Under the pieces are notes generated by a model that was given only the letters and a program-made list of their open reading frames with translations, was not told where the DNA came from and made no database searches. A stretch of 64,000 nucleotides of DNA from the sequence record OZ346219.1; one strand, 5' to 3'. The position numbers were made by a program, and so were the translations under genes. The stretch comes from a phage. Numbering within the stretch: position 1 is the stretch's first letter; every line of letters starts with the position of its first letter. Of the stretch, positions 1 to 64,000 are shown in pieces.

Positions 1-2817
<2,817 letters not shown>

Positions 2818-2851
2818 ATACGATAATGCATAAAAAGATGAGGAAATTCTA

Positions 2852-4855
2852 ATGACTCTATTATCACCGGGTTTCGAAACGAAAGAAACTACTCTCTCCA
2901 CTACCATTGTGCAATCTGCGACTGGTCGCGCGGCACTGGTAGGTAAATTCCAATGGGGTCCAGCTTTCCAGATTATTCAAGTAACTAATGAAGTTGAATT
3001 AGTTAATAAATTTGGTCAGCCGGATAATAACACCGCAGACTATTTCATGAGCGGGGCTAACTTCCTCCAGTATGGCAATGACCTGCGTGTTGTTCGTGTA
3101 TTGAATAAAGAAAAAGCGAAAAACGCAACTGCCCTAGCTGGTAACATCGAGTTTGAAATCACAAACGAAGGTTCAAACTATGAAGTAGGCGATACCATCA
3201 AGATTAAACATAACCGTCAAGATATTGAAACGGCTGGTAAAGTAACTAAAGTTGATGGTGATGGTAAAGTTAAGGGCGTATTTATCCCAACTGGTAAAAT
3301 TATCGCTCACGCTAAAGCAATCGGTGTATATCCAGAACTTGATGGCGGTTGGACGGCAGAGTTCACTTCTTCGTCAGGTAACGGTAGTGCGGTGCTGTCA
3401 GTAACTAAAATTGTTACTGATTCCGGTCTTCTGTTAACGGATCTGGAAACTTCCCGCGCCAATATCACAAATCAGACTTTCTTGACTAAACTCCAGAAGT
3501 ATGATATGCCAGCGGTAAGCGCGATCTATGCTGGTGAGATTGGCAACTCGCTGGAAGTTGAAATTCTGGCACGTAGCGCGTTCAGTGGCGCGGTAGCACC
3601 TGAATTAACTATGTATCCGTTCGGCGGAACTCGTGCCGCAGCACGCAACCTGATTCCATATGCACCGCAGAATGATAATCAATATGCATTTATTGTTCGT
3701 CGCGATGGTGTTGTGGTAGAATCCTATGTACTGTCTACTCTGAAAGGGGATAAAGACGTATACGGCAATTCTATCTACATGGACGACTTCTTTGCTCGTG
3801 GTTCTAGCCAGTACATCTATGCAACCGCTCAAGGGTGGGTAGATGGTTTCAGTGGTATTATCTCTCTTGCTGGTGGTGTTTCTGCTAACGAAGCAACGAC
3901 TGGTGGAGTTGGTGCTGATCCGTTCATCGGTGCGATGATGCAAGGTTGGGATCTGTTTGCTGAACGAGAATCTATTCACGTAAACCTGTTGATTGCTGGT
4001 GCATGTGCTGGCGAAGGCGATGCGTTCTCTACCGTACAGAAACATGCTGTTTCCATCGGTGATGAGCGTCAGGATTGCTTAGTAATGGTTTCTCCGCCGC
4101 GTAGCACTGTTGTTAATATTCCGGTGACTACTGCAATTGATAACCTGATTGCATGGCGCGAAGGTTCAGGAAACTATAATGAAAACAACATGAACATTAA
4201 TACCACTTACGCGGTTATTGATGGTAACTACAAATATCAGTATGACAAATACAACGACGTAAACCGTTGGGTTCCGTTGGCTGCTGATATTGCTGGTTTG
4301 TGCGCTCGTACTGATGCTGTATCCCAGCCGTGGATGAGTCCGGCAGGTTATAACCGTGGTCAGATCATGAACGTGGTTAAACTGGCAATTGAGCCTCGTA
4401 AGGCGCACCGCGATCGTCTGTATCAGGCCGCAATTAACCCGGTAATCGGTGCTGGCGGTGAAGGGTTTATCCTAATGGGTGATAAAACCGCTACGACTGT
4501 TCCTAGCCCGTTTGACCGCATTAACGTTCGTCGTCTGTTTAACATGCTGAAAAAGAATATCGGCGATTCAAGCAAATACAAACTGTTTGAAAACAACGAT
4601 AACTTTACTCGCGCTTCCTTCCGTATGGAGGTTTCGCAATATCTCAGCACGATTCGCTCTCTGGGTGGCATTTATGACTTCCGAGTACAATGCGACACCA
4701 CGAATAACACGCCGGATGTAATTGATCGTAACGAATTTGTTGCTAGTATGTTCATCAAACCAGCAAAATCGATCAACTATATCATGCTCAATTTCACTGC
4801 TGTTGCAACTGGTTCTGATTTTGACGAAATTATCGGTCCAGCTAACCAGGCATAA
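2852..4855 (+). CDS. 18: tail sheath protein gp18
   Basis: 667 aa; N-terminus MTLLSPG..FQWGPAFQI.QVTNEV and C-terminal NDVNRWVPLAADIAGLCARTD match T4 gp18; RBS gagg upstream. Confidence 0.96.
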   Translation: MTLLSPGFETKETTLSTTIVQSATGRAALVGKFQWGPAFQIIQVTNEVELVNKFGQPDNNTADYFMSGANFLQYGNDLRVVRVLNKEKAKNATALAGNIEFEITNEGSNYEVGDTIKIKHNRQDIETAGKVTKVDGDGKVKGVFIPTGKIIAHAKAIGVYPELDGGWTAEFTSSSGNGSAVLSVTKIVTDSGLLLTDLETSRANITNQTFLTKLQKYDMPAVSAIYAGEIGNSLEVEILARSAFSGAVAPELTMYPFGGTRAAARNLIPYAPQNDNQYAFIVRRDGVVVESYVLSTLKGDKDVYGNSIYMDDFFARGSSQYIYATAQGWVDGFSGIISLAGGVSANEATTGGVGADPFIGAMMQGWDLFAERESIHVNLLIAGACAGEGDAFSTVQKHAVSIGDERQDCLVMVSPPRSTVVNIPVTTAIDNLIAWREGSGNYNENNMNINTTYAVIDGNYKYQYDKYNDVNRWVPLAADIAGLCARTDAVSQPWMSPAGYNRGQIMNVVKLAIEPRKAHRDRLYQAAINPVIGAGGEGFILMGDKTATTVPSPFDRINVRRLFNMLKKNIGDSSKYKLFENNDNFTRASFRMEVSQYLSTIRSLGGIYDFRVQCDTTNNTPDVIDRNEFVASMFIKPAKSINYIMLNFTAVATGSDFDEIIGPANQA

Positions 4856-4889
4856 TCAGTAAATTAGCATAGATTAAAAGTTAAATCAA

Positions 4890-4908
4890 GCGGGGAGAAA
4901 ATCCCCGC
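4890..4908 (+). other. intercistronic GC stem-loop between genes 18 and 19
   Basis: gcggggag aaaa tccccgc inverted repeat; no clear T-run. Confidence 0.5.
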
Positions 4909-4928
4909 TCTATTAAGGAATATCAATT

Positions 4929-5423
4929 ATGGCACTCGATTTGAATGATATTACACGCGGTTTCGAGTCTGGCGATTTTGCTCGTCCTAACCTGTTTGAA
5001 GTTGAGATCCCGTATCTGGGGCAAAACTTTAAGCTGATGTGTAAGGCTGCGACTGTCCCGGCTGCTACCGTAGAAAAAATTGCTGTAGGCTATCAAAACC
5101 GTAAAATTAACATCGCTGGCGACCGTGTATACGACGACTGGACCATCACTGTATTCAACGATGACGCACACAAGATCCGTGATGCTATCGTTGCATGGAG
5201 CGATCAGACACACGGCACTGGTTCGGCGATCACTGGTGCAACTCCTGCACAATATAAGAAACAAGCTATTGTTCGTCAACTTAACCGTAACACCGAATCA
5301 ACTAGCGAAAAAACATTGTACGGTATTTTCCCAACCAACGTTGGTGAAGTAACCCTCGATTGGGAACAAAACAACGAAGTTGAAACGTTTGAAGTTACTT
5401 TTGCTATCGATTGGGTAGAATAA
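4929..5423 (+). CDS. 19: tail tube protein gp19
   Basis: 164 aa; FESGDFARPNLF, NRKINIAGDR, WPTNVGE..LDW..NNE..TFEV match T4 gp19. Confidence 0.95.
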   Translation: MALDLNDITRGFESGDFARPNLFEVEIPYLGQNFKLMCKAATVPAATVEKIAVGYQNRKINIAGDRVYDDWTITVFNDDAHKIRDAIVAWSDQTHGTGSAITGATPAQYKKQAIVRQLNRNTESTSEKTLYGIFPTNVGEVTLDWEQNNEVETFEVTFAIDWVE

Positions 5424-5435
5424 ATATATTATCAT

Positions 5436-5454
5436 GCGGGGAGAAGTTCCCCGC
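5436..5454 (+). other. intercistronic GC stem-loop between genes 19 and 20 (near-copy of the 18/19 stem-loop)
   Basis: gcggggag aagt tccccgc inverted repeat. Confidence 0.5.
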
Positions 5455-5481
5455 CTAATTTCTCCCAATTCGAGGTGAATA

Positions 5482-7047
5482 ATGTTTAGTAGATTAAAAA
5501 TGCTTGCGCGTTGGGCTGATTTTGACAACGACAAATACGAAGAACAAATTAAAGATAAAGCAGAGTCTATCGCCGCACCTAAAAACAATGATGGTGCTAC
5601 GGAAGTAGAAATTAATGATAATTCACCTGCTAGCTCGTGGAACTCTCTTACCCAGCAATTTTACAGCACCGACCAGAAAATCAGCACAACTAAGCAATTA
5701 GTTAACACATATCGCGGTTTGATGAATAACCATGAAGTCGAAAACGCTGTACAAAATATCGTTAACGATGCGATTGTATTTGAAGAAGGTCATGAAGTTG
5801 TTTCATTAAATCTTGAGGCGACTGGCTTTAGTGAATCTGTAAAAGAGCGCATTCATGAAGAATTTAAAGATCTTTTAAACACTATCCAGTTTGATAGGCG
5901 CGGTCAGGATATGTTCCGTCGCTGGTATGTCGATTCTCGTATTTTCTTCCATAAAATCATCGGCAAAAATCCAAAAGATGGTATCATAGAATTACGCCAG
6001 CTTGACCCACGTAATCTTGAATACGTTCGAGAGATCATTACAGAAGACACACCGGAAGGTAAAATTTATAAAGCAACGAAAGAATATTTCATTTACACTG
6101 TAGGCAATAGCTCTTATTGCGCAGGTGGTCAAGTATTCTCTCCTAATAGTCGCGTTAAAATCCCGCGTAGTGCTATTACATACGCTCACAGCGGCTTGAT
6201 GGATTGCGATGATAAATATATCATTGGTTATTTGCATCGGGCTGTTAAGCCAGCAAACCAGCTTAAATTGTTGGAAGACGCAATGGTCGTTTATCGTATC
6301 ACGCGTGCACCGGAACGCCGAGTGTTCTTTATTGATACCGGAAACATGAACAACCGCAAGGCTGCACAGCACATGAACTCAGTGGCACAGTCTTTTAAAA
6401 ACCGCGTTGTTTATGATGCATCGACTGGTAAACTTAAAAACCAGCAAGCAAATCTATCAATGACAGAGGACTACTGGTTACAGCGTCGAGATGGTAAAGC
6501 AATCACCGACGTTACTACTTTACCAGGTGCATCCGGTATGAGTGATATCGATGATATTCGCTACTTTAACCGTAAATTGTATGAAGCGTTGCGTGTGCCA
6601 TTGTCACGTAGCAATCTCTCCGATGCAAATATGGTGATCGGTGGTGACGGTTCAGAAATTACTCGCGATGAGTTGGAATTTTCGAAATTCATTAGAACTC
6701 TGCAATCACAGTTTTCGGAAGTATTGCGCGATCCGCTTAAATATAATCTGATTCTCAAAAATGTAATTACGGAAGACGATTGGGATCGTGAAATAAATAA
6801 TATCAAGGTGGTTTTCCATCGGGACTCTTACTATACAGAAGTTAAAGACGCGGAAATTTTAGAGCGTCGAATCGGTCTAATCGAACGTATTACACCTTAC
6901 ATTGGTAAATATTTCTCTAACCAGACAGTGATGCGTGACATTCTGAAATATACCGATGACCAGATGGACACCGAGAAGAAACAGATCGAAGAAGAAGCGA
7001 ACGATCCGCGCTTTAAACAAACTCCCGATGAAATAGAGGATTTTTAA
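5482..7047 (+). CDS. 20: portal vertex protein gp20
   Basis: 521 aa; RRWYVDSRIFFHKII, IGYLHRAVKPANQLKLLEDA, MTEDYWLQRRDGKA match T4 gp20. Confidence 0.96.
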   Translation: MFSRLKMLARWADFDNDKYEEQIKDKAESIAAPKNNDGATEVEINDNSPASSWNSLTQQFYSTDQKISTTKQLVNTYRGLMNNHEVENAVQNIVNDAIVFEEGHEVVSLNLEATGFSESVKERIHEEFKDLLNTIQFDRRGQDMFRRWYVDSRIFFHKIIGKNPKDGIIELRQLDPRNLEYVREIITEDTPEGKIYKATKEYFIYTVGNSSYCAGGQVFSPNSRVKIPRSAITYAHSGLMDCDDKYIIGYLHRAVKPANQLKLLEDAMVVYRITRAPERRVFFIDTGNMNNRKAAQHMNSVAQSFKNRVVYDASTGKLKNQQANLSMTEDYWLQRRDGKAITDVTTLPGASGMSDIDDIRYFNRKLYEALRVPLSRSNLSDANMVIGGDGSEITRDELEFSKFIRTLQSQFSEVLRDPLKYNLILKNVITEDDWDREINNIKVVFHRDSYYTEVKDAEILERRIGLIERITPYIGKYFSNQTVMRDILKYTDDQMDTEKKQIEEEANDPRFKQTPDEIEDF

Positions 7048-7290
7048 ATGAAACAATTTATCGAAGCAATTAAAACTCGCGATCTAACGCTGATCGAAAA
7101 AGAATTTGATAAGATCATGGAGGCTAAAAAAGCCCAGATCATCGAATCCCAGCGTGTCGAAATCGCATCCAGTATCATGATCGAAGGTGAAGAAGAAAAA
7201 GACCGCGATGATGAAAAAGATATGGATGATGAGGACGACGAAGACGAAGATCGCAAAGACGATAAAAAAGACAAAGAAGACGACGAATAA
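7048..7290 (+). CDS. 67: prohead core protein gp67
   Basis: 80 aa, acidic C-terminal tail; position and composition as T4 gp67. Confidence 0.85.
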   Translation: MKQFIEAIKTRDLTLIEKEFDKIMEAKKAQIIESQRVEIASSIMIEGEEEKDRDDEKDMDDEDDEDEDRKDDKKDKEDDE

Positions 7291-7302
7291 TAGGAAGCCA
7301 AC

Positions 7303-7710
7303 ATGATTAAAGATTTTACTCCTAAAGCTGACTTAGAAACTTTTCTGCCGGAAGCACAGGAAAAATTGGACATGTTGGCTATGTTTGAGTCAGAAGAACT
7401 ATTGAAAATCGTTGAAGGTATCTCCGAGGATGAGCCGGAACTGGCGGTAGCAATGCTGTCTATCATCGACGGAATTACTGTAAATGAAGCAATGGTTAAA
7501 CATGTAAACGCACGCGGGGAAGTTGCACGTAAGAAAGATCGCAAAACCCGTGAGCGTAATGCTTACATGACTACTGGCCTAAGCAAAGCTAAACGCCGTC
7601 AAATTGCCCGTCGTGCTGCAAAAACCAAACGCGCAAATCCATCTATCGAACGTCATGCGGAACGTAAGCGCAAAAAAGCAATGCGTAAACGTAAGGCGTT
7701 AGGATTATAA
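7303..7710 (+). CDS. 68: prohead core protein gp68
   Basis: 135 aa, basic C-terminus; synteny between 67 and 21. Confidence 0.8.
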   Translation: MIKDFTPKADLETFLPEAQEKLDMLAMFESEELLKIVEGISEDEPELAVAMLSIIDGITVNEAMVKHVNARGEVARKKDRKTRERNAYMTTGLSKAKRRQIARRAAKTKRANPSIERHAERKRKKAMRKRKALGL

Positions 7711-7721
7711 CAGGAAACAAC

Positions 7722-8417
7722 ATGGAAAAGAACGAATTACTGATCGAACAATGGGGCGTTCCTTGTGCTCGCGGTAGTTCGTCATTGCTTGAATCATTTG
7801 ATGATAAGGCTACAGGAAATCTCTATATTCAAGGGATTTTCCTGCAAGCCGAAACGGTAAACCGCAATAAACGCTGGTATCCTCGCAGTGTTCTAGAAAA
7901 TGCGGTTACTAAATACATACATGAACAAGTTGAGACACATCAAGCTCTAGGCGAACTTAATCACCCAGCAAGAGCAATGCCAGATCCATCTAATGCTTGC
8001 ATCATAATTGAAAAATTATGGTGGGAAGGTAATAACGTGATGGGTAAAGCCCGTGTTATTGAAGGGGATAAAGGCGCAGGTGATAAACTTGCGGCACTGA
8101 TTCGCGCTGGCTGGATTCCTGGCGTTTCCTCCCGTGGGTTGGGTCGGTTGAAAGACTCTGGTCGCGGATACAATATTGTACAGGAAGGTTTTGTGTTGAC
8201 GGTTGGTGTTGATGTTGTATGGGGTCCGAGCGCACCAGATGCGTGGGTAACTCCGGTGGTTGAGTCAACGGATAGCGATTCTAGCGCGTCAGACGCACCA
8301 GAAATCGATAAAACCGAAAAAGTGACTAACCCTACAGCCTCACAACAAAACATCGTAGAATTGAATAATAGCGCGTTTATGGCGCTCGCAGAAGCGTTAT
8401 CTAAACGCTATAAATAA
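7722..8417 (+). CDS. 21: prohead core protease gp21
   Basis: 231 aa; IEQWG, GIFLQAE.VNRNKR.YP, QALGELNHP, AGWIPGVSSRGLG, WGPSAPDAWVTP match T4 gp21. Confidence 0.92.
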   Translation: MEKNELLIEQWGVPCARGSSSLLESFDDKATGNLYIQGIFLQAETVNRNKRWYPRSVLENAVTKYIHEQVETHQALGELNHPARAMPDPSNACIIIEKLWWEGNNVMGKARVIEGDKGAGDKLAALIRAGWIPGVSSRGLGRLKDSGRGYNIVQEGFVLTVGVDVVWGPSAPDAWVTPVVESTDSDSSASDAPEIDKTEKVTNPTASQQNIVELNNSAFMALAEALSKRYK

Positions 8418-8448
8418 TAACGTCGTTATCAACAAGAAGGTTATAACC

Positions 8449-9243
8449 ATGCTTAAAGAAATGCTGCTCGAAGAAGCAAAACAGATCACCGTAGACGTTG
8501 CTCTCGATGACCTGTTTGAATCCGTCGAACTGTCGCCGGAAGTAAAAGAAAATTTTGGTACTATCTACGCTCAGGCGGTAAAAGCTAATGCTGTTGCTCT
8601 GGCAGAAAGCCACATTGAAAAAATCGCCGCTAAAGCCGATGAACTGGTAGAATCAAAGGTCGAAGAAGCACGCACCGAGATTGAAACCAAACTGTACGAA
8701 GATGCAGATAAATTCCTGAATCACTTAGGCGCTAAATGGCTGGCAGAAAATAAAGAAGCCGTTACCCGTAATATTAAAGCGGATCTGTGCGAATCCCTGA
8801 TTGGTTCTCTGAAAGATGTTTTCGTTACTCACAATGTTGTAGTACCGGAAGAATCTGTAGACGTTGTTGCTGAACTTGACGAAGCACTCAAAGAAGAAAA
8901 AGAAAAAACCTCTGAACTCTTTGATGCCAAACTGCAACTTGAAAGCGAAATTCGTGGCATGAAGCGCGAACAAGCGATCAATGAAAGCACTCGTGATCTT
9001 TCCGATACTCAGAAAGAAAAAGTAACCGCGCTGATTGAAGGTCTGGAATATAGCGAAACTTTCGATAAGAAATTAACTGCAATTGTCGAAATGGTTGCTA
9101 AGAAAGAAGACAAACCAGCGAAGATTGAAGAATCACTAAATACTGATGCCGACAAGCTGAATGTTATTGCAGAAGCTGTCGAAGAATCAGAGAAAAAGGC
9201 AACTGTAGATTCCGGCGTATCCCGCTACCTGAATTTCATCTAA
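8449..9243 (+). CDS. 22: prohead scaffold protein gp22
   Basis: 264 aa, highly acidic, coiled-coil-like; synteny between 21 and 23. Confidence 0.85.
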   Translation: MLKEMLLEEAKQITVDVALDDLFESVELSPEVKENFGTIYAQAVKANAVALAESHIEKIAAKADELVESKVEEARTEIETKLYEDADKFLNHLGAKWLAENKEAVTRNIKADLCESLIGSLKDVFVTHNVVVPEESVDVVAELDEALKEEKEKTSELFDAKLQLESEIRGMKREQAINESTRDLSDTQKEKVTALIEGLEYSETFDKKLTAIVEMVAKKEDKPAKIEESLNTDADKLNVIAEAVEESEKKATVDSGVSRYLNFI

Positions 9244-9261
9244 TGTAATTCAAATCTACTT

Positions 9262-9269
9262 TATAAATA
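9262..9269 (+). promoter_or_regulatory. T4-type late promoter (TATAAATA) upstream of gene 23
   Basis: exact TATAAATA 34 nt upstream of gp23 ATG. Confidence 0.6.
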
Positions 9270-9302
9270 CTTTAGGTTAACAACAAACAAGGTTTAAAGA
9301 AC

Positions 9303-10889
9303 ATGAAAACTACCAAAGAACTGATGGAAAAATGGTCCCCGCTGCTGGAGAACGAAAAACTGCCGGAAATCGCAACTGCGTCTAAGCAGAAACTGGTTGC
9401 TAAAATTCTGGAATCTCAGGAAGCGGATTTTGCTGTAGACCCGATCTATAAGGATGAAAAAGTTGTTGAAGCATTCGGTGGCTTTATCGCAGAAGCCGAA
9501 GTTGCTGGCGACCACGGTTATGACGCATCTCAGATCGCGGCTGGTCAGACCACTGGTGCAATCACTAACGTAGGTCCGGCTGTTATCGGTATGGTTCGCC
9601 GTGCTATTCCTAACCTGATCGCATTTGATATTTGTGGCGTTCAGCCGATGAGCACTCCGACTAGCCAGATCTTTGCAATCCGTTCTGTATACGGTCCTAA
9701 CCCGCTGGCGGCTCAGGCTAAAGAAGCATTCCATCCGATGTATGCGCCTGATGCGTTCCATAGCTCTCTTGCTGCTAAAGGTGCAATTGTCGGTTCTCCG
9801 ACCGGGACTCCGTTTGCTAAACTGGCAATCGGTACTCAGATTGAAGCAGGTGATATTGTACACCACACCTTCGCAGAAACTGGAATTGCATATCTGCAAA
9901 ACGTTACCGCAGAACAAGTAACCCCGACCAAAGCTGGCAGCGAGTCCGAAGATGAAGTTGTCATGAAGCTGATGGAAGAAGGTAAACTGGCTGAAATCGC
10001 TTTCGGTATGGCGACTTCCATTGCCGAAATTCAGGAAGGCTTTAACGGTTCCAGCAATAACCCGTGGGCTGAAATGTCAATGCGTATTGACAAACAGGTT
10101 GTTGAAGCGAAATCTCGCCAACTGAAAGCCCGTTACTCTATCGAAGTTGCACAGGATCTGCGTGCTGTACACGGTATGGACGCTGACGCCGAACTGAATG
10201 CTATTCTGGCTAACGAAGTTCTGCTTGAAATCAACCGTGAAATCGTTGACGTCATCAACTTTACCGCTCAGGTTGGTAAGACTGGTATGACTCAGACCGT
10301 TGGTTCTAAAGCTGGTGTATTTGACCTGCAAGACCCGATCGATACTCGCGGTGCTCGTTGGGCTGGTGAATCCTTCAAATCTCTGATCTACCAGATCGAC
10401 AAAGAAGCTGCTGAAATCGCTCGTCAGACTGGTCGCGGTGCTGGTAACTTTGTTATCGCTTCCCGTAACGTTGTAAACATTCTGGCTTCTGCTGATCAGG
10501 GTATCAGTCTTGCTATGCAGGGTGCTGCAAAAGGTCTGAATACCGACACCACTAAAGCTGTTTTCGCTGGTGTTCTGGCTGGTAAGTACAAAGTGTTCAT
10601 CGACCAGTATGCTCGTCAAGACTACTTCACCGTAGGTTACAAAGGCGACAACGAAATGGATGCTGGTATCTACTATGCTCCGTATGTTGCTCTGACTCCG
10701 CTGCGTGCAACTGACCCGCAGTCTTTCCACCCGGTTCTGGGCTTCAAGACTCGCTATGGCATCGGCATTAACCCGTTTGCAGACAGCAAATCCCAGGCAC
10801 CGTCCGCTCGCATCACCTCCGGTATGTTGAGCAAAGACAGCGTAGGTAAAAACGCATACTTCCGTCGTGTATGGGTTAAAGGTTGCTAA
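9303..10889 (+). CDS. 23: major capsid protein gp23
   Basis: 528 aa; GDHGY, MVRRAIPNLIAFDICGVQPM, DKQV.EAKSRQLKA.YSIE.AQDLRAVHGMDADAEL, YFRRV.VKG match T4 gp23. Confidence 0.97.
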   Translation: MKTTKELMEKWSPLLENEKLPEIATASKQKLVAKILESQEADFAVDPIYKDEKVVEAFGGFIAEAEVAGDHGYDASQIAAGQTTGAITNVGPAVIGMVRRAIPNLIAFDICGVQPMSTPTSQIFAIRSVYGPNPLAAQAKEAFHPMYAPDAFHSSLAAKGAIVGSPTGTPFAKLAIGTQIEAGDIVHHTFAETGIAYLQNVTAEQVTPTKAGSESEDEVVMKLMEEGKLAEIAFGMATSIAEIQEGFNGSSNNPWAEMSMRIDKQVVEAKSRQLKARYSIEVAQDLRAVHGMDADAELNAILANEVLLEINREIVDVINFTAQVGKTGMTQTVGSKAGVFDLQDPIDTRGARWAGESFKSLIYQIDKEAAEIARQTGRGAGNFVIASRNVVNILASADQGISLAMQGAAKGLNTDTTKAVFAGVLAGKYKVFIDQYARQDYFTVGYKGDNEMDAGIYYAPYVALTPLRATDPQSFHPVLGFKTRYGIGINPFADSKSQAPSARITSGMLSKDSVGKNAYFRRVWVKGC

Positions 10890-10974
10890 TATAAGCCATT
10901 CCTGAAAAACTCCGGTCGGGTGCAATACCCGACTTATCATAAACCTTATGACAGTGTAAAGTGTTAATTCCAAA

Positions 10975-11003
10975 GGGAAGACTCGAAAGGGTCTTCCCTT
11001 TTT
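10975..11003 (+). terminator. rho-independent terminator after gene 23
   Basis: gggaagac tcgaaag ggtcttccc followed by TTTTT. Confidence 0.8.
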
Positions 11004-11019
11004 GCGTATTATAACCCGT

Positions 11020-11027
11020 TATAAATA
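11020..11027 (+). promoter_or_regulatory. possible late promoter (TATAAATA)
   Basis: exact TATAAATA in the 23-24 intergenic gap; no nearby long ORF. Confidence 0.3.
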
Positions 11028-11389
11028 AGGTTGCAAGCCTATATTCTATTGTGAGCGAAAATAGATACACACAACAAAGACAGGAAGATGCAGAACATCG
11101 GTGGGTTGCTAGCCTAAATCCGGTGGCTATGATATGTGATTTCTTTTGATGCTGGATTTATTAAAACACAACAAACAATTCCACCAATTTTCGTAGTAAC
11201 TGCATGGCAAAGGGACCAATGAATGAAATGAGCGTTCATGTTGATATTGGGTCGGATAGATTTGGTAGATATACAAGATCTGGTGTATGCCGACCTTGTT
11301 ATGACATTCCAGTGTGACGCTAGCGGTAATTTTTGGTTTTGGTACGCTGTTCCCCGAATTAACCCAAAATTCTCCATAAGGAGGAATGC

Positions 11390-11542
11390 ATGAGTAAGAA
11401 AGAAAACAGCTATGTTATGACTCGTAAGGAATACAACGAATTGATGTTAGCATTAGCTTATGCAATTATTCGTTCTGATCATGCAATTAATCTGGTAAAC
11501 AAAGTTAACCGTAGCGTTGATAATGTTTCTAGGAAGAAGTAA
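11390..11542 (+). CDS. small hypothetical protein (50 aa)
   Basis: ATG preceded by aaggagg RBS; MSKKENSYVMTRKEYNELMLALAYAIIRSDHAINLVNKVNRSVDNVSRKK. Confidence 0.35.
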   Translation: MSKKENSYVMTRKEYNELMLALAYAIIRSDHAINLVNKVNRSVDNVSRKK

Positions 11543-11582
11543 GTTTATTTTTTGGAATCCTTTGGATTCCTTTTTCTTTTTG

Positions 11583-11590
11583 TATAAATA
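11583..11590 (+). promoter_or_regulatory. T4-type late promoter (TATAAATA) upstream of gene 24
   Basis: TATAAATA 38 nt upstream of the gp24 ATG. Confidence 0.55.
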
Positions 11591-11627
11591 TGATATATCC
11601 ATTAAGGCAAATACAGGATTCATAAAC

Positions 11628-12869
11628 ATGACTCATATTTTTACTGAACTGTTGCGGGAATCTACTTCCTCAGTAGCTAACCAGACAGCGCGACCGCAAC
11701 TATTATCATTAACTCGCGCGGTAAACAACCTGATTTTCTCTGATCTGGTAGCAATCCAGCCAACGGATCAACCAGTATCTGCATTGTACGGCCTACGTTA
11801 TCTTAATCATGATGGTCAGATGACTTTCCGAACTGCTGCAACCTACGGTGGCGCGGTTGGTGATCGCACAGAGATTGAAGAGTTTTCAAAAGAAAAATCT
11901 TATGACGAAGGCGCACTATTCAAATCAGGCGATGTTGTATACGAAGTTGTGACAGCTGGTACAGTCGGTGAAGATGCCGCAACTCCAGAAGCTGCGATCT
12001 TTAAAGGCGTAATGACAAACAAAATTCGTTTCTATAGCGATTGTGCATCGGTAGAATACTTTGAAGATAAAAACACCGAAATTGCGTCTACCTCTATGCA
12101 GTTTGACAAGTGGCAAGTTAATGTAGGTTCTCGTAAACTGAAAACCTCATTCACGACCGAATTGATGCAGGATCTTGAGGCAAGCCAAATCAACTCTGAA
12201 AACTCTGTAATTGATCTTCTGGCTACTGTTGCTTCCGAAGAGATCAACAAAGATATTATTCAGAAGTTGATCACTGTATCATCTCGCTATAAAATTAAAG
12301 GGATCACCCCTGATGGCGTACTTTCTCTCGTTAGCGTTCAGGATGCACCAACACAAGCGCGTGAACTTTACCGCTACGCGTGCGAGATGAGCAATCAAAT
12401 GTTGCGGACTTCCTCCTTTGCTGGTACATACGTTTTGGCGTCTTCTCGCGTGGTTGGCCTCCTGCAATCATCCGGTTGGATGGAAGAAACCGACAATGCT
12501 CTAAGCGAAGGTCGTCTACGTTGCGGTCTGGAAGTGTACGCAGACACGACAACACCTTTCGATTATATGCTCGTTGGTTGTAAGCACATGATCGGTGATA
12601 TGGAGAGTGTAGGTTCTCTGTTCTACTCCCCATATACAGAAGCCGACGGCGCTGGCGCGTATAAGAGCGTAATTGACCCTAATAGCTTCCAGCATCATGT
12701 AGCTATTATGAATCGTTATTCACTATCTGTCAACCCATACACATCAAAAGTTGATCAGGAAGAACACCAGGTCATCAAGGGTGACGATTGGGGTAAAATG
12801 GCTGGACGTTCAGAAATGTCCTACATTTTAGGAATCGAACTGCCACCGCTTGAGATTGACAACGCTTAA
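11628..12869 (+). CDS. 24: capsid vertex protein gp24
   Basis: start set at MTHIFTELLRE (track ORF begins 11517); LTRA...DLVA.Q.T.QPV.A, KWQ..V.SRKLKT, MAGRSE match T4 gp24. Confidence 0.9.
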   Translation: MTHIFTELLRESTSSVANQTARPQLLSLTRAVNNLIFSDLVAIQPTDQPVSALYGLRYLNHDGQMTFRTAATYGGAVGDRTEIEEFSKEKSYDEGALFKSGDVVYEVVTAGTVGEDAATPEAAIFKGVMTNKIRFYSDCASVEYFEDKNTEIASTSMQFDKWQVNVGSRKLKTSFTTELMQDLEASQINSENSVIDLLATVASEEINKDIIQKLITVSSRYKIKGITPDGVLSLVSVQDAPTQARELYRYACEMSNQMLRTSSFAGTYVLASSRVVGLLQSSGWMEETDNALSEGRLRCGLEVYADTTTPFDYMLVGCKHMIGDMESVGSLFYSPYTEADGAGAYKSVIDPNSFQHHVAIMNRYSLSVNPYTSKVDQEEHQVIKGDDWGKMAGRSEMSYILGIELPPLEIDNA

Positions 12870-13457
12870 CTAAATATCTAACCAAGACAAGTCAGATCCG
12901 CCCAAGATTTTTTCGACGGCGGATCTATTTTCTTGATGATATAAGTTAAAACATGGTATCCCATGTCTACGGGCAACATAAACAGCAATTCTAGTTCCTC
13001 CAGAAACAATCCCATTAACTTCTTTCGCCCAAAATAACACACAATCTACAGGATCATCAAGTGTCTCACCTAAGACTTGAGCAACATTTCTAGAAAACAG
13101 ATTTTGCATGTATAACGGTATAGAACGAGGATTATCATAAACGTGTTCTAATTCATCCATCGCCAGATTTTTTTGTTCTAAGGTTTGCCATGCAATCACA
13201 TCATGACCGTTATGTTTGTGGTCATAAAACTTCCAATTTGGAATGAAAATTTTTCTATAATCTGGATCGTAATACTTCATGAAAGCATTGTCCATACCGT
13301 AAGCCCCTCCAGAATGCGCTACAACGCGATTTTCTGACAATACCCTCCCAATGGTACTAGCCATTATCAAAATGTCGCTAGGCGCTTTTCTAGAGCCGAT
13401 TAAAGCACATCTACGAAGTGGTTTTACTCCAAATAGATCTTGTAACTGGTCAAACAT
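12870..13457 (-). CDS. SLOG-superfamily (DprA/LOG-like) Rossmann-fold protein
   Basis: 195 aa; CALIGSR...VAHSGGAYGMD and IVSGGTRIAVYVA resemble the glycine-rich motifs of DprA/LOG proteins; RBS ggagg. Confidence 0.55.
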   Translation of the reverse strand: MFDQLQDLFGVKPLRRCALIGSRKAPSDILIMASTIGRVLSENRVVAHSGGAYGMDNAFMKYYDPDYRKIFIPNWKFYDHKHNGHDVIAWQTLEQKNLAMDELEHVYDNPRSIPLYMQNLFSRNVAQVLGETLDDPVDCVLFWAKEVNGIVSGGTRIAVYVARRHGIPCFNLYHQENRSAVEKILGGSDLSWLDI

Positions 13458-13610
13458 AATATTTCCTCCATAGAAAGCAATATCATACTACAAGTTAATA
13501 ACAAATACAAGTATCCGCGTAGCGGAAGCGAGCACAGCGAGCATTAAAAACACTTCCAGTAATTGATTAATAAATGTTCGAAACAAATTTTTATTATTCT
13601 ATAAGATAAG

Positions 13611-13785
13611 TCTTCGTTTTGATCATAATTTAATCATACATGTAAAAACTACACAAAAGGATATCGCTTCGCGAACTCCTACGGAGTATAACATTTGTGT
13701 TACAATATGTAGTGATTAATAATTAACCAAAGATACATTTTCTATGTTCTAAAGATCTTTCTTCGTTTTGATCATAATTTAATCA
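13611..13785. repeat. two 26-bp direct repeats in an AT-rich 410-bp intergenic region
   Basis: tcttcgttttgatcataatttaatca at 13611-13636 and 13760-13785. Confidence 0.7.
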
Positions 13786-13838
13786 AACAGTATTAATATT
13801 GTGCACATGTAAACTAAAATTATGTTAATAACATATAC

Positions 13839-13863
13839 AAAAAAGCCGCCCCGAAGGACGGCT
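13839..13863 (-). terminator. rho-independent terminator (leftward)
   Basis: A-run then agccg..ccccgaagg..cggct hairpin on + strand, i.e. hairpin plus T-run on - strand, just 3' of ORF 13872-14309. Confidence 0.6.
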
Positions 13864-13871
13864 AATGTTAA

Positions 13872-14309
13872 TTATTTGTTGATAACGATCTGATTTCGGC
13901 GAATGGTAACATTACTCTTAGAGATGATCAGATCATCCGGCACTACGTTAGTTTTGTATGGTTGGAAGCGAACAAGCATCTGATTGCGTTTAGACCCTTC
14001 CTTAATCTTGATTTCCATCTGAATATTGTTGCCTACGTGAGCAACCGCAATTTCACCTTTATTCTCATAGACCCACTTGCTGGTAACGTCTCCCGCAAAA
14101 GCCTTAATAACTTGCAATGCTTCGTCGTATGCGGTAGAGCTGTGAACTTTCAGAAGGCCAGCCGTAGCAAGACGGGAGCAAGTGATCGCCGGAGATTGCC
14201 AAACATCAACATTAATTTGCTCAATCAGCGTAACACCGCCCTGATCAACTGCTTTGAATGCTTCGAACATTGCCTTTTTCATTGCTACGTGGTTTTTACG
14301 GAATTTCAT
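13872..14309 (-). CDS. hypothetical protein (145 aa)
   Basis: ORF with terminator downstream; no recognised motif. Confidence 0.55.
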   Translation of the reverse strand: MKFRKNHVAMKKAMFEAFKAVDQGGVTLIEQINVDVWQSPAITCSRLATAGLLKVHSSTAYDEALQVIKAFAGDVTSKWVYENKGEIAVAHVGNNIQMEIKIKEGSKRNQMLVRFQPYKTNVVPDDLIISKSNVTIRRNQIVINK

Positions 14310-14355
14310 AATTAGTCACCTCTATTGATTAGTTATTCAGAATATTAATTACAAA

Positions 14356-14631
14356 TCAGGACATTGCCCGTTTGAATGCGTCCATTATAACAGTGTTATT
14401 TGGCATGTCAACACGTTTTTGAACTTTATTTTTAAATTTTTTGTTGATGTGGTGTTTACGATAAACAACCTTTTCACGGTTGGCGTAATCCTCTCGTGCA
14501 TCTTTTACCATCAACCATGCCTTAGCCGCATCTTGTCCGCTGATCCCGCCAATCTTTTTAGCAATATCAACAAAATTAAGACCGTGGTCTTCGCGTAGCA
14601 TGTAAACCATTAACGCTGTTTTCTTGTCCAT
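14356..14631 (-). CDS. hypothetical protein (91 aa; start at internal Met of track ORF)
   Basis: MDKKTALMVYML...; ATG overlaps the stop of the upstream ORF (ATGA). Confidence 0.45.
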   Translation of the reverse strand: MDKKTALMVYMLREDHGLNFVDIAKKIGGISGQDAAKAWLMVKDAREDYANREKVVYRKHHINKKFKNKVQKRVDMPNNTVIMDAFKRAMS

Positions 14632-14828
14632 CACTTCGCCCCATTGACGATTAACAGGATAGTGATCAGCACCGGAAACTGGATCATGATAGTGCCAATA
14701 AACCGGATAAATGCATTTTCTGACTTCCACACATGACATGCGACTAGCTGATAGACCATTGTTGAAACCAGAACTAGGATATAAACCGAAAGCGGTGTAA
14801 CTTCGATTAGTCGGGAAATCTCATTCAT
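14631..14828 (-). CDS. small hydrophobic (membrane) protein, 65 aa
   Basis: two hydrophobic stretches (LSVYILVLVSTMVYQLVA, IMIQFPVLITILLIV). Confidence 0.4.
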   Translation of the reverse strand: MNEISRLIEVTPLSVYILVLVSTMVYQLVACHVWKSENAFIRFIGTIMIQFPVLITILLIVNGAK

Positions 14829-14992
14829 ACTTCACCTCATACATTCATAAACACAACAACGAATAATACAGTAACAGTTATTAAAGCCATTTTCAACCCC
14901 ATATTCATAATATTTTCTTCGCCTCACTATGACAGTAGCATGTCGATGCGTGCCATTATAGGCATCTAAATCGCTCTGTCAAGCACAAAAAC

Positions 14993-15017
14993 AAAAAAGC
15001 CACCCCGAAGGATGGCT
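14993..15017 (-). terminator. rho-independent terminator (leftward)
   Basis: agcca..ccccgaagg..tggct hairpin preceded by A-run on + strand, 3' of hoc. Confidence 0.6.
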
Positions 15018-15028
15018 GATAGATTTCA

Positions 15029-15769
15029 TTAAGCAGGATGCGTTTCACGAATGCGTAGAACTCGCTCTAACGTCTCTCGGTCCAGCTTATGTAACTCTTT
15101 GGAATGATACATGAAACCATTGCGAGATTCCATGCAAGTGCAATCACTATATTTTTCTTCCGCTGCCGCGATTGTCTCCAGATCTTTGGCGTACTTGCTG
15201 GTAGAATAAACTTCTCGGTCACGCCACTCTAACCCAGCCTCATTGAATTTAACAATCTCGTCAAATACCCACCATCCAATGTAGATAAATGAAGTTTTGC
15301 GCCACGGGATCGGGTGTACGTAACGAAACATTTTAACAACTTCCATTGAACATTTTCTACTTGTACTTGTTGCAACTTCTACTGGTTCATCTTCAATCTG
15401 TTGATATAGTTTAGCAACACACCAGAATTTGGCTGTGTCATCGTAAGTAGCACTCTCTTTGAACAGATGACCGTCTGGCATGATAGAAAATCCTTCCAGT
15501 GCTTCGCCGACCTCACTACCGATTAGAGTCGGTGACGGTTGCCCTTCGCGCTGCAAATACCAGTTATATTTGATCGTCAAATTAGGCATACCGCTAGAAT
15601 CACCTACAATGTCCTCTGACACAACATAATTAAGTGATATCTCATTACCTAGTGCCACGGTCTTTGATTCCACCACATCCTGATCTACGTTCATTGTTGC
15701 CAGCATGATTTTAGTCGATGCGCTAGCGGCTGAATCTTCCGACTCACCCCACACTTTTACAGTATACAC
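15029..15769 (-). CDS. hoc: Hoc outer capsid protein, C-terminal part (after -1 frameshift)
   Basis: YVHPIPWRKTSFIYIGWWVFDEI...ESRNGFMYHSKELH matches T4 Hoc capsid-binding C-terminus; track start is GTG. Confidence 0.7.
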   Translation of the reverse strand: MYTVKVWGESEDSAASASTKIMLATMNVDQDVVESKTVALGNEISLNYVVSEDIVGDSSGMPNLTIKYNWYLQREGQPSPTLIGSEVGEALEGFSIMPDGHLFKESATYDDTAKFWCVAKLYQQIEDEPVEVATSTSRKCSMEVVKMFRYVHPIPWRKTSFIYIGWWVFDEIVKFNEAGLEWRDREVYSTSKYAKDLETIAAAEEKYSDCTCMESRNGFMYHSKELHKLDRETLERVLRIRETHPA

Positions 15770-16242
15770 GCCGTTTTTATCTGCTGTAAATTCTTGGATT
15801 GTAATATCTTTTTTGTGTCTATAACGTCTTCGCCCTTACTCCAACTATAATGTAGTTCATAGTTGTCTGCTGGAGTCTTCCCACCAGAAAAATTTACTGT
15901 TGCATGTAATTCTACGTCTTTTTGTAATGATACGTAGAAATGCTGCGGTTCGGTGATATTTACGATTAATTCAGCTTCTTCCATGAGGAAAACTTCAGAT
16001 TCTACTGATTCCGTCGTATCGGTATCTTGTACCGTTACTTTATAGCTACCTGCATTTTCACTTGTTGCGTCTGCTACAGTTAGCGTAGCTGTGTTATTTT
16101 CATGCGGTTGGTCGTCTTTTGTCCATGTATATGTCAAATTGCTGGGTAATGGTTCGTCACCCGCTACAGTCGCCGTTAAGGTGAAACCATCTCCAGCAAG
16201 AAAACATCTTTTGTTAGATTGTATTGATACTGTGAAAGCCAT
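15757..16242 (-). CDS. hoc: Hoc outer capsid protein, N-terminal Ig-like part (ends at frameshift)
   Basis: MAFTVSIQ...FTLTATVAG...LTYTWTKDD resembles T4 Hoc N-terminus; ORF stops just after an A6 run. Confidence 0.7.
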   Translation of the reverse strand: MAFTVSIQSNKRCFLAGDGFTLTATVAGDEPLPSNLTYTWTKDDQPHENNTATLTVADATSENAGSYKVTVQDTDTTESVESEVFLMEEAELIVNITEPQHFYVSLQKDVELHATVNFSGGKTPADNYELHYSWSKGEDVIDTKKILQSKNLQQIKTACIL

Positions 16243-16411
16243 ATAAAGCCACTCCCATAGAAAATCCGAATTTAATTAATTGAAATAGTTGATTGTCATC
16301 AACCAGATAACCATTGTGAGATTCCAATACATGAGTATTAGAATAGTGATGCAACGAGGCCGAAATAGTATCGGTCTCGTCTGGGTATTTGTTCTGTTTG
16401 ATGTAATACAT
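16214..16411 (-). CDS. small hypothetical protein (65 aa)
   Basis: ORF only; overlaps hoc start. Confidence 0.3.
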   Translation of the reverse strand: MYYIKQNKYPDETDTISASLHHYSNTHVLESHNGYLVDDNQLFQLIKFGFSMGVALYGFHSINTI

Positions 16412-16507
16412 TGATTTTGTTAGACATGTAGTATCCTCTTTTTAATTGCATAACGGAACTACAATTAAAATTATAACAAATATTTCACAACTTTTATCAC
16501 CCAAAAA

Positions 16508-17236
16508 TTACTTGAGTGTGTGGAATTGGCTATGTTTAGTCTCTCGCACCTTGACAGACCCATCGCGTTTGATATAATAGATCAGTGACTTGAGGGTGTC
16601 GTGTACATACGCGTGCGGGAAACGCTCTGGATACTTCTTCCAATCTGGAGTATTAACGATCCAGTCGAAAATCCACCACGGGCAGGAGTAGTAACCACGA
16701 CCGCCACCGATCAAGCAAATGGTCGGACGGAAGCCAGTAAGATCGCAAAATGAATCAGTGTCATGTGCTGGGGAACGATGATCTGCTTCGTCAGAGAAAA
16801 GGTTGGCTACCGGAGATTCCACTTTAACTTCCGGTACATCTACAACTTCAATTGTAACTGGTACTGTGTGTGGTTTGGCTTCTTCTACAACTTCAATTGT
16901 AATTGGTTCTTCTTTTTGTTCTGGTTCTTTCATTGCTTCAACCAGAGACGGATCAACTTCGTCGAATACCACTTTATCATCTGCGGTGTCTGCTGCCAGA
17001 ATAAGATCGTTAATACTGGTTCCTTCTGCCGGAGTTTCTTCTTCCATTTCGGAAGCCAGTTTAGTTAATTCGGTCTCTACGAACTCGATCATGTTCTCTA
17101 GCGAGAGCGTCTTTTTGACCTTAATATCAAATTGTTTCGCGTAGTCCGCTAATTCTGTTTTAGCGGTTTTCTGTGCTTCTTTGTCGTCGGACGCCGCAAT
17201 AGCGCGGAGTTCTTCGAAATATTCTTTATCAAACAT
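16508..17236 (-). CDS. hypothetical acidic protein with Cys/Trp-rich C-terminal domain (position of T4 inh)
   Basis: 242 aa; internal TIEVV repeats; position between hoc and uvsW. Confidence 0.55.
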   Translation of the reverse strand: MFDKEYFEELRAIAASDDKEAQKTAKTELADYAKQFDIKVKKTLSLENMIEFVETELTKLASEMEEETPAEGTSINDLILAADTADDKVVFDEVDPSLVEAMKEPEQKEEPITIEVVEEAKPHTVPVTIEVVDVPEVKVESPVANLFSDEADHRSPAHDTDSFCDLTGFRPTICLIGGGRGYYSCPWWIFDWIVNTPDWKKYPERFPHAYVHDTLKSLIYYIKRDGSVKVRETKHSQFHTLK

Positions 17237-17262
17237 GTTATTCTCCTGATTGGGGGTGTTTG

Positions 17263-17270
17263 TATAAATA
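17263..17270 (+). promoter_or_regulatory. T4-type late promoter (TATAAATA) upstream of uvsW
   Basis: TATAAATA 37 nt upstream of uvsW ATG. Confidence 0.45.
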
Positions 17271-17306
17271 TTTGTATACTGTATTTATTGAGTGAGGCTA
17301 TTCGCT

Positions 17307-18809
17307 ATGCAAGATATTAAAATTCACTTTCTGAACTACTCCCATGTTCAAATTGAATGTAGCGATTCAATTTTATTAGAAATGCGAGATTATTTTAGTT
17401 TTGAAGTTGAGGGAGCGCGGTTTCAAAAAAGATTTAAGTATGGTGGATGGGATGGGCGTATTCGTCTTTTAGATTACAACGGAAAGCTGCCAATCGGCCT
17501 AACTAAAACCGTGGGAATCTTCGCTAAAAATATGGGCTATAGCGTATGGGTAGATCCTCGCTTATTCGAAAAAGAACAAGTTACAGAAGAAGAAATTACA
17601 AAATGGTGTAATGACTTAGAATTATATTCCGGTGCTAACAGGATCACCCCGCATTGGTATCAATCAAAGGCTGTCTTTGAAGGTATTCATCATAAACGCC
17701 GTATGTTAGTTTTGCCTACGTCCGCTGGTAAATCTGCGATTGCTTGTATGTTGTCTCGTTGGTACTTAGAGAACTACGAAGGGAAAGTGTTGATCATCGT
17801 TCCTACCACGTCGCTAGTGCTGCAAATGCGTGATGACTTTGTTGATTATCGCCAGTTTCCTTATGAAGCAATTCATACTATCATGAGCGGTACTAGTAAA
17901 CACGTAGGTGATCGCCTGATCGTTGTTAGTACATGGCAATCTGCATGTAAACAACCTCGTGAGTGGTTCCAGCAATTTGGGATGGTAATTGTTGATGAAT
18001 GTCACAAGGCCACTGCTAAAAACCTGCTAAACATCGTTACTGATATGGATCATTGCCAATTTAAGATCGGCATGACTGGTTCCCCTCGTGACGGGAAAGC
18101 TAACATGATGCAGTATGTCGGGCTTTTCGGTGATATTTCTAAGATCGTGAGTATTGACCGCCTGATGGAAGAAGGTCAAGTGACAAAACTGAAAATTAAC
18201 TGCCTTTTCCTTCGTTATACCGATGAGGAATGTAGCGCGGTTAAGGGGCGAGAATATGCGGAAGAGATCAAGTATATTACATCTAACCCACGAAGAAATA
18301 AGTTTGCTTGCAATTTGGCGCTAAAACTCGCTAAGAAGGGCGAAAACGTATTCCTGATGTTCCGCAATACTAAGCACGGAAAACTTATGTATGATGCGTT
18401 ACAGAAGGTACACAACAAGGTTTATTATATTGACGGTGGAGTTAAGACAGAAGAACGTGATGAATTTAAGAAAATGGTGGAGGGTGACACCGGGATCATT
18501 TGTGTTGCGTCTTATGGTGTGTTCTCTACTGGTGTTTCAATTAAGAATTTGCACCATGTTATTTTCGGTCATCCAGTGAAGGAATCAACTATCGTTCGTC
18601 AGAGTATCGGTCGTGCATTGCGTAAACATGGTTCTAAGGATATTGCAACGGTCTGGGATCTTATAGATCATCTGGCGGTGAAGACAAAGAGCAAGAATGC
18701 TAAGAAACAGTTTAGTCACCTTAATTATGCTCTTAAACATGCCCTTGAAAGAATAAAAATTTACAACACCGACCGATTCGAATATGTCACGAAAACCATC
18801 GAGATTTAA
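17307..18809 (+). CDS. uvsW: UvsW DNA helicase
   Basis: start at MQDIKIHF (RBS gagg); HWYQ, LPTSAGKS, ILIIVPTT, DECH, GMTGS.RDGKAN, VASYGVFSTG, HLNY match T4 UvsW. Confidence 0.93.
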   Translation: MQDIKIHFLNYSHVQIECSDSILLEMRDYFSFEVEGARFQKRFKYGGWDGRIRLLDYNGKLPIGLTKTVGIFAKNMGYSVWVDPRLFEKEQVTEEEITKWCNDLELYSGANRITPHWYQSKAVFEGIHHKRRMLVLPTSAGKSAIACMLSRWYLENYEGKVLIIVPTTSLVLQMRDDFVDYRQFPYEAIHTIMSGTSKHVGDRLIVVSTWQSACKQPREWFQQFGMVIVDECHKATAKNLLNIVTDMDHCQFKIGMTGSPRDGKANMMQYVGLFGDISKIVSIDRLMEEGQVTKLKINCLFLRYTDEECSAVKGREYAEEIKYITSNPRRNKFACNLALKLAKKGENVFLMFRNTKHGKLMYDALQKVHNKVYYIDGGVKTEERDEFKKMVEGDTGIICVASYGVFSTGVSIKNLHHVIFGHPVKESTIVRQSIGRALRKHGSKDIATVWDLIDHLAVKTKSKNAKKQFSHLNYALKHALERIKIYNTDRFEYVTKTIEI

Positions 18810-18815
18810 TAAATA

Positions 18816-18838
18816 GGGGCTTTAATGCCCCCTTTATT
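18816..18838 (+). terminator. stem-loop/terminator after uvsW
   Basis: ggggc tttaat gcccc followed by TTTATT. Confidence 0.45.
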
Positions 18839-18853
18839 CTACGGAGATTAAAA

Positions 18854-19090
18854 ATGATTAGCTTTAAACGTTTTTTGGTTGAGGCCGCTATTGACGGTTT
18901 CATGCGTAAGATTTATTCTTGTAATACTATCGAGGGATTAAATGAACTTGAGGCATATTATGAGAAGCGCAAGAAAGAAACAGAATTGAAACCTGCTGAT
19001 GATATTTCGATCCGTGATGCCATCGCTGGACGCCGTAAGCAATTGGAAGCGGACAACGAGCCAGAAGATGAGCCGGAAGAGGATTTTTAA
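18854..19090 (+). CDS. uvsW.1: UvsW.1
   Basis: 78 aa; follows uvsW as in T4. Confidence 0.75.
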   Translation: MISFKRFLVEAAIDGFMRKIYSCNTIEGLNELEAYYEKRKKETELKPADDISIRDAIAGRRKQLEADNEPEDEPEEDF

Positions 19091-19101
19091 GATATAAAAA
19101 A

Positions 19102-19120
19102 GCCCCATCATTGATGGGGC
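19102..19120. terminator. bidirectional stem-loop terminator between convergent genes
   Basis: gccccatc attg atggggc flanked by A- and T-rich runs. Confidence 0.55.
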
Positions 19121-19153
19121 AAAATAAACCAATTAAAATCGGTTATCAACAAA

Positions 19154-19330
19154 TTACATTAACAGCATTGTTTGCTCTACGAGTTGTTCTTGTTCTTCGC
19201 CGTTCGCATCTTCACTAATCGAACGTTCTGTTACTAGCTGTAAGCAGTAGCCAGTGTGAACAACGCCGTTTTCTGTCTGGACGGATAACGCATCCTCGAC
19301 AGGTTGTTTACAACAAATACAGATTTTCAT
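19154..19330 (-). CDS. small Cys-rich protein (58 aa)
   Basis: MKICICCKQP...; strong RBS caggagg; position of T4 uvsY.-1/-2. Confidence 0.4.
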   Translation of the reverse strand: MKICICCKQPVEDALSVQTENGVVHTGYCLQLVTERSISEDANGEEQEQLVEQTMLLM

Positions 19331-19351
19331 AAAAATTCCTCCTGCATGTAT

Positions 19352-19759
19352 TTAGCGTCCAGATTCCAGCATACGCAATTCTATAGCATTCTTGATCGCA
19401 AATCCACGAGATTTAACGATATCAAGTGCGCGACCAGCAAAATCCATTACCATCTGGTAATATGCAATTTTCGTATCAAGCGGTAAGATCTCGTCGTCTG
19501 CTGCCATGACAACTTTCAATTCTGATTTCTCATATTCAGCGCGACACCAGTCATCACTGCGGTTAGTGTAAAAATCAAGACGATTTTTCATAGCCTTTTT
19601 CTTTTTAGCCTCAAGAGCAATCGTCTCTCTTTTCGCCTCGCTGTAAATCCTTAACCACTTTGAGTATACTACCGGATTATTCAGCGCCTCCCATTGCAAC
19701 TTAGTCGCATCGATCTTCATGTCAGCTTCTAATTGTTCTTTCAAATCGTTTAGGTCCAT
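19352..19759 (-). CDS. uvsY: UvsY recombination mediator
   Basis: 135 aa; KLQ.EA.NN...YSKWL, KSE.K, IKSRGFAIK match T4 UvsY. Confidence 0.9.
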   Translation of the reverse strand: MDLNDLKEQLEADMKIDATKLQWEALNNPVVYSKWLRIYSEAKRETIALEAKKKKAMKNRLDFYTNRSDDWCRAEYEKSELKVVMAADDEILPLDTKIAYYQMVMDFAGRALDIVKSRGFAIKNAIELRMLESGR

Positions 19760-19806
19760 AATATCCCCTTATTCACACTAAGACCTATATCATATCACAC
19801 ACAAAA

Positions 19807-20205
19807 TCACTTTGCAAGTCTTATGCGTAGTTGTTCAAGATCATCTGGGTTATCTATTACTGAAAAGTAGATTGATACTATGATTGAGTTATCGTCGTAC
19901 TGCGGAGTTACTTCTACTGTCAGGTTTCGGACCCGTGGTTCATAGTTTCGGATCGCCTCATTGATGTTTTTTGATAAGGTATCCACTGTCAGTGGGTTCA
20001 TGTTCTCAAACAGTGATTTATTGAGATCGCATCCAAACAGTGGATCAAATGGACGAGATCCCTTGCGAGTGGTCACGATCAGTAGAATAGAATCCTTAAC
20101 CGCTTTAATCCCTATGTTCTTTTTAACGTCGTTATTCCACGATCTGGATATATTGAGATCCAAATCAGTATACATCTGATTAATAGTTGCCATGTTATAC
20201 CTCAA
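19807..20205 (-). CDS. 25: baseplate wedge protein gp25
   Basis: 132 aa; TTRKGSRPFDP.FGCDL, NYEPR, SVIDNPDD.EQ match T4 gp25. Confidence 0.92.
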   Translation of the reverse strand: MRYNMATINQMYTDLDLNISRSWNNDVKKNIGIKAVKDSILLIVTTRKGSRPFDPLFGCDLNKSLFENMNPLTVDTLSKNINEAIRNYEPRVRNLTVEVTPQYDDNSIIVSIYFSVIDNPDDLEQLRIRLAK

Positions 20206-20831
20206 AGAATTTTAAGGAAACTGGATAGACCTGATAATGAATATACACCAGATTCCCCGCATTCGCACTTGATCGGTACTGCCAGCGTGATTTGATTTCT
20301 TGTTAGCTCGTCGATCACTTCTTCCACTTTATCCGTGGTAAGCATATCCAGCACGCGGTCAAAGTCCTGTGCGTTCAGGTCGTCTATATTGAATTGCTGA
20401 TCTCCGATCACGATATATTCGATACATGCAATTACCATCTGCATAATATCAACATCTTCTGTAAACTTAGGTTGACGAAACTTGATTTTTACTTGTCCTA
20501 AGTCCAGAATATACGGTTCAACTTCTGGTATCTGTGTGCGTGAAACATCAAGAGAATATACTTTCTCTTTATTGCATACACCACATACCCAAGTAGCATC
20601 AATTTTCATCTTATTGAGGCTGTGACACCATAAGAGAAGAAAAATATATTCTGCTTCGCATTTCTCTAGCTCTAATGCATTGATCCCCGTACATTCATGT
20701 ATGATCTCTATAACAACCTCTGACAGCTTGCCAGTCTCTTTTGCTGCTACCAGTTTTTGAAATTCGCCGAAGGTGAAAGCACGGGCGTGTATCAACTTTT
20801 CGCCTAATTGGATCTTGAAAAAGTATTGCAT
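20202..20831 (-). CDS. 26: baseplate hub protein gp26
   Basis: 209 aa; synteny, ATGA overlap with gene 25. Confidence 0.75.
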   Translation of the reverse strand: MQYFFKIQLGEKLIHARAFTFGEFQKLVAAKETGKLSEVVIEIIHECTGINALELEKCEAEYIFLLLWCHSLNKMKIDATWVCGVCNKEKVYSLDVSRTQIPEVEPYILDLGQVKIKFRQPKFTEDVDIMQMVIACIEYIVIGDQQFNIDDLNAQDFDRVLDMLTTDKVEEVIDELTRNQITLAVPIKCECGESGVYSLSGLSSFLKIL

Positions 20832-20873
20832 AATAAAACACCCTTTATAAACACATAGAATTATTTAGTATTT

Positions 20874-20881
20874 TATAAATA
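20874..20881 (+). promoter_or_regulatory. T4-type late promoter (TATAAATA) upstream of gene 51
   Basis: TATAAATA 21 nt upstream of ATG. Confidence 0.5.
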
Positions 20882-20901
20882 CCCGAAAGGGGGATTATAC
20901 C

Positions 20902-21672
20902 ATGAATATTATCCGAATAAAACTGCCGGAAGGTGTGCAGAGATTTAAACCATTCACGGTAAAAGATTATAGAGATTTCCTTCTGGTGTCAACTGAAATT
21001 AAGATGAATCCAGAAGAAGAACAAACGATTCTGGATGAGCTATTAGAAGAAATATATCCAGACGTAGATCCGGCATTTCGTGAATATATTTTCCTGAATG
21101 TCTTTATTAGTTCAATTGGTAAAACTAAGATACCGCTTTGTTTTACTTGCCCGACTTGCAACAAAGAAAGAAAAATGTTGCTTAACTTACAGGTTGAAGC
21201 ATTAAAACCAATCGTTCTAGAAGCCGCAGGGCTTAAAATAACTTTCCGGTATGTTAAACCATCAACCGACTATGCAAAAACGTTTCTGGATGCGATAGAG
21301 CGTGTATCCGATGGTATTAATGATTATCTATGGACTGAATTACCGGAAGACGTTAGAGAACAGGTTATCGATTCAATCTCATTTGCTGAATTTGAAGAAG
21401 TTGTTAAGCAGATGCACACAATCAAGATCGAACAAAAGATATCTTGTTGTGAAAGTCATGACCTGAAATACATAGGTCTTCTTCCATTGTTCAAATTGTT
21501 GTTGAATCCAGATGAGTTATTCATCTTTTATCGAATAAACCATCTATTGGCAAAATCAAATTATTCTATCAGTGATCTTATGGACATGTTACCCGTCGAG
21601 AGAAACATTGCACTGACACTGGTCGAGAAAGACGTAAAAGAGGCAAACAATGCAAAGAACGGGGTTTCCTAA
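20902..21672 (+). CDS. 51: baseplate hub assembly protein gp51
   Basis: 256 aa; synteny 26/51/27. Confidence 0.75.
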   Translation: MNIIRIKLPEGVQRFKPFTVKDYRDFLLVSTEIKMNPEEEQTILDELLEEIYPDVDPAFREYIFLNVFISSIGKTKIPLCFTCPTCNKERKMLLNLQVEALKPIVLEAAGLKITFRYVKPSTDYAKTFLDAIERVSDGINDYLWTELPEDVREQVIDSISFAEFEEVVKQMHTIKIEQKISCCESHDLKYIGLLPLFKLLLNPDELFIFYRINHLLAKSNYSISDLMDMLPVERNIALTLVEKDVKEANNAKNGVS

Positions 21673-22759
21673 TGTCTCAATAAAACTTTATCAGGATTAT
21701 GAGGCATTTCTAAATCATCGCTTTATAGAATTGGGTGCTACCTTTGTTACAATGACTCTGCGTGATTCGATTCGTGGAGTGAACGAAGGATTGTTGCAAT
21801 TCTATGATAATAAGGCGATGCATACAAAATTAAACGGGAGAGAGATCATTCAGATTTCGCTATCCACTGCTAATACAGATGAAGTGTTTAACCGAATCTA
21901 TGGGATCTCTCATAGTAATGTAACAATTGACCAAAAATCTGACAACATTTTAACATTCCAGTTAAAGAGCTATCACGAAACATTAAACCTTAAATTTTCT
22001 CGCTCATTGACAAATAACGCGGTTAATAACGTAACTAGCATGATTGATGCCATCTATAAGGAAGTTCCTTTATGGAAACCTACTATAAAGGGTGATAACG
22101 TTGTTATTCCTCGTTGTCCGTGGGTTAGTACCATAAATGACTATATGGATTTTGTGAGGGCATACGGGCAAAGCGTAGAAACCGAGTCTTTCGTGTATTG
22201 CTGGGAAGATTTTGATGGTATAACGATCGCTGGACACGATACAATATTAAAAAATGAGCCAATACCAGCTATAATCTGTGAGCCTAGACTCATGGGGCAG
22301 TTTATTGATATGTCGCCTAATCTGATGGTTTTTAATTTCGAGTGGCAGACTAAGAGCAATGCTAAAGTTAAAAATTCATTTAGCAATGTGACATACACAA
22401 CTATTGATTTTGTTACTAAGCAGTATAATAAAATTATTGTTGGTAATGGGGATAATATTGCACACTTTGCTCATGGTGGCGCTTATGGCGATTTAACTTA
22501 TAAGAATGCGTTTTTGGAAGGTTCTAAACTTGCCACAATAGAACAATATGATTCATATGCTACCGCCGTGTGTCACGGTAATTTTTCGTTGCGCCCCGGT
22601 ATGGTTATTCGATTCTTTGATGAGAAACAACAAGCACGCAATGATTTTATTGTTGACGAAGTGGTGCATGAAATTAGCCGAGAGCAATCATTAACTCACC
22701 TGTATATGATCGGTAACAGCGAAGAATTACAGGAAGTCAAATTTGAAGGTAAGATATAA
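21650..22759 (+). CDS. 27: baseplate hub protein gp27
   Basis: 369 aa; MQRTGFPNVSIKL, RFIELGAT, EGLLQFYD, EIIQIS match T4 gp27. Confidence 0.9.
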   Translation: MQRTGFPNVSIKLYQDYEAFLNHRFIELGATFVTMTLRDSIRGVNEGLLQFYDNKAMHTKLNGREIIQISLSTANTDEVFNRIYGISHSNVTIDQKSDNILTFQLKSYHETLNLKFSRSLTNNAVNNVTSMIDAIYKEVPLWKPTIKGDNVVIPRCPWVSTINDYMDFVRAYGQSVETESFVYCWEDFDGITIAGHDTILKNEPIPAIICEPRLMGQFIDMSPNLMVFNFEWQTKSNAKVKNSFSNVTYTTIDFVTKQYNKIIVGNGDNIAHFAHGGAYGDLTYKNAFLEGSKLATIEQYDSYATAVCHGNFSLRPGMVIRFFDEKQQARNDFIVDEVVHEISREQSLTHLYMIGNSEELQEVKFEGKI

Positions 22760-23277
22760 TGACAGAAACTAAACCTATGTTAAAATTTGTTGTTCCTGTA
22801 AAAAAAATAGAAATAAACGGGAAACATATCAAGATCCCAAAAATGGGGATTAAGCAACATCGATTATTAAAAGATGTTCGTAGCTGTGATGAAACATTAA
22901 AGATTCTTCTTGATTCAATCTGTCCTGGGTTAAACGCTGCCGAGTCTGAATTGGTTATGCTTAACCTTTGTGCGTTTAATGGTAAGTGTCTGGAAGAAAA
23001 AGATGGTCTTAAGCTGTCTGATGTGTATATTTGTACAGAGACTGAATTTACTTTAAATGGTAAAGTCTTTAAATTTAAAAATCCAATGTATACTTCTGAC
23101 CCCATTATCGATGACGCTGATTTCTTGAGTCATCATTATCACGATCCTAGCGTAGACTTCCATGATTTCCCGGCTTTTATTATGGATTGGGCTACAGGAT
23201 TAAGAAAAACTATTGCACTGGATACACCGGAAGGTACTATCTATGGTGGAATTAACATATTGGATCGCCTATCATGA
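22759..23277 (+). CDS. 28: baseplate hub distal subunit gp28
   Basis: 172 aa; synteny. Confidence 0.75.
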   Translation: MTETKPMLKFVVPVKKIEINGKHIKIPKMGIKQHRLLKDVRSCDETLKILLDSICPGLNAAESELVMLNLCAFNGKCLEEKDGLKLSDVYICTETEFTLNGKVFKFKNPMYTSDPIIDDADFLSHHYHDPSVDFHDFPAFIMDWATGLRKTIALDTPEGTIYGGINILDRLS

Positions 23278-25007
23278 ATGACGCATTAACATCATTTCGC
23301 GGGATGCGCAAGGAAGCGGAAGAAAACCCGATTGATAAAATTAACAAATTAGATAAACTTGATTCTATTGATAATTTGCAAGCCGCTACCGAATTGGTGG
23401 CGGAGACAGTAGAACAAAAATCTAATGAAGTTGTTGGTGCGGTAGAGGATAACACCGCAGCCAATGAATTGACGGCAGAAAATACACAATCTACCGCTGG
23501 CAATACCCAAAAAACTTATGAAGAATTGCAAAAACTCAATAATTTCTCTTCTCAGATGAATGAGAAATTACGTGGTTTTGGTGTTATGATGGAACGTAGA
23601 TTTGGTGTTGTCAGTAAAATGGCTAGCGGTATTGGTGCGATTGAAGAAGCACTGAAAAAACCGGAACAACCGCAAACAATGCCATCACCTCAGCCAGTTT
23701 TGCCTACTGTACCGGAACAGCCTAATAATGACAACTATCAAGGTCTTCCAAAGAAAAAACCAGATGTTGATGACCGAAAGAAAAAGAACGCCACAGATAA
23801 GCGTAATGCCGATTCTATGGAAAATCTTCTTAAAGTTGTTCGTGGAGGATTTAAAGAAACCATAGGTATCTCTAATAAGGTCTTAGGGATGTTATTTAAG
23901 ATCACTTTGACCGCTATGGCAGAAGCCGCAAAATGGGGTGCTATTTTGATGGGTATTGTTTTTGTCATTGATACCCTGATGGTTCATTTCAGATATTGGA
24001 GCGATTTATTCGAGACAAAATTCAGTGAATTTATGGATAAGGCCGGAGATTGGGCTGGTCCTATTAGCGATATTTTAACTACTGTTCGTCAGGTTAGAGA
24101 TTATTGGTCTAAAGGAGAATATAAAGAATTAATTAAATCGCTGGTTATGGGTATTGGTGATGCATTCTATAAAACCTTTATCCAACTTGATCGAATTATC
24201 ACTACTGGTATTGCTAAAATTCTTCGCATGATCCCTGGTATGGGTGATTATGCCGATAATTTAGAATACGGTGCTTTAAAGTCTGCTGTTGCTAAAGGCT
24301 ATAAGCCAAATGACAGAGAACTCGAATTAATGGATAAGATCGAGTCTGAACACGAAGAAGACAAATATGGAGAGCGCACAGGATGGACAGGAAAAGCCCG
24401 TGATATTGGCGAAGCTATTGGGGATTCTATTAAGGATAAAGTTAACGAGGGTCTTGTTAGTCTGGGCTGGAGAGATCAAAAGGATGTTGACGCAGAGAAA
24501 CGACAAGAAGAATTAAAACGCGGGGAATACAAGTCTGTTTCTGCTGAACAACGATCTGCTAGTCGTAAACTTAAAATTAGAAGCGAGGGAGCGATCAATA
24601 ATATTAATGAAGTTATGGAGAATTTGAGCGGTGACTATGACAAAGAAAGAATGGAAGAGTTGAAAAAGGATATTGATGTTTACCGTGAGCAAGTTCAAGA
24701 TCCTACATTAGTTGAAAGTGATCGTTCTCAGTTAGAGCGTCTTATTGAAAAATTTGATGAGATGTATGCTGATAAAACTAAGGGTGTGGTTCCAACTAAT
24801 CCTGTTCCTGCAACTGAAACGGAAACAGCAAAACAAGCGGAACGTACTGAACAAATGCAGAAACAAGCTGCAATCCAGCAACAAACGACAAATCAGACCT
24901 CAAACGTAAATAATACACAAATTGTAACAAACAATAGAACTATTAAACAGGGTGCACCAACAACTAGAATTGATGCCCCCGGTACAATTAATATGGGGAA
25001 CTTTTAA
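23274..25007 (+). CDS. 29: baseplate hub / tail length determination protein gp29
   Basis: 577 aa; synteny; coiled-coil and Q/N-rich C-terminus. Confidence 0.8.
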   Translation: MNDALTSFRGMRKEAEENPIDKINKLDKLDSIDNLQAATELVAETVEQKSNEVVGAVEDNTAANELTAENTQSTAGNTQKTYEELQKLNNFSSQMNEKLRGFGVMMERRFGVVSKMASGIGAIEEALKKPEQPQTMPSPQPVLPTVPEQPNNDNYQGLPKKKPDVDDRKKKNATDKRNADSMENLLKVVRGGFKETIGISNKVLGMLFKITLTAMAEAAKWGAILMGIVFVIDTLMVHFRYWSDLFETKFSEFMDKAGDWAGPISDILTTVRQVRDYWSKGEYKELIKSLVMGIGDAFYKTFIQLDRIITTGIAKILRMIPGMGDYADNLEYGALKSAVAKGYKPNDRELELMDKIESEHEEDKYGERTGWTGKARDIGEAIGDSIKDKVNEGLVSLGWRDQKDVDAEKRQEELKRGEYKSVSAEQRSASRKLKIRSEGAINNINEVMENLSGDYDKERMEELKKDIDVYREQVQDPTLVESDRSQLERLIEKFDEMYADKTKGVVPTNPVPATETETAKQAERTEQMQKQAAIQQQTTNQTSNVNNTQIVTNNRTIKQGAPTTRIDAPGTINMGNF

Positions 25008-26065
25008 TGAAAATTAGTGTTATCAATGATGCCGTTGATAGCTTTAAAGCGGGGGTTAAAACCTCCGCTGGTTTTACCTCAAAAAATAAAGGGAAAACAT
25101 TAACCGCTCAATTCCCCGCTGAACGTGCTAGCGGTAATGATGCTAGCGGTTATTATATCAACGACTTATATAATAATGGTCTGTTATTCACTGCATACGA
25201 TTACACATCTCGTACTACTGGATCGTTGCGTGATTTCAGGAAAAAGAAAAATGTTGCTAGTGGTTTTGGTGGTAGCGTTAATATCGCTGGTTTTGATTTA
25301 AATTTGGGTGGGAGAAATGCTGCATTTGACCGAGAGGCAATTGCTAATATTCTTCTTCCTCGTAGTCAATCTGACGTTGACGCTGCTAGCCATAAGTTTA
25401 ATGATGTTGGTGAATCTGTTATTTCTCGCGGTGGTGGTACTTTAGGCGGTGCTCTTTCTAATATGGCATCTACTGCCGTTTTTGGTGGTATCGAAAGTAT
25501 TACTGGTGGATACCTTGCCGATCACGGTGAACAGATTTATAATACTGCGCGAAGCATGTATGCTGGTGCTGACGCACGAACTAAAAACTACGTATGGCAT
25601 CTAACCCCACGTAGTATTGAAGACCTTCGCAATATTCTGATCATATACGAAACGTTTTTAGAATTGTCTTATGGTTCTAGTGGTATTTCCAGCACCGCAA
25701 AAGAATTAAAAGCGGAAGTTGATGCGTGGTATAAAAATACACTATTGAGAAAATCCACCCCAGAGGAAGCGAAGAGAAATGATACTCTGTTTGAAGGGAT
25801 CACCGATTTTCTATCAAACGCAATTACTGTATCTAACCCGACAATATGGATGATCTCTAACTTTGGTAAGCGTACATCGTTTGAAGGGCGTAGCGATGCA
25901 TTTGGTCCCGCTCAGATCTCAAGTGTACGTCTGGACAAGTCGCCTGATGGTAAGTTTAATGGCCTTGCTATTTCTCCTAACTTGCCTAGTACATTTGTTC
26001 TGGAAGTATCATTTAGAGAGATCTTGACACTTTCCCGTGGTACTATATTTGGGAGTGCGGTATAA
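25007..26065 (+). CDS. 48: baseplate tail-tube junction protein gp48
   Basis: 352 aa; synteny 29/48/54. Confidence 0.8.
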   Translation: MKISVINDAVDSFKAGVKTSAGFTSKNKGKTLTAQFPAERASGNDASGYYINDLYNNGLLFTAYDYTSRTTGSLRDFRKKKNVASGFGGSVNIAGFDLNLGGRNAAFDREAIANILLPRSQSDVDAASHKFNDVGESVISRGGGTLGGALSNMASTAVFGGIESITGGYLADHGEQIYNTARSMYAGADARTKNYVWHLTPRSIEDLRNILIIYETFLELSYGSSGISSTAKELKAEVDAWYKNTLLRKSTPEEAKRNDTLFEGITDFLSNAITVSNPTIWMISNFGKRTSFEGRSDAFGPAQISSVRLDKSPDGKFNGLAISPNLPSTFVLEVSFREILTLSRGTIFGSAV

Positions 26066-26997
26066 TGTTTGATTTAAATGACTTTAACGAACAAGCCGCT
26101 AACCTTGACTTTCAGCGATCGAACTTATTCAGCGTGGCATTTGCCACCACTCCAAGTAATAAGACACAAGCGATCCTAGAAAGTATGGGAGGTGCGGTAT
26201 ATGATATTATACCAAATGCATTAAACGACTATTTCGGGATTACTCGTGGTGATTATACTGACGCATTAACAAATCTTGCTGTACAGGGTGTTAGGCGTGC
26301 TGTTGATTCATCTGGTGTCAAAAAGTATCTTTTAGGTGCAATGTCATCCCGCGTAGTTCAATCTCTTCTGGGGCAATTTGATGTTGGTACGTATGCGCTT
26401 GACTGGTTCAATATGGCATATAAGACAAGCGGTCTTCTGGTGTATGCTGTTAAGGTTCCAGAAAATAGATTGAATTATGAAATTGACCGTAACCACAATG
26501 CACCAAACATTCGAATTACCGGACGTGATTTTGATCCGCTTGTATTGAGCTTTAGAATGGACTCTAGCGCATCAAACTATAGAGCAATGCAGGATTGGGT
26601 TAACTCAGTAGAAGACCCCGTTACAGGGCTTCGTGCTCTTCCTGTTGACGTTGAAGCAGATATTCAGGTTAACTTACATAACCGAATGGGAGTTCCTCAC
26701 ACGATCATGATGTTTAATGGTTGTGTTCCTGTTGGTGTGAGTGCACCGGAATTAACCTATGAAAACAACAACGAAATTACAACATTCGATGTTACTTTCG
26801 CATATCGTTCTATGCAAACTGGTGCTGTCGGAGAGCAAGCCGCGCGAGAATGGATTGAGGATAAGGCAATAAACGCAATAACAAACACTTTCGGCAATAA
26901 TTTACTTGATAGTGGGTTATCTGCTGCTGGTAATGCTTTATCGCGTCTAAATGGCGTTGGTGGGCGTGTGGTGAATACTGTCACTAACTGGTTCTGA
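26065..26997 (+). CDS. 54: baseplate tail-tube initiator gp54
   Basis: 310 aa; synteny; tube-protein-like C-terminus. Confidence 0.8.
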   Translation: MFDLNDFNEQAANLDFQRSNLFSVAFATTPSNKTQAILESMGGAVYDIIPNALNDYFGITRGDYTDALTNLAVQGVRRAVDSSGVKKYLLGAMSSRVVQSLLGQFDVGTYALDWFNMAYKTSGLLVYAVKVPENRLNYEIDRNHNAPNIRITGRDFDPLVLSFRMDSSASNYRAMQDWVNSVEDPVTGLRALPVDVEADIQVNLHNRMGVPHTIMMFNGCVPVGVSAPELTYENNNEITTFDVTFAYRSMQTGAVGEQAAREWIEDKAINAITNTFGNNLLDSGLSAAGNALSRLNGVGGRVVNTVTNWF

Positions 26998-27006
26998 TAA
27001 GCGAAA

Positions 27007-27035
27007 GGCGGGGATTATCCCCCGCCTTTTTATTT
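27007..27035. terminator. bidirectional rho-independent terminator between convergent gene 54 and leftward operon
   Basis: ggcgggg attatc ccccgcc followed by TTTTTATTTT. Confidence 0.8.
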
Positions 27036-27515
27036 TGCTAAATCATTGCAATATTTTAGTGCCTTAGTTTGAAACTCTGCGCTGTTAAGTTCTTCATAAC
27101 GGTCATAATCACCGTTTAATGCTGCCTTTCTTGCTTCTTGCTCTATCTGCATGTCAGACATGATAATACAGCGATCCCGTGCTTTCATCTTCTCAAGTTG
27201 TATAGACTCTTCTTTCTGCTTGCGCAATTCTTCTTGACGCTTCTTTTCTTCTTGTGCTTTCTCTTCCCGCGCTTCTTTGATTGCATCCTTGAACATCTGC
27301 GTTTGTGGTGCTAAACCAACTTTAACCCGATCTACGTCTCGACGTTCCATTTTAGAAATAAAGCATGATTCGATCTGTTTATCACTTGCATATGATGCTT
27401 TACATTCACGAAGCAAGAAAACCGGATCTGATTTAGCATTCATCATAGCTTCCATGTTGGTACAACCAGTAAGCATGAATGCAGCCGCAAGACCAATCAG
27501 TTTAATCATTTTCAT
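27030..27515 (-). CDS. putative lipoprotein
   Basis: 161 aa; signal peptide with lipobox LTGC; charged coiled-coil region. Confidence 0.6.
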   Translation of the reverse strand: MKMIKLIGLAAAFMLTGCTNMEAMMNAKSDPVFLLRECKASYASDKQIESCFISKMERRDVDRVKVGLAPQTQMFKDAIKEAREEKAQEEKKRQEELRKQKEESIQLEKMKARDRCIIMSDMQIEQEARKAALNGDYDRYEELNSAEFQTKALKYCNDLAK

Positions 27516-28336
27516 TTAGTCACCTCACCGAAAATTGTAAATTGTCTACGATTCTCATCGCCGAAAGATTCTACTACGTCGTTTACCTTTACGCAAGTCC
27601 CGCGCGGTAAAATTACTTCACATTCGCAAGGATTCCATGCAATTGACCCAACAACAAAACCTTTATGATCTTTTACTTCAATTACCCATGATACATTACA
27701 AGAATGTTGCATCTTTCCGGTCATTGATTCATATCGATTCTCACAATAAAGGCTAGTGCTGTTTGATAGCCATCCTCCAAAGATGATTGGTGTCATGCTG
27801 GTTGACACAAAGTTTTTAAAGGTAAATTCCTTATCTTCAATAATACGCTCTATTGTCTGAATGTCAAGATGTTGACCGCGATAAAGAGTACAGTTTAACT
27901 TTTCGGTTTTATCCATGACACAATCCATCAAATCAACAATCTCTGATATCTCATTGGTCATGTCTTCTTCCCCTAAGAGAGCACCATTTACCCATTCGTA
28001 TTGTTCAGACACATAATCACAGATTGCATTATATTCTGCTGGGGTTATGTTGTTATGTTTGTAATGTTTGAATACATTATCTCCAAAGTCTTCGGAGTGT
28101 ACTTCATACATCACATTAATGATTTTCTTGACAAATCCATAATCTTGTGTCTCTCGCTCAAGGAAGCGGATAACCTTCACATAATCATCAAAGTTAATCT
28201 GATCGCTGATCATCTCAGTGATCATGTAGCCATTAATCCCCTCAATGTCATATGTTTCGATGTAATTATCCATACGTTCCATCATTGATTCGCGTGATTC
28301 TTCTGAAAGACGAAAATCCTGTAATTGTTTGAACAT
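27512..28336 (-). CDS. ADP-ribosyltransferase, short Alt/Mod-like paralog
   Basis: 274 aa; R-S-ExE motifs (LYRGQ, VSTSMTP, ECEVILPRG) shared with adjacent alt. Confidence 0.75.
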   Translation of the reverse strand: MFKQLQDFRLSEESRESMMERMDNYIETYDIEGINGYMITEMISDQINFDDYVKVIRFLERETQDYGFVKKIINVMYEVHSEDFGDNVFKHYKHNNITPAEYNAICDYVSEQYEWVNGALLGEEDMTNEISEIVDLMDCVMDKTEKLNCTLYRGQHLDIQTIERIIEDKEFTFKNFVSTSMTPIIFGGWLSNSTSLYCENRYESMTGKMQHSCNVSWVIEVKDHKGFVVGSIAWNPCECEVILPRGTCVKVNDVVESFGDENRRQFTIFGEVTK

Positions 28337-28414
28337 TTTAAACCTCCCATATAACAGAAAACGGGGCTAGTATAAAACTAGTCCCCGTTTGAGTCAACCA
28401 TTATTTCTTAAAAA

Positions 28415-30466
28415 TTACATTTTAAATTTATCCGGCATTGCGTCTACAGATACCAGATCAGCGATAAGCTGACGTAGAGTTGCCTTATCTGCTTTCTTAC
28501 GTTCGGTTTTAGCTTCGCTAATGAAGCTGGAGAAAGACAGGTCAGAAGCAGGTTTAACAACACCTTCACGGATGAATGCATCACCGTCCGCGATCATCTC
28601 GCCAGATTCTTGTAATGCTGCCAGTTCATTTTTGTTCATAATATGTGCCTCAATGTAATAAGTTTCTTGTGAATCCGTCGATGCAGTAGCACGAGTTACC
28701 GTATCAAAGGATAACACAACACCGCGAGGAAGTAAAATCTCGCATTCTTTGTAAGCAAATGCTTTGTTACCTACTGGCAAGACAGGGATGTTTTCCGCGC
28801 CAGCAATGGAGAAAGCAACATTAGCGCCACCTTCACCGCGAGAGCCAGCCATAGAATCAACACCAGCAACGGCACTAGCCACGTTTGCATTCCAGCCGCC
28901 AAAAATGTTAGGTGCAAGGGAAGTGCTCACATAGTTTTTAAAGTAAAACGCTTTTTGCTTACGTGCAGTTTCCCACATTTGCGACCGGAAGTCCATACCA
29001 CGATACAGAATAGTACCAGGATCAAGTTTAACGCCATAGTTAGAGAAGGCATTATCCAGTGCATCGCACATCTTGACCAGTTCTTCTGGATCTGCGATTC
29101 CTTCAAACTCTTCCAGCTTACGGTCGGTTAGGAAGTTGTTCATGTTGATGTATGCTGCATCGGCATATTCGCTCAACACAAAACCTTCCGCGCCCGGCAG
29201 ATCAAGATCAATATCTGCCATCATTTCACCCATGTTGCTAGCAATTGCTTCAAACATACCGGAAGCAACATTACGTAGGGCATCGGTTTTAATCTGGGTG
29301 ATATGACTACGCAGCATTTCAGCTTTTACATCTGCTGGCATAGACTGGTCTACTCGATCCATTGCCAGAGCGGTGATCTTGTTTTCGAATACTTCCTCGC
29401 TCATGATTTCTTTTAAGCGTTTGATTGATGCTGCGATAACTTCCGCAGACAACGGATCATATTGATCCTGAACTTTTACCAGTTCGCTTACTGCGTATTT
29501 TGCATCGGCTTCGCTTTCAAAAATAGTACGCATGAAACCATAGCGAGTGATAATATCACTTGTCCAGTCATTCAGAGAACGAGCGGTTGAACGTTCTAAT
29601 GCTTGACGATCAATCAGAGTATTAAACTGTTTCTTAGGTTCGGCTTCGGTGATATCTTCTTCTGGTTTAAGATTAATTTTTTCTGGATGATTCACGTAGT
29701 CGCTGTTATATGTCGCTTGAGTTTTCAGCATTTCTTCTTTAGTCAAACGAGATTTAGCCGCTACGCGTTGTTCTGCTTCCGCGTTTCGTTCTTCTTCTGA
29801 CACAAGACTAGCCGCATATGCCTCATCTTTAGTCAGAGATTCACCCGTAGCCTTAGATACCCAGCGATCACCTAAATCACTTTCTACTTTAGTGAACAAG
29901 GATTCATCAAGTTTAATACCTTTAATCTTATCAATCGCCATCCCGCGACGCTTGACAACAACTAAAGCGATCTTTTTGCTGGTCATTACTTCCTGCTGGA
30001 ATACTTCAAACTTCGGTGTACGACGCACCAAACGCTCTATAACGCGCTTAACCAGTTCGGTCTTACCTTTCATGCGGGATACGTTAAAACGGAACATAAC
30101 AGCGTCTAATTGCGCTTTACGGGCTGTTTCCATAACCACATCAAAAGCACTTGCCATAACTGCAATCGGGTTATCGCCTAGACCATTTTTAAGCTGTACA
30201 ATACGACCGCTTTTGTTCATTTCGCACAGTACAACATGTGCGGTCTTGTCACCCATACGAATGATTTTAGGTGTTTTGTTGGTGAAGTTACAAAGACGGA
30301 CAATCACATCTTTATCGCGTGTCTGTACTGCAAAAAGCTGTTTAGGATTCTGCTTAGGCTTTAAGCACTGTACCGGAGCAATACTACCAAAGTTTTCTTC
30401 CTCTTCCGTCAACAGCCATTTCTCGAAAGATTCAATCATTAGATCGTCGATTTCTAAGTTAAACAT
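28415..30466 (-). CDS. alt: Alt ADP-ribosyltransferase (head-packaged)
   Basis: 683 aa; LFTKVES.LGD, ILYRGMD, FYFKNYVSTSLAPNIFGGW, ECEILLPRG as in T4 Alt. Confidence 0.88.
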   Translation of the reverse strand: MFNLEIDDLMIESFEKWLLTEEEENFGSIAPVQCLKPKQNPKQLFAVQTRDKDVIVRLCNFTNKTPKIIRMGDKTAHVVLCEMNKSGRIVQLKNGLGDNPIAVMASAFDVVMETARKAQLDAVMFRFNVSRMKGKTELVKRVIERLVRRTPKFEVFQQEVMTSKKIALVVVKRRGMAIDKIKGIKLDESLFTKVESDLGDRWVSKATGESLTKDEAYAASLVSEEERNAEAEQRVAAKSRLTKEEMLKTQATYNSDYVNHPEKINLKPEEDITEAEPKKQFNTLIDRQALERSTARSLNDWTSDIITRYGFMRTIFESEADAKYAVSELVKVQDQYDPLSAEVIAASIKRLKEIMSEEVFENKITALAMDRVDQSMPADVKAEMLRSHITQIKTDALRNVASGMFEAIASNMGEMMADIDLDLPGAEGFVLSEYADAAYINMNNFLTDRKLEEFEGIADPEELVKMCDALDNAFSNYGVKLDPGTILYRGMDFRSQMWETARKQKAFYFKNYVSTSLAPNIFGGWNANVASAVAGVDSMAGSRGEGGANVAFSIAGAENIPVLPVGNKAFAYKECEILLPRGVVLSFDTVTRATASTDSQETYYIEAHIMNKNELAALQESGEMIADGDAFIREGVVKPASDLSFSSFISEAKTERKKADKATLRQLIADLVSVDAMPDKFKM

Positions 30467-30505
30467 TTTATATCCTCTAGTTGATAACCTATAAACCTAT
30501 ATTTA

Positions 30506-30528
30506 TGAAAAAGGGGCTTAACGCCCCC
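30506..30528 (-). terminator. rho-independent terminator (leftward)
   Basis: A-run + ggggc ttaac gcccc on + strand. Confidence 0.55.
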
Positions 30529-30533
30529 ATTTA

Positions 30534-30746
30534 TTATAATGCACCATCGAGCAATTGCTCTAAGGTGTATCCTGAATAGTCTTTTTCAATCAGGATATAT
30601 TTTCCTACTCGTTTAATACAACCGCGCATTTCAACGTATTCTGCGTAGTTGATGGTACGAGTTGTTCCATCTTCCAGTAATGCAGTACCGATTTCGTTAA
30701 TGCGGTCATAAGTTACGTCGGTAATGATGATTTCGATGTTAGCCAT
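30534..30746 (-). CDS. hypothetical protein (70 aa)
   Basis: ORF with promoter cassette upstream. Confidence 0.5.
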   Translation of the reverse strand: MANIEIIITDVTYDRINEIGTALLEDGTTRTINYAEYVEMRGCIKRVGKYILIEKDYSGYTLEQLLDGAL

Positions 30747-30782
30747 TTGATACTCCTTAGTAGTTCGTTTCGGTATGGGTGT

Positions 30783-30811
30783 ATTATGATATACACCATC
30801 TGTTATGTCAA
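30783..30811 (-). promoter_or_regulatory. sigma70-like early promoter cassette with stem-loop (PeSL-like)
   Basis: on - strand TTGACA-N17-CATAAT; 37 nt upstream of ORF start. Confidence 0.6.
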
Positions 30812-30817
30812 CAACTT

Positions 30818-30997
30818 TTAGAACATTTTTGAAATTAATTCTGCTTTGATTTCGCAGAGAACATCTAAAGATTTCTCGTCACCCGCTTTTGCTGCTTCTG
30901 CTTGCATTTTTGAAATGGCTTCAATGTCAGTGCAATTATAAGCCGCTTGAACTTTAGCGATTGCGATGATTGCCGATTCGATGGTTAAGTGTTTCAT
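30818..30997 (-). CDS. small hypothetical protein (59 aa)
   Basis: RBS ggaga in conserved leader; below track size cut-off. Confidence 0.4.
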   Translation of the reverse strand: MKHLTIESAIIAIAKVQAAYNCTDIEAISKMQAEAAKAGDEKSLDVLCEIKAELISKMF

Positions 30998-31029
30998 GTT
31001 TGATTCTCCTTTCGTTTCGGTATGTGTGC

Positions 31030-31059
31030 ATTATGGGGGATCACCGATCCCCCTGTCAA
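31030..31059 (-). promoter_or_regulatory. sigma70-like early promoter cassette with stem-loop (PeSL-like)
   Basis: TTGACA-N18-CATAAT on - strand; stem-loop gggggatcaccgatccccc. Confidence 0.6.
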
Positions 31060-31066
31060 CAATTTT

Positions 31067-31585
31067 TTAGTTATTTTTTAATTGCTCATCTTGCAATAGG
31101 GCAATCACATGCTGGCGATGTTCTTCCGATTGAGGCACACCGAAAAAGTTTGTTTTGTAGAAATACTCTAATCGGTCTTCTCGTGTGCTCTCTTCCATCA
31201 TGATCGCGGGTAGTCCGAGATTTCGGAAACGTCGCTTTTCTGCTGGCGTAAAATCACTGTAATACAACATAGAATCATCATTACCAGCAATGCTAAACTC
31301 ATCCTTCATAAAGGAGAATATTGCGTTTAAACGCTGTTTACCGTCCACGATTTCGATCTCATAGCGAGAGCCATCATCAATCTTAGCCATTGCGATAGCA
31401 CCAACCGGAAAATCATTAATAAGGTTTTCGATAAACATACGTTTGTTTTCGGTGTCCCATACTAAAGGACGCTGATAATCTGGGTTCATGCTGATATAGC
31501 CATCTTCTAACCATGCATCATAAACAGAGATGACAAAGTTTTTAGTATTGGTATAGTAACGGCGTTTAGGCGTTAAACGGTTCAT
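31067..31585 (-). CDS. DUF262 / ParB-like domain protein (stand-alone)
   Basis: start at MNRLTPKRR (RBS aggaga); motifs DYQRPLVW and IVDGKQRLNAI typical of DUF262/ParB N-terminal domain. Confidence 0.6.
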   Translation of the reverse strand: MNRLTPKRRYYTNTKNFVISVYDAWLEDGYISMNPDYQRPLVWDTENKRMFIENLINDFPVGAIAMAKIDDGSRYEIEIVDGKQRLNAIFSFMKDEFSIAGNDDSMLYYSDFTPAEKRRFRNLGLPAIMMEESTREDRLEYFYKTNFFGVPQSEEHRQHVIALLQDEQLKNN

Positions 31586-31586
31586 G

Positions 31587-31919
31587 TTATAGTCTCCTGA
31601 ATGGATCATCACGTAAATCAATATCTTTTAAGAACTCATCCCATGAATGCCGGATATTGTTCTTAATTCTCCAGATAAGCGCAGGGATTGAACGCTCTCC
31701 CATCTGGAAGTAGGGATCATATGATCCGTATGCCCAATATGCTACTACAATTCCACAATCAGCGCAATAGTATTCTATTTCACTGGCTGGCGACCAAAGT
31801 CCATCAATATGATCGGTGATCTTGCTTTCGATGTTATGGCTATGACAATCAGGGCAACGGATGCAATGACCTTGTTTATCGTAATTTGACGTTAGCGAAT
31901 ACTTAAACAATCTCATCAT
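31587..31919 (-). CDS. zinc-finger protein (CxxC...CxxC)
   Basis: 110 aa; CIRCPDCHSH ... CADCG. Confidence 0.5.
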   Translation of the reverse strand: MMRLFKYSLTSNYDKQGHCIRCPDCHSHNIESKITDHIDGLWSPASEIEYYCADCGIVVAYWAYGSYDPYFQMGERSIPALIWRIKNNIRHSWDEFLKDIDLRDDPFRRL

Positions 31920-32632
31920 AGATCCTTATTTGCTTCAAATACTGCCTTTGCGAATCCTCGCGGGGTAAGTGACCTGATAGTCTTTGTTTTCGTTCCTTTC
32001 CCGCCTAGCTTAGAATGCTGTTTACTGTACCCTTTATTAATCTGCAACGGTTTCTTTTCTGGCATTATAAAGCCTTGTCCGGTCCATAAGCAAGTCTTTT
32101 TCGGGTACATATCACGGGCGGCGATATACTCAGGAAAAGTAGGATGTTTATCATCTTCCGGCAAATAACCGCCATATTCCCACGGGTGGAACATGTAATC
32201 AGGCTTACGCCACATGCTAGAGATAACGCTTACAGGATTCTCTATCATGTAGGGAACTCCTAGCCATTCACCCAAATAAGCGGTTATTTTAGCTGCCCTT
32301 ACATCATGAACTTGAATCAATGGTCCTTGTTCTCGTTTCTTTCGTTCAAAGTGTGCAGCGCCACTAACAGCTAAATTGGTGCACGGTGGGAATGCAAAGA
32401 TAATATCCGGTTTCCCCCATTCAAGGTCCATTGCTCTTTCCAGCCAGTTCAAATCAATCCAGGTGTTTACATAGGTAATGTTTGGATGTTCAAATCTGGT
32501 ATTATACTTTTTGTATGTGCCGTGGTCGCCATCATCAGCATTAAAGCAGATCACCTTATGACCTGCTTTAGCCCATTCTAGCCCCATTATCCCCGATCCG
32601 TCAAAGTTACAGAATATTAATTTTTGTTTCAT
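31916..32632 (-). CDS. C5-methyltransferase-like protein (putative)
   Basis: 238 aa; FCNFDGSG (motif I-like), FAFPPCTNLAVSGA (PC motif IV-like), YMIENPV (ENV motif VI-like). Confidence 0.5.
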   Translation of the reverse strand: MKQKLIFCNFDGSGIMGLEWAKAGHKVICFNADDGDHGTYKKYNTRFEHPNITYVNTWIDLNWLERAMDLEWGKPDIIFAFPPCTNLAVSGAAHFERKKREQGPLIQVHDVRAAKITAYLGEWLGVPYMIENPVSVISSMWRKPDYMFHPWEYGGYLPEDDKHPTFPEYIAARDMYPKKTCLWTGQGFIMPEKKPLQINKGYSKQHSKLGGKGTKTKTIRSLTPRGFAKAVFEANKDL

Positions 32633-32874
32633 ATACGCCCCTTTAATCCAACACAGATTTTAGAAGGTTCTTTGCCGTGCCACATTAAGTAAAGTCCGTT
32701 AATGCGGCCTTGTTTTGTATATGATTCTTTTCTGATCTTCTTATAGTGTCGTGTTTCCTCAACTGATTGTTTAGAATACCAATCATAAAGGAAGAGGCAC
32801 AAAGGCCAACCATTAGCGGCCTTTGTGCAGTTATTAAGAAATTCCTTATTGCGTTTAATTAATTTTCTTTTCAC
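32629..32874 (-). CDS. hypothetical protein (81 aa)
   Basis: ATGA overlaps with neighbours. Confidence 0.5.
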   Translation of the reverse strand: MKRKLIKRNKEFLNNCTKAANGWPLCLFLYDWYSKQSVEETRHYKKIRKESYTKQGRINGLYLMWHGKEPSKICVGLKGRI

Positions 32875-33122
32875 GCTGCCCCCATTGGTTTGATAGTAAC
32901 AGAATCTAAAAGACCTTTGTTAGCCAGTTCGCGGCAAGTTTTCAGATCCGCAACTTCCCAGCCAGCCGCAATCAGGTTATCAATGAGGCTGTTAGCAACT
33001 TCTTCGCTCATGAAAGAGCACTGTTTGCCGATGGTGTAGCGTACACGCTGTAATTTCAGTTTACGGAAGCCTTTAACGTTCAGGTCTTTAGCGATTTTCT
33101 TTGCGGTTTCGATGTTAGCCAT
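32871..33122 (-). CDS. hypothetical protein (83 aa)
   Basis: conserved leader with RBS ggaga. Confidence 0.55.
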   Translation of the reverse strand: MANIETAKKIAKDLNVKGFRKLKLQRVRYTIGKQCSFMSEEVANSLIDNLIAAGWEVADLKTCRELANKGLLDSVTIKPMGAA

Positions 33123-33152
33123 TGTTTGATTCTCCTAAGTGGTATCTCGTCT

Positions 33153-33181
33153 TGATGGTTGTATTGTAGGGGAGTTATCCT
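33153..33181 (-). promoter_or_regulatory. sigma70-like early promoter cassette with stem-loop (PeSL-like)
   Basis: TTGACA-N17-TACAAT; stem-loop ggggagttatcctcccc. Confidence 0.6.
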
Positions 33182-33205
33182 CCCCTGTCAACACTTTTTA
33201 TAAAA

Positions 33206-33373
33206 TTATTTGTTAATTTCCGGTGCGTTGCTCGGATAGTAACCTTCTTTAACACCCAGATATTTTGCAACCATCCCTACAATCTTCTGTGCTACTACAA
33301 TGTCAAATTTCAGATAATCTTCGCCGTGGGTTTCAATGATATATGCTTCACATGCTGCTTTAGTCTCGAACAT
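33206..33373 (-). CDS. small protein (55 aa), copy A of duplicated gene
   Basis: MFETKAACEAYIIETHGEDYLKFDIVVAQKIVGMVAKYLGVKEGYYPSNAPEINK; paralog at 36492-36659. Confidence 0.5.
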   Translation of the reverse strand: MFETKAACEAYIIETHGEDYLKFDIVVAQKIVGMVAKYLGVKEGYYPSNAPEINK

Positions 33374-33407
33374 TTTGATTCTCCTATTTCGTTTCGTTAT
33401 GTGTGTA

Positions 33408-33436
33408 TTATAGGGGATCTCCCGATCCCCGTCAAC
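33408..33436 (-). promoter_or_regulatory. sigma70-like early promoter cassette with stem-loop (PeSL-like)
   Basis: TTGACG-N17-TATAAT; stem-loop ggggatctcccgatcccc. Confidence 0.6.
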
Positions 33437-33449
33437 AACTTTTTTAAAA

Positions 33450-33731
33450 TTATTCGTGATTAGTTTCGATGTTGTGCATTTTGCACCAGTTCAGCCAATC
33501 GCCCAGATCTTGATAGTTGATGCTTTTATCTGCTGCCATCGTTTTTGTCTTGATACCCATATGTGCGTTATGAGTAAGCATTTTTACAGTGAACTCGATT
33601 TTATCGCCTTTAGCTTTAACATCAACCAGTTTTGTCCACTGGCTACCAGCACCGCGAATGTTCATACCAACGATGTTTCCGATGTATGCTTCTTTGTTTT
33701 TCAGGATTTCGGTTGCTTTGATGAATTTCAT
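33450..33731 (-). CDS. hypothetical protein (93 aa)
   Basis: ORF with leader/RBS. Confidence 0.55.
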   Translation of the reverse strand: MKFIKATEILKNKEAYIGNIVGMNIRGAGSQWTKLVDVKAKGDKIEFTVKMLTHNAHMGIKTKTMAADKSINYQDLGDWLNWCKMHNIETNHE

Positions 33732-33763
33732 TTTTGATTCTCCAGTTCGTTTCGGTATGGGTG

Positions 33764-33792
33764 TATTATGCTATGTTCTTACTTTGGTGTCA
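33764..33792 (-). promoter_or_regulatory. sigma70-like early promoter cassette (PeSL-like)
   Basis: TTGACA-N17-CATAAT. Confidence 0.6.
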
Positions 33793-33802
33793 ACAACTTT
33801 TT

Positions 33803-34072
33803 TTAGATATTTTCAGAAATAAATTTTAAAACTTGACGTAAATGTTTCTCATCTTTGATAGTCGCCGGAAGTTCTTCTTTTACTTCCTGTGCAAGATAGA
33901 TATTTCCGTTCCAAGTGAAAGATCCGTCTTCGTTTACGCGATAGCTGAACATCCACTCGCAATCATTTTCGATTTCATATACACACAGAAGGGTGTAATC
34001 GTTAAAGCTATTGATTTCAAGGTCGAAGCCGTGACGTTTTGCAAAGTTGGTAGTGGTTTTAGTCAGCGCCAT
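33803..34072 (-). CDS. hypothetical protein (89 aa)
   Basis: ORF with RBS ggag. Confidence 0.55.
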   Translation of the reverse strand: MALTKTTTNFAKRHGFDLEINSFNDYTLLCVYEIENDCEWMFSYRVNEDGSFTWNGNIYLAQEVKEELPATIKDEKHLRQVLKFISENI

Positions 34073-34111
34073 TGTTTGATTCTCCTAAGTGGTATCTCGT
34101 TTCGATGGGTG

Positions 34112-34140
34112 TATTATGCTATAGGCGTGATCTGGTGTCA
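34112..34140 (-). promoter_or_regulatory. sigma70-like early promoter cassette (PeSL-like)
   Basis: TTGACA-N17-CATAAT. Confidence 0.6.
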
Positions 34141-34164
34141 ACAACTTTTTTAATTTTTTGGAAA

Positions 34165-34190
34165 TAAAAAAGCCGACACTAAGGTCGGCT
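34165..34190 (-). terminator. rho-independent terminator (leftward)
   Basis: A-run + agccgac actaag gtcggct. Confidence 0.55.
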
Positions 34191-34201
34191 AATAAAATCA
34201 T

Positions 34202-34507
34202 TTAGACAAAATAATCATTCAGTGCAATCCGGTCGGCGTATGCTGGTGTTACGTCAATCGCAATCACTTTAACGCGTGCTTTCTTGCGACCTGGGTTTTC
34301 TCGTAACCAGTGCTCATGACCGTGAACATTTTTATACTTTGATGCTTCTTCAAATGTACGGATCGGACCTGGATAATCTGCGTAAAGGATCTCTAGGTCT
34401 TCGGTGATGTAAAAATATACATCATAATTACTGTTCTCTAGTTTAAGCAGAGACTTTCGGAACATTGGGAGATTTTCGCGGGTAAATTCAAAGATATTAT
34501 CTTTCAT
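34202..34507 (-). CDS. small protein, HxHW paralog family member
   Basis: 101 aa; HGHEHWL...RVKVIAIDV. Confidence 0.55.
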   Translation of the reverse strand: MKDNIFEFTRENLPMFRKSLLKLENSNYDVYFYITEDLEILYADYPGPIRTFEEASKYKNVHGHEHWLRENPGRKKARVKVIAIDVTPAYADRIALNDYFV

Positions 34508-34531
34508 AGTATTATCCTCAATAGTTTGATG

Positions 34532-34555
34532 AAAAGGGGTGGGGCTTAACGCCCC
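34532..34555 (-). terminator. rho-independent terminator (leftward)
   Basis: A-run + ggggcttaacgcccc (same hairpin as at 30513). Confidence 0.5.
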
Positions 34556-34560
34556 GTATA

Positions 34561-34848
34561 TTAAAACAGTCCTTCCTGTACACCGTAGTAGAGTTCATCG
34601 CTGATAATTTCATTAATGCGACGGTGTGCATATTCCTGATTTGCGAAGTTATCAGCAAGTTCTACTTTAGTTTCTCCGTCATGAGTCCATTTAGTGATAA
34701 CTTTACCATCTGCAAATTTGAAGTTGAACTCTTTAGCTACTGCATCGCGTACCAGACGTGCGAACTTGTTATTACGGATTGCATTATCGGTTTCGTGTGC
34801 AGCGTGAGCGAATTTGTTAACTTTCAGAGTGATAGTAATGTATGCCAT
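34561..34848 (-). CDS. hypothetical protein (95 aa), AKEFN family
   Basis: RLVRDAVAKEFNFK; paralogous to 37855-38166. Confidence 0.55.
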   Translation of the reverse strand: MAYITITLKVNKFAHAAHETDNAIRNNKFARLVRDAVAKEFNFKFADGKVITKWTHDGETKVELADNFANQEYAHRRINEIISDELYYGVQEGLF

Positions 34849-34894
34849 AATTTGATTCTCCTAGTTAGAAAGTGTATCTCGTTTCGATGGGTGT

Positions 34895-34923
34895 ATTATG
34901 CTATACACCCGATCTTATGTCAA
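34895..34923 (-). promoter_or_regulatory. sigma70-like early promoter cassette (PeSL-like)
   Basis: TTGACA-N17-CATAAT. Confidence 0.6.
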
Positions 34924-34929
34924 CACTTT

Positions 34930-35208
34930 TTATAAAATAATTTTTTGATATTTTTCTATGATGTTTGTGTAGGTCACGTCAACCGCTAGCACCGTTGCTT
35001 CGAATCCACCGTTTAGCCAATGGCTATGATCATGATCGTGAAAGAAACCAAGACCAGTACGAAGACCTTCTTTATATTCGGCGCGTACATTTAGATCATC
35101 ATCGATAAACAGATAAAACCATGAATTTTTACTAGGATTGATGATACAACCTTTCAGATTAGGGAGAATATCACGACTAAGAATAAACTTATCACCTACT
35201 TTGAACAT
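34930..35208 (-). CDS. small protein, HxHW paralog family member
   Basis: HDHSHWL...ATVLAVDV; start set at MFKVGDKF with RBS (track ORF starts 35223). Confidence 0.5.
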   Translation of the reverse strand: MFKVGDKFILSRDILPNLKGCIINPSKNSWFYLFIDDDLNVRAEYKEGLRTGLGFFHDHDHSHWLNGGFEATVLAVDVTYTNIIEKYQKIIL

Positions 35209-35212
35209 AATA

Positions 35213-35533
35213 TTAGTCCTCATTTATAAGGTCAAACCAATTGTTTTTCGCATAATGCTTAATGCGTGCTTGATCTGCTTCCGCTGGTGATAGATTCCAT
35301 GCAACCACTACAACTTCTGACGCATCGTCATCCGTTTCTGATACCCAATGATTGTGATTCATACAGTTATTTGCGATCGAGTGAGCAAATGATTTCATCA
35401 CTGGAGACGTATAATCATAGTAACGGATTTTCAGATTTTCATCAACGTACAAATAGATCGTATAAGGTTTATATTCAGTAACCAGTAACAGACAGTTACG
35501 CAATTCTGGGAAAATCTTTTTAGTTAATTTCAT
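35213..35533 (-). CDS. small protein, HxHW paralog family member
   Basis: MNHNHWV...EVVVVAW; start set at MKLTKKIF with RBS gagg (track ORF starts 35614). Confidence 0.5.
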   Translation of the reverse strand: MKLTKKIFPELRNCLLLVTEYKPYTIYLYVDENLKIRYYDYTSPVMKSFAHSIANNCMNHNHWVSETDDDASEVVVVAWNLSPAEADQARIKHYAKNNWFDLINED

Positions 35534-35534
35534 T

Positions 35535-35753
35535 TTATAATCCTCGGTCGCGGCTATAGTACACGGTACGCCATACAATTTCATGTTTCGTGTCGCTCCA
35601 GCACACGATCTCATTTACTCTTAAATCTTTGTTATCAACAAAAGATGAACATTGTGACGCTTCTTTCATCATTTTATCTGCTGTTTTCTCATCAAATACA
35701 GCACAGATTTCTTTATACACTCGATAATCTTTGAATTGACTCTGAATACCCAT
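35535..35753 (-). CDS. small protein, tandem paralog B
   Basis: FKDYRVYKEICAVFDEKTADKMMKEASQCSSF aligns with upstream paralog. Confidence 0.45.
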   Translation of the reverse strand: MGIQSQFKDYRVYKEICAVFDEKTADKMMKEASQCSSFVDNKDLRVNEIVCWSDTKHEIVWRTVYYSRDRGL

Positions 35754-35976
35754 AATTAACACCATTCCAACCAATTGTTTTTGAGAAAACGTTTATCCAC
35801 TGTTGAGTGTAACATGTTTCTTTCCATGATACAATACGAGTAGAATAATGGTTTTTGTTTCCAGAAAAGGACGGGCATTTTGATGCATCTTCCATCATCT
35901 TTTCGGCGAACTCTGGTGCGTATACTCGCAGGATCTGTTGATATGCTTTGTATTCTTTAAATTTGCTCATAATCAT
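35713..35976 (-). CDS. small protein, tandem paralog A
   Basis: FKEYKAYQQILRVYAPEFAEKMMEDASKCPSF. Confidence 0.45.
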   Translation of the reverse strand: MIMSKFKEYKAYQQILRVYAPEFAEKMMEDASKCPSFSGNKNHYSTRIVSWKETCYTQQWINVFSKTIGWNGVNYGYSESIQRLSSV

Positions 35977-36235
35977 TCACTACCTTATCAGCTTCTTTTG
36001 TTGTTTTTACATCAACTGCGATAACTCGTAAAGGTTCGTCATGGTTCCACCAGTGGTCATGAATATCAGCTTGTGATTTATCACCAAAGGAATCACGAAT
36101 ATCATTTTTACATTTATAGCTAATGTGACCTTCATAGTCAACATAAAGGTAATTATCGAAAATCGGCGTTTTTAAGATCATACCGAAAAATCTTTCTTTG
36201 TGTGTCTTATCCAGCGTTGCAGTAATTCGCATCAT
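35957..36235 (-). CDS. small protein, HxHW paralog family member
   Basis: IHDHWWN...LRVIAVDV; RBS agagga. Confidence 0.55.
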   Translation of the reverse strand: MMRITATLDKTHKERFFGMILKTPIFDNYLYVDYEGHISYKCKNDIRDSFGDKSQADIHDHWWNHDEPLRVIAVDVKTTKEADKVVNDYEQI

Positions 36236-36247
36236 AATATATTCCTC

Positions 36248-36427
36248 TTAGAAAGGGATGGTCATTTCTTGAGCTTGTACGTTCTCGTTAGGATTAAACT
36301 TCATCCAGCCGATATTGTCTACCAGCATATGCACATTTTTATCATATCCTACGTGGGTAGTCAATACTGTATGTGCTTTACCTTCAATGATGAGTTCCAT
36401 GTACTTCTGAACTTCGATAGCTTTCAT
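36248..36427 (-). CDS. small hypothetical protein (59 aa)
   Basis: conserved leader/RBS; below track size cut-off. Confidence 0.4.
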   Translation of the reverse strand: MKAIEVQKYMELIIEGKAHTVLTTHVGYDKNVHMLVDNIGWMKFNPNENVQAQEMTIPF

Positions 36428-36459
36428 TTTGATTCTCCGTTTGTTGTCTTGATGGGAGT

Positions 36460-36488
36460 ATCTTACTACTCCCTTTAATCATTGTCAA
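36460..36488 (-). promoter_or_regulatory. sigma70-like early promoter cassette with stem-loop (PeSL-like)
   Basis: TTGACA-N17-TAAGAT; stem-loop gggagtatcttactactccc. Confidence 0.55.
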
Positions 36489-36491
36489 CTA

Positions 36492-36659
36492 TTATTTGTT
36501 AATTTCCGGTGCGTTGCTCGGATAGTAACCTTCTTTAACACCCAGATATTTTGCAACCATTCCGGTGATCTTCTGTGCTACTACGATATCGAATTTCAGG
36601 TAGTCTTCACCGTGGTTTGCTACAATGTATGCTTCGCATTCTGCTTTAGTCTGGAACAT
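36492..36659 (-). CDS. small protein (55 aa), copy B of duplicated gene
   Basis: MFQTKAECEAYIVANHGEDYLKFDIVVAQKITGMVAKYLGVKEGYYPSNAPEINK. Confidence 0.5.
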   Translation of the reverse strand: MFQTKAECEAYIVANHGEDYLKFDIVVAQKITGMVAKYLGVKEGYYPSNAPEINK

Positions 36660-36691
36660 TTTTGATTCTCCTATCTCGTTGGTATGTGTGC

Positions 36692-36720
36692 ATTATAGGG
36701 GATCACCGATCCCCTGTCAA
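36692..36720 (-). promoter_or_regulatory. sigma70-like early promoter cassette with stem-loop (PeSL-like)
   Basis: TTGACA-N17-TATAAT; stem-loop ggggatcaccgatcccc. Confidence 0.6.
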
Positions 36721-36725
36721 CAACT

Positions 36726-37019
36726 TTATAATGCTTTATATGCGTATTTCATAAATTTGTCTGCCACTTCATTGGCATGTTCAGATTCTACGCCTGATTC
36801 TAGAACAATAGCTAGGTCGGTTTCGTCATTCCCGCCGTACCAATGATTTGATGTTCGATTTTTTTCAATTGGAAATTGGTCACTTTTATCTGTGCGACAA
36901 AATACATCTAAATGCTCGTCGATGTAAAAGATCCAATCTTCATAAAGAATAACGGTATTAGCCAGATTTTTATTGCCTTCAACGAAAGGTTCGGCTACAA
37001 ACAAATTAGTATGTTCCAT
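36726..37019 (-). CDS. small protein, HxHW paralog family member
   Basis: SNHWYGG...LAIVLESGV; start set at MEHTNLF with RBS gagga (track ORF starts 37076). Confidence 0.45.
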   Translation of the reverse strand: MEHTNLFVAEPFVEGNKNLANTVILYEDWIFYIDEHLDVFCRTDKSDQFPIEKNRTSNHWYGGNDETDLAIVLESGVESEHANEVADKFMKYAYKAL

Positions 37020-37035
37020 AGTATTTTCCTCAAAA

Positions 37036-37227
37036 TTATACAGCTTCGTAAACTTCCCAATGTCCAACACCAGCACGCTTAACGAAAAGGTTTTCTTTTA
37101 TGTTATTCATAAACGTCTGGATGGATTTAATGCGGTTTGAAGGTTTCCATTCTTCGTTGGCATTGCGTCGATACATCATAACATTACCAGTTCGCTTATA
37201 TTCAGCAACCATTTTAAGACCACACAT
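37036..37227 (-). CDS. hypothetical protein (63 aa)
   Basis: ORF only. Confidence 0.35.
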   Translation of the reverse strand: MCGLKMVAEYKRTGNVMMYRRNANEEWKPSNRIKSIQTFMNNIKENLFVKRAGVGHWEVYEAV

Positions 37228-37283
37228 AATATTATCCTCAATTTGTGGGAGAGTATTACCCTCCCGATTATTGTTATACTACA

Positions 37284-37586
37284 TTACGCAAAATGGCGTG
37301 TCAATGCTTCTTTTGCTGTTCCGCTAAGATTCTCGATCTCTCCTGGCATAACCTCAACCGCAAGAACTTCTACAACATCCTCTGATCCTAACCAGTGAGT
37401 ATGACCTTTGTAGAACTTGATATCCCATTTATCGCTATCGCTAGCCCACCACACATCACCGTCGATAAAGTTGATGTAAAGCACACTACGACACATTGAA
37501 TTAATTACTTTCAATACTGCGCCTTTCATCTCTTCCACGGTATGGTCTTCCATTTTGAAGACCTCGCCTACCTTAACTTTTGCCAT
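37284..37586 (-). CDS. small protein, HxHW paralog family member
   Basis: GHTHWLGSEDVVEVLAVEV. Confidence 0.55.
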   Translation of the reverse strand: MAKVKVGEVFKMEDHTVEEMKGAVLKVINSMCRSVLYINFIDGDVWWASDSDKWDIKFYKGHTHWLGSEDVVEVLAVEVMPGEIENLSGTAKEALTRHFA

Positions 37587-37603
37587 TTAGTCACCTCTCT
37601 TTA

Positions 37604-37786
37604 TTACATAACAATCACGCCAGCCGTTGAAAGTTGATGTTTCAACTGAGCATTTTCTGCTACCGTCAAATCAATGATTTCTTGTGACGCTGCAATCATA
37701 TAGCCATTGGTGATATTGTTTTGCATCAGTTCAATGGTTTCTTCGTTGTAGCGGATTTTAGCGATGATTTCGTTGAAGTTCATAAT
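37604..37786 (-). CDS. small hypothetical protein (60 aa)
   Basis: start set at MNFNEIIAK after leader RBS ggaga (track ORF starts 37849). Confidence 0.4.
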   Translation of the reverse strand: MMNFNEIIAKIRYNEETIELMQNNITNGYMIAASQEIIDLTVAENAQLKHQLSTAGVIVM

Positions 37787-37817
37787 TGATTCTCCTAGTT
37801 CGTTTCGGTATGTGTGT

Positions 37818-37846
37818 AGTATAGGGGATCGGTGATCCCCTGTCAA
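37818..37846 (-). promoter_or_regulatory. sigma70-like early promoter cassette with stem-loop (PeSL-like)
   Basis: TTGACA-N17-TATACT; stem-loop ggggatcggtgatcccc. Confidence 0.6.
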
Positions 37847-37854
37847 CAACTTTT

Positions 37855-38166
37855 TTAAAGTTTTTCCATGATAACGGTCATAATTACATCTTCTGCGCGA
37901 GCGGTCAGATTATCAGCGTCAGCATGTGGGCGGTTGGTTGTTACAGAGATAACACCGTTGCGCACTGGTTTGATGTTGATATCAAGATGATCCGCGAAAC
38001 GTTCGCCAGTTACAGAATGAATTTTGGTGTTAAATTCTTTTGCCAGTGCCTTGCGAACTTCACGAATCAGGGTAGCGTTTTTCAGTTGGTTCTCCGCGCT
38101 CATGGTCTTCTTGGTGTTCATGGTTCCGTCGAAGTCAATCATTGGCAGCGTTACGATGTATTTCAT
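37855..38166 (-). CDS. hypothetical protein (103 aa), AKEFN family
   Basis: REVRKALAKEFNTK; start set at MKYIVTLP after leader RBS. Confidence 0.5.
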   Translation of the reverse strand: MKYIVTLPMIDFDGTMNTKKTMSAENQLKNATLIREVRKALAKEFNTKIHSVTGERFADHLDINIKPVRNGVISVTTNRPHADADNLTARAEDVIMTVIMEKL

Positions 38167-38211
38167 TTTTGATTCTCCGTTTAAGAAAGTGTGTTTCGTT
38201 TTGATGTGTGT

Positions 38212-38240
38212 AGTATAGGGGATCACCGATCCCCTGTCAA
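38212..38240 (-). promoter_or_regulatory. sigma70-like early promoter cassette with stem-loop (PeSL-like)
   Basis: TTGACA-N17-TATACT; stem-loop ggggatcaccgatcccc. Confidence 0.6.
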
Positions 38241-38252
38241 CAACTTTTTGAA

Positions 38253-38729
38253 TTATTTTTCTTGATGCTCGCGATCGTACTTTTCGAAATAAAATTCTAC
38301 TGGCTGGTCATGAATTGACAGTAAGCCAAAGCGTTTAGCCGCTCGCAATCCCATATTGCGCTGAATGTACTTCTGGAAGTTCTCGCGTATACACTTACGC
38401 CAGTATTCTAAGCCCATACAGCTTTTATAAAGATTGCATTGCACACACGCCGGATTCATGTTATCAAGTATATCATGTTCCGGTTTATGCATTCCTACAA
38501 CCTTATACTTCCACGATCCATCATCATTACGGGCAATTCGTCCATTTTCATCATAGACTACCTTTGAGCGTCGCAATACTGGTTTGATGTGGTCTGCGTG
38601 CCAGCGATCCCCTAGTTCCTCGCCACAATAGGCACAACGTCCACCATATTTCATTTTCAGGATCTGGCGTTGCTCTTTCTTTGACATTTTTTTAGGTTTA
38701 GGGGCTTTCGCCCCTTCATTATCACACAT
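38253..38729 (-). CDS. HNH endonuclease
   Basis: 158 aa; CAYCG...HADHIKP...CVQCN HNH motif. Confidence 0.65.
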   Translation of the reverse strand: MCDNEGAKAPKPKKMSKKEQRQILKMKYGGRCAYCGEELGDRWHADHIKPVLRRSKVVYDENGRIARNDDGSWKYKVVGMHKPEHDILDNMNPACVQCNLYKSCMGLEYWRKCIRENFQKYIQRNMGLRAAKRFGLLSIHDQPVEFYFEKYDREHQEK

Positions 38730-40224
38730 CGAATACCTCTTTTACTGTATTTGCAGTGGTCTTGTCGTATCGAATACGTTTGATGATCGGGAGAAATAAA
38801 GAGAACTCCGGTTCATCTTCTTTACGTGATTTGCTGCGGATATACCCGTTGCATGTCATCTCAATGACTTTTCCAATCAGGTTATGACGGTCAGCCCATA
38901 ACATTTCTCGGTCGAGTTCATTTCGACGATCGAACGGAATTACACGTTCAGTACCATCATCACCTTTTTCGGTTGTAGTGTCGGTTAATCCCGATCCGGT
39001 GTTAGTCATCATTCGTCCGCACGCACTACGGACAGTAAAACCGCCTACCTTATTGGGGTCTTTACTATGCGGATATACATCAACAATTTCCGCGTCGAAG
39101 TCAATCACTTCTTTAAATTTAACCTGATCTTTACTACGGCGATCTTCAAATACACCATGTAAATTTTTAAGGATAATACCTTCTAAGCCCATGTTGACAT
39201 AACGATGATATACTTCGCGAGCTTCATCGATATTGTTAACTACAGTGTTTTCGATGATCTGAACACGAGGATCGTTAAGTTCTTCAACAATCTGTTTTAG
39301 TTCTTCGAATCGATCTTTATATTGCTTCGTTGCTTTCTCGTTTCCGTAATACACATCACGGTCGATAACATCCCAGACAGTGTAAACAATACATTGGGCT
39401 TCTTCTTTTGGAATAGTTCCTTTCAGTGATTTGTTGAGGATACCATTTCCGGTCTGACGATCTGCAACAACGGATTCTTTTACTGCTTCCGCTACTGGCG
39501 TTAATGGCATTTCCTCTTCTTCAAATATCCATGACAGAGTACCATCATAAACGCTTTCAACGAAGTTCTGCGCTGGTGTTTGCGAAAGGGTAGGCATATA
39601 TACCAATTCCCCATCTAGAACAATTCCACGGCCTCGTAGACGCTCTAAAACCGCAAACAAATCATCAAGCCCTTGATAGGTATTACCTGAGCGGGTATAG
39701 ATTGCTAATGTTTCCCCGTCAATATCAGCCATACCACGAGCGCCATCGCTTTTAAGTTGTGCATACGCCGGATACTTGATATTAGCAATAGTCTTATCAG
39801 AACATGACGATGCAAGGTGGCACGGTTGCTGAGGGATCAGTTTCTTCCATACCTTGTTTGCGGTGGTAGCGGAACAACCGCATTCCAGATCACGATTCAG
39901 GACCATCATTGCAACTTTAGCATCATCCTCTGACAAGCAAGTCAGAGTATCGGTAACTAGCTGTAATGCTGCATTACCAGTTACTTGACGCGTGGCAAGT
40001 TTATTTTTAAAGACCTGTAATGCACCGGATAAAGACAATACAGACGAATAGCGAGATGGTTTATCGTATTTCTTTACGCCAAACGTAACCTGTTTGCAAT
40101 ATGCCAGATAAAAGCATTCTTTCAGCGTTTCATTGCTTGCTGATTCTTTCAGAATCTTTTCTTTCAGCGATGTTTTGTCTGTTGCTGCAAGCTGATTAAT
40201 GATATTAAGAATTGACATTTTCAC
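38722..40224 (-). CDS. 30: ATP-dependent DNA ligase gp30
   Basis: 500 aa; adenylation motif AQLKSDGAR; LDGELVY, GLEGIILK, KFKEVID as in T4 ligase. Confidence 0.92.
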   Translation of the reverse strand: MKMSILNIINQLAATDKTSLKEKILKESASNETLKECFYLAYCKQVTFGVKKYDKPSRYSSVLSLSGALQVFKNKLATRQVTGNAALQLVTDTLTCLSEDDAKVAMMVLNRDLECGCSATTANKVWKKLIPQQPCHLASSCSDKTIANIKYPAYAQLKSDGARGMADIDGETLAIYTRSGNTYQGLDDLFAVLERLRGRGIVLDGELVYMPTLSQTPAQNFVESVYDGTLSWIFEEEEMPLTPVAEAVKESVVADRQTGNGILNKSLKGTIPKEEAQCIVYTVWDVIDRDVYYGNEKATKQYKDRFEELKQIVEELNDPRVQIIENTVVNNIDEAREVYHRYVNMGLEGIILKNLHGVFEDRRSKDQVKFKEVIDFDAEIVDVYPHSKDPNKVGGFTVRSACGRMMTNTGSGLTDTTTEKGDDGTERVIPFDRRNELDREMLWADRHNLIGKVIEMTCNGYIRSKSRKEDEPEFSLFLPIIKRIRYDKTTANTVKEVFDV

Positions 40225-40684
40225 CTCGTTTTGTTAAACGTTCACGAATATCATTGAGGATACTACAAAATTCCGATTCAGTCAATATAGTCTTTAACGG
40301 ATCAGTTCCACCTATACTATGACGTAATTTCTTATTTCCGGTAGCGAGTAATGCTTTACAAAATTCTGGGTTATTCCGTGCCATCGTAACAAATGCCAGA
40401 TGCACCAGTCTGTAATAATGCTCACTCATTCGATGAATCGGGCGACCCTGAAAATATAACAGGTGATTCTCAATCTTTTCAGTTCTTCCGGTTCTTTTTG
40501 CTTTGCCACCGTGCATCAAAAAGATTTCTCTTTGTCTCTGAGGGTTCTTAAATCTTAGCCCCTGTAAAAATCCTTCTGTGCTGTTAATATCGCAACCAAA
40601 TAAACGGAATGGTCTTTTATTGAAATTACTCAATTCACCCGATGGATAAGGTCCACCCGCATAGATATCAATTTCAGAAGTCAT
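40205..40684 (-). CDS. NADAR (YbiA-like) domain protein
   Basis: 159 aa; LSNF..RPF.LFG, STEGFLQG, LLATGNKKL resemble NADAR/DUF1768 pattern. Confidence 0.5.
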   Translation of the reverse strand: MTSEIDIYAGGPYPSGELSNFNKRPFRLFGCDINSTEGFLQGLRFKNPQRQREIFLMHGGKAKRTGRTEKIENHLLYFQGRPIHRMSEHYYRLVHLAFVTMARNNPEFCKALLATGNKKLRHSIGGTDPLKTILTESEFCSILNDIRERLTKRGENVNS

Positions 40685-40859
40685 TGAAACTAATCTCGCT
40701 AATCAGAGAGAACGGATCATAATCGTCATTAGGAATATCGATAGTAATCGAATGAGGATTTACCCATACACCAAACTGGTCTTCTTCGGTGAATACTTCG
40801 GTATGGATTTCGTGGATGTTTACATTCATAGTTTTCATAATAAATTCCTTAATAATCAA
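40674..40859 (-). CDS. hypothetical protein (61 aa)
   Basis: ORF only. Confidence 0.35.
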   Translation of the reverse strand: MIIKEFIMKTMNVNIHEIHTEVFTEEDQFGVWVNPHSITIDIPNDDYDPFSLISEISFNDF

Positions 40860-40881
40860 TAACTTACAAAATCATATAGCC

Positions 40882-40908
40882 AAAATATAGGCGGGATTAT
40901 TTCCCGCC
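40882..40908 (-). terminator. rho-independent terminator (leftward) after gene 31
   Basis: A-rich run + ggcggga ttatt tcccgcc. Confidence 0.55.
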
Positions 40909-40919
40909 GTTTAAAATCA

Positions 40920-41243
40920 TTAACCGTAAACTACCACAATATTCTGTTTGTGCGTTACAGTCCATTTCAGGTCGATCTCTTCTTCCTTCTTAACGCCGTT
41001 AATAACGTCTGGATGAGGAACTTTATTCATCTTGCCATGTGGCAGTAGAACAGTTTTACCCAGCAATTCTTTATCTACCGTCTCGCCAATATCAATAATC
41101 TTACCTACCAGCGGAATCTCGCCCATAGTGCGCTTTTGCTCAATAATGATCCCAATAGAGCTTTTTACTTCTGTCCCTGCGCTTTCTGCTTTAGCTTCAA
41201 TGATCACATAGTCACCAAGTGCTTTAGGAGTTTTAACGGTCAT
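40920..41243 (-). CDS. 31: co-chaperonin gp31 (GroES-like)
   Basis: 107 aa; GDYVII...G.II...V..G.....G..V.L; position as T4 gene 31. Confidence 0.75.
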   Translation of the reverse strand: MTVKTPKALGDYVIIEAKAESAGTEVKSSIGIIIEQKRTMGEIPLVGKIIDIGETVDKELLGKTVLLPHGKMNKVPHPDVINGVKKEEEIDLKWTVTHKQNIVVVYG

Positions 41244-41284
41244 AATTTTATTACCTCTTCAAATCAATACAGTTTAATGATGAA

Positions 41285-41605
41285 TTATTTATAAATTTCG
41301 ACGATCTGCGCTGGAGTCAGCCCGTCTACATTAATCAGAGTATCAAGCCCAAAACTACGGAAACCTTCAACTGCAATTTCATATACTGGCAAAGATGTTT
41401 CTGATTCTTTACGCGGTTTTTCAACATTAGGAACTAACCACTTTTCGTATGTTTCAAACGGCATCAGTGCCGGATCTCGCGTGGCGATCATCTCACGGAC
41501 AGTACCATCTTTCTTAGTAAACTGCAAAGAGTGAGTACCGACCGAAAACATTTTCTTTAGTGCTTCACGAAGTGCGATATTATCAACTTGTTCAGTCATT
41601 ATCAA
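41285..41605 (-). CDS. hypothetical protein (position of T4 31.1)
   Basis: 106 aa ORF. Confidence 0.55.
   Translation of the reverse strand: MIMTEQVDNIALREALKKMFSVGTHSLQFTKKDGTVREMIATRDPALMPFETYEKWLVPNVEKPRKESETSLPVYEIAVEGFRSFGLDTLINVDGLTPAQIVEIYK
41286..41293 (-). promoter_or_regulatory. possible T4-type late promoter for gene 31
   Basis: TATAAATA on - strand 43 nt upstream of gp31 ATG. Confidence 0.3.
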
Positions 41606-42098
41606 TACCCTTCAAATCAGTCAATAATGCTTTTGGAATACGCGTGATCGTAATATCTGCATTATTCAGAATATCAGCCCAATCACGCCCACCATTTCGG
41701 TCATATGTGTCGCAATAGTATAGATGTTTGATTCCACTGTTTGCAATTGCTTTAGCGCAATCTGGACAAGGTGAAGCAGTGCACCACATACTAGCGCCTT
41801 CAATCGATACACCGCTACGGGCAGCAAACAAAATAGCATTTAATTCAGCGTGGATCTCGTTTTTATGTGACCATGCACTATGCTCTGGCCGTTTTTCTGG
41901 GATCATTTTGCCGTCATCATCCAGCCAACCGCTTTTATGTGCATGACAGCTACAATTTACTTGCCCTGCTGGAGTGCCGTTAAATCCAGTAGAAATGATT
42001 CGCCCGTCTTTTTCAATTAGTGCGCCTACCTTCCACGAAACACATTTAGAGTTCTTTGCGATTAGATAGGCGATCTGCATGTAAGTTTGTGACAACAT
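41592..42098 (-). CDS. cd: dCMP deaminase
   Basis: 168 aa; zinc-binding HAELNAI and PCPDCAKAI motifs. Confidence 0.88.
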   Translation of the reverse strand: MLSQTYMQIAYLIAKNSKCVSWKVGALIEKDGRIISTGFNGTPAGQVNCSCHAHKSGWLDDDGKMIPEKRPEHSAWSHKNEIHAELNAILFAARSGVSIEGASMWCTASPCPDCAKAIANSGIKHLYYCDTYDRNGGRDWADILNNADITITRIPKALLTDLKGIDND

Positions 42099-42119
42099 AA
42101 TATAATCCTCACATATTAA

Positions 42120-42323
42120 TTAACCGTATACGCGAAAGTATTCTACTGATCCGTCGCTATACTGTTTTACATTGAATGTATTCACGCCATGATCATTGCT
42201 CATAATGACATACACACTGCGACGCTCATCACTAAACGGGTTAACTGGTGCTGGTTCAATTTCAACATTAAAACCACGTTTAGCAAGTGCTTCGCCTAAT
42301 TTCTTGAGTTTATCGGTAAACAT
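42120..42323 (-). CDS. hypothetical protein (67 aa)
   Basis: ORF only. Confidence 0.45.
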   Translation of the reverse strand: MFTDKLKKLGEALAKRGFNVEIEPAPVNPFSDERRSVYVIMSNDHGVNTFNVKQYSDGSVEYFRVYG

Positions 42324-43222
42324 TAAAAGTCTCCGTAGTTAACCTGAAAACATTCTACACCAATTGAGCGATACATGTCAACCACTTGATCACGGTCATC
42401 TACCGCCAAAACAACATGATAACGCGGTGCAATTTCAGAGAAGAAGATCTCTTTCTTCACTTCATGATCAGGACGACGATCATTAGTTTCACGTTGAAAG
42501 TGATCACTCGGTTCAATACCCTGTTCACGCAACCATTGCAGAGTATCTTCTTCGCAAACATCCTCACGCCCTGAGCATGTAATGATACGATAACCATTAT
42601 CACGATACAGTTTAAGCATTTCGACCACTTGCGGACGAGGTTTATCTTCTTTGACCTTTGTCCAGTCAAACGGATGACGACCGCCCTTATCCGCTAATGT
42701 CCCATCAATATCAAAGATCACTGCCTTTGGCAGCATGGTATTCGGTTTGTATACTTCTTGACCCATATATTCCTGCATCAGATAAAATTGGTTGCGCAAA
42801 TGAGAAAGTGGAATTGCTTTCTCACCGCGATAGAAATTACGTTTCTTTAGTGTCTCAAATGATTCATTGAACACTTGTTCAGTATACACCGCGTTAAATT
42901 CTTTTGCAAGTTCTTTGTAGAATACACGATGTTTTTCTTTCAGGTTGGTATCAGAGATAATGATACTTAATCCGCGTGATAGAGTCTCACGAGCAATCAT
43001 TCTCTGAATAGACTCTACCAGCTTTTCTTTTTCCTTAGTATACTTGTATTTCAAATGTGAGTCAACACCAAACAACATAAGACGAAGATCATCACGATTC
43101 ACATTACGATAATTACTAAACCGTTTACATGTTTCCATCGCCCATGTAGTTTTACCGGACCCAGAACAACCAACGGTTAAAATCACTTCACATTTCGGCA
43201 TTATTTCTCCTTCGGTTTGCAC
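42323..43222 (-). CDS. pseT: polynucleotide kinase / 3'-phosphatase PseT
   Basis: 299 aa; P-loop GCSGSGKTTWA; HAD motif AVIFDIDGTLA; RIGVECFQV as in T4 PseT. Confidence 0.92.
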   Translation of the reverse strand: MQTEGEIMPKCEVILTVGCSGSGKTTWAMETCKRFSNYRNVNRDDLRLMLFGVDSHLKYKYTKEKEKLVESIQRMIARETLSRGLSIIISDTNLKEKHRVFYKELAKEFNAVYTEQVFNESFETLKKRNFYRGEKAIPLSHLRNQFYLMQEYMGQEVYKPNTMLPKAVIFDIDGTLADKGGRHPFDWTKVKEDKPRPQVVEMLKLYRDNGYRIITCSGREDVCEEDTLQWLREQGIEPSDHFQRETNDRRPDHEVKKEIFFSEIAPRYHVVLAVDDRDQVVDMYRSIGVECFQVNYGDF

Positions 43223-43533
43223 CGTTCCTCATTAAGTTCTTTTCGATAATAACACATGATCAACTTACTTTCAAGTGTATATCTCTTAATATCCGCAAGC
43301 CAGACTCTGAATTTTTGGGAGTCCTCCCACGACATAGAAACTCTAGGTTTACCGTCTATTGTATCCACTTTCAGGTCAATGTCAACTTTTTCTATTGGTG
43401 CTGGTAGTGGAGGATGTAATTTCGGTTCCTGTGAATAATGGTCCATTGTACACGAAGAAAGCGCAAATACAATAGGCAAAGCGAAGACATGGATTATGGA
43501 GGTCTGAAAATTCTTATGTGCTTTCTTAAACAT
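43201..43533 (-). CDS. putative o-spanin (outer-membrane lipoprotein)
   Basis: start set at internal MFKKAHKNF; lipobox LSSC; Pro-rich PKLHPPLPAP; track ORF extends to 43653. Confidence 0.5.
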   Translation of the reverse strand: MFKKAHKNFQTSIIHVFALPIVFALSSCTMDHYSQEPKLHPPLPAPIEKVDIDLKVDTIDGKPRVSMSWEDSQKFRVWLADIKRYTLESKLIMCYYRKELNEERCKPKEK

Positions 43534-43649
43534 CCAGTGTATCACGAAAATTGAAAACACCATCAGGATAATAATGCTTGCACCTATCCACAGATAATCA
43601 ACCAGATTAAAATTGCTTATCTGCTCTTGTGTAGGCAATATTTCTATGC

Positions 43650-43973
43650 TCATTTAGTAGCCTCCTTTAATTCTTCGGTAAACTCCTTAAATGAATCATT
43701 AAGCTGTTTCTCTACCAACTTTGGTTTTTGTGCTACTACATAGCCTCGTGTAGCGTCTTTCATTGCTTTGTTTTGTTCTTCCGCAAACTTAGTTCTTATT
43801 CCATACATCTCCTTTTGTAGTGAGTCTACGACCTTCATCTTTTCATCGGTCTTTTTCTTATACTCTGTAAATTCCTGATTCAGTCGATCTACCTCCTTTT
43901 TATTTTCCCACCACATATTACCACCTACCCCTAGCAACACAGAGATGATAACAATGTATATCAGCTTTGACAT
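43650..43973 (-). CDS. putative i-spanin
   Basis: start set at MSKLIYIVIISVLLGVGG (N-terminal TMD) then coiled-coil; position of T4 pseT.3. Confidence 0.5.
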   Translation of the reverse strand: MSKLIYIVIISVLLGVGGNMWWENKKEVDRLNQEFTEYKKKTDEKMKVVDSLQKEMYGIRTKFAEEQNKAMKDATRGYVVAQKPKLVEKQLNDSFKEFTEELKEATK

Positions 43974-43988
43974 ATTACCCCCAACGAC

Positions 43989-44011
43989 AAAAGGCGGGGA
44001 ACTAGCCCCGC
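43989..44011 (-). terminator. rho-independent terminator (leftward) after rnlA
   Basis: A-run + ggcgggg aactag ccccgc. Confidence 0.55.
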
Positions 44012-44017
44012 TTATTA

Positions 44018-45187
44018 TTACCAATCAATCTTATCAGCCGGAATAAGTTTCTTATAATTCCGTAGATAGTAAGTTTTCATTGAATCCAGAATACGGTCAT
44101 AATCAAGACCATCAAATGCAATCATCAGACACATGAAAATATATGCTTGTGCATCACCATGTTTACGTGATTCGATAGTCGCATTTGATGCATATGTCTT
44201 TCTGTCTTCTCCCGCGTGTGCGTTATAAAATTCTGTTGCTGTCGTGAAGGCATTGCGAAGAATAGACCTGAATGCTTCCTCGAATAGCTCGATTCGTTCC
44301 AGTGCTTCCGGTTCGCCTTCATATGCAGCACGCAAATCATCGGTTTCGCTTTCTACGACATAGTAGATCAGGTTATTAGGAAACATCGATGTGTTTTTAA
44401 TGTTATGCACACCAATATACCATTCACTCTTCACTTTGAACATTTGACCGTCTTTAGTGCGTGCAACAATTCCTTCGATACCTTCTGCGGTCCGAACTTC
44501 ATCAAGAATATTGCTAAAACGCGCTGAATCAACCTGTAACGCATTTACCAGATGAGGACGTAGGATTGCGTCAGAAAATAGCATTTGATGCGGTACGTAC
44601 TCTCCTGTGACGTTATGGCGTACATTCAGAAGTGTTAGCGACGGTTCAGAATATTCTACAACAATTCGGTTGCTGGGCGCTGTATATTCAAAGTTGAAAG
44701 TATAATCAGACCCAATATCAGCAATCTTAGCGCGTAGATCCGCATACTTCTCTGAATACAGAAGACCGTTTGCTCTCTCTGCCTGGCTTGAGTACAAGGC
44801 CGCTTTAGACTTCAACTGAACATAGCCGTTATCAATGTAGGTGCTTACTAGACTACCGTCCATTTTGTCCATGACCATTTCCACATCTTCCGGCTTAAAG
44901 CGAGCGCGATCATTCTCACCCAAATTAAAAAACTTCTCCATAGGACGAGATGCAATGCGGACAGGTCGGTCTTTATCATCGATTTCAAACATGATCCCGC
45001 GACACTCTAACGCATCTGGTTTATTCCACATTTCCGGTTTGCTCAAGTACAGATAACTAAAAATGCGCATACGGGTTTGCATCGCCGTAATTTCATCTTT
45101 GTAATAGAACGTATCAGATCCGTCACATAGTGCCATCAGATTTTTGAACAATGCTAAAACTTTTTTGTTGTTTTCTTTTGTTGACAT
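44018..45187 (-). CDS. rnlA: RNA ligase 1 (RnlA, gp63)
   Basis: 389 aa; ALECRGIMFE, PVRIASRPMEKFFNL, nucleotidyltransferase KMDGSLV, NFE..AP.NRIV as in T4 RnlA. Confidence 0.92.
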   Translation of the reverse strand: MSTKENNKKVLALFKNLMALCDGSDTFYYKDEITAMQTRMRIFSYLYLSKPEMWNKPDALECRGIMFEIDDKDRPVRIASRPMEKFFNLGENDRARFKPEDVEMVMDKMDGSLVSTYIDNGYVQLKSKAALYSSQAERANGLLYSEKYADLRAKIADIGSDYTFNFEYTAPSNRIVVEYSEPSLTLLNVRHNVTGEYVPHQMLFSDAILRPHLVNALQVDSARFSNILDEVRTAEGIEGIVARTKDGQMFKVKSEWYIGVHNIKNTSMFPNNLIYYVVESETDDLRAAYEGEPEALERIELFEEAFRSILRNAFTTATEFYNAHAGEDRKTYASNATIESRKHGDAQAYIFMCLMIAFDGLDYDRILDSMKTYYLRNYKKLIPADKIDW

Positions 45188-45584
45188 AATTTGTGTTCCA
45201 TTCTGGTTTAAATTTGGTGATCAAAACAGGTTCTTCGATATCGGCAGTGCTTATAATATCCTTACCCGTTGGATTCTCAATATATAACTCAAAGCACTGG
45301 CGGTAATAGAATGTTACTGTCTTACCTTCCTCTAGCGCCTTATGAATATTCTTACTCTTGCGAGTATCCGCTGTTGGTGTTTGTCTGTTAATGCTAGTCC
45401 GGTAATAATTGATCCGCTTTCTGAGATTGACAGTCTGACCAATATATACCAGTTCATCATCAACAACAATAGCGTAAAGAACATTTAAACGGTTCTTCTG
45501 AGGCGGCAGAATCACATCACCATCTTTACACTCTAAACATGAATATTTAACGAATCCATAGTTTTCTATTAGCTCATTAATCAT
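45123..45584 (-). CDS. denA: endonuclease II (DenA), GIY-YIG family
   Basis: 153 aa; NVLYAIVVDDELVYIGQTVNLRKRINYYRT...EEP as in T4 DenA. Confidence 0.85.
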   Translation of the reverse strand: MINELIENYGFVKYSCLECKDGDVILPPQKNRLNVLYAIVVDDELVYIGQTVNLRKRINYYRTSINRQTPTADTRKSKNIHKALEEGKTVTFYYRQCFELYIENPTGKDIISTADIEEPVLITKFKPEWNTNYVNKRKQQKSFSIVQKSDGTM

Positions 45585-45604
45585 TATCCTTTCCTCACGT
45601 CACA

Positions 45605-45627
45605 ACAAAGGCGGGATTTCTCCCGCC
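45605..45627 (-). terminator. stem-loop / terminator (leftward)
   Basis: ggcggga tttc tcccgcc. Confidence 0.45.
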
Positions 45628-45634
45628 CGCCTTA

Positions 45635-46033
45635 TTAACTTTCCAGAATATCGCGAGCTTCGTTACGCTCCTTGATGATTTTCAGGACAAATTCCAGTTT
45701 TTCTTTGTTCAGCGTTCCATTTTCCATTGCTTCTTTGACGGTAAACACTCCGCCACCTTGCCCGTATACAGTGACAGTGATTTCACCTAACATCGTGGTA
45801 TGAAAACCGCCAATTTTCGGTGATTCGAAAGAAACAATTACCTCGCGAACAGTATTACCGTCGTTGATTTCTGAGAGGGTAATGTCGTTTTTGTAGGCGG
45901 TTGCTTTAACCATACGGATCAGCATAGTCTGATCTGGGGAGATGGTCATTTTGTCCATTGCATGTTGCAATGCAGCGTAACCGAAAACTTTAACGAAGTC
46001 CAGAACATCTTTGCGAGTTTGAAATTTAATCAT
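45635..46033 (-). CDS. hypothetical protein (132 aa)
   Basis: ORF with promoter cassette upstream. Confidence 0.55.
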   Translation of the reverse strand: MIKFQTRKDVLDFVKVFGYAALQHAMDKMTISPDQTMLIRMVKATAYKNDITLSEINDGNTVREVIVSFESPKIGGFHTTMLGEITVTVYGQGGGVFTVKEAMENGTLNKEKLEFVLKIIKERNEARDILES

Positions 46034-46066
46034 CTTGATACTCCTTAGTTGTTTTGGTATGGGAGT

Positions 46067-46095
46067 ATCTTACTACTCCCGTGATATGCTGTCAA
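46067..46095 (-). promoter_or_regulatory. sigma70-like early promoter cassette with stem-loop (PeSL-like)
   Basis: TTGACA-N17-TAAGAT; gggagtatcttactactccc. Confidence 0.55.
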
Positions 46096-46104
46096 CTGCT
46101 TTTT

Positions 46105-46254
46105 TTATGCAACCGCAAACATCAACATTTGAACATTCTTGGCTGTCTGGCTTTCAAAGTTCTGACATTCTTTGATAATGTCCTCTACTTTCTCGCCGGA
46201 GATCTCCGCGTAAGTTTCGATTGCCATTTTCAGTACCGCGTCAAAGTTGTTCAT
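46105..46254 (-). CDS. small hypothetical protein (49 aa)
   Basis: leader RBS ggaga; below track cut-off. Confidence 0.35.
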   Translation of the reverse strand: MNNFDAVLKMAIETYAEISGEKVEDIIKECQNFESQTAKNVQMLMFAVA

Positions 46255-46292
46255 TTGATTCTCCTTAAAGTGTATTTCGTTTCGATGGGGGT

Positions 46293-46321
46293 ATATTACT
46301 ACCCCCGTTTCATGCTGTCAA
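46293..46321 (-). promoter_or_regulatory. sigma70-like early promoter cassette with stem-loop (PeSL-like)
   Basis: TTGACA-N17-TAATAT; gggggtatattactaccccc. Confidence 0.55.
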
Positions 46322-46540
46322 CTACTTTTTAATGACAAGTTCGAATTTTGCTACCTTGCGTCCTCGTTTATTGAAAGCAACCCACGGACGGTTTTCAATG
46401 TAGAACAATTCTTCGCCAATAATGAATACTGGCTGATTGTAAAGGCGACCCATCAGGTCACGCTGGCGAATGGTAGTAGATTCGTATACTTCGCCTACTA
46501 CAAAGTGTTTGCTGATAGAGTCGGTGCAAGTAAATTTCAT
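46322..46540 (-). CDS. hypothetical protein (72 aa)
   Basis: ORF with leader. Confidence 0.45.
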   Translation of the reverse strand: MKFTCTDSISKHFVVGEVYESTTIRQRDLMGRLYNQPVFIIGEELFYIENRPWVAFNKRGRKVAKFELVIKK

Positions 46541-46572
46541 TTTGATTCTCCTTTGTTTCGTTTCGATGGGAG

Positions 46573-46601
46573 TATCTTACTACCCCCGTTATTCAGTGTC
46601 A
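46573..46601 (-). promoter_or_regulatory. sigma70-like early promoter cassette with stem-loop (PeSL-like)
   Basis: TTGACA-N17-TAAGAT. Confidence 0.55.
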
Positions 46602-46609
46602 ACTACTTT

Positions 46610-46828
46610 TTACTTGTTGTATTCATTCCACCACTGGGTGAGCTTATCAATTATTTTTGTGTTTCTATCCAACTTCTCCCACCGTTTTCTAGGGTTTATC
46701 AACCGGAATAGGTAAGGTGTACTTGTTAAGTGAACTCGGTCAATGTAGTGATTGATATACTGCTTTTCAATTCTAAGTTTCATCTTTTTACGATGAAAAT
46801 ATGCAATGACTTGTTCTTCTGTTTCCAT
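46610..46828 (-). CDS. hypothetical protein (72 aa)
   Basis: ORF with leader. Confidence 0.45.
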   Translation of the reverse strand: METEEQVIAYFHRKKMKLRIEKQYINHYIDRVHLTSTPYLFRLINPRKRWEKLDRNTKIIDKLTQWWNEYNK

Positions 46829-46852
46829 ATGTTCCTCCGTTTCGATGTGCGT

Positions 46853-46881
46853 ATTATGCTATGGCAAGATCAGATTGTCAA
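46853..46881 (-). promoter_or_regulatory. sigma70-like early promoter cassette (PeSL-like)
   Basis: TTGACA-N17-CATAAT. Confidence 0.55.
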
Positions 46882-46891
46882 CACCCAATAA

Positions 46892-46917
46892 CAAAAAAGT
46901 CGCCACTATGGGCGACT
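46892..46917 (-). terminator. rho-independent terminator (leftward)
   Basis: A-run + agtcgcc actatg ggcgact. Confidence 0.55.
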
Positions 46918-46928
46918 TTGAACAAACA

Positions 46929-47405
46929 TTAATCATGACCGTGATTTGCAATATCCGCTCGCGTCTTATCTTTGTGATTTCCTACGTCAAAGACACGATA
47001 ACCATTTTCACGCAAAACTTTAATCACTTCTGGGTTATCCTCAAAGACTCCGACAACTTCATCTTTATCAAAGGATTTAATTACCTCTAATTTGATGTGA
47101 TAATCTTTACGGGAATCGGTACGGCCTCTCATAAAGATTTTATCAAAACACACCCCGTTAGAAATTAACCAATCAATTGTTTCCATGTAAGCATGTGAAC
47201 TTCGTCCGGTGAGGATGTAAATCAAATGCCCGTTGTCGGAAAGAGCATTGATAACACGGATTACATCGTAAATGGGGGAATCTCCCCCACATGCCTTGTT
47301 ATATTCGATCCATGACTCGACTTTATCAAGATTTTCGGTTGGCATCTTTGCTAGTCGATGCGTTGGATCTGTGATCGTAAAATCTAAATCGACAAAATAT
47401 ATCAT
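46929..47405 (-). CDS. HAD-superfamily phosphatase (PseT phosphatase-domain-like)
   Basis: 158 aa; N-terminal FVDLDFTITD, later ILTGR and GVFEDNPEVI resemble HAD motifs I-III. Confidence 0.55.
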   Translation of the reverse strand: MIYFVDLDFTITDPTHRLAKMPTENLDKVESWIEYNKACGGDSPIYDVIRVINALSDNGHLIYILTGRSSHAYMETIDWLISNGVCFDKIFMRGRTDSRKDYHIKLEVIKSFDKDEVVGVFEDNPEVIKVLRENGYRVFDVGNHKDKTRADIANHGHD

Positions 47406-48562
47406 AGATATTTCCCGAATCGGTTGTAGTCATCGTCTGTTAAATCGGTATTAACCTGAGATACCAGATACATAATCTCTACTTCCTGCGCCGCGTTTTG
47501 AACTTCGTCAGAGTTCAACCATTTACGCATCCACGGTAACGGATGACGACGAACACTAAACGGGCTTTTCAGTCCGGCAGCACGCATACGGGAATCTGCC
47601 AGGTATTCTACATAGGTTTTCAGAATTTCCGGTGACAGGTTAGGAATTGCCCCCATTGCGAATAGGTGGTCTACCCATTCTTTTTCTTGCTCGACAACAT
47701 CCAGAAAGATTTTCGTTGCTTCGTCTTCAAGTTCTTCCGCAATCTGTTTCCACTCATCACCATCAGCCCCCGTTTGCCATTGACGAATAATGTATTGTGT
47801 GCCTTTTAAGTGAAGTTGTTCATCACGCGCAATAAATTTCATGATCTTCGCGTTGCCTTCCAGTAAACCACGTTCGGCAAAGCTGAAAGTACATGCAAAG
47901 GACACATAAAAACGAATTGCTTCCAGTGCATTGACGCAGTGTGCACACAGATAAATCGAAGCCATCAGATCTCGTTTTGTATCTTCAAAAAATCTTCTTG
48001 CATCATCTAATGCTGTCTGGTCGTCTCGTTCTTCCCAATAGCGGAGATCTTCTTTTGCATTCTCATACTTACGAATCCAATAAAGAACATCATCATAATA
48101 TTTCCCGATAGATTCCGCTCGCTTCATGATAGCAGGGTTATCGATGATCTGGTCGAACTCACTAGCCGGATCAATGAAACAGTTACGCATAATGTGTGTA
48201 TAGCTTCGGCTATGAATCGTTTCGCTGAATGTCCATGTTTGCAACCATGTATCGAGAGTTGGATCAGATACAATTGGACCAAATGCTGCGGACGGTGCGC
48301 GACCTTGAATAGAATCAAGTAATGTCTGATACTTCAAGTTTTCAGTAAAGAAACGCTTTTCAACGTCACCCATATTAAGATATTGAATGCGGTCGGTTGC
48401 AAGTGAAATTTCTTCGGGGCGCCAGAAAAATGACAATTGCTTTTCGATCAGTTCTTCAAATACTTGATGACGCTGAATATCATAGCGAGCGATACCCAAC
48501 CCACTACCCAGAAACATTGGTTCGTTCATAATATCAACATGTTCGCGGTTAAATACGCTCAT
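47402..48562 (-). CDS. nrdB: ribonucleotide reductase small subunit NrdB
   Basis: 386 aa; FFWRPEE, ferritin-like di-iron fold sequence; synteny with nrdA. Confidence 0.9.
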   Translation of the reverse strand: MSVFNREHVDIMNEPMFLGSGLGIARYDIQRHQVFEELIEKQLSFFWRPEEISLATDRIQYLNMGDVEKRFFTENLKYQTLLDSIQGRAPSAAFGPIVSDPTLDTWLQTWTFSETIHSRSYTHIMRNCFIDPASEFDQIIDNPAIMKRAESIGKYYDDVLYWIRKYENAKEDLRYWEERDDQTALDDARRFFEDTKRDLMASIYLCAHCVNALEAIRFYVSFACTFSFAERGLLEGNAKIMKFIARDEQLHLKGTQYIIRQWQTGADGDEWKQIAEELEDEATKIFLDVVEQEKEWVDHLFAMGAIPNLSPEILKTYVEYLADSRMRAAGLKSPFSVRRHPLPWMRKWLNSDEVQNAAQEVEIMYLVSQVNTDLTDDDYNRFGKYL

Positions 48563-48577
48563 TAATTCACCTCACTA

Positions 48578-48745
48578 TCACTTTTTAACACAAAAGAACT
48601 TAGTATTTCTGTTAACTTCGATATCCTGCTGCAATTCCTGCACAGCTTCAAAACAATTTTGATGTGATGAAAACTCTACGCTGGTAACAGTTCCTTTATT
48701 ATATGATCCTACGCTAACGGAAAGCAATAACCATAATGTAGCCAT
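48578..48745 (-). CDS. small protein (55 aa), tandem paralog
   Basis: MATLWLLLSVSVGSYNKG...; TAATG overlap with upstream ORF. Confidence 0.35.
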   Translation of the reverse strand: MATLWLLLSVSVGSYNKGTVTSVEFSSHQNCFEAVQELQQDIEVNRNTKFFCVKK

Positions 48746-48918
48746 TAGTTCACCTTTTGTTTTTCAACGCAATATAGATTCATAAAGCGTTTATTGTCTT
48801 CACGGATAATCTCGCGAGCTTTAACGCAATCCTGCTTTGTTGCAAACTCAATGCTTGACATATTTCCGTAATTATACATTGAATTGCTGATTGCAATCAA
48901 TAACCATACAGTAGCCAT
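48745..48918 (-). CDS. small protein (57 aa), tandem paralog
   Basis: MATVWLLIAISNSMYNYG... Confidence 0.35.
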   Translation of the reverse strand: MATVWLLIAISNSMYNYGNMSSIEFATKQDCVKAREIIREDNKRFMNLYCVEKQKVN

Positions 48919-49085
48919 TATTCGACAACCTCAAAGCATTTATCATCAGGAAGAATAGCCCATTCTATGCCGTATTCATCCTCAACGTAGTAGCAAGTCC
49001 CGTCATGTCGAGCATCATATACATCACCAACAACAAAGCTATCAGCTAGCTCAAAATCTACAGCAACACATTTTAATTTGGTCAT
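48918..49085 (-). CDS. small hypothetical protein (55 aa)
   Basis: promoter cassette and RBS upstream. Confidence 0.4.
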   Translation of the reverse strand: MTKLKCVAVDFELADSFVVGDVYDARHDGTCYYVEDEYGIEWAILPDDKCFEVVE

Positions 49086-49117
49086 AATAAAATCCTCACT
49101 TGTTTTTTGATGGTTGT

Positions 49118-49146
49118 ATTATAGCGGGGATTTCTCCCCGCGTCAA
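49118..49146 (-). promoter_or_regulatory. sigma70-like early promoter cassette with stem-loop (PeSL-like)
   Basis: TTGACG-N17-TATAAT; gcggggatttctccccgc. Confidence 0.55.
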
Positions 49147-49154
49147 CACTTATT

Positions 49155-51398
49155 TTACAGCTTGCAAGATGAGCACTCGCTAGCGTCTTCCGTACCATCT
49201 GCACCATCACGCACGTTAGCGTAATACAGTGTCTTGAGGCCGTAATATTGAGCAAACAACATATCATCTAAAACATCAGCAATATCGACTTTACCAGTCT
49301 TATAAGTGCTTGGATCGTAGGATGTGTTGGAACTAATCGCCTGATCTACAAACTTCTGCATGATCGCTGCCAGTGTCAGATAAGGCTTGTTACCTTTCTT
49401 GATCAGTGTCCAAAGCAGGTCAATAACATCAGCATTATTCTCTACGTTCGGAATGACCTGATTAAATTGCCCTTCTTTCGATCCTTTAACCGATACAATC
49501 CCGCGAGGCGGTTCAATACCGTTTGTGCTGTTAGATACCTGAGAAGACGACTCACACGGCATCAGCGCCGAAAGTGTACTGTTACGAATGCCATATTTTT
49601 TCAGGTCTTCGCGCAGTTCTTCCCAATCCATCTCATACACCGGATCAACCAGTTCATCTACTGTCTTTTTGTACCAGTCGATAGGCAGTTCACCGCGACC
49701 ATAGCGTGTTTCGTGCATCAGTTCGCAAGCACCCTTCTCTTTAGCCAGTCGCACACTAGCCTTAATCAGAGCATATTGCAAGCGTTCAAACGTTTTATGC
49801 GTAAACTCGTTAGCGTCTTCATATGTGAAGAAATTATCTGCTAGATATGATGCAAAGTTAGTAACACCAACACCCAGAGAGCGACGTTTTTTGGCTGTCA
49901 GAGCTTGTTCTACAGGATAATCCTGATAATCTAACAGGTTGTCAAGTGCACGCACCATAACCATAGCAATGCGTTCTACTTCTTCCATATTTTCGATATC
50001 GAAATTACCTAAAACATATGCTGCCAAAGTACATAGGCTAATTTCTGAATCATCACGACCCATCGGTTTAGTAGGCAGTGCAATTTCACAACACAGGTTA
50101 GATTGTTTAATCGGTGCTACATTACGAATAAACGCCCCGTGATTGTTCATGTTGTCTGTGAACGTTGGGTAGATTCGACCAGTGTTAAAACGTTCAATTG
50201 CCACCGCTAAAAACAGGTCTTCGGCTTTAACACGAGTTTTACGAACACTCGGATCTTTTTCCAGTTTTTCGTAAAGTTGGCGGAAACCTTCCTCATCTCG
50301 GAAGTATAGATCCCACAACAAGCCACCCGCAACATCTGGACTAAACAGAGTAATGTAATCCCGTTTAAGGAATCGCTCTACCATCAGGTTATTAATCTGT
50401 ACGCCGTAGTCAAGATGGCGAATGCGGTTATCTTCCACGCCCTTATTGTTCTTTAACACAATCAGACTTTCAAACTCTAAATGCCACATTGGGTAATAGA
50501 GTGTCGCTGCCCCGCCACGAATACCGCCTTGTGAGCATGACTTAACGGCAGTCTGAAAATGTTTCCAGAATGGGATAACGCCAGTATGACGAACTTCACC
50601 ATGCCCGATCTTAGATCCTTCCGCGCGAATCATGCCAGCGTTGATACCGATACCAGCACGCTTGCTAATATACTTAATGATTGCATTTGCGGTTTCATTA
50701 ATACCCTGCAATGAGTCATCACTTTCGATCACCACACACGAACTAAATTGGCGTGTTGGGGTACGCACACCTGCCATAATCGGAGTAGGCAGAGAGATTT
50801 GCTTATTCGCAACCGCATTATAAAAATCAATCACATGTTCAAGTCGATTTTCGGTCTCTTCTTGATGCAAGCACATACCGATCAGCATATACGCAAATTG
50901 CGGTGTTTCGATGATTTTCTTAGTGCTGCGATCCTGAACAAGATATTTCTCTTTTAACTGCATCGCACCAGCATAGGTCATTTTAAAATCAAGTTTATGG
51001 TCGATGAATTTCTCCAGATATTCCACTTCTTCACGGGAATACTTTTGCAGAATTTCGCGATCATATTTTCCGGTTGCAATATTACGCTCAATATGGCTGT
51101 AAAAATCAATCGGTTGGAATTGACCGTATACTGATTTGCGAAGCGCGAACATTGCAAGGTTACTTGCTACATATTGATAATCGGGTGTTTCTACAGTAAT
51201 GTTATCTGCTGCGACCTTAATCAATACTTTCTGGATATCGTTGGTAGACATACCTTCTGTCAGAAGTGGTTCAACCATATCAAACAATTCATATGGATCA
51301 ACGTTATGACCTTCGGCTGCCGCTTCCAGAATTTTCATTACTTTTTCTTTTTCAAAAGGAACAGTCAGACCGGAAGACTTAACAACATTTTTAATCAT
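49155..51398 (-). CDS. nrdA: ribonucleotide reductase large subunit NrdA
   Basis: 747 aa; N-terminal ATP-cone, class I RNR core, C-terminal CSSC. Confidence 0.92.
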   Translation of the reverse strand: MIKNVVKSSGLTVPFEKEKVMKILEAAAEGHNVDPYELFDMVEPLLTEGMSTNDIQKVLIKVAADNITVETPDYQYVASNLAMFALRKSVYGQFQPIDFYSHIERNIATGKYDREILQKYSREEVEYLEKFIDHKLDFKMTYAGAMQLKEKYLVQDRSTKKIIETPQFAYMLIGMCLHQEETENRLEHVIDFYNAVANKQISLPTPIMAGVRTPTRQFSSCVVIESDDSLQGINETANAIIKYISKRAGIGINAGMIRAEGSKIGHGEVRHTGVIPFWKHFQTAVKSCSQGGIRGGAATLYYPMWHLEFESLIVLKNNKGVEDNRIRHLDYGVQINNLMVERFLKRDYITLFSPDVAGGLLWDLYFRDEEGFRQLYEKLEKDPSVRKTRVKAEDLFLAVAIERFNTGRIYPTFTDNMNNHGAFIRNVAPIKQSNLCCEIALPTKPMGRDDSEISLCTLAAYVLGNFDIENMEEVERIAMVMVRALDNLLDYQDYPVEQALTAKKRRSLGVGVTNFASYLADNFFTYEDANEFTHKTFERLQYALIKASVRLAKEKGACELMHETRYGRGELPIDWYKKTVDELVDPVYEMDWEELREDLKKYGIRNSTLSALMPCESSSQVSNSTNGIEPPRGIVSVKGSKEGQFNQVIPNVENNADVIDLLWTLIKKGNKPYLTLAAIMQKFVDQAISSNTSYDPSTYKTGKVDIADVLDDMLFAQYYGLKTLYYANVRDGADGTEDASECSSCKL

Positions 51399-51466
51399 AT
51401 TACCTCACTTCATATTTTAGCAGGAACAAGTTTATCCTCCATATTGGGGGCTTTCGCCCCCTTTGT

Positions 51467-52699
51467 TTATACTGCCATTTGAGCGGTGATTGCTGGATGG
51501 CTTTGATAGTTGTGAATTTTAAAGTCTTTCGGAGTCTTTGTCAATACCTCATCTAAAGATTTAAATTCCGGCAACTCAATCGTTGGTTTATCAAACGGAA
51601 CACGGCTTAACTGTTCCATAACTTGATCAAAATGGTTTTTGTAAATGTGAGTATCTCCACCAGAGAAAATCAGTTCTCCTACCTCAAGATCACACATTTT
51701 CGCTATGATGTGAGTTAACAGCGCATAGCTGGCGACGTTAAAGGGCAAGCCTAAAAAGCTGTCTACGCTTCTCTGAAACCACATACAAGACAGTTTACCT
51801 TCATTGACGTAGAATTGCACGAAAGGATGACATACACCCAATACAGCATTATGTGTTCCTTGTACGTTCCATGAGTCAATAATGATCCGGCGATCCGTTG
51901 GATTGTTTTTAATTTGTTCAATCACGTTTTGTAACTGGTCTTCCCAAATCTTCGGGCGATAGACATATTCTTCATCGTCTTTAGTGCTCGATGTGTCTAC
52001 GTCCATACTAGCAAAGATCGTGGTATCTGGTGCTAAAATATCCCCACCCAGATAATCACTATCAAGCAGATAACCGAAATAACCATCATCTACCCATTCC
52101 TGGAATCCCCACAAGCAATATGCATCATTAACAAAATTAGATTGAGTCTTCCAGTGGTCTGCTACTAAGAATAGATTATACTCAGAATCAAACTCTTCAT
52201 AACGCATACCACGCCAGATAGCACATAAACGGTCTTCTGTTTCATTGGTTGGCGTAAAGTCTTCTACCCACGGGTGCTTAAATGTATGTGCATATTTGCT
52301 CTTAACGCGCTTAATTTTGATTTCACCGTGTGGATGAATCGGTTTGCGTCGCCATGCCATACCATACATATTGCCGACATTATAACCATTGAATCGCAAA
52401 GGATTCTTTTCTTTCATATCAAGACAGTTGCCGCGCCAAATGTCGAAGGCTTCTTCGTCAAACTTACCGCGTGTAATTTCCTGTAAGCGACGGCGGTCAA
52501 GTGATCCCTCCATAAACCATAGCAATTCGCCAATTACAGAGGCTGTAGCCATCTTTTTAGTGGTTAGTAAGGGGAAACCCTTGCTTAAATCAATTCGCAT
52601 CTCTGCGCCGAATTTAGAGAGCGTACCTACCCCCGTGCGGTCTTCACGAGGCCAGCCATTATCAAGAACATCACGCAATAGTTTCAAATATTCTTTCAT
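51467..52699 (-). CDS. td: thymidylate synthase with ~120-aa internal insertion
   Basis: 410 aa; DRTGVGT, RRIIIDSWN, catalytic CH, FQRSVDSFLGLPFNVASYALL, GGDTHIY match ThyA; extra segment between WRR and DQLQNVI. Confidence 0.85.
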   Translation of the reverse strand: MKEYLKLLRDVLDNGWPREDRTGVGTLSKFGAEMRIDLSKGFPLLTTKKMATASVIGELLWFMEGSLDRRRLQEITRGKFDEEAFDIWRGNCLDMKEKNPLRFNGYNVGNMYGMAWRRKPIHPHGEIKIKRVKSKYAHTFKHPWVEDFTPTNETEDRLCAIWRGMRYEEFDSEYNLFLVADHWKTQSNFVNDAYCLWGFQEWVDDGYFGYLLDSDYLGGDILAPDTTIFASMDVDTSSTKDDEEYVYRPKIWEDQLQNVIEQIKNNPTDRRIIIDSWNVQGTHNAVLGVCHPFVQFYVNEGKLSCMWFQRSVDSFLGLPFNVASYALLTHIIAKMCDLEVGELIFSGGDTHIYKNHFDQVMEQLSRVPFDKPTIELPEFKSLDEVLTKTPKDFKIHNYQSHPAITAQMAV

Positions 52700-52940
52700 C
52701 CCACTTCACCTTTTTCTTATTGATTGCTTTCTTACGCAGTTTTGCTACTGTCTCGTCAATGTCTATAAAGATAACACCACGGTCGAATACAGTAGCAGGT
52801 CTTGAGATATCGCTATTTTCTTGCACAGGAAGCCATGATGCGCTCGCTTCATCATAGAGATATTGTAAACCGTAATAATCTACGGCTACTGCGTAGTTTT
52901 CACTGGTAGCTGACCATAATTGAATAATACCGACTTTCAT
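52671..52940 (-). CDS. hypothetical protein (89 aa from MKVGIIQ)
   Basis: ORF; overlaps td start. Confidence 0.4.
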   Translation of the reverse strand: MKVGIIQLWSATSENYAVAVDYYGLQYLYDEASASWLPVQENSDISRPATVFDRGVIFIDIDETVAKLRKKAINKKKVKWDERIFETIA

Positions 52941-53032
52941 TATTGCTCCCGTCCACAATGTAAACACCGACTACCAGCAAACATCAAAGATTCACCACAA
53001 TGTTTGCACTCATAATCTGTCAGAATTTTCAT
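52940..53032 (-). CDS. tiny zinc-ribbon protein (30 aa)
   Basis: MKILTDYECKHCGESLMFAGSRCLHCGREQ; two CxxC pairs. Confidence 0.3.
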   Translation of the reverse strand: MKILTDYECKHCGESLMFAGSRCLHCGREQ

Positions 53033-53033
53033 G

Positions 53034-53603
53034 TTACGCCTTCTTACGTTCTAAAATTTGTTCGCTGATCAGGTAATTATCAAGGAAGTGATTATGTTCT
53101 TCTTTGGTTACAAAGTCAAAATATAATTCCTGAATCATTTCCTTAGAGATACCAACATCATATTCAAATGGATCGTTGACCCCTGAACGTTGAACATACG
53201 TTAACACAATACGGTCCGCAAAGTCAACCGCTTTTTCAATCAGGGAAGGTCCGCCGATAACACTTACCAAACCTTGCGTTTTCTCCAGGACTTTTAACAG
53301 ATCCTTTAATTCAATTCCAGTATACACATTAGGCTGGTCGCCGTTTTTGGCTTTCGGTGTCGGCTTGCTGGCATCGGTACTAATAACCACATTAAGACGA
53401 CCTTCCAGTGCTTTAGGCAGACTTTCAAAGGTATTACGTCCCATTACAACAGCCGCAAGTTCAACATCTCCCATAGTGCGCATTTTAAAGTTTTCCATGT
53501 CCTTTTTGATTGGACGCCCCCACGGTAAACCGCCTTTAAAACCAAAAGCCCAATTTTCATCTGACATTTTAGTGTCACCAATCGCAAATACACATTGAAT
53601 CAT
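53034..53603 (-). CDS. frd: dihydrofolate reductase
   Basis: 189 aa; AFG..GGLPWGR, VIGGPSL as in T4 Frd/DHFR. Confidence 0.88.
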   Translation of the reverse strand: MIQCVFAIGDTKMSDENWAFGFKGGLPWGRPIKKDMENFKMRTMGDVELAAVVMGRNTFESLPKALEGRLNVVISTDASKPTPKAKNGDQPNVYTGIELKDLLKVLEKTQGLVSVIGGPSLIEKAVDFADRIVLTYVQRSGVNDPFEYDVGISKEMIQELYFDFVTKEEHNHFLDNYLISEQILERKKA

Positions 53604-53618
53604 AATATAAATCTCCCA

Positions 53619-53948
53619 TCAAATCAGTTTGAAATAGTTTTCGTTTACATTTTCTTCTGTGATTGCTGTCTTAAATTCTTGACCGTTATCCGGTGTGATG
53701 AAATAACGGTCAGAATAATCACGAAAACGTTTTAAGTGAGATACCCCAACATTAACACCATTTTCCCAGAAACGAAAGGTAATCATTTTTGGTTCATATC
53801 GATAATCGCTGGTTAACACAGTACCATCCCCGCGACGGGCTTCATAAACCGTAATACATTCACGATTAGCGGCTTTAAGGCATTCTTCAATAGTGCCGCA
53901 CGAGATAATACTTACTTTTTCATCTACGATTTGTTCTACAGTCCACAT
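53619..53948 (-). CDS. hypothetical protein (109 aa)
   Basis: start set at MWTVEQ after promoter cassette (track ORF starts 53981). Confidence 0.5.
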   Translation of the reverse strand: MWTVEQIVDEKVSIISCGTIEECLKAANRECITVYEARRGDGTVLTSDYRYEPKMITFRFWENGVNVGVSHLKRFRDYSDRYFITPDNGQEFKTAITEENVNENYFKLI

Positions 53949-53979
53949 AATATAATACTCTCTTTGTTTCGATATGTGC

Positions 53980-54007
53980 ATTATACACTATTGCGTTACG
54001 CTGTCAA
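53980..54007 (-). promoter_or_regulatory. sigma70-like early promoter cassette (PeSL-like)
   Basis: TTGACA-N16-TATAAT. Confidence 0.5.
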
Positions 54008-55180
54008 CTCTTTTTCAAAAGATTTTACAATATACATGATAGTGCTCAATTCAGACGGCGCTACTGTCTCTGTGTAGCCGTCCGGCATATCTTCTTTTGA
54101 GATATAGGAAGTTTTACCTTTCATAGCTTCCTTGATCTTGTTCTCTAATTCTAAGATCTTTTGACCATCTTGTAAAGTCAATTCATAAAAGATCTCGTGG
54201 TCGAACTGAGATTTACTGCTTTGTTGTTTTAGTCTTTTGGTGGTATTAGAATTTGTGACCCCAAATTTTACCCCGATTAATAAATGCTCTTTTATTAATT
54301 TTTGAATATACAGAGTTCCTTTTTTTAATGGATTGTACCCATATTTTGCACATTTAGGACATCGAGTTCCGTTCTGAAAATCAGTTATTCTAGGACTAAA
54401 TCCATGTCCATGATCACATAACAACTTTAATCTTGTATTCACACCTTTCCATTCATCTACAAAACCATTACATGTTATATTTTCTTCAACGAAAATTGGT
54501 TTAAGTCTTTCAAGATATTCTTCTTTTGAACGAGCATAGTTTTTTGCACACTTAAAACAACGTCTTCCCGCTTGAAAACTAGATATAATTGGATTAAATT
54601 CATGACCATACTCACACAATAAATTCATTTTTGTTTTGTTGCCGTTCCATTCACCAATAAATCCGTTAAAAATTATGTTCTCTTTTATGAAAATTGGTTT
54701 AAATCTTTCAAGATATTCTTCTTTTGATAAAGCATAATTATGTGCGCATTTAGGACATCGAGTCCCTCTCCGAAAATTTGTTATTGTCGGTGCAAATTCG
54801 TGTCCTTCACAACACACTAAATCTAACTTTGTGAATACACCTTTCCATTCATCTACAAAACCATTACATGTTATATTTTCTTCAACGAAAATTGGTTTAA
54901 GTCTTTCAAGATATTCTTCTTTTGATAAGGAATAATTATGTGCGCATCTAGGGCAACGTTTACCTTTTTGAAAATCTGATATTCTTGGTGTAAATTCATG
55001 TCCTTCACAACACACCAAACCCAATTTTGTTACGTTGCCTTTCCACTCACCAACAAATCCATTAAATACGATATTTTCTTTTTCGAAAATTGGTTTAAGT
55101 CTTTCGTAATATTCCGTAGGACTAATCGAGTTGTATTTTTTCTTAACCCATTCAATCTCATGAGCTTGACGTACTAACAT
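53996..55180 (-). CDS. four-repeat zinc-finger protein with T5orf172/GIY-YIG-like C-terminal domain
   Basis: 394 aa; 4 x ~66-aa repeats (SKEEYLERLKPIF.EENI.CNGFVDEWKG..TKL.L.C..GHEF.P.I..F..G.RCPKCA.NY); C-terminal GTLYIQKL...IGVKFGVTN...TKRLKQ. Confidence 0.6.
   Translation of the reverse strand: MLVRQAHEIEWVKKKYNSISPTEYYERLKPIFEKENIVFNGFVGEWKGNVTKLGLVCCEGHEFTPRISDFQKGKRCPRCAHNYSLSKEEYLERLKPIFVEENITCNGFVDEWKGVFTKLDLVCCEGHEFAPTITNFRRGTRCPKCAHNYALSKEEYLERFKPIFIKENIIFNGFIGEWNGNKTKMNLLCEYGHEFNPIISSFQAGRRCFKCAKNYARSKEEYLERLKPIFVEENITCNGFVDEWKGVNTRLKLLCDHGHGFSPRITDFQNGTRCPKCAKYGYNPLKKGTLYIQKLIKEHLLIGVKFGVTNSNTTKRLKQQSSKSQFDHEIFYELTLQDGQKILELENKIKEAMKGKTSYISKEDMPDGYTETVAPSELSTIMYIVKSFEKELTA
54325..55126 (-). 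repeat. four tandem ~200-bp coding repeats
   Basis: recurring gaaaattggtttaagtctttcaagatattcttcttttga near 54490, 54700, 54890, 55085. Confidence 0.7.
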
Positions 55181-55209
55181 ATTTTATCCTCCGTTGTTTC
55201 GATGTGTGC

Positions 55210-55237
55210 ATTATACATTACAGCATCAGCATGTCAA
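55210..55237 (-). promoter_or_regulatory. sigma70-like early promoter cassette (PeSL-like)
   Basis: TTGACA-N16-TATAAT. Confidence 0.5.
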
Positions 55238-55262
55238 TACATTTTCATAAAATTTTAGGCAA

Positions 55263-55289
55263 TAAAAAAAGCCTCCCCGAAGGAAGGCT
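55263..55289 (-). terminator. rho-independent terminator (leftward) after gene 32
   Basis: A-run + agcctccccgaaggaaggct. Confidence 0.55.
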
Positions 55290-55299
55290 TTAAAATTCA

Positions 55300-56274
55300 T
55301 TACATCCCTAACAGAGCGTCAAGATCATCCAGATCAGAAGCGGAGGAAGTACCGCCACCCAGGTCCAGAGATGCCATCAGATCATCAGCGGAAGAATCTA
55401 ACGCCGTGCTAGCTGCGTTAATACCAACTACAGTGCTAGCTGCGGTAGTACCAGCGTCGAATGCATTCATCTGTGCGTCAAAATCATCAAGCTGGCTGTT
55501 AATCGCTGCCGCAGCACTGGAAGCCGCCGCACCAGCTACCATAGAAACGCCCATAGTTTTCTTAAATTTGGTTTCCAGTTCATCGAACGGTTTAAACTGG
55601 CTAGGCGCTACAATCTCACTCAGATCAACCATGTTTTCCATCAGATATTTCTGATATGCTTCGTCTTCAATTTTCGGAAGCTGTGATTGCTGCATGAAAC
55701 GAGAATCGTCATAGTTCTGGTGTTTATCAACCTTCTTAGCTTTCAGGAGGAAGTTAGCACCGGAGAACACACAAGTTACATCTACCGGAACTTCGCCCAT
55801 GTCGGTATTCACGTTCACCATTGCAACGATCTTATCATAAATTTTCTGACCGAAGCGGAATTTGAATACCTTACCTTCATTTTCTGGTGCTTGAGGATCT
55901 TTCAGTACCAGAATATTTGCGTAGTAAGAGGCTTTACGCTTAATCAGTTGCCATTCTGTTTTATCGGTATTGTACAGGTCTTTTTCGTTAATATATTTGC
56001 ACACAGGGCAAGAATCAAAATCACCGTGGGTGCTTGAGCAGTTTTCCCAATACCATTTACCATTAACTTTGAAGGAATGGTTTACCAGTTTCACAATCGG
56101 CAGACCGTCTTCTGTCTTAGACGGCAGGAAGCGAATCAGGGCTTCACCGTTACCTGCTGCATCAGTCTTAATCTTCCACTCTTTCGGATCTTCTTTGGAG
56201 AAACCGTTGCCACCTTTCAGTGCGGCCAGTTGAGCTTGCAGTTTGGAAGAATCTTGACGACGAAACATGTTCAT
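55300..56274 (-). CDS. 32: single-stranded DNA-binding protein gp32
   Basis: 324 aa; [49 protein letters not shown], acidic C-terminus as in T4 gp32. Confidence 0.93.
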
Positions 56275-56334
56275 AATTATACCTCTTTATACATTAACTA
56301 TTGATTAATTTACGTTTTATACTATATCAGATAC

Positions 56335-56931
56335 TTAATTGCTTGTCAATACTTTATCAATTATATCTAACAGTTTTGGCTTTCTATTTTCAAATTCTAA
56401 CATCTCTTCGGGAGAAATGTCAACTACTTCTGTTTTGTTGAAAAAGTTTGGGTCTATAGCATCAGCAACAAAGTTTCTCGCAAGTGCTGCCGCTTTCTCA
56501 TGGACATATATTCCCAAATATATCAACTTCTTTCTTTCGACCTGAATATTGGCAACATATTTACCATCTCGTTTATAAAGACTAACACCGATATATTCAG
56601 ACGATCGACCTTTCTGTTTACCCATATTTCTTGAGTTTTGTTGCTCGTTCGCATCTCTCAAGTTTTCAATCCGATTATCTGTTATAATTCGGTTAACATG
56701 GTCAACGTATTTTGGCATGTATCCATGATGCATAAAGAAAATTATTCTATGCTCTTTATGATGTTTACCATCGATACACACCAATCTGTATCCATGACTA
56801 GGATTAACTCCACCCGCTCTAGATCCGACTTTATGCTTTCGGTTTGTCGATATCTTGCGAATCAGCTTACCGTTATCATATTTAAAGAGTTCATGACAAC
56901 GAGCATACAATTCAGGATCATATGTTTTCAC
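56335..56931 (-). CDS. HNH homing-endonuclease-like protein with AP2 DNA-binding domain
   Basis: 198 aa; HHKEHRIIFFMHHGYMPKYVDHVNR...DNRIENL (HNH) and EYIGVSLYKRDGKYVANIQ (AP2-like). Confidence 0.65.
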   Translation of the reverse strand: MKTYDPELYARCHELFKYDNGKLIRKISTNRKHKVGSRAGGVNPSHGYRLVCIDGKHHKEHRIIFFMHHGYMPKYVDHVNRIITDNRIENLRDANEQQNSRNMGKQKGRSSEYIGVSLYKRDGKYVANIQVERKKLIYLGIYVHEKAAALARNFVADAIDPNFFNKTEVVDISPEEMLEFENRKPKLLDIIDKVLTSN

Positions 56932-57595
56932 CTTTTAACCTCGATATTTCTTTACACTCTTTAACTACTTTAACAAATAATGCTCTTGCTTTTGCGGCGT
57001 CAATAACAAGTAGTTTCTTGTACGCCTTCATTTTAACACTATAAGTTTGCCAAATCAAGTCTTTGGCTACCTTGTCGTGTTCGTCGATTATATTTAGAAA
57101 GCTATCTAACAACATAAACGACTCAAACGATATAATCCGATTTTGCAGTAGTTTAAAGATACCGCTAGTTTCGGTTGCGGGATTGTATGTAATTAGCTCT
57201 TTAAGAGTAACCCCGCGTTTCTCGGAGAAGTATACCAGACTTTTAATGTCATCGTCAAATCGTGTTGCTGCATCGGTTATCTTTCCTATGTATTCCATAT
57301 AAAAGCCGTATGCGTCAACATCAGTGATTTCACCTACCCATGCATCGGTATTAGCTACCAGATTGCTTAGGAATAGGAAGTATAATTCTCTTAGATTGTA
57401 CTTTTCCGCTAATTTCGCGAAATAATACTTATCTCTGCGTTTATTGAATGCGGCATCAGATAACCGCATCCTCCAATTGTATTTTACGCAATCATAACGC
57501 CCGTTCATATGAGCTTTCATCATGCAATATAACATATACACAGATTTAGCATTAATTCGCATATCTGGATCTGGAGGAAGACGGTTTCTGATCAT
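56918..57595 (-). CDS. 59: helicase loader gp59
   Basis: 225 aa; KSVY.LY.M.K.HMNG.YD..KYNW.MR.SDAA..KRRDKY.F.KL, FISNLVAN.DAW as in T4 gp59. Confidence 0.9.
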   Translation of the reverse strand: MIRNRLPPDPDMRINAKSVYMLYCMMKAHMNGRYDCVKYNWRMRLSDAAFNKRRDKYYFAKLAEKYNLRELYFLFLSNLVANTDAWVGEITDVDAYGFYMEYIGKITDAATRFDDDIKSLVYFSEKRGVTLKELITYNPATETSGIFKLLQNRIISFESFMLLDSFLNIIDEHDKVAKDLIWQTYSVKMKAYKKLLVIDAAKARALFVKVVKECKEISRLKGENI

Positions 57596-57604
57596 ACATA
57601 CCCC

Positions 57605-57874
57605 TTAAATATCGAGAGTGTTGGTCGGTTCGTCGATCACTCCCTTCCTGAGCGTTCTATTTACTATACATTCTTGTGTGATCTTGTCAATAATGGACAC
57701 CGGAATATATTTCTGATAGTGACAATATTCTATAGAGTTTTCCTCTACAAACTGAGTTGTCGCTTCAAGATAAGTCAATCCCTCTTCAACAACCAGTTTT
57801 TCGATTGCAAGACCGTTTGCTGTTTTATTCGCGGCTTTTACCGCATGTTCATTAAGCATTGAACACCCGATCAT
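57605..57874 (-). CDS. 33: late transcription co-activator gp33
   Basis: 89 aa; IEKLV.E.G..YLEATT.F.EENSI, C-terminal NTLD as in T4 gp33. Confidence 0.75.
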   Translation of the reverse strand: MIGCSMLNEHAVKAANKTANGLAIEKLVVEEGLTYLEATTQFVEENSIEYCHYQKYIPVSIIDKITQECIVNRTLRKGVIDEPTNTLDI

Positions 57875-58127
57875 AGAGTTCTACCGCTTCGTCGCGTTCT
57901 GCTTCGAAGGTTTCGCGCTGTTGCTGGTGATACAGTTTAAACAGAATGCCCCACATTTTACCATCTACGCCTAATTCTTCTTTAGCACGCTGTTTGATCT
58001 CTTTGATCTTATCGCCATATGCTTCTTGAATGGTTTTCTGATCGCTGGCTTCTTTAATCAGTTGCGCCAGGGTATTTCCGTGTACATTTTCATCGAATAC
58101 TACTTTTTCTTTTTTCTGTTCAGTCAT
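57852..58127 (-). CDS. dsbA: putative DsbA dsDNA-binding protein
   Basis: 91 aa; position between rnh and 33 as in T4. Confidence 0.55.
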   Translation of the reverse strand: MTEQKKEKVVFDENVHGNTLAQLIKEASDQKTIQEAYGDKIKEIKQRAKEELGVDGKMWGILFKLYHQQQRETFEAERDEAVELYDRVFNA

Positions 58128-58132
58128 AATAT

Positions 58133-58729
58133 TTAACCCTCTTTCGTCATTAATTGAAAACCACGTTCAGCTTTTGAAATTTCGCTAGGACTTAAATCGT
58201 CACCAACATATTCTAGCATCATTTCTCGGATAATGTCAAGTGCTTTTTCATCACCTGATTTTAACTCGAACTCAAGTTCATAGTGAGCCTCTCCCATTCT
58301 TTCGCCGACTTTGCAATAATAGAAAGTGTCTTTGCACATTTCCACTATAGCACCCTCAAGGTCAAGTGTCAATGACTTGCGGTATGTCATTACTTGCAAT
58401 AAAGGAACGATAAGGTCGGAGTTTACGCCTAGACTATCAACATAATGATAGAAATCATCCATTGTTGAAAAAGTAATTTCTTCTCGGTTGAAGAGTCCAG
58501 ATTCACTATCACCTATTTTGACCATGATCAATGATCTATTAACGTCAAGTCGAGCATAAATTCCTTTTCGACGCAGTGCATGATCTTCGGTATCATAATA
58601 AAATTCGTGTTTTAGAGTGTTAGCACGATCTACTAGATTGTACCCGTCATACATTGCTACCCACAAATCACAGATTGTTTCGACGCCAATTTGTGAGTGT
58701 GCATAGTATTTTAATTCAAGTTCTTTCAT
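58133..58729 (-). CDS. CYTH-domain (triphosphate tunnel metalloenzyme) protein
   Basis: 198 aa; N-terminal ELELK (ExExK), YYDTEDHALRRKGIYARLD, C-terminal HYELEFELK. Confidence 0.55.
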   Translation of the reverse strand: MKELELKYYAHSQIGVETICDLWVAMYDGYNLVDRANTLKHEFYYDTEDHALRRKGIYARLDVNRSLIMVKIGDSESGLFNREEITFSTMDDFYHYVDSLGVNSDLIVPLLQVMTYRKSLTLDLEGAIVEMCKDTFYYCKVGERMGEAHYELEFELKSGDEKALDIIREMMLEYVGDDLSPSEISKAERGFQLMTKEG

Positions 58730-58739
58730 ATATCAACCC

Positions 58740-59687
58740 TTAGAACTCACCAATTTTCTGCAACATTTTAACTAACGCATTTGTTACAAAATAGTTATAA
58801 ATTTTACCGCGTGGTGCTGGTTTAGATTTCTCCCATGCTAACAAAATTTCATATTCGATGTTATCAGGAATAAATTCAAAATCAATAAGTTCGCGGTTTT
58901 CGTCAAAGCGTCGTGCTTCTTCCTCTGTCATCAAAGACTTTGGATCTTCGGCATCGAAAATTTGCTCTAACCATTTGGTTGCAATTGGTTTAGCTCGTTC
59001 TCCTTCCAGTCGTGAGATAATGAAATCACTACGGCACTTGATCGAAGCTACACCGTCTTTTGCGTCACCCTTAACACATTTTACCATAAGGTCTTTGTAA
59101 GGGCTACCATATTTGCATTTCTTCCATGCTTTCTGTACTGGTGCCCACTGTTTCACATTTTTGTATTTGTGCAACTGTGTGTAGTCACCATCGCCGGAGT
59201 TGATTAGCACCTGGCGACCTTCTACAGAAAACTTTTTAGTTAACACAGCGATTATATCATCCGCTTCAACTTTGTCAACCTTAATAACGTGATAAGGCAT
59301 GTTCTCTTTAAACTCTTCGGTGATCTTATTGATCGCAGAAAAGATCATCTCCCAATCACGCGGATCTGCGTCTCGTTTTTCCTTACGGTTGCGTTTATAG
59401 TAAGGTGCGATATCACGTCGCCAGTAACCTTTGCTTGAATCAAAGGCAAGTACCGTAATTGGGTATTGCTCTTTGAATTTTGTCATATTATAACGCATGG
59501 TGTCAAGGATAAGATGACGGATCATGCCTTCATTAATAGGATCTTCCGGTTTAAAGGTATGTGAGATAGTAGCAATCATAAGCTGCGACATATCAATCAA
59601 ATGCACACCTTCCGGCAGTTTATCTTCTGGATCATCAAAGAAATCATTAAGTGTAGCGGTAGTTTTTGTAAACGGGTTATACGTCAT
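58740..59687 (-). CDS. rnh: RNase H / 5'-3' flap exonuclease
   Basis: 315 aa; size and position as T4 rnh. Confidence 0.8.
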   Translation of the reverse strand: MTYNPFTKTTATLNDFFDDPEDKLPEGVHLIDMSQLMIATISHTFKPEDPINEGMIRHLILDTMRYNMTKFKEQYPITVLAFDSSKGYWRRDIAPYYKRNRKEKRDADPRDWEMIFSAINKITEEFKENMPYHVIKVDKVEADDIIAVLTKKFSVEGRQVLINSGDGDYTQLHKYKNVKQWAPVQKAWKKCKYGSPYKDLMVKCVKGDAKDGVASIKCRSDFIISRLEGERAKPIATKWLEQIFDAEDPKSLMTEEEARRFDENRELIDFEFIPDNIEYEILLAWEKSKPAPRGKIYNYFVTNALVKMLQKIGEF

Positions 59688-59689
59688 AA

Positions 59690-59875
59690 TTAAGTTCTCT
59701 CCACTCTCACAACAACATATTCGCCAAACGAGTTAGATACTTCACGATCATACCCGTACTTCTCCATAACTCGCAGAATTGCATTGTTTAATTCAGCACG
59801 GAAATAATTATAATCCTTATCAGGGATTCTGTCAACTACCCATTTTGCACCTTCTGACAAATCAACTTTAACCAT
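59690..59875 (-). CDS. hypothetical protein (61 aa)
   Basis: ORF only. Confidence 0.4.
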   Translation of the reverse strand: MVKVDLSEGAKWVVDRIPDKDYNYFRAELNNAILRVMEKYGYDREVSNSFGEYVVVRVERT

Positions 59876-59913
59876 AATTTATCATCCTCTTTTGTTTCTA
59901 TCAAGCCTCATTT

Positions 59914-59921
59914 TATAAATA
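59914..59921 (+). promoter_or_regulatory. T4-type late promoter (TATAAATA) upstream of gene 34
   Basis: TATAAATA 29 nt upstream of ATG. Confidence 0.55.
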
Positions 59922-59949
59922 TGAACATACTATAAAAGGAGACCCAATA

Positions 59950-62900
59950 ATGGCAGATTTTTCTCAACATTTCAAGGCCACATTTGGCTTTGACGCTGGT
60001 AATGAAAAGGTCGTCAATGTAGCATTGGCTGATAAGAATGTCAACACCGATGCGGTCAACGTTGAATTTTTCAATTACCATAATGGTATTACTCAGTATG
60101 ACACAACTCGCGGTTATGATCAATACGGAACTACAATCTATCAAAACCGTCCGTATTATGCAAAAGAAGATATCACAAAGCCAGCAGGAGATTTTGACCC
60201 GACTAAATGGCAAGCACTGCGCACGGACCCACGTTGGGATTATATTGCAGCAACTTCCGGTGATACTCCTTTACAGTCTGGCGATTATATCGCAGCAGAT
60301 GGTCAATTTGCAAACTTGACTTTCTCTATGCCAACTAAACCAGCAGAGGGAGACACTATAACAGTAAAAGATATCGGTGGCAAGTGTGGTGTTAACGAAT
60401 TATCGTTCTTGAGTACAGGACATGAGTTTTACCATAATGGTAATGTGTATAACAGAAAATGGTATTGCACTACCCCGTATGCAATGAACTATTTCATCTT
60501 TGTTCGGAATCGTTGGCATGTTTATCAGACAGGAACAGAGCCACGCGGTGTGTACGCACAGCCAGCGATTGATGCTATTCAAATGCAGAATGGTGATCAG
60601 GTATTTCGTCGTAGTTCGTTGGGTAATATTACCTTAGTGCTTCCTAAGTTTGCCAACAATGGCGACATGATCCAGACTACAGACCTTGACGGATTAACCG
60701 CAACCAACCACGTTACGGTTAAAGTTCATGAGCACGCAGAAGAACAATCAATTGGCACGTCCGGTCTAAAAGAGATTATCGGTAAGCGTAGCGGTCATGG
60801 TGTATTCATCTTTGACAAGACGGAAAACTTATGGCGTTTGTGGGATGGTGATCAGTCTGTTCGTCTTAAACCGATCATCAATGACACTCGCTTGCAACCT
60901 AATAGCTATGTTGCTGTATTTGGTGGTCGTGATGTTACTCTGACGCTGCCGACCAATGTCGAGCCGGGTGATCGTATTCAAGTTTCTATGCAGTATATGC
61001 ACGGAAACCAGACTTGCCGAATCATTACCTCAGAAGAGGATACAAAAATCCTTATGCAGAAAAACATGGTTCAGTTTCCTAAGCGTAGCGAGTACCCATT
61101 CAATGGGACCGATACATGGACTGGAGTGTCTGAATTGTCTTTCAACGCTGCAAATGATTATGTACCTTATCTGGAGTTCTCTTATTCAGAAGGTGATGAT
61201 GGTAAGAAATACTGGTTGGTGGCACATGCTCACCCGATTGTAGAACGAGTAGATCCGACTCGTAAAGATCGTGTTGGTGTAATTGCACTGGCTACCCAGA
61301 CTGAAACGAATAAAAACCATGAAGAGAATCCTAGCGACGAAGTTGCTGTAACACCAAAAATGCTGGCTAATAAAACAGCCAACGAAACTCGACGCGGTAT
61401 TGCTCGCATTGCGACTCAAGCGGAAACGCATCAAGATACTGGTTCCAACTTCCTGGATGATGTTATCGTTACACCCAAAAAGTTAAATGACTGTGTTGCT
61501 ACCGAAGCCCGTCGTGGTGTGATGGAAATTGCAACCCAGCACGAAACCAATGAAGGTTTAGACGATACCCGCGCTATTACTCCTAAGAAATTAGAAGAAC
61601 GTCGCGCTTCCGAAGATCTAGCTGGTATTGCTGAAATTGTTCAGGCTGGCGGTAGTGCTGCCGCTCGACGTGGCGAAGCTGGTACAGGGATCTATAACAT
61701 CAACGACCATGCTAAAATTGTTACGCCACAAAACATCAACGAAGTCAAGGCGACCGAAACTTCCCGTGGTGTTGGCTATCTGGCAACTGACGCGGAAGTG
61801 CAAGGGGCTACAGAATCAACCCCGCAAGATGCTTTACTAATCACGACTCGCACGCTAACGAAACGTACTGCTACCGAATCGCGCACTGGTATCGCTGAAA
61901 TTGCAACTCAGGAAGAAACAAACTTAGGTCAAAGTGATAACCATATCATCACGCCTAAAAAGCTGCATACTCGCCGCGCAACTGAAACTTTACATGGTTT
62001 AGCAGAAATTGCAACTCAACCGGAGTTTGACGCAGGTCGTGACGATTCTCGCATTTCTACCCCATTGAAGATTAAAACCTTCTTTGAGAATGCACAGCGT
62101 TTGAAAGTAGATCCGACTCAGGGGCTTAACCTTACTGGTGATTTGTGGCAAGGTATCATGATCAGCGGTCTGGATGCAACCGAAGACACAAAAGGTGTCG
62201 CTAAAGTTGCGACTACTCAGCTTACTGACGCTGGTCAAGATGATACTACAATCATCACGCCTAAAAAGCTGCAAGGCAAAAAGGCCACCGAAGGTAAAGA
62301 AGGTATTATCCGAGTTGGTACTCAAGCCGAAACCGTGGCTGGTATTATGGACAATGTAGCAATTTCTCCGAAGAACTTCAAATATGTTGTTCAGACAGAG
62401 GATACATGGAAAGCAACCGAAGCGCGTCGTGGATTCTTGAAAGTTGCTACTCAGGAAAACTGTTTTGTTGGTGATAATCTGCAAGGTTCTACTCAAGAAC
62501 TAGGAAACTACCAGCATGACGGAATTGCTGTTACCCCTAAAGGATTAAACTACGCACTTGCTAATTTCTTACCTAAGATGGCAACCGCTCAGAATAGTTT
62601 GAAATTGGGTAACGTAGAGGCCTCTAAATGGGCGCGTAGAGACATTGACCAGACCATTGAGAGCAATTACACGTTTAATAAAAACGTTAACGTGAAGGGC
62701 GATTTAGAGTGCTTAAAATCTGGTTCCTTTGAAACTCTGTCTGTGACTAAGAACTCGACCGATGTTCCGAGTAATGGTCATCTGGTGTTGGGTGAGCGTG
62801 GAGTTGACGGTCACACCGGAATTACTCTGCATGGCACAACCGCATCGGAAGGCATGAAAAACTCTTGGTCTATTATCGTTGGTGGTACTGGAACAGCGCA

Positions 62901-63690
62901 AGTTGTTGATAGTGATGCTATCGCTTTCGGTAAAATCAATGATGGTGGAGTCGTTGAGCATTACGCCTTTGCTATGAAACACAATGGCGACGCGACAGCA
63001 TATAGAGACTTTATTGCAGGTCGTAACCTGTATGCGAAACAAGGCGGTTTATACATTGTTGACCAGTCTAATCCGGCAATGACTCGTTCCCCAGATGGTA
63101 TGCTGAATATCGGTCACGGTGGAAGTGTTAACATCAAGGCAGGGCATCAAACGTTAACTACAGAGATCGCCGGACAGAAGTATCAGATCGTACACGCAGG
63201 AAACGCTGACGAAGTTCTTAACCGTCAGTTTGTTAAGAATGCTGGCGATACAATGGTCGGTAAGCTGACTATGGATAATGCGCCTATTGTTTCTGTTAAG
63301 CATGAAGCTAGCGCGGCAACCGCTCCGGCAATCGGTAACATCGGTTTCTGGAATATGCGAGTTACTACCCAGAACATCAAAGAAACTTATCCAGAGAAGA
63401 AAAACGGTACTCTGATGCAATGGGGTACTGACGCGGACGGGCTTACCCAGCTTTGGTCCCCTGATGGTACTCATAAACATTATATCCGTTCCGGTACTGG
63501 TGGTCAATGGACCGCATGGGGTGAAATTTACACCAAACAGAACAAGCCTACCGCTCAGGAAATCGGGGCAGTAGTTGCAGAAGGTGGTTTAATGAACTCT
63601 ATGACGGTTCGTGATTGGATCAAAGTTGGTAATGTTAAAATCATCGCCAATAATCTGACTCGTACCGTAGACTTTATCTGGGAAGACTAA
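59950..63690 (+). CDS. 34: long tail fibre proximal subunit gp34
   Basis: 1246 aa; NVALAD, FPKRSEYP, RRGIARIAT, ITPKKL repeats, C-terminal DFIWED as in T4 gp34. Confidence 0.93.
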   Translation: MADFSQHFKATFGFDAGNEKVVNVALADKNVNTDAVNVEFFNYHNGITQYDTTRGYDQYGTTIYQNRPYYAKEDITKPAGDFDPTKWQALRTDPRWDYIAATSGDTPLQSGDYIAADGQFANLTFSMPTKPAEGDTITVKDIGGKCGVNELSFLSTGHEFYHNGNVYNRKWYCTTPYAMNYFIFVRNRWHVYQTGTEPRGVYAQPAIDAIQMQNGDQVFRRSSLGNITLVLPKFANNGDMIQTTDLDGLTATNHVTVKVHEHAEEQSIGTSGLKEIIGKRSGHGVFIFDKTENLWRLWDGDQSVRLKPIINDTRLQPNSYVAVFGGRDVTLTLPTNVEPGDRIQVSMQYMHGNQTCRIITSEEDTKILMQKNMVQFPKRSEYPFNGTDTWTGVSELSFNAANDYVPYLEFSYSEGDDGKKYWLVAHAHPIVERVDPTRKDRVGVIALATQTETNKNHEENPSDEVAVTPKMLANKTANETRRGIARIATQAETHQDTGSNFLDDVIVTPKKLNDCVATEARRGVMEIATQHETNEGLDDTRAITPKKLEERRASEDLAGIAEIVQAGGSAAARRGEAGTGIYNINDHAKIVTPQNINEVKATETSRGVGYLATDAEVQGATESTPQDALLITTRTLTKRTATESRTGIAEIATQEETNLGQSDNHIITPKKLHTRRATETLHGLAEIATQPEFDAGRDDSRISTPLKIKTFFENAQRLKVDPTQGLNLTGDLWQGIMISGLDATEDTKGVAKVATTQLTDAGQDDTTIITPKKLQGKKATEGKEGIIRVGTQAETVAGIMDNVAISPKNFKYVVQTEDTWKATEARRGFLKVATQENCFVGDNLQGSTQELGNYQHDGIAVTPKGLNYALANFLPKMATAQNSLKLGNVEASKWARRDIDQTIESNYTFNKNVNVKGDLECLKSGSFETLSVTKNSTDVPSNGHLVLGERGVDGHTGITLHGTTASEGMKNSWSIIVGGTGTAQVVDSDAIAFGKINDGGVVEHYAFAMKHNGDATAYRDFIAGRNLYAKQGGLYIVDQSNPAMTRSPDGMLNIGHGGSVNIKAGHQTLTTEIAGQKYQIVHAGNADEVLNRQFVKNAGDTMVGKLTMDNAPIVSVKHEASAATAPAIGNIGFWNMRVTTQNIKETYPEKKNGTLMQWGTDADGLTQLWSPDGTHKHYIRSGTGGQWTAWGEIYTKQNKPTAQEIGAVVAEGGLMNSMTVRDWIKVGNVKIIANNLTRTVDFIWED

Positions 63691-63695
63691 TTAAA

Positions 63696-63711
63696 GGGGG
63701 CGAAAGCCCCC
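63696..63711 (+). other. stem-loop after gene 34
   Basis: gggggc gaaa gccccc; weak T-run. Confidence 0.4.
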
Positions 63712-63723
63712 TATGGGGTTATT

Positions 63724-64000
63724 ATGACACAAGATATAGAATTACGCAACACTGGAATTAGGTTTGCGCATTTCGACGAAGACTCTGCGACATTTACCAG
63801 CATTTCAGAAAATAACTCTGTGATGTATAAGCTGGAAGTGCGCGGATCTAATGCGGATTCTACCAAACCAGCAAGGATTAGATTTAATGGAGTGGAGATC
63901 GTTGGCACTGGCTATGAAAATGGCCTAAATTTTAAAGTTCTTACTCCAACTGGACAACTACACGAAGAAAAGGTATTCTATGGTCGCGGTGCTGTTTTGG
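63724..64000 (+). CDS. 35: long tail fibre hinge protein gp35 (5' part, truncated by window end)
   Basis: MTQDIELRNTG...NSVMYKLEVRGS resembles T4 gp35 N-terminus. Confidence 0.75.
   Translation, partial: MTQDIELRNTGIRFAHFDEDSATFTSISENNSVMYKLEVRGSNADSTKPARIRFNGVEIVGTGYENGLNFKVLTPTGQLHEEKVFYGRGAVL

Follow-up and report, generated by a model that had tools for sequence, protein, structure and literature searches.

A Krischvirus gene downstream of gene 32 encoding CapR-type zinc-finger repeats and a T5orf172-type domain, probably a free-standing selfish endonuclease gene

Organization of the gene 32-frd locus

The window (i.e., the whole stretch of 64,000 nucleotides of phage DNA analysed here, sequence record OZ346219.1) belongs to a Krischvirus, an RB49-like, T4-type coliphage of the Straboviridae. 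Downstream of its gene 32 (55300-56274, minus strand) and separated from it by a terminator lies a complete ORF (53996-55180, minus strand), which starts with ATG, is preceded at 7-8 nt by a Shine-Dalgarno sequence (GGAGG) and encodes a protein of 394 aa; it is followed by an ORF of 109 aa (53619-53948) and by frd. The preliminary description of this DNA had placed the 394-aa ORF immediately upstream of gene 32, but both genes are on the minus strand, so that the ORF is immediately downstream (3') of it. The encoded protein matches PHROG 681, annotated as 'endonuclease' (E 5e-91), and no NCBIfam family; from the N-terminus, it comprises an 18-aa leader, four zinc-finger repeats of the CapR type and a domain resembling T5orf172/GIY-YIG nucleases. 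No paralogue was detected elsewhere in the 64 kb window by tblastn with the ORF, the C-terminal domain or one repeat.

The region between the two genes (55181-55299, minus strand) is a PeSL-type regulatory cassette, with the gene 32 terminator hairpin, an AT-rich stretch, a sigma-70 promoter, a conserved 5'UTR and the GGAGG. The intrinsic-terminator hairpin of gene 32 is at 55291-55268 (AAAGCCTTCC-TTCG-GGGAGGCTTT) and is followed at 55237-55210 by a perfect sigma-70 promoter (TTGACA-16-TATAAT, 12/12 positions); the gene indeed possesses its own promoter cassette, as first noticed. A second, homologous promoter/5'UTR cassette (53949-54007, minus strand; TTGACA at 54007-54002, then TATAAT and ATCGAAACAA) extends into the final codons of the 394-aa ORF; its promoter, also perfect, drives the 109-aa ORF. 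The two cassettes form a direct repeat bracketing the 394-aa ORF, and the 22-nt core that they share is found in the window only at 55215-55194 and 53985-53964 (0.01 occurrences expected by chance).

PeSL (promoter-early stem-loop) cassettes were defined in the phages RB49 and phi1 (Arbiol et al., 2010; PMC2839356). As in these phages, a terminator hairpin, an AT-rich tract and a consensus sigma-70 promoter precede a non-core ORF, homologous copies flank this ORF (here, a hairpin and a perfect promoter upstream and a perfect promoter downstream), and neighbouring phages differ by whole promoter-plus-ORF modules. Unlike the RB49/phi1 cassettes, the upstream hairpin of the window doubles as the gene 32 terminator, and the downstream copy has its -35 element inside the last codons of the ORF and no separate hairpin.

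Four CapR-type zinc-finger repeats

The repeats form four units in register, each of strictly 66 aa (aa 19-282) and encoded by a 198-bp DNA repeat on the minus strand: repeat 1 (aa 19-84; 54929-55126), repeat 2 (aa 85-150; 54731-54928), repeat 3 (aa 151-216; 54533-54730) and repeat 4 (aa 217-282; 54335-54532). Pairwise identities range from 59 to 74% between the amino acid sequences and from 67 to 79% between the nucleotide sequences; the longest exact run is 89 nt for one pair (repeats 2 and 4) and 14-27 nt for the others. The self-identity at period 66 is 0.64, versus 0.061 ± 0.017 (maximum 0.14) in 2000 shuffles, and TRF reports a period of 198 with 3.4 copies and 75% matches. The tandem of four repeats of about 66 aa, encoded by DNA repeats of about 200 bp, had been proposed from the letters alone and is borne out.

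Profile searches gave matches above the curated cut-offs for the Pfam families CapR (PF21817; 73.6 bits versus a cut-off of 24.2, E 1.5e-20, in four stretches) and DUF4379, a 'treble clef' family (PF14311; 35.3 bits versus 24.5, E 1.3e-8). Each repeat is one CapR homology domain, i.e., a zinc finger of the treble-clef type. The candidate zinc ligands are located at unit positions C39, H43, C58 and C61 (C-x3-H-x14-C-x2-C) and are present in 4/4 units. Among 68 family units collected with an HMM derived from the window's own repeats, C39, C58 and C61 show practically no variation, and H43 is kept in most units. The pattern initially described as Cys-Cys, His and Cys-x-x-Cys stands for the His and the Cys-x-x-Cys, present in all four units, but not for the Cys-Cys doublet, which is restricted to repeats 1 and 2 and whose second Cys falls in one of the most variable columns of the 68 units. 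In the structure model of repeat 1, a helix and two strands are followed by a C-x3-H knuckle located after strand 2, a short helix, and the C-x2-C at the N-terminus of a helix. Both zinc binding and DNA binding are predicted for these repeats.

The C-terminal domain

The last ~110 aa (T5orf172/MUG113-type domain, aa 283-394; 53999-54334, minus strand) were modelled confidently (pLDDT 94) as a GIY-YIG fold, i.e., an alpha/beta fold with a three-stranded sheet and flanking helices. The motifs expected for T5orf172/MUG113 domains (a hydrophobic-Tyr strand, GxLYI; K-[IF]-G-x-[TS]; conserved Arg and Glu residues in helices 1 and 2, respectively; and G-x-[TS]-E-[WT] towards the C-terminus) are present as G288-T-L-Y291-I, K305-F-G307-V-T, R316, E346 and G368-Y-T-E371-T. 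These positions are invariant or nearly so in our alignments A2, A3 and A4, and Y291, K305, G307, R316, E346, G368, T370 and E371 are invariant in the family. In the canonical GIY-YIG catalytic set (Tyr of GIY, Tyr of YIG, Arg, His/Tyr in helix 1, Glu, Asn), the positions of both Tyr, of the Arg and of the Glu can be assigned: the domain has the Tyr of GIY, the Arg and the Glu, and carries a Lys (K-F-G) in place of the Tyr of YIG, as T5orf172 domains generally do.

The domain itself scores just under the cut-off of MUG113 (PF13455; E 3.4e-4, 21.6 bits versus 22.3) and has no direct match to T5orf172 (PF10544) in the Pfam search. It is, however, homologous to the domains of the proteins P0039 (E 3e-24), which passes the MUG113 cut-off, and P0049 (E 2e-15), which scores above the cut-offs of MUG113 and T5orf172 alike, as do P0052 and P0072 from the same alignment. 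This clear homology to threshold-passing domains puts the C-terminal domain in the GIY-YIG superfamily (T5orf172/MUG113), and the T5orf172-like character claimed for it in the preliminary description is upheld by the homology, the motifs and the fold model. A Foldseek search of the domain against the PDB gave non-significant results. The alignment of the nuclease-domain profile A4 with T4 I-TevI by hhalign had a probability of 0.1%, and hmmsearch with A4 against all PDB sequences retrieved only a chance match (EscO, E 0.8), so that there is no sequence-level link to solved GIY-YIG structures. Altogether, the protein very probably combines a T5orf172-type nuclease domain with CapR-type zinc fingers.

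An allelic series at a fixed locus

Orthologues with the same promoter cassette are present at the same locus in RB49 (RB49p240, NP_891811.1, already annotated 'endonuclease'), Phi1, GEC-3S, JEP8, W115 and Cognac, and most sequenced Krischvirus genomes carry some allele between gene 32 and frd. In related phages, the number of fingers at this locus varies from two to six (3 in W115, about 5 divergent ones in RB49 and 6 in JEP8), and every number from 2 to 6 is represented among independent complete phage genomes; the array is hypervariable even between near-identical phages. The orthologous proteins share 45-69% amino acid identity with the window protein overall, and the last ~68 aa are nearly identical. 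The allele of the window was not found in the phage collection, where the best match reached 68.9%. All alleles examined are intact ORFs that keep all zinc ligands and nuclease invariants, and no frameshifted copy was found among the loci read.

Towards its 3' end (about aa 327-394; 53999-54200, minus strand), the gene is constant, with 94-98% nucleotide identity to RB49, JEP8, W115 and Cognac, and everything 5' of it in the gene is swapped or diverged with respect to these four phages. The edge of the 3' identity is a recombination boundary and lies within the nuclease domain. The nearest allele is metagenomic; it encodes three repeats, is 98% identical over the aligned residues and lacks exactly one repeat through a clean homologous crossover between repeats 1 and 2, in otherwise different flanks. 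Finally, the gene is absent from phage kvi, whose flanks are about 96% identical to those of the window, with breaks at 55176-55180 and 54015. A presence/absence polymorphism at a fixed site among near-identical genomes, as expected of a homing gene, is therefore observed through kvi. Three states of the locus were seen: the nuclease gene only, an ORFan only, or both.

Comparison with known T5orf172 and GIY-YIG proteins

Putative homing endonucleases that associate a T5orf172 domain with repeated CapR/DUF723/DUF4379 fingers have been reported in the phage ICP1 (Gp174, Gp165, Gp121, Gp53 and Gp130) and in Vibrio phage Helene (Netter et al., 2021, PMC8096241; Barth, Dunham and Seed, 2023, PMC10448857). 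The window protein resembles them in having N-terminal CapR-type finger modules, often several, followed by a C-terminal T5orf172 domain. As in these proteins, degenerate DNA repeats encode the fingers, essential genes adjoin the nuclease gene and recombination boundaries fall at it; as in gp174, one repeat has been lost in frame by intragenic recombination (228 bp in gp174, 198 bp in the three-repeat allele). The canonical GIY-YIG motif is absent from the ICP1 relatives (Netter et al., 2021, PMC8096241). The window protein differs from the ICP1 and Helene proteins by its phage lineage (Straboviridae, Krischvirus, with Escherichia coli as host), by the regularity of its four units of strictly 66 aa, by the single-locus allelic series (0 or 2-6 units with a constant 3' end of ~200 nt) and by its flanking PeSL elements. 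Zinc binding and sequence-specific DNA binding were shown, by EMSA and Cys-to-Ser mutants, only for the CapR protein of PLE, whose ligands were reported as CxxC...CxC (PMC8096241), unlike the C-x3-H...C-x2-C (CHCC) ligands found here.

Glu-dependent DNA cleavage has been demonstrated for a single T5orf172 protein, the origin-directed nuclease Odn (Gp88) of ICP1 (PMC8263062). Like the window protein, Odn ends in a T5orf172 domain in which an Arg and a Glu are conserved. However, Odn binds DNA via a copy of the RepA_N domain of the satellite that it attacks, in place of a zinc-finger array, and its role is anti-satellite defence, unlike that proposed here. Further parallels are found with T4 SegG and the other Seg proteins, which are free-standing GIY-YIG homing endonucleases, and with I-TevI. 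As with T4 SegG, a free-standing gene for a GIY-YIG-superfamily nuclease adjoins gene 32 in a T4-type phage; the action proposed, as for SegG, other Seg proteins and I-TevI, is to cut a competing genome close to gene 32 so that neighbouring markers are co-converted; and the modular 'beads on a string' organization recalls the Seg proteins and I-TevI.

Proposed function and alternative explanations

The protein had been described as a candidate sequence-specific DNA-binding regulator or homing-endonuclease-like protein, an interpretation that is supported; the observations made with it are confirmed in part, for the repeats, the C-terminal domain and the promoter, and not for the position relative to gene 32 and the Cys-Cys doublet. 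We suggest that the protein is a free-standing, early-expressed, site-specific DNA endonuclease of the T5orf172 branch of GIY-YIG, most likely a homing-type or marker-exclusion nuclease, and that its gene is probably selfish. The four treble-clef modules, folded independently, would each contact a short DNA sub-site and jointly define one long target, in the vicinity of which the tethered GIY-YIG-like domain (Y291, K305-F-G307, R316, E346, G368-x-T-E371) would cut. In mixed infections, the genomes of related phages lacking the allele could be cut in or near the gene 32-frd region, and repair by recombination, with the nuclease-carrying genome as template, would spread the gene together with the markers beside it, as for T4 SegG at gene 32. 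Target specificity may evolve through unequal or ectopic exchange between the 198-bp repeats and through replacement of most of the gene (the finger array and the 5' part of the nuclease domain), with the 3' ~200 nt (aa ~327-394) kept constant. The promoter-plus-ORF unit as a whole could also come and go when the bracketing PeSL-type cassettes recombine. Of this scenario, the analysis shows the domain architecture, the fold, the catalytic-type residues and their conservation, the series of alleles and the recombination junctions; zinc and DNA binding, cleavage, the target and homing are inferred. In the literature searched, we found no demonstration of cleavage or homing for this protein or any Krischvirus orthologue.

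That the protein is an active site-specific nuclease biasing inheritance has, in our estimation, a little better than an even chance. Since most Krischvirus genomes are occupied at the locus, few empty sites are left for classical homing, and homologous recombination, PeSL-mediated and intragenic, could by itself produce both the presence/absence polymorphism and the allele swaps in the absence of nuclease drive. PeSL recombination fully accounts for the bracketing cassettes and the three locus states, and unequal crossover accounts for repeat gain and loss, as would be expected of a former homing gene that is now an inactive, decaying passenger. Nevertheless, the preservation of zinc ligands and nuclease invariants in intact ORFs, the lack of frameshifted copies among the loci read and the strong promoter and Shine-Dalgarno sequence make this passive fate quite improbable. 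A domesticated or dual-function DNA-binding regulator, with a T5orf172 domain that is catalytically silent or only contacts DNA, also seems unlikely to us. In the finger-domain family, the founding member CapR represses transcription (PMC8096241); the first prediction made for T5orf172 was a DNA-binding function; I-TevI is both a nuclease and a repressor; and a fixed locus with a strong early promoter in most Krischvirus genomes would fit a retained host-beneficial function. But CapR consists of the finger domain alone, the nuclease domain is intact here, with R316, E346 and G-x-TE invariant across distant homologues, a hypervariable array in near-identical phages is unexpected for the regulation of conserved phage promoters, and kvi manages without the gene.

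The protein might otherwise be a conflict nuclease that does not home, in which finger shuffling retargets cleavage against the genomes of competing phages in general (exclusion of superinfecting phages or of their markers, with no self-propagation) or against satellites or resident elements. T5orf172 nucleases have repeatedly been co-opted against satellites, e.g., ICP1 Odn and the RepA_N-T5orf172 proteins Inny/Muut (PMC8263062; PMC10448857), and a fast-diversifying DNA-binding array over a constant 3' end is reminiscent of an arms race. Yet the DNA-binding part consists of CapR-type fingers and not of a replication-initiator (RepA_N) domain copied from a satellite, PADLOC returned nothing meaningful, with no defence-system model matching the 394-aa protein, and no Krischvirus satellite was found in the literature searched. 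Moreover, DNA resembling the ORF was absent from 5,426 complete E. coli genomes (distant blastn with the whole ORF). Nothing therefore suggests that resident prophages or satellites took part in a recent exchange, and the anti-satellite version loses weight; we regard a purely conflict-related role as doubtful. An assembly artefact, in which a tandem repeat was mis-joined or over-expanded, would suit 198-bp repeats with a near-identical three-repeat allele. This reading is rejected as close to refuted: the units are too diverged (see above for their nucleotide identity and 89-nt longest common run) for a collapse or expansion to be likely, the reading frame, the four ligand sets and the period are all intact, independent complete genomes carry two to six units, and the three-repeat allele shows a clean homologous crossover in a phage with otherwise different flanks.

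A natural series for studying tandem CapR arrays

The association of T5orf172 with repeated CapR-type fingers has been known since 2021-2023 and the RB49 orthologue was already labelled 'endonuclease', so that the gene is no new kind of system. Its value is that of a clean natural example in a tractable group of E. coli phages: one fixed locus by the essential gene 32 with 0 or 2-6 fingers and an unchanging 3' end of the gene, a one-repeat crossover caught in the act and PeSL boundaries. This combination makes Krischvirus convenient for asking whether T5orf172 genes really home, how a tandem CapR array specifies its target, and what share of the mosaicism around core replication genes is driven by nucleases or by promoter-cassette recombination.

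Concerning the second question, each 66-aa unit might read a defined sub-site through a few hypervariable positions, the whole being a natural and rapidly reprogrammable zinc-finger nuclease. Strains would then retarget a nuclease with a constant 3' end by shuffling, duplicating and deleting units, in an arms race of allele versus allele, each cutting rival alleles or their flanks. This is a speculative reading that we hold to be improbable; if true, the units would follow a decipherable recognition code, like TALE repeats and C2H2 fingers. The hypervariable positions in question are columns 32, 38 and 40 of the unit, together with 50, 53 and 54, which lie on the short helix separating the ligand pairs.

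Four tandem CapR-type zinc fingers

The ORF at 53996..55180 on the minus strand starts with an ATG, preceded 7-8 nt upstream by a Shine-Dalgarno sequence (GGAGG), and encodes a protein of 394 aa. Cut at period 66, this protein gives four units in register, repeat 1 (aa 19-84, 54929-55126), repeat 2 (aa 85-150, 54731-54928), repeat 3 (aa 151-216, 54533-54730) and repeat 4 (aa 217-282, 54335-54532), all encoded on the minus strand, with pairwise identities of 59-74% in protein and 67-79% in DNA and 32 of the 66 columns the same in all four. The self-identity of the protein at period 66 is 0.64, versus 0.061 ± 0.017 (maximum 0.14) in 2000 shuffles, and Tandem Repeats Finder independently detected a period of 198 bp (3.4 copies, 75% matches, span 54441-55105). 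The repeats are therefore genuine and well past chance, in agreement with the preliminary description of four ~66-aa tandem repeats encoded by ~200-bp DNA repeats. Collapse or expansion of the array during assembly is essentially excluded, since the units are too unlike each other. An exact run of 89 nt is common to repeats 2 and 4 (14-27 nt for the other pairs), which suggests recent gene conversion or duplication between them.

Pfam searches found four matches to the 67-position CapR homology domain (PF21817) in the protein (E 1.5e-20, 73.6 bits versus a cut-off of 24.2) and also DUF4379, a "probable treble clef zinc finger" (E 1.3e-8). An HMM built from the four repeats extracted 134 units from 41 homologues, 68 of them unique and near-complete. 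Among these 68, C39, C58 and C61 (numbered within the unit) are essentially invariant, H43 is mostly conserved and position 40 is variable, so that the putative zinc ligand set is C-x3-H-x14-C-x2-C. The Cys-Cys...His...Cys-x-x-Cys pattern initially described thus stands for C39, H43, C58 and C61 and fails for the second Cys (position 40), which repeats 3 and 4 lack. Each unit of the full-length AlphaFold model runs from a 14-residue helix through two strands, the C-x3-H knuckle and a short helix to the C-x2-C pair at a helix N-terminus, a predicted treble-clef arrangement. Because local confidence is high (mean pLDDT 88.7), pTM low (0.37) and confidence dips at each unit junction, the modelled fingers seem independent of one another, as beads on a string. 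The columns varying most in the family are 15, 32, 38, 40, 50, 53, 54 and 63; of these, 50 and 53 fall on, and 54 beside, the short helix that separates one ligand pair from the other, which makes these three candidate specificity positions.

A C-terminal domain of the T5orf172 type

Searched alone against Pfam, the last ~110 aa scored just under the 22.3-bit cut-off of MUG113 (PF13455; E 3.4e-4, 21.6 bits), a family of the GIY-YIG clan closely related to T5orf172. Neither the whole protein nor the isolated domain directly matched T5orf172 (PF10544) in Pfam. The isolated domain aligns with the C-terminal domains of the homologous proteins P0039 (E 3e-24) and P0049 (E 2e-15). P0049 and two further homologues, P0052 and P0072, score above the curated thresholds for T5orf172 and for MUG113, and P0039 above that for MUG113; all four share the CapR-plus-nuclease architecture of the ORF. 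Since the domain can be aligned to those of P0039 and P0049, which are above Pfam cut-offs, it is tied transitively to T5orf172/MUG113. This link supports the T5orf172-like C-terminus proposed earlier, despite the sub-threshold direct score, and we regard the family assignment, CapR-type fingers included, as very probable.

The model of this domain (46-sequence alignment, pLDDT 94) has a predicted beta-beta-alpha-beta-alpha-alpha topology, and its structure-search matches were obtained again with the full-length model. Sequence-only searches failed to link the domain to solved GIY-YIG structures; its assignment to this superfamily therefore rests on the Pfam clan relationship and on a fold similarity of moderate Z. 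Invariant residues across homologues down to ~27% identity are Y291, in the "GIY" strand (G-T-L-Y-I), K305/G307, in K-F-G, the T5orf172 version of "YIG", R316, E346 and G368-x-T370-E371. In ICP1 Odn, the one T5orf172 protein with biochemistry, cleavage needs the Glu equivalent to the invariant Glu (E180A; PMC8263062).

Gene order and promoter cassettes around gene 32

The window corresponds to an RB49-like T4-type coliphage (Krischvirus, Straboviridae), with flanks 95-98% identical to RB49, Phi1, GEC-3S and others. The minus-strand order begins with gp59 (56918-57595), an HNH_3/AP2 ORF (56335-56931) and gene 32 (55300-56274), followed by the hairpin of a terminator (55291-55268), a promoter with the perfect sequence TTGACA-16-TATAAT (55237-55210), the endonuclease ORF, a second perfect promoter (54007-53980), a 109-aa ORF, frd and td. 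The ORF thus lies downstream of gene 32, not upstream as previously stated, and does have its own promoter cassette, formed by the hairpin and the first promoter. The 109-aa ORF (MWTVEQ..., 53619-53948, minus strand) belongs to PHROG 16287 (function unknown) and has no Pfam match. Its internal ATG at 53948 is the annotated start in the orthologues of kvi and RB49; the ATG of the mechanical start (53981, 120 aa) abuts the -10 box.

A second endonuclease gene showing presence/absence (56335-56931, minus strand) fills the interval between gp59 and gene 32 and shares 14 nt with the end of gp59. It encodes a 198-aa protein with an HNH_3 domain (E 2.2e-11), a sub-threshold AP2 domain and a match to PHROG 99 'HNH endonuclease' (E 1.5e-50); kvi and Cognac have this gene at 99-100% nt identity, and RB49, JEP8 and W115 lack it. 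In T4, this slot is occupied by the GIY-YIG homing endonuclease gene segG instead. Gene 32 is therefore flanked by endonuclease-type genes, HNH_3-AP2 on one side and T5orf172-type on the other.

The hairpin, AT-rich tract and consensus early promoter preceding the ORF fit promoter-early stem-loop (PeSL) cassettes, which were shown to let non-core ORFs be shuffled as modules in RB49 and phi1 (PMC2839356). Both promoters around the ORF have in common a 22-nt -10/5'UTR core, TATAATGCACAyATCGAAACAA, with no other copy in the 64 kb (0.01 chance matches expected). In the window and in kvi, Cognac and RB49, each of the small ORFs that separate gene 32 from frd, whether endonuclease, kvi-type ORFan or 109-aa ORF, is preceded by a homologous ~55-nt promoter/5'UTR cassette with the consensus TTGACA-N16-GTATAAT-rCAnnCATCGAAACAA-(A/C)GGAGG (53949-54007 and 55181-55237, minus strand, in the window, and equivalents in the relatives' loci L003, L007 and L002). 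From the -35 box through the Shine-Dalgarno sequence, the Cognac ORFan cassette exactly matches that of the window's endonuclease.

Recombination and allelic variation

In kvi, an unrelated 109-aa ORFan replaces the endonuclease gene, and the breaks in homology to the window fall on the ATG (55176-55180) and on the -35 box of the next promoter (54015). Both genes occur together in Cognac, FL04, FL37 and others, but only the endonuclease gene is present in the window. The -35 TTGACA of the downstream gene lies within the last codons of the ORF (53996-54007, minus strand; GAG TTG ACA GCG TAA, E-L-T-A-stop), and the same hexamer provides the stop codon of the kvi ORFan, so that the module boundary is the promoter itself. 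The three states of the locus (endonuclease alone, ORFan alone, both) are consistent with recombination between cassettes.

Compared with RB49, JEP8, W115 and Cognac, the window is 94-98% identical up to about 54200 (aa ~327, within the nuclease domain), 64-81% identical or not alignable across the remaining nuclease domain and the finger array, and again 87-96% identical immediately before the ATG (55180). Even in proteins with only about 40-50% identity in the N-terminal half of the nuclease, the last ~32-68 aa are identical. Conversely, the metagenomic contig ERZ27235393 k99_430 combines the finger allele of the window with a diverged downstream ORF (69-87%). With identity breaking inside the gene and at its edges, the nuclease gene both lies at recombination boundaries and includes them, as the title of Barth et al. 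2023 states.

Homologues contain 2 to 6 units (three in W115, six in JEP8), in length classes of about 265, 330-340, 400, 460-470 and 541 aa. The allele of the metagenomic contig (P0002) is 98% identical over aligned residues and lacks exactly 198 nt: in its unit 1, the first 135 nt are 93% identical to repeat 1 and the last 63 nt 98% identical to repeat 2, with the crossover within the shared stretch GTGTGTTGTGAAGGACAyGAATTT. The 228-bp in-frame deletion in ICP1 gp174 is an event of the same type (PMC10448857).

The architecture, its reading as a putative homing endonuclease and evolution by degenerate intragenic repeat recombination are already published (PMC8096241; PMC10448857), and PHROG 681 and RefSeq already name the RB49 orthologue "endonuclease". 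The window's exact four-unit allele was found neither in the phage collection (best match 68.9% identity) nor in the protein collection at at least 90% identity over full length. What makes the case locally instructive is the orderly series of alleles at a single locus next to gene 32, with a constant 3' gene end and PeSL boundaries.

Possible role of the endonuclease

Architecture, fold, retained catalytic-type residues, presence/absence and allelic polymorphism and recombination junctions are all observed here. We consider it somewhat better than an even chance that the product is an active site-specific nuclease that biases inheritance. Such a free-standing T5orf172-type endonuclease, expressed early, would bind metal and DNA, its tandem CapR fingers setting a long target near which the GIY-YIG-like domain would cut, in co-infecting relatives without this allele; repair would then copy the endonuclease gene together with the gene 32/frd markers beside it, in the manner of SegG, resulting in drive. 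The chief reservation is that the mobility and the repeat dynamics can both be explained by homologous recombination alone (PeSL-mediated and intragenic). Moreover, an allele is already present in most Krischvirus genomes, leaving few empty sites.

That the nuclease motifs are intact and conserved and the finger array hypervariable makes a role as a regulator less likely. An anti-satellite or conflict nuclease likewise loses weight, as the gene matched no E. coli DNA (5,426 complete genomes) and no defence-system model, while the ORF and its ligands, intact in all alleles examined, weaken the idea of a decaying passenger.

Neighbouring td and nrdA genes

The td gene (thymidylate synthase; 51467-52699, minus strand) encodes 410 aa versus the usual ~265-290. 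An insert of ~140 aa (about aa 105-255), which matches no Pfam family and is not an intein by Pfam, splits Thymidylat_synt into two stretches; a long td is likewise annotated in RB49, making it a lineage feature. The window's nrdA (49155-51398) is an intact 747-aa ORF. In the related phage contig ERZ27235393 k99_430 (4210-7600), nrdA is interrupted: its product matches Intein_splicing, and after it come a separate 314-aa HNH ORF and a second piece of Ribonuc_red_lgC. This adds a further mobile-element polymorphism within a few kb of the endonuclease locus.

Follow-up and report, generated by a model that had tools for sequence, protein, structure and literature searches.

The locus described here raises the question of whether the additional open reading frame between gene 59 and gene 32 of a T4-type phage is a mobile gene and, if so, which DNA it would use as its target. 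The DNA analysed, hereafter called the window, is a stretch of 64,000 nucleotides whose sequence places its source in Krischvirus, that is, among the RB49/JSE-like T4-type coliphages. The window region is 97-99% identical to Krischvirus genomes (RB49, JSE, Phi1, GEC-3S and many recent isolates), with no record identical to it. On the minus strand the order is gene 59, the additional reading frame and gene 32, with a terminator of gene 32 at 55268-55291; genes 33, dsbA, that of a CYTH protein and rnh lie farther upstream of gene 59 (Table 1). The reading frame encodes an HNH-AP2 protein, a class that has been met before in these phages. A 2006 paper that refers to Magnani et al. 2004 already mentions AP2-HNH mobile elements for RB49 (ORF040c) and RB43 (PMC1524935), and an endonuclease census of T4-related genomes has an HNH-AP2 column with one entry for RB49 and two for JSE (PMC2993671). 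RB49 and JSE are both devoid of the 59/32 copy. A search of the literature for a 59/32 insertion in Krischvirus returned nothing specific, and no cleavage-site mapping was found there for the HNH-AP2 class. The 59/32 gene itself is an ordinary, already deposited and annotated member of this described class (RB49-type phages, 2004-2010), and several genomes that carry it label it 'putative HNH homing endonuclease', 'homing endonuclease' or 'HNH endonuclease'.

Table 1. Coordinates of the features discussed in the text (positions in the window).
Feature	Position	Strand	Details
Probable HNH-AP2 free-standing homing endonuclease gene	56335..56931	(-)	198 aa, GTG start, TAA stop at 56335-56337
HNH_3 (I-HmuI-like His-Me finger) nuclease core	56623..56757	(-)	residues about 59-103; Pfam, 30-sequence alignment, I-HmuI 1u3e alignment
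AP2-type DNA-binding domain	56455..56598	(-)	residues about 112-159
C-terminal helix, residues 174-197	56341..56412	(-)	alignment, AF2 secondary structure and blastn
Gene 59 (helicase loader), upstream neighbour	56918..57595	(-)	Pfam T4_Gp59_N 4e-41, T4_Gp59_C 6.5e-29
Gene 32 (ssDNA-binding protein), downstream neighbour	55300..56274	(-)	Pfam gp32 1e-51
Left border	56918..56942	(-)	alignments; discriminating columns 56942, 56941, 56940, 56939, 56931, 56930
Right border and gene 32 promoter	56321..56356	(-)	promoter scan, discriminating columns, GEC-3S annotation
Putative T5orf172-class homing endonuclease	53996..55180	(-)	394 aa; four CapR zinc-finger repeats and MUG113/T5orf172-like C-terminus
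Second, unrelated HNH protein	38253..38729	(-)	158 aa; C32xxC35, D46-H47, C95xxC98-N99
Gene 30 ATP-dependent DNA ligase	38722..40224	(-)	Pfam DNA_ligase_A_M 2.8e-22, PHROG 114 1.4e-141

An earlier sequence-only reading of this DNA had described the product of 56335-56931 as an HNH nuclease joined to an AP2-type segment, and the motifs that it quoted are indeed present. It had also made the two motifs depend on confirmation by profile search. This was obtained for the nuclease, as Pfam HNH_3 (PF13392) scores 43.6 bits over residues 61-101 (E=2.2e-11), well above the gathering score of 24.8. For the second domain the confirmation comes from profile-level homology: with the single sequence, Pfam AP2 (PF00847) matches residues 112-153 significantly (23.4 bits, E=7.4e-5), yet below the curated cut-off of 33.3, while a precomputed PF00847 match is present on several homologues, and the family profile built from a 30-sequence alignment matches the AP2 domains of WRI1 (1.6e-9), TEM1 (3.1e-5) and ERF096 (5e-3). 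The same profile matches the HNH homing endonuclease I-HmuI (PDB 1u3e) at 1.3e-6, with D77-H78 placed on the I-HmuI DH dipeptide and the DH…N…N catalytic residues aligned with the 1u3e motif. Among 5.8 billion proteins searched, 50 homologues were retrieved, for the most part about 160 aa long and 35-49% identical. In the alignment of 30 of them D77, H78, N86, R87, E89, N90, R92 and N102 are invariant and N99 is conserved in at least 90%. The protein also matches PHROG 99 'HNH endonuclease' (1.5e-50). In the AlphaFold2 model (mean pLDDT 92.7) the nuclease core adopts the beta-beta-alpha-metal fold of the HNH_3/I-HmuI type and the AP2 segment forms an antiparallel three-stranded sheet (strands 116-119, 124-131 and 135-142) packed on a single helix (145-159). 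Both domain calls therefore stand, on the strength of Pfam, PHROG, the conserved residues, the profile matches and the model.

What distinguishes the protein from other family members is a C-terminal extension of about 30 residues, dominated by a long helix. Another phage locus as the source of this tail was considered and rejected, given that the corresponding DNA (56300-56470) has blastn matches in the 12 insert-bearing records only. The tail peptide has no Pfam match, the NCBIfam scan gave no match to the protein, and a search of the window for paralogues of either of its two HNH proteins found none. The protein consists, in this order, of an I-HmuI-type HNH_3 nuclease core in which the catalytic residues are intact, an AP2 domain and a lineage-specific C-terminal helix.

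The gene had been thought to interrupt a junction that is contiguous in T4. This comparison has to be corrected: in T4 (NC_000866) segG, a 633-nt gene for a GIY-YIG homing endonuclease, lies between 59 and 32 in the same orientation. Specifically, Table 1 of Edgell et al. 2010 gives 32/59 as the segG insertion site and gene 32 as the target; the gene 32 promoters are embedded in segG, which is one of the promoter-less cassettes (PMC2988022). The appropriate comparison is with Krischvirus genomes that lack the insert, among them JSE, RB49, Phi1 and GEC-3S. The HNH-AP2 protein does not belong to the Seg family, with a BLASTP E value of 11 against T4 SegG and no GIY-YIG match. Since the two proteins are without similarity, the same slot is held by unrelated nuclease families in two genera.

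Within Krischvirus the gene is polymorphic. A megablast of 55200-57700 found 12 records that cover the full query (G2494, MIZ4, MIZ5, Cognac, pEJ01, ELT4, Makalu_002, kvi, Skers, FL20, E26 and 011D4) and about 50 Krischvirus records without its middle ~27%, and tblastn with the HNH-AP2 protein returned the same 12 records, the next best being only about 41% identical. As gp59 is found in 59 Krischvirus records (among roughly 1,870 phage records that have it), the gene is present in about one record in five, so that 12 carriers stand against about 47 non-carriers among records that are about 98% identical. Moreover, the gene is intergenic, oriented like genes 59 and 32 and disrupting neither of them. 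The nearest homologues outside the genus (49% and 43% identity) reside in unrelated phage-like contigs, and not at a 59/32 junction.

To define the insertion, a 2.6-kb region comprising genes 33, 59, the insert and gene 32 was aligned for nine insert-bearing and seven insert-less genomes, base-by-base alignment covering 17 of the roughly 59 Krischvirus genomes. Apart from the insert columns, carriers and non-carriers are separated only at 56930-56942 and 56350-56356, and the borders are identical in all carriers inspected. Flank identity is equal within and between groups (left 0.985/0.987/0.986, right 0.980/0.977/0.976). In addition, presence of the insert and a gene 59 haplotype 330-390 nt away from the border are found in all four possible combinations: RB49 (without) pairs with Cognac and kvi (with), and JSE (without) with the window and G2494 (with). 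The four combinations indicate repeated transfer or recombination, and constant borders together with unlinked flanks mean that the gene sits on freely recombining backgrounds. Such constant borders on recombining backgrounds are what repeated homing would produce, or cassette recombination. The comparison with insert-less relatives, which had been proposed as the way to find the target site, thus yields defined borders and a replaced junction of 24 nt as a candidate homing site.

The insertion brings a net gain of about 570 nt (569 insert columns in the alignment). Insert-less relatives read AAAGAAATATC, then the 24-nt junction TCAATTAAAA(G/A)C(C/A)GAAACAAATAG, then TTGACAAGTAAATTT, and in these genomes the TTGACA that forms the -35 of the gene 32 promoter shares nucleotides with TGA, the stop codon of gp59. 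In carriers the 24 nt are swapped for GAGGTTAAAAGGTGAAAAC…(ORF)…ATAAAGTA(T), again running into TTGACA. On the left side the insert recodes the gp59 tail from SQLK(A/T)ETNS* to SRLKGENI* with the gp59 frame preserved, and insert-linked substitutions create a GAGG Shine-Dalgarno sequence (56939-56942) 7 nt before the GTG (56929-56931); the last 14 nt of gene 59 are shared with the HNH-AP2 reading frame. On the right side, where the last insert-linked differences are those at 56350-56356, the stop codon falls within the spacer of the gene 32 promoter (TTGACA at 56344-56349, a 17-nt spacer, TATAGT at 56321-56326; an 11/12 match with TG before the -10), whose homologue is annotated in GEC-3S. Because the reading frame ends inside the -35/spacer region of this promoter, both essential neighbours stay functional.

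No obvious promoter of the gene's own was found immediately upstream of it. A second site, strong and sigma-70-like, is present inside the 3' tail of the endonuclease gene (56394-56423, minus strand, TTGACA-18-TAGAAT, 11 of 12 positions matched, with a TG preceding the -10). It lies some 120 nt ahead of gene 32 and is reminiscent of T4 segG with its embedded promoters of gene 32. RNA structures that hide the ribosome-binding site have been reported for several T4 endonucleases. Here this arrangement was tried and rejected, with 81- and 121-nt folds around the start no stabler than shuffled sequences (z = -0.23 and +0.60). An Rfam scan of the gene 32 leader and junction gave only weak sub-threshold matches, all at the gene 32 terminator.

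The two forms in which the gene occurs give further indications on its function. Allele A is found in the window and nine others and allele B in E26 and 011D4, with 85% amino acid identity between them; they are nearly identical over 105 nt at the start and ~100 nt at the end and have diverged in the middle, mostly at residues 36-56, a beta-hairpin that precedes the nuclease, and 125-147, which correspond to AP2 strands 2-3. Near-identical ends around a divergent middle show recombination within the gene, a process that is possible also without active homing. Between the alleles dN/dS is 0.146 (dS 0.71); the nuclease core taken alone gives 0.13 and the hairpin patch 0.34. The reading frame is intact in 10 of the 10 inspected. 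Consequently, the protein is under purifying selection.

Alternatively, the gene might no longer move, being either a lineage-fixed relic or the gene of a DNA-binding protein that has been domesticated, such as an AP2-type regulator at the gene 32 promoter, with its patchy distribution due to ordinary recombination and loss. This reading draws on the end of the reading frame lying in the gene 32 promoter, on the additional promoter-like site in its 3' end, on the variant gene 32 promoter and leader that accompany allele A, and on one database record in which the protein is labelled transcriptional regulator. However, the catalytic residues D77, H78, N90, N99 and N102 are conserved, the nuclease core is itself among the regions under purifying selection, the borders are the same in every carrier despite the unlinked flanks, and the 'Fis family' label is unsupported in the Pfam and NCBIfam scans. 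We consider a relic or a regulator highly improbable.

By contrast, the interpretation of 56335-56931 as a free-standing HNH-AP2 homing endonuclease gene in the 59/32 slot of Krischvirus is, on the comparative data, very probably correct. The behaviour foreseen in the sequence-only reading is borne out by polymorphism at one locus among ~98% identical genomes, with clean borders and unlinked flanks. The mechanism that we propose would start with the gene being read from the gene 59 transcript, its translation coupled to that of gene 59. In a mixed infection, the enzyme would bind DNA through its AP2 domain and the N-terminal beta-hairpin and would nick or cut the intact 59/32 junction in the genome that lacks the insert, in the manner of the nicking enzymes I-HmuI, MobA and MobE, possibly within or beside TCAATTAAAAGCCGAAACAAATAG. 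The lesion would then be repaired by the T4-type recombination machinery from the insert-bearing genome and the gene thereby copied in, while carriers would be immune as the insertion itself destroys the target site.

The choice of the junction as the target is an inference from the alleles. Since the genomes with allele B otherwise equal the insert-less ones, any sequence-based immunity of carriers would lie in the replaced 24 nt, and it is because immunity would be confined to these 24 nt that the uninterrupted junction is proposed as the homing target. For the characterised free-standing endonucleases of T4, however, the distance between gene and cleavage site usually amounts to hundreds or thousands of bp (PMC2988022), so that the 59/32 junction may not be the target. 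An active homing endonuclease of the SegG kind would cut at a distance, inside gene 32 or 59, and long co-conversion tracts would carry the gene along; SegG, which occupies the same slot and targets gene 32, is itself a precedent (PMC2988022). Nevertheless, allele B (E26, 011D4) differs from insert-less genomes only in the 24-nt junction, and no insert-linked substitution is found elsewhere in the 2.6 kb over genes 33, 59 and 32. A distant target would be present in the carrier as well and would lead to self-cutting, unless immunity comes from a source other than sequence. Cutting at a distance is for us an unlikely alternative to cutting at the junction. As to the recognition of the junction, AP2 domains reportedly favour GC-rich sites (PMC10448857). 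The insert-less junction (in the GEC-3S locus, for instance, at about 1425-1450) contains GCCG (AAAAGCCGAAAC) in 6 of the 7 aligned genomes and ACAG in JSE. The GCCG is a weak lead for a putative AP2 recognition site.

The divergence between alleles A and B may bear on specificity too. In AtERF1 the AP2 strands presumably contact the DNA, and it is on this assumption that residues 125-147 are read as a contact surface; the two diverged patches are candidates for specificity differences between the alleles. On the gene 32 side, allele A comes with a distinct version of the promoter spacer, the -10 and the leader, in which an insertion of 15 nt is among the differences. Two forms of the segment made up of gene 32 promoter, leader and first codons (56257-56349, minus strand) exist, MNMFRRQ… and MFKRQ…, the window form accompanying allele A. 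The proximal half of the window form, part of the leader included, is also seen in the insert-less ELT3 and phiS, where either incomplete co-conversion or loss of the insert could have produced it. A broader reading would be that 59/32 is a recurrent landing pad, colonised independently by SegG in T4 and by HNH-AP2 in Krischvirus, with A and B diverged at their DNA-contact surfaces; this we put forward tentatively, as rather unlikely. Divergence at contact surfaces would imply that different junction or promoter variants are recognised and that the alleles compete for one slot. If the landing-pad reading were true, allele A, importing its own gene 32 promoter and leader, would alter the expression of an essential gene.

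A different picture emerges for the HNH protein beside the ligase, which had been presented, alongside the 59/32 gene, as a further nuclease-type element. The protein is a genuine HNH protein, unrelated to the first: CAYCG…HADHIKP…CVQCN, with the CxxC…DH…CxxC-N pattern, is visible in the translation, Pfam HNH (PF01844) is passed with 27.0 bits (cut-off 21.4), and PHROG 2118 matches at 1.3e-54. An NCBIfam scan gave only a far sub-threshold retron-HNH match (16.7 bits against 52.2). The gene overlaps the ligase stop by 8 nt and corresponds to RB49p212/RB49ORF212c, listed among putative mobile elements in 2006 (PMC1524935). It might be a second homing endonuclease, with the ligase locus as a second mobile site, considering that its HNH motif is canonical and has the CxxC…CxxC zinc site, and considering the ~40% identical homologues annotated 'homing endonuclease' in some unrelated phages. 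T4 is not known to have such an HNH gene at the ligase position, which would count in the same direction. Yet the gene occupies the same ligase-overlapping position at 95-99% identity in 59 of the 59 Krischvirus records, and the homologue carried by HK225, which has nin-region genes as neighbours, gives no indication of being mobile. With the gene in every Krischvirus record and no empty site, there is no evidence of current mobility; what stands of the earlier claim is the protein and its overlap with the 3' side of the ligase gene, and mobility we judge distinctly unlikely. The position of the HK225 homologue, in the nin region and not by the terminase, also led to the rejection of a terminase-associated HNH as its identity. 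Downstream of this gene (37800-38250; 1100-2460 of the RB49 locus) is a stretch that varies between Krischvirus genomes: most relatives have there an extra 1.1-1.7 kb of small ORFs, absent from the window and from kaaroe.

The earlier count of at least four nuclease-type elements in the window, namely the two HNH proteins, an intein and DenA, is compatible with the domain matches and overlooked one element. Specifically, in the large terminase (gp17) ORF at 1-2817, plus strand, a LAGLIDADG_3 match at residues 364-422, ahead of Terminase_6N, is consistent with the candidate intein; the ORF runs off the window start and is more than 300 aa longer than expected. The ORF 45123-45584 has a borderline GIY-YIG match and is consistent with DenA. 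The element missed is 53996-55180, directly downstream of gene 32, which matches PHROG 681 'endonuclease'. Its CapR and T5orf172 architecture corresponds to the T5orf172 class of homing endonucleases described by Barth et al. 2023 (PMC10448857). The slot differs between Krischvirus genomes, and within the phage collection the best identity to the window copy is only 69%. With the HNH-AP2 gene on one side and this gene on the other, gene 32 is flanked by two putative homing nucleases. A side observation concerns the thymidylate synthase (51467-52699, minus strand, 410 aa), whose Pfam match is split by an in-frame insertion of ~130 residues (roughly residues 120-250) with no Pfam match; the td of JSE is also long, at 408 aa.

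The main value of these results is a clean annotation, in which the identity of the reading frame is fixed, the comparison with T4 is corrected, and a polymorphic homing-endonuclease candidate is separated from a genus-fixed HNH gene. The outcome is a concrete 24-nt candidate homing site, and natural pairs of carriers and non-carriers, such as kvi with kaaroe, could offer an uncomplicated setting in which to study HNH-AP2 homing. The parallel with segG in the same slot illustrates convergent colonisation around gene 32.

Among known systems, T4 SegG (gene 32.1) is similar in the 59/32 slot, in orientation, in being a free-standing cassette and in having gene 32 promoter elements in or abutting its 3' end. 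It differs in being a GIY-YIG enzyme that cuts in gene 32, away from its insertion site, whereas the HNH-AP2 sequence data point to the junction. T4 MobA-MobE likewise come from HNH genes that are free-standing and intergenic in T4-type phages, but have other C-terminal DNA-binding regions with no AP2, and orthology to the HNH-AP2 protein was not detected. In I-HmuI, DNA binding is said in its structure paper to be operated by NUMOD and helix-turn-helix modules, not by AP2. Unlike the 59/32 gene, this HNH nicking endonuclease of Bacillus phage SPO1 (PDB 1u3e) is intron-encoded. The HNH-AP2 class known from phages, cyanobacteria and ciliates (Magnani et al. 2004) shares the order HNH_3 then AP2, a similar size and variable presence; what sets the present gene apart is the 59/32 locus, an identity of ~40% to the Krischvirus paralogues elsewhere and the extra C-terminal helix of ~30 residues. 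RB49ORF040c and the HNH-AP2 copies of JSE, RB43 and RB16 are similar in belonging to the same phage genus and in their variable presence (PMC1524935; PMC2993671, Table 5). Finally, IPA-HNH of ICP1 (Barth et al. 2023) also joins an N-terminal HNH to a C-terminal AP2 and occurs near essential replication and structural genes (PMC10448857), but its nuclease domains are too divergent for Pfam HNH_3, for which the 59/32 protein scores well above threshold.

Follow-up and report, generated by a model that had tools for sequence, protein, structure and literature searches.

A CYTH-domain protein at the rnh–dsbA junction of Krischvirus phages: a probable triphosphate tunnel metalloenzyme with substitutions in its predicted tunnel and a hypervariable central cassette

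Introduction

In phage T4 the genes rnh and dsbA are adjacent and lie 8 nt apart, whereas in Krischvirus phages another gene stands between them. What does its product do, and how long has it been there? The window analysed here, the whole 64,000-nucleotide stretch of record OZ346219.1, is DNA of a Krischvirus (RB49-like, T4-type) coliphage and carries this gene. Its CYTH domain has been on record since the RB49 genome papers and entries of 2003-2006: in GenBank entry AY343333 the annotation of RB49ORF244c reads 'similar to ... ygiF', a table of Nolan et al. 2006 has the line 'RB49ORF244c CYTH domain, 0.0026' (PMC1524935), and in a few later GenBank records the product is called either an inorganic triphosphatase or an adenylate cyclase. 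What CYTH enzymes do physiologically is unclear in every organism (PMC8233210, PMC3440374), and a phage that has long kept one offers a simple system in which to seek it. Our literature search found no experimental (biochemical or genetic) work on the phage protein or its close homologues; on phage CYTH proteins it returned nothing beyond the Pfam table of 2006 and a general comment about those of jumbo phages, while Krischvirus is not covered by the HIDEN-SEQ and phage Tn-mutagenesis preprints and the CYTH locus is not mentioned by Arbiol et al. 2010. The domain call is correct but, having been public since the RB49 genome papers, changes little; what we add is a remodelled pocket and an allele cassette. 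We infer, in addition, the catalysis, metal use, substrate class and expression timing of the phage protein.

The CYTH gene is an old resident of the rnh–dsbA junction

The sequence-only reading of this DNA had proposed, without giving a strand, a 198-aa ORF located where T4 has rnh directly next to dsbA. The ORF runs from ATG to TAA on the minus strand, and Pfam confirmed the identity of both neighbours (Table 1), from which it is separated by 10 nt (rnh) and 5 nt (dsbA). The 2.3 kb around the gene are 98.8% identical to Krischvirus RB49 (OZ035808), and the same 2.3 kb are covered by 59 Krischvirus records at 90-99% identity.

Table 1 Features of the CYTH locus, with positions in the window
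Feature	Position	Strand	Description
CYTH/TTM gene	58133..58729	minus	198 aa + TAA stop, ATG start; orthologue of RB49ORF244c / phi1p245
rnh, upstream neighbour	58740..59687	minus	T4 RNase H / 5'-3' exonuclease; Pfam RNaseH_C 2.6e-37, 5_3_exonuc_N 6.1e-18
dsbA, downstream neighbour	57852..58127	minus	dsDNA-binding late-transcription protein; Pfam Phage_DsbA 5.4e-22
61-aa ORF	59690-59875	minus	Pfam and PHROG scans of the neighbourhood
Gene 33	57605-57874	minus	Pfam and PHROG scans
Gene 59	56918-57595	minus	Pfam and PHROG scans
HNH/AP2 homing endonuclease	56335-56931	minus	Pfam and PHROG scans
Gene 32	55300-56274	minus	Pfam and PHROG scans
AAGGG Shine-Dalgarno-like sequence	58737..58741	minus	7 nt 5' of the CYTH ATG, overlaps the rnh stop codon; read from sequence
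ExExK motif (E-L-E-L-K), strand 1, codons 3-7	58709..58723	minus	putative metal-site-2 ligands E3, E5; K7; aligns with YgiF E4/E6/K8
Hypervariable central cassette, codons 10-149	58283..58702	minus	sharp borders in base-level alignment; consistent with recombination exchange among Krischvirus genomes
Lys40, strand 2	58610..58612	minus	clade-specific basic residue, invariant in all phage-clade members
Y-A-R-L-D, strand 3, codons 58-62	58544..58558	minus	variant of (small)-x-R-x-R; putative register from the 155-sequence MAFFT alignment
Strand-8 acidic motif E-L-E-F-E-L-K, codons 151-157	58259..58279	minus	alignment to YgiF
C-terminal 'plug' helix SKAERGFQLM, codons 185-194	58148..58177	minus	carries conserved K186 and R189
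Perfect sigma70 consensus TTGACA-17-TATAAT	59807..59835	minus	12/12, upstream of rnh; candidate early promoter for an rnh-CYTH-dsbA-33 transcript
sigma70-like match TTGACA-18-TAGAAT with TG	58210..58239	minus	11/12; conserved 3' end of the CYTH gene, upstream of dsbA; consensus match only
sigma70-like match TTGACA-17-TATAGT with TG	58344..58372	minus	11/12; inside the CYTH gene; consensus match only

By tblastn against 50,697 phage genomes, the CYTH clade is restricted to the 59 Krischvirus records, all of which carry the gene, and tblastn with its distant relatives P0044 and P0045 returned the same 59 records and no other cultured phage. Only 43 clusters match in a collection of 5.8 billion proteins, and an exhaustive profile search yielded only six representatives at E ≤ 1e-10, beyond which lie ordinary bacterial CYTH proteins of ~200 aa and CYTH-CHAD proteins of ~500 aa. 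Three relatives come from uncultured lineages (P0043, P0044 and P0045, with 45%, 35% and 30% identity, respectively); dsbA and gene 33 follow the CYTH gene in all three, and rnh precedes it where upstream sequence exists. A recent foreign origin is ruled out by this synteny down to 30% identity together with a GC content of 0.37-0.38, which is like that of the flanks. Since the gene is found in all 59 Krischvirus records and is syntenic in three uncultured lineages, it is an old, fixed resident of the junction in one T4-type branch, absent from T4. The label 'acquired accessory gene' given to it earlier is thus apt relative to T4 but misses the age and fixation of the gene.

Profile searches and the predicted fold identify a CYTH protein related to YgiF

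The phage protein matches Pfam CYTH (PF01928) over residues 41-190 with 27.2 bits (curated gathering score, 23.2 bits) and an E-value of 3.9e-6, and 14 of 20 family members match CYTH independently. It also matches PHROG 14893 (E 2.8e-132), which is annotated as 'unknown function', and an NCBIfam scan gave no match and hence no equivalog name. The sole significant sequence match in the PDB is E. coli YgiF, a CYTH-CHAD inorganic triphosphatase (E 0.023 with the single sequence and 0.0034 with the family profile), in an alignment that spans the ExExK motif through the C-terminal helix. An AlphaFold2 model computed from a 20-sequence alignment (pLDDT 92.2, pTM 0.85) shows strands and helices in the sequence expected for a tunnel enzyme, with a predicted eight-stranded antiparallel beta-barrel, the tunnel, and a C-terminal plug helix. 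When this model was compared with the PDB by Foldseek, YgiF ranked first (E 6.5e-13, TMq 0.77) and all further ranks were CYTH/TTM (triphosphate tunnel metalloenzyme) proteins. The divergent allele P0040 has the same predicted topology (pLDDT 91.9), although its model was built on the same alignment and is not independent evidence.

The CYTH assignment is therefore far beyond chance, and it is supported by profile search, predicted fold and conservation of catalytic residues. It had been made in the sequence-only reading from short motifs, and it stands up both to the profile search, with a match above threshold, and to structure prediction, with a tunnel fold and conserved acidic and basic catalytic residues. 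Two of those motifs, the N-terminal E3-L-E5-L-K7 and the C-terminal Y150-E-L-E-F-E-L-K157, are present as described. The third, an Arg-rich region taken to bind triphosphate, is present between Y44 and D62, but its R53, R54 and K55 are not conserved and lie in a short helix or loop; the conserved tunnel residue of this segment is R60, and in the MAFFT alignment Asp62 stands in place of the canonical second Arg.

Through its tunnel domain, YgiF (PDB 5a60/5a61) is the closest known relative and, at 23-24% identity, the nearest characterised enzyme. It is a bacterial, PPPi-specific protein of 433 aa, in which a C-terminal CHAD domain, which binds polyphosphate, is fused to the tunnel domain (PMC4641920), whereas in the 198 aa of the phage-encoded protein Pfam recognises one domain and no CHAD. 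Further differences from YgiF are Asp for the second RxR Arg, Tyr for the Gly that precedes the catalytic Arg by two residues, an additional Lys at position 40 and a hairpin shorter by two residues. In architecture it resembles the stand-alone TTMs of Nitrosomonas europaea (NeuTTM), Clostridium thermocellum (CthTTM) and Sulfolobus (SaTTM), which consist of a single tunnel domain of ~150-200 aa, share the motif set of the phage protein and perform metal-dependent triphosphatase chemistry. Other viruses also encode the TTM fold (Aeh1ORF004c, Aeromonas phages 65.2 and D3, jumbo-phage CYTH proteins and giant-virus capping triphosphatases), but their structural similarity to the phage protein is remote (Foldseek E 1e-8 or weaker, TMq about 0.3-0.57) and their genes occupy genomic positions other than the rnh-dsbA junction.

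The predicted catalytic residues are conserved

To compare individual residues, we aligned the phage clade, 146 relatives drawn from an exhaustive profile search of 1.84 billion representatives, and YgiF by MAFFT (155 sequences). The N-terminus of YgiF in this alignment is what we take to be its sequence; residues 40-201 and the ExExK region agree with the computed YgiF alignments. All but one of the positions that are 94-100% conserved among the relatives are kept in the phage clade (E3, E5, K7, Y44, D46, R60, K71, R82, E84, R117, E130, D134, E151, E153, E155, K186 and R189). This set covers the equivalents of YgiF E4, E6 and E162 (metal site 2), E160 (metal site 1), R56 (catalytic Arg) and K69, the roles of which come from substrate complexes and mutagenesis of YgiF (PMC4641920). 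The ExExK motif is invariant in the family and present in 99-100% of 145 relatives. In strand 8, E153 aligns with the metal-1 ligand E160 and E155 with the metal-2 ligand E162, and the S/K/R/G positions of the plug helix (residues 186-195 in the model) are conserved in 89-100% of the relatives. The basic tunnel residues R60, K71, R82, R117, K186 and R189 are all retained, with Asp62 in place of the second RxR Arg in a register that depends on the alignment.

Because the equivalents of the YgiF metal and catalytic residues are conserved, a two-metal hydrolytic mechanism is the natural inference, and we consider it very likely that the ORF encodes a functional stand-alone TTM, most plausibly an Mg2+/Mn2+-dependent phosphohydrolase that uses the two-metal TTM mechanism. 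Inside the barrel, K7, R60, K71, R82, R117, K186 and R189 would grip the triphosphate moiety, probably together with the clade-specific K40. One metal would bridge the substrate to E153, and a second, with E3, E5 and E155 as its ligands, would activate a water molecule for attack on the terminal phosphate, giving Pi and diphosphate as the products.

The register of strand 3 bears on whether the protein is catalytic. In a pairwise HMMER alignment Y58 lies opposite the catalytic Arg of YgiF, two residues off the MAFFT register; if this register were right, the catalytic Arg would be missing and a Tyr would take its place. The protein could then be a catalytically dead ligand binder, a 'sponge' for triphosphates or nucleotides, or could act purely as a structural or regulatory partner to proteins of replication and late transcription, with Asp62 weakening the basic patch and the variable surface described below serving as a protein-interaction face. 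However, the large alignment retains the catalytic Arg as R60, in a column where 144 of 145 relatives have Arg, and we therefore did not adopt the loss of this residue, although the register stays alignment-dependent. Moreover, alleles with only 36-68% identity share, without variation, the four metal-ligand Glu and six or seven basic tunnel residues, which is hard to explain without catalysis, and we regard a dead binder as very unlikely.

The sequence rules for class IV adenylate cyclases fail

The class IV adenylate cyclases (Aeromonas hydrophila CyaB and YpAC-IV; PDB 2fjt, 3n10) share the superfamily and barrel fold of the phage protein and are the source of the phage 'adenylate cyclase' label, which is found in the Krischvirus records PHB13, AV108 and KMB43. 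Vogt et al. 2021 gave three sequence rules for true members: an HF four residues before ExExK (HFxxxxExExK), which stacks on the adenine, a small neutral residue in place of the first strand-3 Arg, and a strict Ala for the second Glu of ExE (PMC8233210). None of the three holds here. The phage protein begins MKELELK, with two residues only ahead of the motif and no HF; R60 is invariant, with no swap to a small residue; and E155 is invariant, with no Ala. The option of a class IV adenylate cyclase, raised in the sequence-only reading, is therefore rejected, and the name in the three records is an over-annotation. Superfamily membership, the existing record names and a weak cyclase side activity reported for some plant TTMs would speak for a CyaB-like adenylate or nucleotidyl cyclase that makes a cyclic nucleotide during infection. 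Against it, the AC-IV structures match worse than the phosphatases in Foldseek, and YgiF, itself long mis-annotated as an adenylate cyclase, was without cyclase activity when tested (PMC3440374). Taken with the failed signatures, this makes such an activity extremely improbable; the phage protein is very probably not a cyclase, and the label now spreading through Krischvirus records, those of phage-therapy candidates, is very probably wrong.

Substitutions in the predicted tunnel suggest an organic triphosphate substrate

Which triphosphate would the hydrolase accept? Homology alone points to PPPi and not to an organic substrate, since YgiF acts specifically on PPPi and leaves ATP, GTP and ITP uncleaved (PMC3440374). 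A specific inorganic triphosphatase like YgiF or NeuTTM, which converts PPPi to PPi and Pi and would remove PPPi formed in the infected cell, is favoured by YgiF being the best match in both sequence and structure, by the full conservation of the metal and basic residue set and by the proposal that this activity is ancestral in CYTH proteins (PMC3440374). On the other hand, the phage protein lacks the CHAD domain of YgiF, and its phosphate-binding Arg (YgiF R58; Arg in 142 of 145 relatives) is replaced by Asp62 in every clade member except the most distant, P0045, which has Asn. A bulky Tyr also occupies a position that is typically small in inorganic triphosphatases. HD-type dNTP triphosphohydrolases release PPPi and are a possible source of it in the infected cell. 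Nevertheless, E. coli pyrophosphatase already supplies abundant PPPase activity, which stays undiminished when ygiF is knocked out, and the existence of PPPi in cells has yet to be demonstrated (PMC3440374), so that the gain to the phage from an additional PPPase is hard to see. An inorganic triphosphatase is thus a possible reading that we hold only tentatively.

Besides position 62, the phage clade differs from its relatives at three further positions. Position 40 is Lys in the clade, whereas none of ~145 relatives has K or R there and 82 have Leu; position 58 is Tyr, whereas the relatives mostly have Ala, Ser or Gly, with two aromatics among ~145; and position 69 is Met, whereas 90% of the relatives have Thr. 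Judging by strand parity, all four face the lumen on the neighbouring strands 2-4. The same parity, from which we take the tunnel geometry, would place K40 close to D62, and the pocket change may amount to an exchange of charges, in which Asp replaces Arg and Lys replaces a nearby Leu. The remodelling of one tunnel end by Tyr58, Asp62 and Lys40 would fit an organic triphosphate better than bare PPPi, and it suggests that the preferred substrate is probably a nucleotide-like compound or a 5'-triphosphate end and not plain inorganic triphosphate; we rank an organic or nucleotide triphosphate as more likely than PPPi. The set of Y58, D62 and K40 is almost absent from about 145 relatives and offers a cheap, testable handle on substrate choice in TTMs.

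The aromatic residue recalls the W/YxRxR motif of thiamine triphosphatase (ThTPase), in which Trp53 stacks on the thiazole of the substrate (PMC8233210). Y58 stands at the ThTPase aromatic position, and Y58-x-R60-x-D62 has the aromatic and the first Arg of this motif without the second. The mammalian enzyme (PDB 3bhd, 5a64) is only 14-16% identical to the phage protein, and thiamine metabolism has no pointer in the phage.

For other virus-encoded CYTH proteins, NTP pools or RNA ends have been suggested as targets, and the sequence-only reading held that the phage protein could modulate nucleotide or signalling-molecule pools during infection. A polynucleotide 5'-triphosphatase, a TTM-type, capping-like enzyme acting on 5'-ppp RNA, would find its substrate either in primers that RNase H removes or in host or phage mRNA ends, and is one way in which a 5'-triphosphate end could be the target; the sequence and profile test gave no membership in the Cet1-type mRNA triphosphatase family, and we consider this activity improbable. 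The primers in question would be the pentaribonucleotides that the neighbouring RNase H must remove, and action on mRNA would alter its decay.

A hypervariable cassette interrupts a conserved gene

The protein is unusually divergent for its phages: RB49 and phi1 proteins have a mean identity of 95.8% (PMC2839356), whereas the CYTH protein shows only about 83% between the two allele groups. This divergence is confined to a central cassette. In the base-level alignment one of its borders comes directly behind the ExExK codons and the other directly ahead of the YELEFELK codons, and sliding identity in the flanks is 93-100% against RB49, Phi1 and Skers. In 100-nt windows the cassette is 77-88% identical to Phi1 and 47-55% to Skers, with Skers at 97-100% outside it. 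Clustering of the Krischvirus alleles gave at least five classes in the common backbone, which are 36-68% identical over the cassette and 88-100% identical over the 49 C-terminal residues. Within the strands, invariant positions alternate with variable ones, and the invariant ones are the tunnel residues.

Divergence was estimated by the Nei-Gojobori method. Cassette values were pS 0.74-0.82 and pN 0.35-0.39, while flank dS was 0.02-0.2. Between the window and Skers, pS in the cassette is 0.76 (saturated) and pN 0.38, whereas dS is 0.035 in the last 50 codons, 0.14 in rnh and 0.04 in dsbA. The cassette gave dS about 3.2, dN 0.55 and a ratio of 0.17 against the P0042 contig, and dS 0.39, dN 0.12 and a ratio of 0.32 against Phi1. 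In-situ positive selection as the cause of the cassette is rejected, as the synonymous sites are saturated (pS about 0.75) and dN/dS is below 0.35. The data fit better with ancient alleles that would have been imported by homologous recombination, the active site remaining under purifying selection. That the C-terminal third is nearly invariant would then be largely a DNA-level effect of a shared recombination flank and not a special constraint on the protein. Nor is the patch unique: the window is 96.5% identical to Skers over 61.2 kb, and about ten other divergent patches occur between them in 64 kb, patchiness being common in the genus.

Genes for host interaction often show this kind of pattern, a recombination hot spot with deep alleles in near-identical phages. 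An enzyme of counter-defence or host takeover, which would destroy a host-made triphosphate nucleotide and whose variable exterior would reflect an arms race with a host sensor or inhibitor, would agree with at least five deep cassette alleles in a ~96% identical backbone around an invariant tunnel, and a nucleoside moiety would be compatible with the remodelled pocket and its aromatic residue. A triphosphate immune signal, dITP, exists and is triggered by a T4-type phage dNMP kinase, and the degradation of unwanted NTPs is the role that Iyer et al. proposed for the CYTH triphosphatases of phages. The candidate targets comprise dITP (Kongming), chain-terminating ddhNTPs, linear 5'-ppp oligonucleotides and an alarmone-like compound. 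However, the PADLOC-DB defence-system models gave no family at E ≤ 1, the literature search found no link to any defence system, and the saturated cassette dS points to allele import by recombination and not to demonstrable positive selection. The ten or so other mosaic patches in the same 64 kb also speak against this reading, as does isolate G2494, in which the gene is frameshifted and may thus be dispensable in the laboratory. We regard a counter-defence role as unlikely. Its more specific form is a little less probable still: a substrate-switched hydrolase (YxRxD plus K40) that would destroy a host anti-phage or other infection-specific organic triphosphate, with the swapped exterior marking the conflict. 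If true, it would be the first counter-defence enzyme of the CYTH family.

Signals for expression with the replication genes

The tight packing of the CYTH gene between rnh and dsbA and its own Shine-Dalgarno-like sequence lead us to presume early or middle production with the replication genes, and such co-expression is likely. A scan of the minus strand from 57500 to 60100 found 18 sigma70-like consensus matches against 9.3 ± 3.0 expected. Two of the sites are perfect (12/12), the one upstream of rnh listed in Table 1 and another inside rnh. Through the match near the 3' end of the CYTH gene, the conserved 3' recombination flank may carry a promoter for dsbA. Nearby, the minus strand has no T4-type late promoter (TATAAATA), and one lies at 59914 on the plus strand, ahead of gene 34.

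Variation within the CYTH gene

The variation of the CYTH gene, which encodes a predicted triphosphate tunnel enzyme between rnh and dsbA, is concentrated in a sharply bordered hypervariable cassette. Among Krischvirus genomes, the alleles of this cassette fall into at least five deep classes that share 36–68% amino acid identity and are saturated at synonymous sites, and the flanks of the cassette are 97–100% identical in the genomes that carry these divergent alleles. The borders adjoin the codons for ExExK on one side and those for ExExExK on the other.

In phage vB_EcoM_G2494 (MK327935.1, locus L013, 301-896), a 1-nt deletion at codon 59 and six clustered transversions break the CYTH gene into two ORFs of 66 aa and 130 aa. 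This copy is either a real pseudogene, in which case the CYTH gene would be dispensable, or a low-quality assembly region. The Krischvirus phages SAP and TB34 are 99.96% identical, yet cytosines are modified in one and canonical in the other (PMC13390438). Both carry an identical Phi1-type CYTH allele (84.4% to the window), and therefore the CYTH gene does not explain this difference.

By profile score, the nearest non-phage relative is P0046 (201 aa), carried by the metagenomic contigs L015/L016. Its gene adjoins a PRK-family kinase gene on a contig that, judging from Sec61-beta and RIO1, looks archaeal. The arrangement is reminiscent of plant TTM1/2, in which kinase and TTM are fused.

Mosaicism and neighboring features

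Mosaic patches were also found outside the CYTH gene. At the 3' end of rnh, one version of a small patch is common to the window and the metagenomic contig that carries the CYTH homologue P0042, and another is common to the Krischvirus phages RB49, Phi1, and Skers, the two versions being about 75–80% identical over 100 nt. Overall, the window is 96.5% identical to Skers, yet strongly divergent or counterpart-less patches are present.

Features of the window located in this analysis (window coordinates).
Feature	Position	Strand	Remarks
Hypervariable cassette	58283-58702		Central 420 bp of CYTH gene; sharp borders
HNH + AP2-domain homing endonuclease ORF	56335-56931	-	Between genes 59 and 32
394-aa protein	53996-55180	-	CapR-homology repeats + MUG113 region
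Perfect TTGACA-N16/17-TATAAT sites	59835-59807; 59278-59251	-	Consensus scan; inside coding sequence
Small mosaic patch	~58830-58880		C-terminal coding part of rnh (3' end)
Further patches vs Skers	600-1500; 3200-3400; 16800-17000; 36800-38200; 51600-52000; 53600-54000; 60400-60800		Divergent or without counterpart

Gene 59 and the homing endonuclease ORF overlap at the 3' end of the former. Skers also carries the ORF, but RB49 and Phi1 lack it, nothing in either having aligned with this part of the window. At the same junction T4 has instead SegG, a GIY-YIG endonuclease unrelated to this ORF.

The 394-aa protein contains four tandem CapR-homology/treble-clef zinc-finger repeats of ~70 aa each and a C-terminal MUG113 (GIY-YIG-like) region. 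Its repeat region (54400-55000) is not alignable with the Skers copy, and RB49ORF239c of RB49 is related but longer.

In the consensus scan, sigma70-like promoters were enriched on the minus strand of 57500-60100 (18 matches against 9.3 ± 3.0 expected). These promoter-like matches recall features described in RB49 and phi1, namely strong early promoters and PeSL cassettes (PMC2839356).
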